Below are positions 1 through 64,000 of a stretch of DNA of 64,000 bases, piece after piece (the first letter of the stretch is position 1; every line of letters starts with the position of its first letter). The stretch covers positions 9,521 through 73,520 of the forward strand of contig NIVC01003856.1 of NCBI GenBank assembly GCA_002269645.1. The letters are read 5' to 3'. The notes beneath the pieces are model-generated. The model ran no database searches and was not told where the DNA came from. It saw only the letters and a program-made list of their open reading frames with translations. The stretch is from Macrostomum lignano. Taxonomy: Eukaryota. The position numbers were made by a program, and so were the translations under genes.

Positions 1-213
1 GGTGTATTGCATTTCTCTTCTTTAAGCGGGGTAGGCCGCGAAGACAGTGTTGGGTTTCCTGAAAGCGGCAGTTTCAGGCCCGCTCGATGCCATGGCAAAA
101 AAAAACGGTTTGCGTCCTGGCGGGCAGGCCAGTCAACTTCGTCTTGCACTTGACGCAGGAAATTTTCTCCGCAACTTTCAACTTATTTTCAGACCGACTT
201 GAACAGTCAGGGA

Positions 214-364
214 GCCACGTGGCACGGGGGAACGCGCAGATGCCGCTCCCACGGATCACCCTAGGACTCAACAAGCCAGTCCACGTGGCAACTGCTCAAC
301 CCTAGAAGGTTCCTATCAGCGCCGCGAGTCCGCGGGCTGGGGTTGCTGCCGTGTCAAACGTGGC
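214..364 (+). promoter_or_regulatory. Repeated CCACGTGG/ACGTGGC motifs upstream of the ER cyclophilin (UPR/bZIP-like or E-box sites)
   Basis: GCCACGTGGC at 214-223, CCACGTGG at 281-288 and ACGTGGC at 358-364, which is 130-280 bp upstream of the ATG at 497. Confidence 0.35.
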
Positions 365-496
365 ACAGCCCGACAGAAAAAGCATAAAAGGAAGCAGCCC
401 GAAGCCGAGCCGAGGCTCACTTCAAACCAACCAGGAGCTCAACTTTGCTCAGTCAGTTGCATTTCCTTCAACTATTTCCTGGAATCTACAGTCGCA

Positions 497-2036
497 ATGA
501 AACTGCAGCTAGCCCTGTCTGTCTTCTGCTGCGCCTGCCTGTGGGCGGCCTCGCAGGCCAGTGCGATGAATTCAAACTACACGGTCACCGAGGAGGTCTG
601 GTTCGAGGTCCGCGTCAAGGACATGGACGGCCCCGGCGAAGACTTCACTGGAAAGTGAGTACCCCAGGTTAAATTAGAAATTCGAGAAAGAACTTCTAAA
701 TATTTATCGCTTTCCAAATTATGGGACTTTCAGTTAGGATTCGCTGCCGTTTAGAAAAGGAGTTCCTCAGAAGTCTTTCCTCTCTAGAAGCTACAAAGCG
801 TAATCACAATTCTCGCTAAGAGAACTGGACTTCTGGAGACGAATGTTTCCGTGTGATGCGTACGAGCTACTTCAGTTTAGAAGTCCCTTTCACTGCAACA
901 CGCTGCTCATAAGCATAAGAATAAATAAATTTGACCTTTGCCGTGCACCCGAAGGTTCACCGTAGCCGTATTCGGCGAGGCCGCGCCGATGACCACAATG
1001 AACTTCGTGTCGCTTGCCCGGGGCTACAAGTTCCGCGGCGAGAATCTGCACTACAAGAACACGCCAGTGCACCGCGTGGTGCCCGACTTCGTCGTCCAGA
1101 TGGGCGACATCACCACCGGGGACGGCACCGGCGGCACCAGCATCTACGGTCCGCGATTCAACGACGAGCCCTTCATCCTGTCCCACCGGTCGCCCGGCTG
1201 GATCGCCATGGCCAACCACGGCCCGGACACCAACGGTTCCCAGTTCTACATCCTGCTCACCAAGGCCCGCTGGCTGGACAATAAGCACGTCGTGTTCGGC
1301 AAGGTCATCAAGGGATTCGTAAGTGCATCTGGAAGAATTGGGGCACTGAAGACACCAGAGCAAACCAGATCGTTTAAGGTTTCTTTTCTTAAGGATTATC
1401 GGAATTTTAAGCCCCGGGGTCTCGACCTCGTATTAGTCGGATTTTCAAATCAGACGAGCAGATGTTGAACATCTCGGCTCCGTTTAACTCCTTTCACATT
1501 CAGCGGAATCGAACTCGAAAAATCCATGATTTAAGACGTTTCTTTGTTTTTGGTGTCCTCTCGCTCAATTGCAAAAATAGTCTTCCGGAAGACTGCCGCT
1601 GCAATGCACAAATAGAACACTTCCCCATGAAAACGGAACCTACTAGGACAAAAAGCGTCCCAGAGCCACTTGCGTCTTTCAGAGTCGTTGCAGGTAAAAC
1701 GTGTGAAATAGGAACTCATTCTAGACGACTACGACTCTAAAACGACGAAACTGCAAGCTGCAAACTGCAGTCGCCTCTCCGTCTGTTAATCTGTTGATTC
1801 CAAGCAATTATCGGTTTAGTAACAAGTTCAACCGAACTAAACAGCCATCTTTTCCCACCTAACCAAACCAGGACGTGGTCAAGACAGTCGGCGAAGTGCC
1901 CTCCGACCCAGACACGGCGGTGCCGCGCAAGCGCATCATGATCGAGGACTGCGGCGTGGTGGGCATCAAGGAGCGCTACGAGCTGAAGCCGAGCGAGCTG
2001 GACAGCACAGACGACGTGAAGCGGACTGAGCTGTGA
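497..2036 (+). CDS. PPIB: ER-type peptidyl-prolyl cis-trans isomerase (cyclophilin B-like), 3 exons
   Basis: Exons 497-654, 955-1318 and 1872-2036 join in phase at GT-AG sites. The protein has a signal peptide (MKLQLALSVFCCACLWAASQASA), the cyclophilin motifs HRVVPDFVVQMGD, MANHGPDTNGSQF and WLDNKHVVFGKV, and ends in RTEL, a KDEL-like ER retrieval signal. Confidence 0.92.
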
Positions 2037-2640
2037 ACAAAAAACTTTCGAACTTTAAATGAAGCATCTTCAGTGTTTAATAATGCAATTAAATATAATC
2101 AGCGATTTAGAACATTCTCGAATGCCTATTAGTAATAAGAAACTGAATCAAACATAACACATTAATATTATAAAACAGTTACGGTTCTAGTGCAAAACTT
2201 GTCGAATGATTAATTATAAAAATAACTGGGACAAGATTCTCAGCTGGAATAAATGTTTATTATAATATCGAACTACTAATAGTAGAACACAAACAGTAGA
2301 TTTTGAATTTTCGTGTCGTTTATTTCGCACAAATACAACTATTAAGAGTTGCAAGCTGAGCCACTGTAAAGAGTTATTGAGAACCGAAAAAATGCATAAA
2401 TAATTTGACTTAGCAGACTACAAAATTTGGTTAAGCGGTTAAATGCGCCATTAAAAAAAATACAGCTGCTTGTAGAAAAAAACAAAACAGTATGAAACAA
2501 TTGGACATTGGCAGACCACGCAAATAATAAATTATTGACATAACAAAATAGTTAAAACAATAAATAACAGGTACAAACAACCCTGTCCATAACAGGTTTG
2601 ATGGGGGAATATAAACATTAGAATAAGCATAGAATTAAAC

Positions 2641-3020
2641 AGGCAACAGGGTCACATGATCACGGCAACCACCTGGCAGCAGGGTCTCATGATCACGGCA
2701 ACCACCTGGCAACAGGGTCTCATGATCACCCGGCAACCACCTGGCAACAGGGTCTGATGATCACCCGGCAACCACCTGGCAACAGGGTCTCATGATCACC
2801 CGGCAACCACCTGGCAACAGGGTCTCATGATCACCCGGCAACCACCTGGCAACAGGGTCTCATGATCACCCGGCAACCACCTGGCAACAGGGTCTCATGA
2901 TCACCCGGCAACCACCTGGCAACAGGGTCTCATGATCACCCGGCAACCACCTGGCAACAGGGTCTCATGATCACCCGGCAACCACCTGGCAACAGGCTCA
3001 CATGATCACCCGGTACACCA
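2641..3020. repeat. 35-bp minisatellite, about 10 copies, in the NF-YB 3' end
   Basis: Unit GGCAACAGGGTCTCATGATCACCCGGCAACCACCT repeated in tandem. Confidence 0.95.
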
Positions 3021-3900
3021 CCTGGCCGTTGCTATTCTCCAGGCCGGCCAGCGTCACGGCAGTCGGCGCCGAAACAACGGAAGGCGGAGGAGCGGCACCG
3101 CTGGCGTCAGCAGAGCTGGCAGCGGACGGCGTGTCCTGATTGACGCCACCGGAAGCCGAGGCGGAAGCGCCAGCGCTGCCAGCTCTCTCATTAGCCGCCT
3201 CCAGCTTGTTGGCCTCGCGGTATTTCAGCAGGTAGAGCTTCAGCGGCTCAATGTAGTTGTCAAGGCCCACGGCCTGAAGTGCATGGATAAAATCGATTTA
3301 TGCTTGCTAAATGCTAACTAGTAGTAATAAAAGAATTTTGAGCAAATATTGTTGCAGCAGGTTGAGCTGATGATGCTCAAGAAATCAATGCAGACTCGAT
3401 CCCTAAATAGATCGAAAGTGGCTGGTTTGAACTGAAGACCGGAAATCAGAAACTTTTGTTGCTACGGGACGGATGGTGCTGGCTAGTCAGGCCTCTCTTC
3501 TATGAAACAAAGCCCGAACCTACGAAGGGTCGCGTCTGTCGAGTGTTCCAAGTTCCCAGATTCCAAAGCCCTGATATGGACTGCAGCGTTTAAAAGACGG
3601 CACAGCCAACACAGTGAAATCCGCAGCCGCACCTGCATAGCGGTGAGGATGTCCTCCCCGTTCATAGTCTTGCGCTTGTCATCCTGGCACCGGTCAGAGG
3701 CCTCCGAGGTGATGAAGGAGATGAACTCGGAGACGCACTCCTGCACGCACTCTTTGGCCTCCTTGGTGATCTTGCCAGTCTCCGGGATGGTCCGCTTCAT
3801 GATCTTCGATATGTTGGCGATGGGCAGGAAGCGGTCCTGGTCACGGATGGGGGAGTGCTGGCCCACAGGGCGGTTCTCTCCACCAGGCGACTGCGGGTCC
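2998..3900 (-). CDS. NFYB: Nuclear transcription factor Y subunit beta (CCAAT-binding, histone fold); 5' end unresolved
   Basis: Exons from about 3900 to 3633 and 3273-2998 join in phase 0 (AMQ|[11 protein letters not shown]). Motifs: [67 protein letters not shown]. Confidence 0.92.
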
Positions 3901-4370
3901 AGGCTCGAGTCCAGAAGTTATTGCAATTTTAATAATCAGAGCAGTTTCTGTTGTGCTGTTTGGCTGCAAATACAAAAATAGCCAGGCTGCAGCAGCCTAA
4001 CTACCCTCTATAGGTACATATACTTGGTACTGGAAATGTTTGCAATAAAAGTATAGAAAATCAAACATGACCAGGATGATAAAAATATACTAATAATAGC
4101 AAGAGAGTTGTAGGCACCCTGGTGCAATCAATGTATTTGGCAACATTGTTCTACAACCACCACTTAGGCAATTCTACCTATTCTATTGACTTTTTCTACT
4201 AAAACAAGTGCAGAGATACTATAATAATAACAATAATTGATTACACTTGCCTTAATGGGCAAATGTGCAACAAACAGCTCAGGTATACAGCTATTGCACA
4301 ATGCATCTGAAGACTGCATTTGGCTGCTCAGTCAAAGGACTGAGGGTTGCCACACATTCTCAATTACCTT

Positions 4371-4463
4371 AGCTAATGCTGGCACCCATTCTATTCTACA
4401 GCTAGGTGAACTGATAAATAAAGCAATGCAAACTTAAATGTCTTGCTCAAGGATACAATTTGC
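4371..4463 (-). mobile_element. Degenerate CORE-SINE fragment
   Basis: AGCTAATGCTGGCACCCATT and TGTCTTGCTCAAGGATACAATTTG match the copies at 11180 and 60322. Confidence 0.6.
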
Positions 4464-5780
4464 TTCAGTGGAATTAGGAATCAAACCACCAATCCCTTTA
4501 CTCTAGAAATATATCCCATTTATATTTTTTATATCACAAACATTATATTACATTTATTATTTATCTACCCTTTTTTATTTTTCCATTGGCACAAAATAAG
4601 GGGATAAATCTTAACCATAAGAGTAGGGGCATTATAACTATATTATACATTGGAGGGCCCTATAATATATACTAGATACTAAAATAAACTAGAAGAACAC
4701 TATAAATATTATTATATTAGAAAGGTACTATCATATATGCACAACTGTTGGCTAACCTGGCCAATCTGGCCACTATAAATTATGGTTAACTAGGAAATGA
4801 GATAAGTTGCGAAAATGGCCACCCTAAATACAGATATAGTAAGCCTACAAATTAGATAATAAGCCATTTAGCCTTAATAAAACAATCAGCTACTCTTACT
4901 ATTTATCCAAAATTGTGTTAATTTTGTTTAAGGGTTTCTTTCATAAGTAAGTTGCATTTTTGGTCAAAAAGTAAGTTGCACAGCCAATGTAAATCAGGGG
5001 GATTACATATGCATAGGTACTATACTAGGCCTAAACAAATAGAGGGCAAACATTTTTTGATAAAGACCTAAGCTTAGGCCTTTTTAAGTTCGCTAAGCAA
5101 CTTTTAGCACTTTTCTTTTTTCTGTTTTGGATTTAATCATTGTCTATAGATTCAAAGTATTATAGTTTAGAAAATTGATAATAATAATAATCTGTAGGAC
5201 CATGGGATGGGACTATTAACCCAAAGGAAAAGGGGTAGGCCTAATAGGCCTATCTAGCCCTATCATTGACATTGGCATAATTGCCAGCCAAGTAGCCATA
5301 AAGGGAAGGGATAGTCTTTCTGGCTGCCCATGCCTGCCTACCTACCTACCCACTTAAATATAGTTATTTATAATAGTAATTAGGCCTAATAAGCAAATTT
5401 TACAAAGAAAACTTAACTAAAATTTTAATTTGATTGTCATTGAATTCAAGTAGGGGCCTAACTTATAAAGTCATGGCTTATAATTAATTGCATTAATTAT
5501 AGCCATAGGCTTACACATTTTTAACTTCTCTTGCTCAAGATATAATTATAACTTATATAAGTGGACATTAAATACAAAAAGCAAGAATAAATTAATTGAA
5601 ATATAATAGACCAAAACAAGAGCATATTGACTAGGCCTATGTCTAGCTAGCAAAATAAAGGTAGAAGGTAAGGTAAGGTAGGTACAAAAAGGTACAAGAA
5701 GGTAGGCCTATTAGTATATTAATATACATGCCCACTGGCATTGCCAACTAGGCATCTATCTGTTGAGCAGGCCTAGAAAT

Positions 5781-5900
5781 GGCAATCCTGAAAATTCCCG
5801 CGTTTAATTATTTTACGGAATTATTTCGCCCTATATTCAAGGGTGGTGGGGGGTGGGGGTTATAATTAAACGCGGGAATCTCCGAATCTTCAGGATAACC
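5781..5900. mobile_element. 120-bp MITE-like element with 8-bp TSD
   Basis: CTAGAAAT is duplicated at 5773-5780 and 5901-5908. Termini GGCAATCCTGAA / TTCAGGATAACC match as inverted repeats at 10 of 12 positions. A perfect 18-bp subterminal inverted repeat lies at 5794-5811 / 5862-5879. Confidence 0.75.
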
Positions 5901-7361
5901 CTAGAAATTACTGATTTTGCTTATAAAATCTTTTTAGGCCTTGTGATTAACTACATTACATAGATACACGTTGCTGACTAAAATTAGCATTACATGTAGT
6001 AGAGGGCATAGTGAAAGTGAACTCAATCAAGTAGAATTCAGGCTGCTGTGTAGCTGCGGCCGACGTACATACACGCTGTAAGTGCAATGTCCCTGGGGTT
6101 GTATACGGCATTAAAAGTCTAATTAAAATAACAAAGAAAACATTTTACTAGCGCAAAGAGAGTTAATCTTTTCTTTAAATGTCAAAGAAATAAATTTAAA
6201 AACTGTTTATTCAATATTTATCAATATTTTTAACCAACACAGTTTATTTTTGCTTTCATTAGACTCTAAACAATTTTAACTTCGGACAATATGCATTTTT
6301 ACCGAAATATAGTGCTCTGCTTCTTCTAATCAACAGTATAACAGACTTTTCGTAGTTTATTATAGGCCAGAGGAGGTTGGCCCCGATTATTGATTGGTTA
6401 TTTAAATTAAAATATTTGAACTGTAGCTGCTTTTGATTTTAGTTATAAGATACTTAGATTAGATGCACACAAACCGCGGTATAGTTTAGATTTGTAAAAC
6501 TGTTTAAGAGGTGTTTTTTTCTTAAAGAGTATTTAGCAATTATTTTTATCGAACACTCTCAGTTCGATTAACTACTATTTCTTACCTTGTAAATTTCCTC
6601 AGCGTATCGATGTTTTTTTCAGAACTACCAATACATGCATTTTTTGTGTTTTTATACTTTTGACCAGTCTCCCAAATCCCATGAGGCATCACGTTTTCAT
6701 CAAAATTTCATGGAAGTCATGAAAGCCTTGTCCCTTTAGTATTAAACTATAGTAGATAAAAATTAAAATTCTAAAAAAATCACATGTCATACACTAGAAT
6801 AAATAGACATCAACTGAATGAAAACCAAATCAAGATTTCCCATTTAGTGGAGAAATCTAGCTCGTATTTAATGAGTTTAATATGTAAGCAGTTTAAGTCA
6901 CACTATTTACCTATTTCTTCAGCTCACCTACACTCTTTCATAATACTCAATGTGCAAATTATCATAATTTTAACAAATTACATGTACAATGGTTTTATGT
7001 GCTGTTTCTAATAGACACCAACAATAGGCTGTTGAAGACAAATTGTAGACAACAACAATAGGCTGGCTTTGCATTAAGTGCAATAAGCAAAACAAAATCT
7101 GACGCGGCTGCTTTGTATTCTTATTAGATTTTTCACAAGGACCACTTCACAACACGAGGAAAGAAATTAGAATAATATAAAGCATGGAATTTTTTAGACT
7201 GCTAAAAATGACTCATTACTTAGCGGAAGAGATTATATTATACGAAACGTGCTTTCTTTAAAAAACTTCGAAAATAATGTAGATATTAGATATATATAGC
7301 ATTACCATAACATTTGATTTTTTTAAAGCGCTTTATTTGTTTTCTTCTGGCCGACTATCAG

Positions 7362-10300
7362 GCCCTCGATGGCAACGACAGCGGCGGTGACGGTGGCGGC
7401 AGTAGTGCGAGGAAGCGACGCGGAGGGCTAAGCCGCCTGGCGCAGAGGCGCGGCCTACTCTCGCCCAGCACCTCGAACCCTGATCTCGATTCCCCGCGTG
7501 AGCGTCAAGAAATGTCCGAGTCACCGCAGCGTCCATCGCCACCATTGCAGTCGTCGCCGCCGCCTCAGCGAGACAGTCGCCGAGCTCGGCAGAACGGCGA
7601 TACGAACGGCGATGCGTCGCTTTCAGTAGCCGCTGACTTTTCAGTGAAGTCCTCCCCACCGCCTGACCTGCACCGGAGTCACAGCACCCAGGAGCTCGAG
7701 CGGCTCAACGAATGGGACCGGGGCCACTCCAAGCGGCTCGGCCGTCTTGACCGGAAACTCGAGCGTCGTTTCGACTCCTCCGCACTGTCACTCGGAGCCA
7801 CCGCCTCCGGCGACGCCGCCAGCACCTCAGCCAGCGTGGCCTCCAGCACAGGCGGCGGCTCCTCGGCGCTGCGCCGGATCCCCGTCGGGGATGCACGGCG
7901 GCAGCCGCTGCTGCACGGCTCCGTGGCCGCCGGCGGCCTCCTTGGCGCTGATCAGCTCGACCAGTTAGTGCCCGACCGGCGACTCGAGCTCATGTCCGTG
8001 ACCTGGAATATGGGCGAAGCCACGCCGCAGGTTGGTGTCTGGGTCTTGGCTGCCCCTTCCATATCATTTTCTGAAAATGTAACACAGCTGTTTTCAACAG
8101 TTTGCATCCCGAAAGTTATGCCTTAATTAAAGCAGCACTGCGAGATTCAACTGGCAGAGCCATGCCTTCATCTAAGACTTCCCATTCCGATCTTTCACTT
8201 CATCAATCAGCCAGATAATCTCAAGACTCTCTGCAGAAATTTATTTTTCTCGGCCTTACAAAGTAGATCCAAACCTCGTGCTGCCCCGAGTCCCAGTGTC
8301 ATTAGCAGACTTGCTCTAATAGCCACATATCTTGTGTTGACAAGGTTTAGTTTCCTTAGTTCTCAAACACAAGGCAGCCTGTTTTGATCGCCTGTGTTCG
8401 AATGTCTTCCTATCTTGAAAAGAGAGACAGTGCTGCGTAGATCCAGCACTGCTCAGGCTGAGCATAGGTTATCATTGCTGTAAAAACCTCCCAGCTCTGA
8501 ACTAATAGGCAGCTTTGAACCGGACTTGAGTCGTCTTGTTAATTAAAGCCACCTGATCAATGCTCAGCTCACTTGCACGACCTGAACTGAAAGCCTCACG
8601 AGCGGCAGTGGCTCAGGTGTCCCGCTGCACGCTGGGCTTTGCTGATCACCTCCTCCCCGCTCTCTCCTTCGCTTTGCTTTTTCTAGCCTTGAAAGCGCCT
8701 CCTCCCCTTCCCCTCCAGGCCTTTCCAGAGTACCTGGATCCCCTGTTCTTCCCGCCGGATCAGGAGCACGTGCCCGACATCTACTCGCTCAGCGTGCAGG
8801 AAGTCTGCTCCGATGTGTGAGCGAACCGCCTGTCCTTACCTGCTTTGCAGTCGCACTCGCGCCATCTCAGTCTCTCACAGCCTCCTCCCGCCTCTTCTCC
8901 GCCACCCACAGAGAAGAGCTTCTTATCCGTTGCCAGGCAACTATCGGGCCAACGCACGTGCTGTTCGAGTTTTGCCACTACAAATCCCTTCTCTGCGCTG
9001 TGTTCATCCGACGCGATCTTGTCTGGTTCGTGTCTCGTAAGTCACTGTCTGCTTTGTTTCAAAGCTACTTTTAGTAGTCTGGTCAGTGTCGAAACTCGAG
9101 AGTGGCTCAATTAAAACCTATGAGGGCTTTACGATAGAATTGGATGAATAGATATAGATATATGGATTTTTAAGGCATTGGAATCCAGAACCGATGCAAT
9201 CTAACAATGATCAGAAAATTCACACCCGTTGTCTTCTTGCAGTGCCCGACACTTGCGCGGTGCAGACCAGGGCCGCTGTGTACACCAAGGGCTGCGCCGC
9301 TGTCTGCTTCACCCTGTTCGGCTCCTCAATGCTTTTCCTAAGCTGCCACTTCAAATGTGAGTAGCGGCGCTGCGACTGTCAATTTACCTTCAACCCTTCC
9401 TGACCGACTCTCAACTATCTTTCTTTCAGCCGACGACGGCAACTTTGAGGCCCGGATTGAAGATTACAAGAAAATTGTGCGCAAAGTTGACCTGCCGCGC
9501 TTCACCAAACCGATGTATCAGAGTAAGGCCTACCTGTATTTTCATACTATGAGGGCCTATTTATTGAGCCAGTAAGATGGGACTTAAGAAGGGCCCGTGT
9601 TTCTGATGTCAAAACTGGTGACGGAGCGTCATCGTTGTCAGCAGCTCGTCTGTTCATCTCGGCATTCTAGCGCCGACGTTCAGCTTTGAAGCCATACCGA
9701 GACCCTGTGGCTGATGAACTTTTGCCCCAATTTAGCAGAGGTTTCGACTTTTGTGCAGCCACCCTGATGTCATGTCTACCGCCATCAGTCGCGAATAACA
9801 TTCCATATCTGTCTTTCCAATATCCGCCAGGCGATGACGTCACAGAGCGATTCGACTACGTGTTCTGGGCCGGCGATTTGAACTTCCGCCTACGCGTCGG
9901 CGAGTCCAGCCGGCTACGCGTTGACCGCCTGCTGCAGGGCGAAAACTTCTCCGACCGGCTGACAGCCGTCGACGAACTCAAAATGGCGCAGGCCGAGGGT
10001 CGCGTGTTCGAGCACTTCCTAGAGGGCGACATCCGCTTCCCGCCTACCTACAAGTTCGACATCGACACGGACAACTACGATACCTCGGGAAAGCAGCGGG
10101 TGCCCAGCTACACGGTAGGCTCTTGAGACGATGCACAAAGTACTATTTTTTGTCATGGAAGTACTTTCTTTGTCAAAGCAGCACTAAAAGTGCATTGGTG
10201 CAAAGTTTACCTACGCAAGAGCAACGAATAAAATGTAGATGAGTTGGAGGATTTACCGTAGCGGGGTTGAGGCTAAAATTGAGGGAAACTGCGGAGTTTT

Positions 10301-12952
10301 CACCACCACATAATTGCAGCCTTGGTTCGAAATCGAACCAAGTTCGAAATCGAAAGTGACTGTGAGTTGTGATCTAGCGGTGAGAATCCCAGGTTTCACG
10401 CAGGTGACCCGGGAACGACTCCCAGACAGGTAACCACGGTGAGCTTCTACAACTGTGTCCAAAACTCCCGATTGGCCTCATGACCGGATTCTGAGTTCTT
10501 ACTCGTTGTCAACGGGTCCTAACCACTGAGTCAAGATCGCCCCCATGAACACACACGTCTCTAAAGACCACCGAAGTTCTATTCAACTATCGGCGTACAT
10601 CCGTTTCGCACACGTGTACATGCAGGAGCTTTGCACCGCATCAAAGTACTTTTGTGACATTGGCGACCAACATGTAAATTTTAGCATCCATTCCGTCATA
10701 ACCAGCGCGGCTAATTTACATCACAAGAAGCATATATCAGAAAGCATTTGATTTATTCAAGTATTTCAAAAACTAAGGGCGATTTTTCATGCCTCCATCA
10801 AACGGGGCCATAAAATCGCACAGCTGATTTACACAGCTGCAACAATTTATGCACTCACCTGCGCACCTGCCTGACTGTCCGCCCGTCCAGGACCGGGTCC
10901 TCTATCGCTGTCGCAAGCCCGGCAGCGCCACGGTGACCGCGTACAATAGCGTACCCGAGCTGCGCTGCTCCGATCACCGGGCGGTGTACGCCGTCATCAG
11001 CCTGCAGATCCGACCCGGCTCCGACAAGTGAGACATCGCTGGCTGTGTTTCAATTTTATGGCCCTGGATTAACTAACTATTAGTTCTTGACGTCTCAACC
11101 ACCCTAGGACGACATCTTGAGTAGACGGGAAGAATGCCAAAAATGGTTAAAATTTGTTCCAAAATTTCTTTCCATAATGAGCTAATGCTGGCACCCATTT
11201 TACAGCTGGCTGAACTGAAGCAATGTAGAGTTAAGTGTCTTGCTCAAGGACACAAATTGTTCCGCATGGGTCGAGAATCGAACCCCTGACCTTTCAGTCG
11301 TGAGTTCGACGCTCTGGCCACTAAGCTACAACTGTCTGTCTGAACTGCCGAAAAAAACAAATCCCTATCCTTTGTTCTTTATCATGATTCCCAATTCCAA
11401 CCGAGCTCACAGCAGACACCTCGCTGCGCTGGTCCCTGCTCGGTGAGTGACGGTCGCTTTGGAGTCGATAACCAAATCTAAATCTTATCAGATGGTAGTG
11501 TGGATTATTAATTATCCATCTTGATTTGCAGATGAAATCATATAAATAAAAGTTTGGGTTCATTCTAGAATAAAAAATGTTGCAATCCAATGGATTCGCT
11601 GCGACATCGTCCCTAATGGACTTGTCGGGTAGCCTGCATGCTTCTGATTGTGCTAGTATTCCTTGAACTTTGAATCATGCTGATCAATACCAACAAAGTG
11701 CCCATTATTAGTGAACGCCATTTTCAATCGAAAATTCCTTAAATTGACAGACTAAAGATAAGGCAACTATTTTGTCTGCAGGATTTTGCTATGTTTGTCA
11801 AGCTTTTAAAGCAACCAGTGGGCGAGCTTCCCGCAGCCCGATCCTTCAGTAAGTGAGCTACCCGCAGCCCGATGCTTCAGTAACTGAACTTCCCGCAGCC
11901 CGATCCTACAGTAGCTGAGCTTCCCGCAGCCCGATCCTTCAGTAGCTGAGCTTCCCGCAACCCGATCCTTTAGTGGGTGAGCTTCCCGCAGCCCGATCCT
12001 TTAGTGGGTGAGCTTCCCGCAGCCCGATCTTTCAGTAGCTGAGCTTCCCGCAGCCCGATCCTTTAGTGGGTGAGCTTCCCGCAGCCCGATCCTTAAGTGG
12101 GTGAGCTTCCCGCAGCCCGATCCTTCAGTAGCTGAGCTTCCCGCAGCCCGATCCTTTAGTGGGTGAGCTTCCCGCAGCCCGATCCTTTAGTGGGTGAGCT
12201 TCCCGCAGCCCGATCCTTCAGTAGCTGAGCTTCCCGCAGCCCGATCCTTTAGTGGGTGAGCTTCCCGCAACCCGATCCTTTAGTAGCTGAGCTTCCCGCA
12301 GCCCGATCCTTTAGTGGGTGAGCTTCCCGCAGCCCGATCCTTTAGTAGCTGAGCTTCCCGCAGCCCGATCCTTCAGTAGCTGAGCTTCCCGCAGCCCGAT
12401 CCTTTAGTGGGTGAGCTTCCCGCAGCCCGATCTTTCAGTAGCTGAGCTTCCCGCAGCCCGATCCTTCAGTAGCTGAGCTTCCCGCAACCCGATCCTTCAG
12501 TAACTGAGCTTCCCGCAACCCGATCCTTCAGTAGCTGAGCTTCCCGCAACCCGATCCTTCAGTAGCTGAGCTTCCCGCAGCCCGATCCTTTAGTGGGTGA
12601 GCTTCCCGCAACCCGATCCTTCAATAACTGAGCTTCCCGCAACCCGATCCTTCAGTAGCTGAGCTTCCCGCAACCCGATCCTTCAGTGGGTGAGCCACCT
12701 TCACCTTTAATCTCCATTAATCTAACCCGTCTTGGCAATGCATTCAATACCCGCCTCGGCTGCATTCAGGCTATTAGTCGCTGTCTTAAACGCTCCGCCT
12801 TCCCTCCTCATCGCAGCCTTCCGCTGGCCTACGGCCGGTTCCGCCACACTTTCTACGTGGAGGGCAACAAGCGGCGGGCCAGACGCAATGACCTGGACGA
12901 AATACGCCGGAAAAGCAACAGAGCTTCATCTGGCGTCTGCAGCCTCATGTGA
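7362..12952 (+). CDS. INPP5E: Phosphoinositide 5-phosphatase, INPP5E-like, with C-terminal CaaX
   Basis: Exons 7362-8030, 8719-8816, 8912-9036, 9243-9356, 9430-9522, 9831-10114, 10891-11027 and 12817-12952 all join in phase. Motifs: VTWNM, FIRRDLVWF, FWAGDLNFR, PTYKF, RVPSYTDRVLY, SDHRAVY; the C-terminus is CSLM. The first located exon begins at an acceptor; the first in-frame ATG is 7512, so an upstream exon is possible. Confidence 0.9.
11180..11332 (-). mobile_element. tRNA-derived CORE-SINE (tail truncated or different)
   Basis: On the minus strand: A box TAGCTTAGTGG, B box GGTTCGATTC, then TGTGTCCTTGAGCAAGACACTTAAC, which resembles the CORE domain. Homologous to 60322-60480. Confidence 0.75.
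11816..12695. repeat. 31-bp minisatellite, about 28 copies, in the last INPP5E intron
   Basis: Unit GAGCTTCCCGCAGCCCGATCCTTTAGTGGGT with the variant ...CTTCAGTAGCT. Confidence 0.95.
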
Positions 12953-13065
12953 GCTGAGCAGCCCAGACTTCTGCTGAACACTGGTGGCAATGATTGAAGC
13001 TGAGAGTTCAGTCATGCGACTGCTTTTTATTTGAAAATTTTGTAAACTTTTACCTATCGAAACTC

Positions 13066-13345
13066 ACTCTGGCTGAGACCAACCCGACTCACTCACCCAC
13101 TCTGGCTGAGACCAACCCCACTCACTCACCCTCTCTGGCTGAGACCAACCCCACTCACTCACCATCCCTGAATGAGACCAACCCCACTCACTCACCCACT
13201 CTGACTGAGACCAACCCCACTCACTCACCCACTCCGGCTGAGACCAGCCCGACTCACTCACCCACTCCGGCTGAGACCAGCCCCACTCACCCACCCACTT
13301 TGACTGAGACCAGCCCCACTCACTCACCCACTTTGACTGAGTGAT
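13066..13345. repeat. 33-bp minisatellite, about 8 copies
   Basis: Unit CTGGCTGAGACCAACCCCACTCACTCACCCACT. Confidence 0.9.
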
Positions 13346-14444
13346 TACTCAATCGAGGTCTGGCCGGCCAGAGGAAGCTCCTCTTGGCCAAAGTTTCTAC
13401 GGTTGTGAAGGCAGCAGTTGATTGCCTCCTCAGCAGACCTCGGCCGCAGGCCAGGACTCCACCGTCGTGTACACTTCAAACTTTTCGTCTTGCACTTTTA
13501 AGCTCGTGCTTTCGTGCAGCTGTCTTGCTGATCTATCTGTAAACATATGAGTTGCATGCACAGCCCAAGGACAACTTAAGTAGATATATATATATAGATA
13601 AGATATATATGTTACTTGAGTAGTCCTTGACACAGCCATGTTTTCAAGCACTTACTTAGAGCTTCTACCTTAAAATTCAATCCCCTTTCGTGTTACAAGC
13701 TTACATATGTACTGTGCTTGCCAAAAATGTCCGTAATGTGTAACTCCAATTATATAATCGAAAATTTTTCCGATCTGTGATATACTGTTGAATACTCCAG
13801 TGTTTTCCTGCGTGACATTCCCGAACTCTCATCTGCAAGCAGGAGCTCACAGATAAATATTTTAGTAAATTGTAGCATATCGAGTCTGCAACTGTGTTAT
13901 CGCTGTCAGCATAAATTCATTAACCACCAGAGCAGTCTCGGTCTAATCTCATTTCCTTACAAAATGAAGTATTAAAGTTCACACATTGAACTCGTACACT
14001 AAATAGACAAATCCAGTCTCAGTACTGGATTAAAATTCTAAAGCTTTCATGCTAGCCGACCGACATGTACAACATTTAAGAGACGGAAGAAAAACATTTG
14101 ACTGCAAGAAAGCTGCCAATGACAAAATTCCGGGTCTATTTTTGCTGTATTTAGAACGTAATATGTAGTAAATTAAGCGACTCCTTTGATAGCAGGTACT
14201 ATCGCCAAGACAAGTGTAAACTAACTAACGTTTGACAGGTGCGGTTGAATAAAGGAAACTCCACACGAGTTGGCACACAAGAGAGCGAGTGGCACTGAAG
14301 CTCGTGCACGCACTGGCTGCGGCGCGCTGCTTCTCTCCTGAGAGAAAGGAACATCGCTCTAAGGTATCGGTAAAGTAATATGGCTGGCATAGAGCTCGCG
14401 TTATGTGCAATGCTATCTACAGGATTGAAAGTGATAGTGTCTTT

Positions 14445-15809
14445 TTAATCGTCCAGATCCTTCTCCATCTCCTCGACCTCCTCCTCCTCGCCCTCTACGC
14501 TGTCCACTCCGACCTCTTCGTAGTCCTTCTGCATGGCGCCTAAGTCCTCGCGGGCCTCGGCGAACTCGCCCTCTTCCATGCCCTCGCCGACGTACCAGTG
14601 CACGAAGGCGCGCTTCGAGTACATGAGGTCGAACTTGTACGCCAGTCGGTCCCATGCCTCAGCAATGGCGGTGGTGTTGCTCAGCATGCAGACCGCTCGA
14701 GGCACCTTCGCGAGGTCACCGCCTGGTACTGTGGTTGGCGGTTGGTAGTTGATGCCGACCTTGAAACCTGTCGGGCACCAGTCAACAAACTGGATCTCTC
14801 GCTTGTTTTTGATCTTCTGGATGGACTCGTTGACCTCCTTCGACGAGACATCGCCTCTGTAGAGCAGACAGCAGGCCATGTACTTGCCGTGCCGAGGATC
14901 GCACTTCACCATCTGGTTGCTCGCCTCGAAGCACGAATTGGTGATCTCTCTGACCTTCAGTTGCTCATGATTTGCCTTCTCCGTCGAAATAATGGGAGCG
15001 TAGGTGGCCAGGGGGAAGTGGATTTTCGGATATGGGACGAGGTTTGTCTGGAACTCGGTGATGTCCACGTTGAGCGAGCCATCGAACCGCAGTGAAACCG
15101 TGATGGAGGACACGATCTGGGCGACAAGTCTGTTTAGGTTGGTGTACGTTGGCCTCTCAATGTCCAAGCTTTTTCTGCAGATGTCGTAGATGGCCTCGTT
15201 GTCAACGATCATGCCACAGTCCGAGTGTCTTAGAGTGCCGTGGGTGCACAGGATGGCGTTGAACGGCTCCACCACGGCTGTCGACACCTGCGGCGCCGGG
15301 TAGACGGCGAACTGCAGCTTCGCCCGCTTGCCGTACTCGGACGACAACCGGTCCATCAGCAACGAGGTGAAGCCGGCGCCCGTGCCGCCACCGAAGGAGT
15401 GAAAAACCAGGAAGCCCTGCAGGCCTGAGCAGTTTTCCGCCAGCCGGTTGATGACCTCCCGAACGGTGCCAATCAGCTCCTTGCCGATGGTGTAGTGGCC
15501 TCTGGCGTAGTTGTTGGCAGCGTCCTCTTTGCCGGAGATCAGCTGCTCCGGGTGGAACAGCTGGCGGTAGGTGCCCGTGCGGACCTCGTCGATCACGGTG
15601 GGCTCCAGGTCCACGAAGACCGTCCTAGGAACGTAGCGTCCAGAAGATGTCTCCGAGAAGAACGATGACTGCGAGTCGTCGCACTTCTCCCGGCCTGCCA
15701 GCATCATGCCGTCGGGTTGGATGCCGTGCTCCAGGCAGTAGAGCTCCCAGCAGGCGTTGCCGATCTGGATGCCGGCCTGGCCGACGTGGATGGAGATGCA
15801 CTCGCGCAT
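14445..15809 (-). CDS. TUBA: Alpha-tubulin, divergent, intronless (copy 1, 454 aa)
   Basis: Starts [10 protein letters not shown] at ATG 15809; contains [12 protein letters not shown] and [11 protein letters not shown]; ends [14 protein letters not shown]. Confidence 0.97.
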
Positions 15810-15951
15810 GGTTGTCAGAGCGGACTTTCGGACTTTTGCTCCCGAAACAAGTGGCTTGGCACGGTAAGCCGGTGGGAATGATGAGAAATCTCTCTGCCCC
15901 CGGGCACTCCCTCTCTTCAAGCTCCACTGTCGCTACAGGCCCCGGGGTTAC

Positions 15952-16433
15952 GTCTATGGCCAAAGCGTAGACTTATTCGCTGGCGCTGGTCAGATAATAT
16001 ATAAAAAGCCTGCTTGCACTTTTAGCTCGAGGGTACATCGGTTTCTAAAGTGCCTACTGACTGATTATATTTTGTGACGCTAAGCGCAGTAGTCATTTGA
16101 TTTATGTTCCTCTGATACGTAAATCAACACTAAAATTTTAAAACCAAGCGGATCAAGAAAGCGATAAAAGACTTTTAAATTTTTGGGACTAATGCTTGCC
16201 ATAAGGATTATCCCGTTTAATTTGCCTGAAATGTGATACAGACCAATGGATAATTGTATTTTATCATACTGTAAAATTTCGTAAAGGCCGAACGTTATGG
16301 ACCAGAGTTATAACCAGTTAGAAAATTTATAAGCCAAAGTTGTATCGAGTTAGAATTTTAAAGTTCATCTCGCATTTTGCAGCGCAGCCAGGATTTTCAC
16401 TCAAAACGAGCCCATATAGTCTTTGCCATAGAC
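15952..16433. promoter_or_regulatory. Bidirectional tubulin promoter with GCCATAGAC motifs facing each gene
   Basis: The ATGs are head-to-head, about 790 bp apart. GTCTATGGC lies at 15952-15960 and GCCATAGAC at 16425-16433; the same motif occurs at 22004-22012 upstream of copy 3. Confidence 0.55.
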
Positions 16434-16601
16434 CGCAATGAAATTATCCTGTACACTCAGTTCGATAAAGCCACGGCTCGCCACCAAATTCGCAGTCAAT
16501 GGGTTCAATTTCTAGCCTCCCAGAAAGCGAGCCTTTAACCCTGCCGTAGGTCTAAGCCTCTTGAGCCGCAGCCCAGTGTACGTTAACAACCTGCTTCAAG
16601 C

Positions 16602-17969
16602 ATGCGCGAGTGCATCTCCATCCACATCGGCCAGGCCGGTGTGCAGGTTGGCAACGCCTGCTGGGAGCTCTACTGCCTGGAGCACGGCATCCAACCCGAC
16701 GGCGCGCTACTGGCAGGCCGGGAGAAGTGCGACGACTCGCAAGAGTCGTTTTTCTACCAGACCTCGTCTGGCCGCTACGTTCCCAGGGCCGTGTTCGTGG
16801 ACCTGGAGCCCACCGTAATTGACGAGGTTCGCTGCGGCACCTACCGCCAGCTGTTTCATCCGGAGCAGCTGATCTCCGGCAAGGAGGACGCCGCCAACAA
16901 CTACGCTCGCGGACAGTACACCATCGGCAAGGAGGTGATTGGCTATGTGCGGGAGGTCATCAACCGTCAGGTAGAAAACTGCTCTGGTCTGCAGGGTTTC
17001 ATCGTCTTTCACTCCTTTGGCGGCGGCACAGGATCAGGATTCACCTCGCTGCTGATGGACCGGCTGTCTTCAGAGTACGGCCGGAAGCCGAAACTAGAAA
17101 TGGCCATTTACCCGGCTCCGCAGGTGTCCACAGCCGTGGTAGAGCCCTACAACTCCATCCTGTGCATGCACGGAACCATCCGCCACTCCGACTGCGGCAT
17201 GATTGTTGATAACGAAGCTATCTACGACATCTGCAGAAAAAGCCTGGATATAGAGAGGCCCACGTACACGAATTTGAACCGACTCGTCGCACAAGTCATG
17301 TCCTCGATTACCGTTTCATTGCGATTCGACGGCTCAATAAACGTGGACATTGCCGAGTTTCAAACCAATCTGGTGCCCTACCCGAAGATCCACTTCCCTC
17401 TGGCCACCTACTCTCCGATCATCACGACTGAGAAGGCAAGTCACGAGCAGCTCAAAGTTACCGAGATTACCAACGCGTGCTTCGAACCGTCGAATCAAAT
17501 GGTAAAGTGCGATCCTCGGCATGGCAAGTACATGGCCTGCTGTCTGCTCTACAGAGGCGACATCAGCTGCAAGGAAGTTTCAGAGGCTATCCAGAAGATC
17601 AAGAACAAGCGAGAGATTCAGTTTGTTGACTGGTGTCCGACCGGCTTCAAAGTCGGCATAAGCTACCAACCGCCAACCACAGTACCAGGCGGTGACCTCG
17701 CGAAAGTGCCTCGAGCGGTCTGCATGTTGAGCAACACCACCGCCATCGCTGAGGCATGGGACCGACTGGCCTACAAGTTCGACCTCATGTACTCAAAACG
17801 CGCCTTCGTGCATTGGTACGTCGGCGAGGGCATGGAAGAGGGCGAGTTCGCCGAGGCCCGCGAGGACCTGGCCGCTATGCAGAAGGACTACGAAGAGGTC
17901 GGAGTGGACAGCGTAGAGGGCGAGGAGGAGGAGGTCGAGGAGAATGATCGGGATGCGGAAGCCGACTGA
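16602..17969 (+). CDS. TUBA: Alpha-tubulin, divergent, intronless (copy 2, 455 aa)
   Basis: Starts [10 protein letters not shown]; contains GGGTGSG and [11 protein letters not shown]; ends [15 protein letters not shown]. Confidence 0.97.
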
Positions 17970-20494
17970 CAGTCCAGTCACATTTCCCCCAAAACAGCAC
18001 CGCTACTGGTGTACCGACTGTCACCTCCCTCATTTCTTTATATTGTACCACCTGCAATACTCTGTTAAACAGTATGCTTTTGGTAAAGCTAATCCACTAT
18101 TTATACACTTTCGTTACTTTGAATTAACGCATTTTGTATTGGTAAAGATGCATTACGGAACTGCACCCTATCATTAAACACTGTCAACGGCTATCAATGC
18201 GCCGGTATTTAATAAAAGTGTACGAAATATTGCCGTCTGGTTTCGAACAAAAATGAAAGACAAATATTTATAAAAGATGAAAAATCTTGTGCATCGCGCA
18301 TCGTCTACTGTCTCTTTTTTTTCTATGCGGAGTTTCTGCGGAAGCTCTTGTGCTCCTGCACTCGTCAAAGGAGAATTCGCATTGCCATTGAATTTTCTAC
18401 CACTTGAGTGATTTTTTGCAGGCACCATTTGAGATGCAGGCGTCAGTCTCGATGACGATCTTTCAAGAGCATACCGTAGTGAGGCCAGGTTGGCAGTCAA
18501 CTGACTGGAGGCTTCTTTCTACACCAATGCAGCAACTCGCTGAGCTGCGCAGGCAGCCGCAACTTGTCACTAGGTCTAGCCGTCCGGCTCGCCAACGTTA
18601 GCAGTGAGCGAGTAGAAGCCTGGCCTTTCCTGGTCACATTTATAACCCAGGACAGCTTGCCGCATATCCGCTGAACGTTGCGATTGCTGATGGCGCGCTG
18701 ATGCCCGCATCTCCGCAGTGCGTCTCCGAGTGCATTGAGTTTGGCAGGGCTCTATCTCTATCTCTCATTCTTCAGGTACATGTCGCTGCTCTAAAGTCAT
18801 CCTACACAAACTCGTAGTGCACAGAAAGCTTTGAATAAGTGGGCCGGCTCAAATTCGCAAGTCAAAAGGCACGCAACCCAGCAAAGAGAGACAAAGCAAC
18901 GCACGGGCTAAAAAGCTACCCTCCCCCAATGCCGATGCGCACCCAAACAGACGCATGCCGACGCCACCCCAAACGCGGGAGTGGCAGCAAGTACCCCCGA
19001 TCCCGCTAACAGTGATTGGTCAGCCAATCTACACTTCAGGTTCAGGGTGTCCGCTTCTGACATGACCACTTTGTCACACTGATCACCCTCGCGTTCAAGT
19101 GAAGCCAGACCCGAGCCCTGACACAAATCTCCCAAACGCCTTATCAGGTAATCCTTACCAGAGAGGCGCTTCGCTCCCCAGGAAGCGGCACGAGCCAGTG
19201 TCACTTTGGATATTTCATGCAAGTTTTAGGCTCATTCATTTCTTATTTATGTTGTGAGCTGCGCCTCGCAATGCCCTTGCCCCGACCTCTGCGCTCTCCG
19301 CCCCTCCTCTCCCTGCCACTGGTTTTTTCTGGCTTGCCCCCTCCGTCTAAAGCTGCTATTCATTTTTTGTTCTCATTTTCATCAGCCCACATTTTCATTG
19401 GCTGGCGTATTTTCATCTCTCTCTCGCGTGGGATAGTCCAATCATGTATCTCGCCGCGGAGGCACCTGATTGGCTAGCCTTCCCTCTCGCCCTTCAACTC
19501 TGTTGAGTTTTGCCCCCACCCCAGTCCCCTGCTCAGTGCTCACCCAGTATTTATGTGCGCGCGCGGCCCTCGCCCGGCTCTCGCCCTCCTGCTCTCTCTC
19601 TACCACTCTAGCTCTACACGTGCTTGGGTGAAAGTGAAGCTTGAAATTGAAATACAGTCAGCTGAGGCTGAGATATTAGAGGCCACGCCTGCATGAGCGC
19701 GACAAGTGACCCAGCCCGGTAAGACAGCGTTCGCTTCCGTTAATTTGTCCCGTCTTCATTATTCACCTCTCTCGCCACCGTCTTCCTTCGGGTCTGCGAA
19801 GTGTCTGCACGCCTCCAGACCCGTGCTCACCTCTGCTGTTGCTGCTGAGTGGCTACCTGCTCACAGCCTCCTCATCTGCATCTCCCTCTCTCCGTGGGGC
19901 TGGCCGAGTGTCTGTACGCTCCCAGCCTCTCCACCTCCACCTCGAAGTGTCCGTACGCCTCGGGGGTCGCCACTCTTTCGCCTATCCCACCCGGCAAGCT
20001 CTGGGCAGTCCAGTACCCGAACCCCTGATCGCCCCGTCTGCGGTCCGCACGGACGGAAGCAGAAAATACAACATTTACTCGTAGAACACCTCAAACAAAT
20101 TTAGCAAAACATCGGCCTGTTGCATTAGATCTCATTTTTTTTTAACTGAATATAAACCTTGTATGGTCGAAGCAATGCCATCGAAGCAATGCACCTCCCG
20201 AGCTTAACCTTCGGGCATTTTTCGGGCTCCATCGCTGGCTTTGGCTTTTTCATGATCCATTACTAGAAAGCTATTTTGTGACTTTTTCTAGCTACGTTCT
20301 TATCAGCTGAACAATATGGTCTGGTGCACTTCTGCCTCTATGTACGCAAAATATTGACGCAAAACTCTTTTTTCAAACGCAATAAGTGCATAGTTGATGT
20401 GCGTTTATTCTCGCCCATATGACAAAAAACTTCGACGAAAAAATAGCAATGATATTGTTGATACAAAATATATTAAATAAAAAAGATAGCAGCT

Positions 20495-21859
20495 TTAGTC
20501 ATCGCCATCCTTCTCCATTTCCTCGACCTCCTCCTCCTCGCCCTCTACGCTGTCCACTCCGACCTCTTCGTAGTCCTTCTGCATAGCGGCCAGGTCCTCG
20601 CGGGCCTCGGCGAACTCGCCCTCTTCCATGCCCTCGCCGACGTACCAGTGCACGAAGGCGCGCTTCGAGTACATGAGGTCGAACTTGTAGGCCAGCCGGT
20701 CCCAGGCCTCAGCGATGGCGGTGGTGTTGCTCAGCATGCAGAGCGATCGCTGCACTTTCGCGAGGTCACCGCCAGGTACTGTGGTAGGCGGCTGGTTGTT
20801 GATGCCGACCTTGAAGCCTGTCGGGCACCAGTCAACGAACTGAATCTCTCGCTTGTTCTTGATCTTCTGGATGGACTCGTTGACCTCCTTCGACGAGACA
20901 TCGCCTCTGTAGAGCAGACAGCAGGCCATGTACTTGCCGTGCCGAGGATCGCACTTTACCATCTGACTGGACACTTCAAAACAGGAGTTAGTAATCTCTC
21001 CAACGCTGAGCTGCTCGTGGTTTGCTTTGTCAGTAGATATTATCGGCGCCAGCGTCGCCAAAGGGAAGTGGATTTTTGGGTAGGGCACCAGATTAGTTTG
21101 AAACTCGGACAGGTCAACGTTCAGTGAACCTTCAAATCGCAATGACGCCGTTACTGAGGAGACAACCTGGCCGACAAGCCGGTTTAGGTTTGTGTACGTT
21201 GGTCTCTCAATGTCTAAGTTCTTCCGGCAGATGCTGTAGATAGCTTCGTTGTCCACAATAACAGTGCAGTTGGCGTGCGAAATCGTGCCGTGATTGCAAA
21301 GGATTGCGTTCATTGGCTCCACAACAGCCGTAGAAATTTGCGGCGCAGGGTAGATAGAAAACTGAAGCTTGGAGCGCTTGCCGTACTCAGAGGAGAGTTT
21401 TTCCATCAGAAGGGAGGTGAAGCCGGCGCCGGTGCCGCCACCAAACGAGTGAAAGACAATGAAACCCTGCAGACTGCTGCAGCTTTCGACCAATTTGCTC
21501 AAGTAGTCTCGTACCGGAGTGATTATTTCCTTGCCCACCGTATATTGACCCCGGGCGTAGTTGTTGGCGGCGTCCTCCTTGCCCGAGATGAGCTGCTCCG
21601 GATGAAACAGCTGGCGGTAGGTCCCGGTGCGCACCTCGTCGACCACGGTGGGCTCCAGGTCCACGAATAGCGCTCGTGGAACATATCTTCCAGAGCTGGT
21701 TTCAGAGAAAAATGGTTCGCTCGTATTGTCGCACTTGCTCATACCCGCCAGCATCATGCCGTCGGGTTGGATGCCGTGCTCCAGGCAGTAGAGCTCCCAG
21801 CAGGCGTTGCCGATCTGGATGCCAGCCTGGCCAATGTGAATGGAGATGCACTCGCGCAT
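20495..21859 (-). CDS. TUBA: Alpha-tubulin, divergent, intronless (copy 3, 454 aa)
   Basis: Starts [10 protein letters not shown] at ATG 21859; ends [14 protein letters not shown]. Confidence 0.97.
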
Positions 21860-22959
21860 GGTCAACGAGTATTTCGATTTTAGCTGCAAAAAGCTAAATG
21901 AATCGCTGCCCAGCTGCCGTTTCAAAGTCTCTTAACCCTCTCATTTTCTTGTATTTTCGCGAGCCTTATCAGAGTGGTCCTGGCGGGTACAGTCTTTGTT
22001 TAAGTCTATGGCCGAAACCCCCTTTCTTTTCTTTGCTTTGTACTGAAGTTCTCTGCTAGCACACTAAAGTGCATTTGCAACTTTAAAAAATAAATTCATG
22101 ATTAACATGATTCATTGAAGTGCTACAATATTATGCAATGCCAAAACTTAAGCGTCTGTATAGGTTACGTCTGAAATAAAAACTCAAAAATACATGTATA
22201 TGTACTACTCGATAGTAGAAAACTGTCTTTCCAACAAAAACGTCTTGTAAATGAGCCCTTCGATCACAGAATATCACAGCCCTTCGATAGACTGGCTCTG
22301 TATATAAGGTTTTCAAATTCCGACCGATCTTGAAAAGTTTCAGGTGCATCAGATGTCATTCATAACTGCTGTATAGTACTACATGTATAGCTGAGCCTAA
22401 TGTATAGCTGCAGACTGAAGTGTACAAAGGCCCAGAACCTGAGTCAGAGAGAAAGGTGTCAGTCAGTGGTGCAGCGAGCCTGGCCGCGGCGGAGTCCCTC
22501 ACAGGTTGCCTGAGCAGCAGACGGGAGGGATTCCTAGATGCTATAATTTTGTGGATGCACATAACACATGCATATTGCATACTCTAATGCACCAATTTAG
22601 TCTAAAATTTCGAAAGTTAAGGTTCACTCTTCATTAAAAGTGTTGTGAAGTATGAAATCTGTGAATAAGATAAAGAAGTAAAACTAAATAATTAGGAAGC
22701 GGAACCAACTTTATTATACTCGATTATTTATTTTCCATTTGCATTTTCCATGAACTACACCCCAAAAAGTTTCCGCTTGATGTCCCAAAACCAATCTACT
22801 AAAATTGAAGTCTGTACTGTAGTACATGTATTGTAATTGTTAGACACATTGTATTATGTATTAATCATACATAATATGCTAGATTAGACACGCTTAAATA
22901 ATTTTCTAAATTACCATTTCTCACTTTTGCTTTAAAGTAACCGTTGTCATGACTTTGTA

Positions 22960-53845
<30,886 letters not shown>

Positions 53846-54644
53846 GCCGCTGGTTTGATGTTTTTAGCCTTCAAACTGGTTTTTAACCTTCTTTTCCCTC
53901 GCTTTCTTACCATTGTATTTCAACAGGGTTATGTTCAAGCCTACTTAAGTCTTTATTAAGGCCACAAAAAAGTTTATTGCCTAAGCAGTCCCCTGAAATC
54001 CCGGCTCTCTTTGGGGTGCCGAACTTCTGTCTATGGCCAAAACCGGAAAACCGCGGCAGTGTGCTCAATACTGACGAGGCCGCCGCTTCCAGTTCTCATG
54101 AAATCCCAGTCTCACGCCTCCGTGTCTGGTGTTCGCCCCGCTCCACTATTTAACCAGGAAATCGTTTATTTTATTACTCTTTTAACCAAGAATTGTTTTC
54201 GAATTTTTCAATAGAATATTGTTTAACTGACAATATTAATTGCTTGCGGATTTGGCTGGCTTTGTAAGCCCCCCCCCCCCAGCCTCTCTGCTCAGTATTC
54301 CCGGCTAGGCGCCCAGTGTTAATCAGCTGTTTCTGTGGCGAAGTTTTAGTTCAGTACAATCAGCTTTTGTTAAGCGTATTTCTATGCACGTGAAGCATCC
54401 GTGATTTTGCTCAGATATTTGTCGGCACTCCTGTACCCAATATTATATTTGAGCATTATATATTTACTAAATTGTAACAACACGCTAACCCCAGGCTGTG
54501 CGAATCATTGTGCACTTGCGTCCTTGACTGTGCCACTAGTAGAGCTGCTAGGTCTGATGTTCACTGACTTCCCGCGCTTAGCAGTGGCTACAAGCGATTT
54601 GTACTTTTGGTTTATTAGAAGACACAACTGTATGGTTTGCACTT

Positions 54645-55665
54645 TTGGGATCGTAGGCTACAGGAACTGTACTTTTAGGGTTGTAGGCTACAGAAACTGT
54701 ACTTTTAGGGTTGTAGGCTACAGAAACTGTACTTTTAGGGTTGTAGGCTATAGAAACTGTACTTTTAGGGTTGTAGGCTACAGAAACTGTACTTTTAGGG
54801 TTGTAGGCTATAGAAACTGTACTTTTAGGGTTGTAGGCTATAGAAACTGTGCTTTTAGGGTTAGCTACAGAAACTGTACTTTTAGGGTTGTAGGCTATAG
54901 AAACTGTACTTTTAGGGTTGTAGGCTACAGAAACTGTACTCTTAGGGTTGTAGGCTATAGAAACTGTACTTTTAGGGTTAGCTACAGAAACTGTACTTTT
55001 AGGGTTGTAGGCTATAGAAACTGTACTTTTAGGGTTGTAGGCTACAGAAACTGTACTCTTAGGGTTGTAGGCTATAGAAACTGTACTTTTAGGGTTATAG
55101 GCTACAGAAACTGTACTTTTAGGGTTGTAGGCTACAGAAACTGTACTTTTAGGGTTGTAGGCTATAGAAACTGTACTTTTAGGGTTAGCTACAGAAGCTG
55201 TACTTTTAGGGTTGTAGGCTATAGAAACTGTACTTTTAGGGTTGTAGGCTATAGAAACTGTACTTTTAGGGTTGTAGGCTACAGAAACTGTACTCTTAGG
55301 GTTGTAGGCTATAGAAACTGTACTTTTAGGGTTAGCTACAGAAACTGTACATTTAGGGTAGTTAGCTATAGAAACTGTACTTTTAGGGTAGTTAGCTATA
55401 GAAACTGTGTACTTTAAGGGTAGTAAGCTACAGAAACTGTGTACTTTAAGGGTAGTAAGCTACAGAAACTGTGTACTTTCAGGGTAGCTAGCTATAAAAA
55501 CTGTACTTTTTGGGTAGTAAGCTATAAACTGTACGTTTAGGGCAGTAAACGCAGCGACTGTACTTTTAGGGTAGTTAGCTATAGAAACTGTACTTTTGGG
55601 GTAATTATCTATAGCAACTGTGTACTTTTAGGGTAGTAAGCTACAGAAACTATGTACTTTTAATG
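54645..55665. repeat. 30-bp minisatellite
   Basis: Unit ACTGTACTTTTAGGGTTGTAGGCTA(C/T)AGAA, about 33 copies, degenerating at the 3' end. Confidence 0.95.
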
Positions 55666-56157
55666 TACTATTCTGCGAAGACTGTCAATTTTATCTAATA
55701 ATCTACAGCCCGTACTTTTAAGGTAGGAAGCTACGAAGACTTTGCTCTTGTATTCTGAGGCAGAGATCCGATTCCAAGTCACTTCGCTATCCATCCAGTT
55801 TTTTCCTGAGCTTGCTCGCGCCCCGTGAGTCGGCGCCACATTTTTCTTCCATTTATTTCCATAGAGCGCTTCGCCGAGCTGGAGATCATCTATTTTTGCT
55901 TGCTTCCGCCCCCTGTGATTTCTGTTTGCCCCTTTGCGCCCCCGCCCGAGCGTGCGGCAGGGACTTCCCGGCCGAATTCGCTTGCCCCAGACTGACCGGC
56001 TCTGGCCGACTTTGGTGCTCCTTCACTATCGTAATGCTAAGCATGCATAAATATAAATACATATTTCTATATTAGCAAGGCGTTCTTGAACTTAATTCAT
56101 TTCTTAAACCTCAATAACCCTTCTGTGTTATTGCGACGGAAGAAATCTTTTGAATTC

Positions 56158-56466
56158 GACTGACTGACTGACTGACTGACTGACTGACTGACTGACTGAC
56201 TGACTGACTGACTGACTGACTGACTGACTGACTGACTGACTGACTGACTGACTGACTGACTGACTGACTGACTGACTGACTGACTGACTGACTGACTGAC
56301 TGACTGACTGACTGACTGACTGACTGACTGACTGACTGACTGACTGACTGACTGACTGACTGACTGACTGACTGACTGACTGACTGACTGACTGACTGAC
56401 TGACTGACTGACTGACTGACTGACTGACTGACTGACTGACTGACTGACTGACTGACTGACTGACTG
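56158..56466. repeat. Perfect (TGAC)n microsatellite
   Basis: About 77 uninterrupted units. Confidence 0.98.
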
Positions 56467-56860
56467 AATTATCACTCTGGGCAGGAGATTGGGATTAGAT
56501 CATGGCTGGGGATATTCCCCAGCGCATCCGGCTTGAGATCAGCTTCCTTGATCGGGCTTTCAATTTTTCTCCTAATCCTATCGAGCTCTGCCGGTCCGGC
56601 TCGGGAGCGGCACTGAGCTGAGAGATGCACCCGCATGAATCTCATTAGACTGGCCGTCCGGTTAAAGGATGCCCACGAGCTCGGCTGCCCCGGCTGGCTG
56701 CACCTGTAATTTCCCGTCCTTTGTCCACCAGCGACCCCATTGGACGGTTTCGGCATTCGTCCGGCCGCTGCCGCCCTCTTCCAATATTTAGAAGGGTAGC
56801 CGGCTCTGCTCCCGCCGGAGATCTGCTTCTGCTGCTCTCTGCTGACCGCCGTATCAGAAG

Positions 56861-57324
56861 ATGAACTTCTTCAGCCTGCGGCTGCTGCTTGCCTGCTGTC
56901 TCATGGCCGCCTTGGTTGACTGCAGGGCCCCGTTTGTGCCAAAGTTGCTCCAAGATCCGGACCGCTTGCTTTCTATGACCAGATACGGTGAGTGCTATGA
57001 CTGAGGGTGAGCTGTGTATGACTACAGACACTGACAGCCATGACTGAGTGGTGAGCTGTGTATGACCGGTCAGATCCTGAGAGCTTTCGTGGCAGCCTTT
57101 TAAATTGACCTAAAACTTGAAGCGCTCATGGATTCTGAGCCCGCAGTCATCCTAGCAACAAAATCCTCATTTTCCCAGAGGCCATGATAGCGATCATGAG
57201 TGAGGTGTGCGAGGACTCGTGCCGCTATTCGCACCCCGGCGTACCCGAGTGCTCGGGCTACTACACGGGCAACTGGCACATGTACAACGACTGCGTGTGC
57301 ACCTCCTGCAGCTTTTTTGGTTGA
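56861..57324 (+). CDS. Secreted 90-aa cysteine-rich peptide precursor, CS-alpha-beta defensin-like
   Basis: Exons 56861-56987 (donor GTGAGT) and 57179-57324 (acceptor TTTCCCAG) join in phase 1 to give MNFFSLRLLLACCLMAALVDCRAPFVPKLLQDPDRLLSMTRYEAMIAIMSEVCEDSCRYSHPGVPECSGYYTGNWHMYNDCVCTSCSFFG. Confidence 0.75.
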
Positions 57325-57631
57325 CGCGGGGCTGCGCGCGCGCTGAATCCGGAGGAGACTGCATGCTCAGGCCGGGGAGGGGCCGCCCCATTATTAACCC
57401 CATTTGGCTAAATACACGCGAACTGTCCGGTCGGTTCAGGCTGGCCGAGACACCTGCAGCTGCTTGGCTTGAATATCTTTAAATATTTGAGTCTGATCTT
57501 TAACTTATCGACAGAAGATTCCGACTGACTGACAGTATTTTGATCAGGGGTGGGCAACTGCGACCAGCGGGCCACATGCGCCCTCTGGGTCCTTTGAAAC
57601 TTCACAATGGCAATTCGGTCCGCTTAAGGTT

Positions 57632-58400
57632 TGTCTCTTCTCAGCTCTCTTCTCTATAATCTCCTCTCTCCTTTCCTCTCCTCTCCTCCCCCCTCCCTTC
57701 TCTCCTCTCTCCTCTCCTCTTCTCTCCTCTCCTCTCCCTTCTCTCTTCTCCTTTCCTCTCCTCTCTCTTCTCTCTCCTCTCCTCTTCTCTCCTCTCCCTT
57801 CCTCTCCTCTCCCTTCCTCTCCTCTCCCTTCCTCTCCTCTCCCTTCCTCTCCTCTCCCTTCTCTCCTCTCTCCTCTCCTCTTCTCTCCTCTCCTCCCTTC
57901 TCTCCTCTCCCTTCCTCTCCTCTCCCTTCTCTCCTCTCCTCTTCTCTCCTCTCCTCCCTTCTCTCCTCTCCCTTCCTCTCCTCTCCCTTTCTCTCCTCTC
58001 CTTTCTCTCCTCCTCTCCTCCCTTCTCTCCTCTCTCCTTTCCTCTCCTCTCCTCCCCTCTCCCTTCTCTCCTCTCTCCTCTCCTCTTCTCTCCTCTCCTC
58101 TTCTCTCCTCTCCCTTCCTCTTCTCTCTCTTCTCTCCTCCTCTCCTCCCTTTTCTCCTCTCCCTTTCTCCTCTCCTCTCTCTTCTCTCCCTTCTCTCCCT
58201 TCTCTCTTCTCCTTTCCTCTCCTCTCTCTTCTCTCTCCTCTCCTCTCTCTTCTCTCTTCTTCCTTCTCTCCTGTCCTCTTCTCTCTCTCCTCTCTCCTCT
58301 TCTCTCCTTTCCCTTCACTCCTCTCCTCTCTTTTCTTCTTTATTGCCTCAATTCTCCTTTCTCCGATCTCTTTTCGTTCTTCTCTATTCCTTCTTCTCTC
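57632..58400. repeat. Polypyrimidine/polypurine tract (CTCTC/CTTCTC words)
   Basis: About 770 bp almost entirely C/T on the plus strand. Confidence 0.95.
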
Positions 58401-59189
58401 TCCATTCCTCTGGCCCGCAGTCATGCGCTAGGTTCTCTATCTGGCCCTTCAGCTACTAAGAGTAGACTAATGAGCAAATTATAACGAATTTCTGATTGTC
58501 CACTGGATCGATCAGCTCGTGATCTGGGGCGATAAGACGGTCCTGAGAGTGGAGCTCTTTGTGGTCGATGCTGGCTCGCAGGCATCCCAAGAGTGCCGCC
58601 CCCCCCCACACCGGCACATCTGTCTGCAGCAGTTCCTGAGCTTTGAATAATTCACTCGCTCGGATGAGGAGCTCCTGGGGCAGCTGCCGTGCCCGATATA
58701 CAATCTTCATTACGGCAGGACTCGCTATTCTCAACTGCGAGTTGCTATGGGCATTTTTTGTACGAGTAGGAATTAATTTGTAAGCAATTTATTTTTTTGA
58801 CACTGACAAAGCTGCAATTATACTATTTTAGACAGCAATATAACTTCAAGGAACAGTCCGATCAGTGGTTGCGCGCACACTAAAATTGATAATAAAGGAA
58901 CCAACTCTGTCGGGGAAAAACTTTGGGCTTCTAAGATTTCCTGTGTGTTCGAGTTCGCAGGCTGTGCTGCTCAGCTGGGTGCTTGCTGAGTGAGTCTGCT
59001 TGGCTGCGTAGGCCAGAATCGATGATTGACTTAACCAGCATCCTATAGACTGCAGGGGCTCATTTAATTTGTGCGGATAATGAGTCACCACTAATGCAGC
59101 TGAGCAGCGTTCGGATTAAAAATGTCCATCACAATTTAACAAACAGCCATGGACAGGAAAACAACGGGTCACAGAAACAGGAAACTTAC

Positions 59190-59755
59190 AGACAACACCT
59201 ATCTCACTCTCACCCATCTCACTCTCACCCATCTCACTAACCCATCTCACTCTCTGTCAATCTCACTCTCATCAATATCACTCTCACCCACCTCACTCTC
59301 ACCAATCTCACTCTCGCCCATCTCACTCTCACCCATCTCACTCTCTGGCCATCTCACACTCACTCACCCATTTCACTCTCATCAATCTCACTCTCACGAA
59401 TTTCACTCTCACCCATCTTACTCTCACCCCATCCTACTCTCACCCATCTCACTCTCATAAATCTCACATCCCACCCATCTCACTCTCCCCATCTCACTCT
59501 CATCAATCTCACTCCCACAAGTTTTACTCTTACCCATCTCAATCTCACCTATCTCACTCTCACTCATCTCTTATCAAACTCAATCTCACTCATCTCACTC
59601 TAACCCATCTCACTCTAATCATTTCACTCTCATCAATCTCACTCTCACAAATTCACTCTTACCCATCTCAATCTCAGCAATCTCACTCTCAATCATCTCA
59701 CTCTCATCAAACTCAATCTCACCCATCTCACTCTCATCCATCTCACTCACCCCAT
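59190..59755. repeat. Degenerate TCTCACTCTCACCCA repeat downstream of the globin stop
   Basis: Recurring ATCTCACTCTCA words. Confidence 0.8.
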
Positions 59756-59838
59756 GTCATGTCATGCGCATCTCATGTTCTCATTTTATGCCAAAGTCAT
59801 AAACTCATCTGTCCTTCATCAAGCAGCCCAGTCAGTTG

Positions 59839-62800
59839 CTAGCCCAGCTGCTGCTGCTGCGATGGCCCGTTGGCGCTGCTGCCTCGGCCAGCAGCCTCGG
59901 CCCGGAGCCTGATGCCGAACTCCATCTTGCCGGTGATGTAGCGGAACACAGCCAGCCAGGCTCGGCTCACTGCTCTGCTGTAGCTGGGGCCCAGCTTCTC
60001 TTGCAGGGCAAAGCTAACGGCGGGCCACAGCCTCTGCATAGGAATCGGGGCAGCGGCTCGAATTGAAAAGCTGCAGGTGAACTCAAGCTCAGCATATTAA
60101 TTGCCACTTGCTCAAGGAGGAGAGCAGACCAGCTCAGCTGTTGGCGCATTCTGACTCTTGAGCCAAACTACCCTGGGGTTCGAGTCCGTTTGCCGATCAC
60201 CCTGACTTGCAGCAGTGCCCAAAACCTTAGTGCAAACTCACTACATCCCATCTCACCCATCTAATTCTCAAGGTGACTCTGAGGTTCAAGCACATGTGGG
60301 TGCATTCGTGGGGCTGTAAATGGGGTTGTAGCCTAGAGGTTGGAGCGTCGAACTCACGACTAAAAGGTCGCGTGTTCGATTCTCGACTCACTCGAAACAA
60401 TTTGTGTCCTTGGGTAAGACACTTAACTCTGCATTGCTTCAGTTTATCTATTGCTGTAAAATGGGTGCCAGCATTAGCTGGGGTAACAGAGGGTGTGTAT
60501 GGCGACCTCCCAGTCCTTGGACTGAACAGCCGTACGCAGCCTTCAGATGCGCCGCGCAATACCTGCGGCTGAGCTGTCGGTTGCCTATCTGGCCCAATTG
60601 GCCAGATACGAGCGTCATAATATATTATTATTAATACTACTAGTATTGTTACTATCATTATCATGATTATGATTATAATTATTGCTACTGTTATTCATGG
60701 GCAGCTAAAAGCAGAACGCTGCACTCTCACATTCAAGCAAATTTTGACATGAAATCCCCATTTTATCCCCATTATCCCCTGGAATCCCAAGAAAGAGACT
60801 GCATGGGATGACAGCTGTCTCGGCGTTTCTCTAGTCAGCTGGTCCGACCAGTTTTTGCTTCCAGTCAGACTGATGGAAGGAGAATGCTTCCATTATCTTT
60901 TTAAGCATTGTTGAGATAAGTTGAGCTACAACTGAATTTGTGTTATGTGCTCTTACTGCCTTGGTGAGTTTAGAATAACTTACAAGAATTTTGCGGACCT
61001 TTAGGGATCAACACAACGGGAATTCACCTCTCCATCTTTGTACAAAACTTTTTTTCGTATATTTTGGCTGTTTTCTGATAGAATTCGCTGATAAGCTGCA
61101 GTTTGGCATGGAGCTGAAGTGCTCCATGCTAATCCTGCAGATCTCTGCGGATCTATACCAGTTGAACTCAGTACTTCAGGCTTCACAAATCTGTTGGAAT
61201 TGCCACGCGTGAAGGCTTGTTCCCCGCAATTTCTTCAGCTCATAAATATTTACAGCTTTGGCGGACTGTCGACAAAATCGCAGTTTATGAGCGCAAAGGG
61301 GCGATGCAGCTCGCACTAGAAGATTTTATTGCTGCTCAAAGGAAGCGCCACTGAAAGTTCCAATCGGCTGCCAAAATGGAAATTTCTCTGCGCTTCCGGT
61401 CTGATCTCAGACCTGAGATAGATTTTTTTGTCTAAGGAGTCAGAAGCCAGAATATAAATTCAACTGTGGATAAAGGCATTACTGGGGTTGGACAAAATAT
61501 TCTGCAGACAAAGGATGGGTCTTCGATTGAAAATTCTAACTCCCAAAAGCTCTTCCCCTATTGTACCCACATTGAATAACGTGCAATAAACTAGCTGGCT
61601 AACTCTCCTGCCCGAAGCTCTACCCCAAATGTACATTGACTGGCGTGCAATAAACTGTCTGGCTAACTCCCCTGCCCGAAGCTCTACCCCAATTTACATC
61701 GACTAACGCAATAAACTGGCTGGCTAACTCCCCTGCCGAAGCTCTACCCCCAATGTACATCGACTAACGCAATAAACTGGCTGGCTAACTTCCCTGCCCG
61801 AAGCTCTACCCCCAATGTACATTGACTGGCGTGCAATAAACTGGCTGGCTAACTCTCCTGCCCGAAGCTCTACCCCCAATGTACATTGACTGGCGTGATG
61901 GCGTGCAATAAACTGGCTGGCTAACTCCCCTGCCCGAAGCTCTACCCCCAATGTACATTGACTGGCGTGCAATAAACTCGCCAACTGTACTGTTCAAAGC
62001 TTTTTTCTGCATTGTAATTTTTTCATTACCTCTGGTTTGGCTCTGCCCCCCCCCCGCGGCCAAAGAGAAGCGAGTTTACTAACCATGAGGTGCTCCGGCC
62101 TTACTTGGAAGGCCCAGTGTGCCTGGCCCAGAGCCAGCAGCACTGAATTGAGCATCAGCGCGTCCTCCAGGCAGTCCACGGCGGCTCCCAGCGCCTGCAT
62201 CACCGCCAGGCCGTGCCGCTCCAATTTGCGCAAGTCAAATCGCTGCTGACAGCGACCGTCTGGAGCGACGCCGACGCCGCCGCCACCTCCGCTGTGCTCG
62301 GGAAGGCCGTCGCCTTCAAAATGTTCTTCCTGAGTGCCGTCGGGACACATCAGCCTGCAGAACAGGCCGCGGAGGTCGGCGTCGGTCTCGAATAGCCTGA
62401 CGATGACAGTGAGAGGAAATCAAACTGGATGAAATTTTCCTTATTTTGCCCGCCCCAATTCAATTATTTTTCTGTTCTAATCTGCTCAATCAGCGGCTAA
62501 TTTACTAATGAATCGGTAAGCTGGAGGCCACTGGAAGGTTGATTCTAATATAATTTCGACTTGAGAAAAAATATGCCGAGAGCTATACTGCTTTGCTCCG
62601 AGGATGTCCGGGTTGCTCAGCCTACTTTTGGGCCTGCTTGAAGCAAAAGCGCTCAAGTTAGATAAGGTGCAGTTAGAGGTGAGTAGAGGTGCCGGGGAGG
62701 GAGTGCAATTGTACATTGAGGTGGGTGCAGATGGCAAGGGAGTGCAAGTGTACATTGAGGTGGGTGCAGATGGCAAGGGAGTGCAAGTGTACATTGAGGT

Positions 62801-63628
62801 GGGTGCAGATGGCAAGGGAGTGCAAGTGTACATTGAGGTGGGTGCAGATGGCAAGGGAGTGCAAGTGTACATTGAGGTGGGTGCAGATGGCAAGGGAGTG
62901 CAAGTGTACATTGAGGTGGGTGCAGATGGCAAGGGAGTGCAATTGTGTGCATTGTGGTGGATGCAGATGGCAAGGGAGTGCAAGTGTGCATTGTGGTGGA
63001 TGCAGATGGCAAGGGAGTGCAAGTGTGCATTGTGGTGGATGCAGATGGCAAGGGAGTGCAAGTGTGCATTGTGGTGGATGCAGATGGCAAGGGAGTGCAA
63101 GTGTGCATTGTGGTGGATGCAGATGGCAAGGGAGTGCAAGTGTGCATTGTGGTGGATGCAGATGGCAAGGGAGTGCAAGTGTGCATTGTGGTGGATGCAG
63201 ATGGGAAGGGAGTGCAAGTGTACATTGAGGTGGGTGCAGATGGCAAGGGAGTGCAAGTGTGCATTGTGGTGGTGCAGATGGCAAGGGAGTGCAAGTGTGC
63301 ATTGTGGTGGATGCAGATGGGAAGGAATTTCACGCTGAGACATGGTTATATGATTATATGAATAAATGGAATTTGTTACAGTTGTGCGCGTAGAGTTCAA
63401 CGCTGCGAGCGCGTGTTTGCGGCTGTAGAATTAATGAAGCAATTAGCAGCCTCCAGACCTGATGAAGATTGCTATGCCTGTCCCGGCCAAGTCCAGACTC
63501 AGTAGCCGCCATGTGTCGCGCACCAGCGCCACCTGAACCGGGGTCAGGTGATTTCCAATCTGATCGTTCAGACATTGCTCGACCGACCGCAGCTGGTGGG
63601 GCCTGGTCTTGGAGCAGCCACAGCCCAT
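59839..63628 (-). CDS. Globin with N-terminal acylation motif (globin X-like), about 225 aa, 3 exons
   Basis: Exons 63628-63459 (phase 2), 62396-62084 (phase 0) and 60033-59839, which fit the conserved B12.2 and G7.0 globin intron positions. MGCGCS start, helix A LTPVQVALVRDTW, CD1 Phe (GLF), E7 His (LERHG), F8 His (GQAH), helix H AWLAVFRYI. Confidence 0.9.
60124..60194 (+). other. tRNA-like sequence (pseudo-tRNA or SINE head)
   Basis: AGCTCAG A-box-like word, GGTTCGAGTCC B box, and a possible acceptor stem GCAGAC/GTTTGC; no clean anticodon arm. Confidence 0.3.
60322..60700 (+). mobile_element. Full-length tRNA-derived CORE-SINE in globin intron 2
   Basis: A box TAGCCTAGAGG (60329), B box GTTCGATTC (60374), CORE-like TGTGTCCTTGGGTAAGACACTTAAC (60403), a body, and an ATT/TAT simple-repeat tail. 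Confidence 0.8.
61583..61978. repeat. About 62-64-bp minisatellite in globin intron 2
   Basis: Unit CAATAAACTGGCTGGCTAACTCCCCTGCCCGAAGCTCTACCCCCAATGTACATTGACTGGCGTG, about 6 copies. Confidence 0.9.
62700..63325. repeat. 39-bp minisatellite in globin intron 1, two variant blocks
   Basis: GCAAGTGTACATTGAGGTGGGTGCAGATGGCAAGGGAGT and GCAAGTGTGCATTGTGGTGGATGCAGATGGCAAGGGAGT. Confidence 0.95.
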
Positions 63629-64000
63629 GCTTTCAAAGGCAGCGAGACAGCATAGTCCAAACTCGCACCGAGACTTATCGCATCAAGGCTGAATGCACGG
63701 CCACAGCTAGCGCTGATCTGATTGGCCAAAGAAGCCAGCCAATAAGAGAAGACGACCGTCTTCCAGTTCCAGAGGGCACGGATGATCAGCTCTCTCCTGT
63801 GTCTTTCCAAGTGATCAAAGTTCGTCTGTGAATATGGGATTATGGGCATTACTAGATCGTTAAGCCTTCGGGGTCCAAGCGCCATTCTTGATTGGTTGAA
63901 GAATATTGGCTAGAGTTCAGTCATCCAACTTATTTTCCCCTGGAGGTGAAAATTCAGCCAGAATACCTTTGAGAGACGGATGAAAACAGAATGCCTAAGG

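Follow-up and report, generated by a model that had tools for sequence, protein, structure and literature searches.

Locus and gene structure

The window analyzed here is a 64,000-nucleotide stretch of the Macrostomum lignano genome (GenBank assembly GCA_002269645.1, contig NIVC01003856.1, positions 9,521 to 73,520 of the forward strand). It contains a small two-exon gene encoding a 90-residue cysteine-rich peptide (Table 1). The gene had been proposed in an earlier note, made from the letters of the window, and what the note says of the sequence proved right to the base, with the ATG, donor, acceptor, and stop codon giving a 90-residue product. The acceptor TTTTCCCAG lies directly 5′ of exon 2, which opens with AG, and the spliced coding sequence (CDS) is 273 nt long and translates to MNFFSLRLLLACCLMAALVDCRAPFVPKLLQDPDRLLSMTRYEAMIAIMSEVCEDSCRYSHPGVPECSGYYTGNWHMYNDCVCTSCSFFG. 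Alternative in-frame GT/AG pairs are present, and the splice sites of the chosen pair are better than all of them. The open reading frames (ORFs) of the separate exons are 47 and 46 aa long; as the earlier note supposed, the gene is missing from a list limited to ORFs of at least 60 aa because its exons are this short. A CCAAT and TATA-like stretch (TATTTAGAA), about 70 nt upstream of the ATG, is a possible core promoter judged from its letters, and the second genomic copy described below is identical there, as it is in nearly all nearby DNA.

The GC contents at codon positions 1, 2, and 3 are 0.46, 0.46, and 0.80, respectively, in the spliced frame, with an intron GC content of 0.49, and the high third-position GC content shifts along with the reading frame. 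Pfam searches with the four overlapping ORFs, on both strands and in other frames, returned no match, and there is therefore no alternative minus-strand coding explanation.

The upstream neighbor on the same strand is a large gene for a DOCK-family guanine-nucleotide exchange factor, with a 2088-aa product containing DOCK-C2 and DHR-2 lobes A to C. A dense series of minisatellites lies mostly inside or adjoining the DOCK gene region. The ATG of the peptide gene lies 394 bp past the end of a perfect (GACT)77 microsatellite, and the alignment to the second genomic copy begins at the same place as this microsatellite. Low-complexity CT-rich DNA begins 320 bp past the stop codon and gives rise, on each of the two strands, to long ORFs that are spurious (266, 256, and 225 aa in all). 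Two tandem arrays lie near the contig end, and the final base of the window is the end of the contig.

Table 1. Features of the peptide gene and its surroundings in the window
Feature	Position	Strand	Remarks
Minisatellite series	45530-55662		Dense; individual arrays in the next five lines
Minisatellite, 31 bp x52	45740-47361		
Minisatellite, 41 bp x15	47801-48392		
Minisatellite, 16 bp x28	50691-51144		
Minisatellite, 21 bp x35	51885-52616		
Minisatellite, 30 bp x34	54641-55662		
DOCK-family gene	up to ~53845	+	Upstream neighbor
(GACT)77 microsatellite	56158-56467		310 bp, 100% matches
Possible core promoter	56784..56796	+	CCAAT and TATA-like TATTTAGAA
Exon 1, coding part	56861..56987	+	127 nt; Met1 (ATG at 56861) to first base of codon 43; donor ACG|GTGAGT
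Exon 1 product	residues 1-42	+	Hydrophobic leader 1-21, then basic, cysteine-free helical (predicted) stretch 22-42
Intron, phase 1	56988..57178	+	191 nt; GTGAGT...TTTTCCCAG
Exon 2, coding part	57179..57324	+	146 nt; residues 43-90, acidic six-cysteine domain EAMIAIMSEVCEDSCRYSHPGVPECSGYYTGNWHMYNDCVCTSCSFFG and TGA
CxxxC (C53, C57)	57211..57225	+	In predicted helix; helix half of cysteine-stabilized-helix motif
CxCxxC (C81, C83, C86)	57295..57312	+	In or after last predicted beta-strand; strand half of the motif and putative partner of C67
Stop codon TGA	57322-57324	+	
CT-rich low-complexity DNA	57647-58331		~680 bp
Tandem array, 64 bp x6	61569-61978		Near contig end
Tandem array, 39 bp x16	62698-63325		Near contig end

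Public records and second genomic copy

In a word-indexed search of 5.8 billion proteins, the 90-aa product matched "hypothetical protein BOX15_Mlig002908g1" of M. lignano from end to end at 100% identity. The exact protein is deposited in GenBank under accession numbers PAA49515.1 and PAA87550.1 (Mlig002908g1/g2) and in UniProt as A0A1I8G296, with the entry name "Secreted protein." The description of the gene as unannotated thus applies to the raw window only. The annotation of GCA_002269645.1 is RNA-seq based and used a StringTie/TACO/TBONE boundary pipeline (PMC5730564); a transcript assembly therefore underlies the deposited spliced model. Two genome annotations predict the gene independently of each other. 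On the evidence of codon-position GC content and the exact deposited protein, this is a transcribed two-exon coding gene, more than a chance ORF.

The gene sits on two contigs of the assembly, NIVC01003856.1 (the window) and NIVC01000225.1 (the second copy). The ORF of the second copy is intact, and its CDS has two synonymous substitutions, at 56890 and 56899, and no nonsynonymous change. Across the 5′ flank, intron, and 3′ flank, the copies differ by 12 substitutions and by indels that occupy 288 gapped columns of the alignment. The intron contains a minisatellite with a unit of about 58 to 60 bp (GACTGAG..GTATGACCAGACACTGACAGCTA..), the copy number of which is unequal in the two genomic copies. 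Expansion of this minisatellite makes the intron of the second copy (L001, 10128-10575) 256 bases longer, so the intron length is polymorphic between the duplicates and the protein is identical. The same DOCK-family neighbor precedes the second copy (L002, 1-6985), so the duplication spans both genes. Identity between the copies is 90 to 93% across the minisatellite series and 97 to 99.6% elsewhere. The two synonymous and zero nonsynonymous differences are too few for a dN/dS selection test, and the coding sequences are too similar (0.7% difference) for purifying selection to be provable from them.

Protein layout

Cysteines occupy residues 12, 13, and 21 of the leader and residues 53, 57, 67, 81, 83, and 86 of the domain encoded by exon 2. 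The domain pattern, C-x3-C-x9-C-x13-C-x-C-x2-C followed by SFFG and the stop codon, was recovered from the spliced translation as it had originally been read. Residues 1 to 21, with a hydropathy peak at residues 7 to 21, probably constitute a signal peptide. Cleavage is likely near Cys21|Arg22 (VDC|RA); an even count of cysteines would then remain, and the site conforms to the small-residue rule for -1/-3. The hydrophobic leader and the UniProt entry name both bear out the view of the product as a secreted-type peptide.

A 31-residue, cysteine-free, mildly basic stretch separates the likely cleavage site from the first cysteine of the domain. A short pro-region had been suggested here; the sequence between the leader and the cysteine domain contains no dibasic, RxxR, or other recognizable convertase site, and no processing site delimits such a region. 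The exon 2 domain has a net charge of -5 and a pI of 4.35 (the cysteine core has a net charge of -3), and the mature region is accordingly acidic, as claimed at the outset, against a pI of 9.1 for the mussel defensin MGD-1. The ORF stops four residues past the last cysteine, with no C-terminal propeptide. Gly90 lies directly before the stop codon, and this single residue makes C-terminal amidation of the peptide possible.

Searches for relatives

Searches of the 64-kb window with tblastn, using the full peptide and the product of each exon as queries, found no paralogue besides the gene itself; every other match fell in simple repeats and had an E value above 0.3. In the word-indexed search of 5.8 billion proteins, the identical M. 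lignano protein was the sole match. An exhaustive phmmer search of 1.84 billion cluster representatives returned no homologue besides the protein itself. Pfam gave no match at an E value of ≤10, and PDB sequence searches with the full-length peptide and the mature domain gave nothing relevant and no match at an E value of ≤10. The peptide is therefore described here as an orphan in the sense that it is without a relative in the searchable libraries, in which flatworm transcriptomes beyond the annotated M. lignano are probably poorly represented; judged by sequence, the protein has so far been found in M. lignano only.

Five further phmmer matches (P0002 to P0006; E values, 5e-15 to 2e-4) were rejected. 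All are tandem-repeat proteins of 1000 to 2600 aa, and their E values are sums of weak cysteine-free matches (e.g., NGYYTGNYGLF) over 6 to 13 repeats. Short queries against a representative library can reach an E value of 5e-15 by repeat summation alone, and such values call for caution. The cysteine patterns of insulin-like, CHH/ITP, eclosion-hormone, CART, and guanylin-type peptides were also considered and dropped, as their spacings do not fit.

Predicted fold

Structures were predicted with AlphaFold for residues 22 to 90 and for the full-length protein. The model of residues 22 to 90 (mean pLDDT, 80; pTM, 0.67) has two short helices, a 20-residue helix with C53 and C57, and a two-stranded hairpin with C81 and C83 in its last strand. 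In the numbering of this model, CxxxC lies within helix 20-39 and CxC within strand 60-62; in full-length numbering, the helix spans residues 41 to 60 and the strands span residues 68 to 71 and 81 to 84. The predicted helix begins 12 residues ahead of CxxxC. The full-length model (pLDDT, 63.6) has the same topology. The hairpin is the least confident part, with a pLDDT of 66 to 69. Both models were computed from the single sequence at zero alignment depth and may reflect a learned CxxxC/CxC pattern. They show the helix plus beta-hairpin arrangement that the earlier note had set as a structural check. On these models, the fold is probably a helix pinned to a beta-hairpin, as in defensins and scorpion toxins.

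Foldseek was run against the PDB with the model of residues 22 to 90. [quoted passage not shown] The top match was the fungal defensin eurocin, at a target-normalized TM-score of 0.49 over 37 columns. Foldseek with the full-length model gave chance matches to lysyl-tRNA synthetase only, and these were discarded.

The cis-defensins, or CS-alpha-beta peptides, are defined by two parallel disulfides that tie the final strand to the helix (PMC7203481; PMC5116183). In the ten-cysteine reference array, C3, C4, C8, and C9 form the stabilized helix and the C2-C6 bond completes the fold (PMC5116183). The flatworm peptide has the cysteine positions of the stabilized helix in its sequence and in both models, with C53-x3-C57 in the predicted helix and C81-x-C83 in the last predicted strand. 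It lacks the canonical disulfide from the N-loop to the middle strand (array C2-C6), with no cysteine upstream of C53 after the leader, and Tyr71 stands where MGD-1 has Cys25.

Relation to mussel defensins

MGD-1 has disulfides 4-25, 10-33, 14-35, and 21-38 (PMC5484132), and the bridges and the MGD-1 sequence quoted in the earlier note agree with that source and with PDB entry 1FJN, respectively. The six domain cysteines align with Cys10, Cys14, Cys21, Cys33, Cys35, and Cys38 of MGD-1, so the missing pair is exactly the 4-25 bridge, as first proposed. The same register was obtained with hhalign against a five-defensin profile drawn from the MGD-1 PDB search, in which these MGD-1 cysteines pair with C53, C57, C67, C81, C83, and C86 (probability, 12.6%; P = 0.0023). 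The Smith-Waterman score against MGD-1 is 54, which is reached by 0.4% of cysteine-fixed shuffles (P ≈ 0.004), MGD-1 being a comparator chosen after the fact. In the same shuffle test against mytilin B, the P value was 0.44, and residue similarity was at chance.

Homology to the mussel defensins found no support: Pfam gave no match, the PDB gave none at an E value of ≤10, and the hhalign probability is low. For calibration, MGD-1 used as the query in this PDB database retrieves scorpion, fungal, and oyster defensins at E values of 2e-9 to 8e-4. Mytilin B fails to find MGD-1 in the PDB sequence search, and the failed search therefore counts against the defensin family proper and not against the wider superfamily. 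The peptide is without three features of the defensin family, namely, detectable homology, a cationic mature form, and the MGD precursor layout. With one defining superfamily feature absent and family homology lacking, we do not file it as a defensin. Of the defensin-like interpretation first offered, the scaffold and fold are supported in part, and defensin homology and the unannotated status are not supported.

Proposed function and alternatives

We lean toward the reading that the gene encodes a secreted, disulfide-rich helix-hairpin protein, found so far in M. lignano only, that acts outside the cell on a protein target and is not a cationic defensin; this seems to us somewhat probable. 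The leader of about 21 residues would be lost to give a product of about 69 residues, in which one long alpha-helix (residues ~41 to 60) would be pinned to a C-terminal beta-hairpin. Parallel disulfides C53-C81 and C57-C83 would do the pinning, as the cysteine-stabilized-helix motif, and a third bond, C67-C86, would tie the hairpin start to the C terminus and correspond to the optional array bond C5-C10; the pairing 53-81, 57-83, and 67-86 is inferred from the motif. Mollusc and nematode eight-cysteine peptides have bonds C2-C6, C3-C8, C4-C9, and C5-C10, the last being an addition (PMC5116183), and the resulting array would be this one minus the N-loop bridge. By binding a protein target, the rigid exported domain may work as a stable extracellular ligand or inhibitor, and its most plausible role would be that of a signal or of a secretion from a gland or the reproductive system. 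The domain is acidic and aromatic-rich, and we therefore infer protein-target binding over a membrane- or lipid-II-directed cationic mechanism, a functional proposal drawn from the charge and the modeled fold.

A more specific form of this proposal is less likely than not and can be put forward only tentatively. It holds that the peptide is the first CS-alpha-beta-type peptide to be recognized in Platyhelminthes, with the hitherto undescribed six-cysteine subset C3/C4/C5/C8/C9/C10, in which the "fourth" bond joins the stabilized helix and the N-loop bond is missing, and that its acidic surface points to a nonantimicrobial role, such as that of a ligand in mating or signaling.

By analogy with other reproductive proteins, the peptide might be a seminal-fluid or reproductive gland protein that acts on the mating partner, a special case of the preferred reading that we think rather unlikely. 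Short length, restriction to one lineage, and rapid evolution are frequent among reproductive proteins, and the gene is an orphan with a small, secreted product. The base rate also speaks for this role, as at least 64 prostate-limited transcripts of M. lignano have predicted secretory products (PMC5977470). The gene id, accession numbers, peptide words, and two 21-nt CDS stretches had no match in the text and partial supplements of the M. lignano genome paper, the seminal-fluid screen, the RNA-seq paper on three species, and the paper on sex-limited evolution. The absence of the gene id, the peptide, and the two CDS stretches from the supplements of the screen counts against the seminal-fluid role, in supplements that give no sequences or primers.

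It is unlikely that the peptide is a highly diverged true homologue of the ancient invertebrate-type or mollusc defensins (MGD/Cg-Def) that has lost the N-loop bridge and is antimicrobial. The cysteine register is identical to that of six MGD-1 cysteines, the two missing cysteines are a bonded pair, and the residues C-[SG]-G-Y...G-x-W-H...C-x-C-x2-C are shared with MGD-1 and accompany a score matched by few shuffles. The top Foldseek match is a defensin, and a phase-1 intron lies ahead of the mature domain. The stretch C-X9-C-S-G also resembles the gamma-core signature (PMC5484132). Against such descent, neither Pfam nor the PDB gives a match at an E value of ≤10, whereas MGD-1 finds relatives at values of about 1e-9 to 1e-3; the hhalign probability is 12.6%, and the net charge is -5 versus about +6. 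The precursor has a 31-residue stretch before the first domain cysteine and no acidic C-terminal extension, and its predicted helix already begins 12 residues ahead of CxxxC. Convergence is common among short cysteine frameworks. The taxa covered by the superfamily survey in PMC5116183 include no platyhelminth with a CS-alpha-beta peptide.

It is decidedly unlikely that the gene encodes a neuropeptide- or hormone-like precursor, whose C-terminal glycine would give rise to an amide (…CSFF-NH2) inside dense-core vesicles and whose disulfide-rich product would signal through a receptor. Many cysteine-rich hormones and toxins are amidated, and the glycine before the stop codon, the secretory leader, the small size, and the even cysteine count after leader removal would suit such a role. 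A terminal glycine alone is weak evidence, however, and the absence of a dibasic, RxxR, or other convertase site from the leader to the cysteine domain argues against a processed precursor. As a rule, the neuropeptide families of flatworms are conserved throughout the group, yet the search of 1.84 billion representatives yielded no relative.

The ORF could instead be young, or transcribed de novo, with no functional folded product and a cysteine pattern due to chance. Such an origin would suit an orphan without paralogue or family that lies in repeat-rich intergenic DNA between microsatellites and has two copies too similar for a selection test, but it is very improbable given the third-position GC content of 0.80 versus 0.46, the leader followed by exactly six downstream cysteines in the cysteine-stabilized-helix arrangement, the single-sequence AlphaFold pLDDT of 80, the intact state of both copies with synonymous differences only, and the independent prediction in two genome annotations.

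If the fold that the preferred reading proposes is true, the cysteine-stabilized helix-hairpin scaffold reaches the flatworms, a phylum missing from the survey cited above, and can dispense with its "completing" disulfide as long as the optional bond at the C terminus is retained. This would bear on the evolution of mini-proteins and on which bonds are truly required. For M. lignano, in which transgenesis, RNA interference, and in situ hybridization are established, the gene adds one more orphan secreted peptide. The protein is already known as a deposited hypothetical or secreted protein of this species and is not demonstrably a defensin; annotated as hypothetical and with a fold that is hinted at but unproven, it is of modest practical importance.

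Comparison with known systems

MGD-1 (1FJN) and the flatworm peptide have in common CxxxC in the helix and CxC in the last strand (both predicted for the latter) and a pair equivalent to Cys21-Cys38, as well as the local motif noted above, a signal peptide, and small size. The flatworm peptide is without the MGD-1 Cys4-Cys25 (array C2-C6) bridge, and its exon 2 domain is acidic (-5; pI, 4.35), whereas MGD-1 is basic (+5.9; pI, 9.1). Its N-terminal stretch of 31 residues and its much longer predicted helix also set it apart. In the mussel MGD precursor, the mature peptide comes immediately after the signal peptide and is followed by an acidic C-terminal extension (PMC5484132), a layout that differs from that of the flatworm peptide.

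Mytilin B (2EEM) has identical C-x3-C and C-x-C-x2-C spacings and an identical 13-residue spacing from the third retained cysteine to CxC. The residues GYY follow the third cysteine directly in mytilin B and after one serine in the flatworm peptide. Mytilin B is basic with eight cysteines, whereas the flatworm domain is acidic with six.

The best Foldseek matches, eurocin (2LT8) and long-chain scorpion CS-alpha-beta toxins, superpose over 37 to 40 columns at a root mean square deviation of ~3.5 to 3.8 Å, with target-length-normalized TM-scores of 0.34 to 0.49, all at E values of ≥3 and probabilities of ≤0.15. All of them have the canonical N-loop disulfide, unlike the flatworm peptide.

A six-cysteine precedent with a nonstandard subset of the reference array is found in the nematode peptide ASABF-6Cys-alpha (PMC5116183). 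It keeps array cysteines C3 to C6, C8, and C9, whereas the flatworm peptide would keep C3, C4, C5, C8, C9, and C10. Set beside these systems, the peptide may be described as a secreted mini-protein with the cysteine-stabilized-helix motif and, possibly, as a noncanonical variant of the CS-alpha-beta fold.
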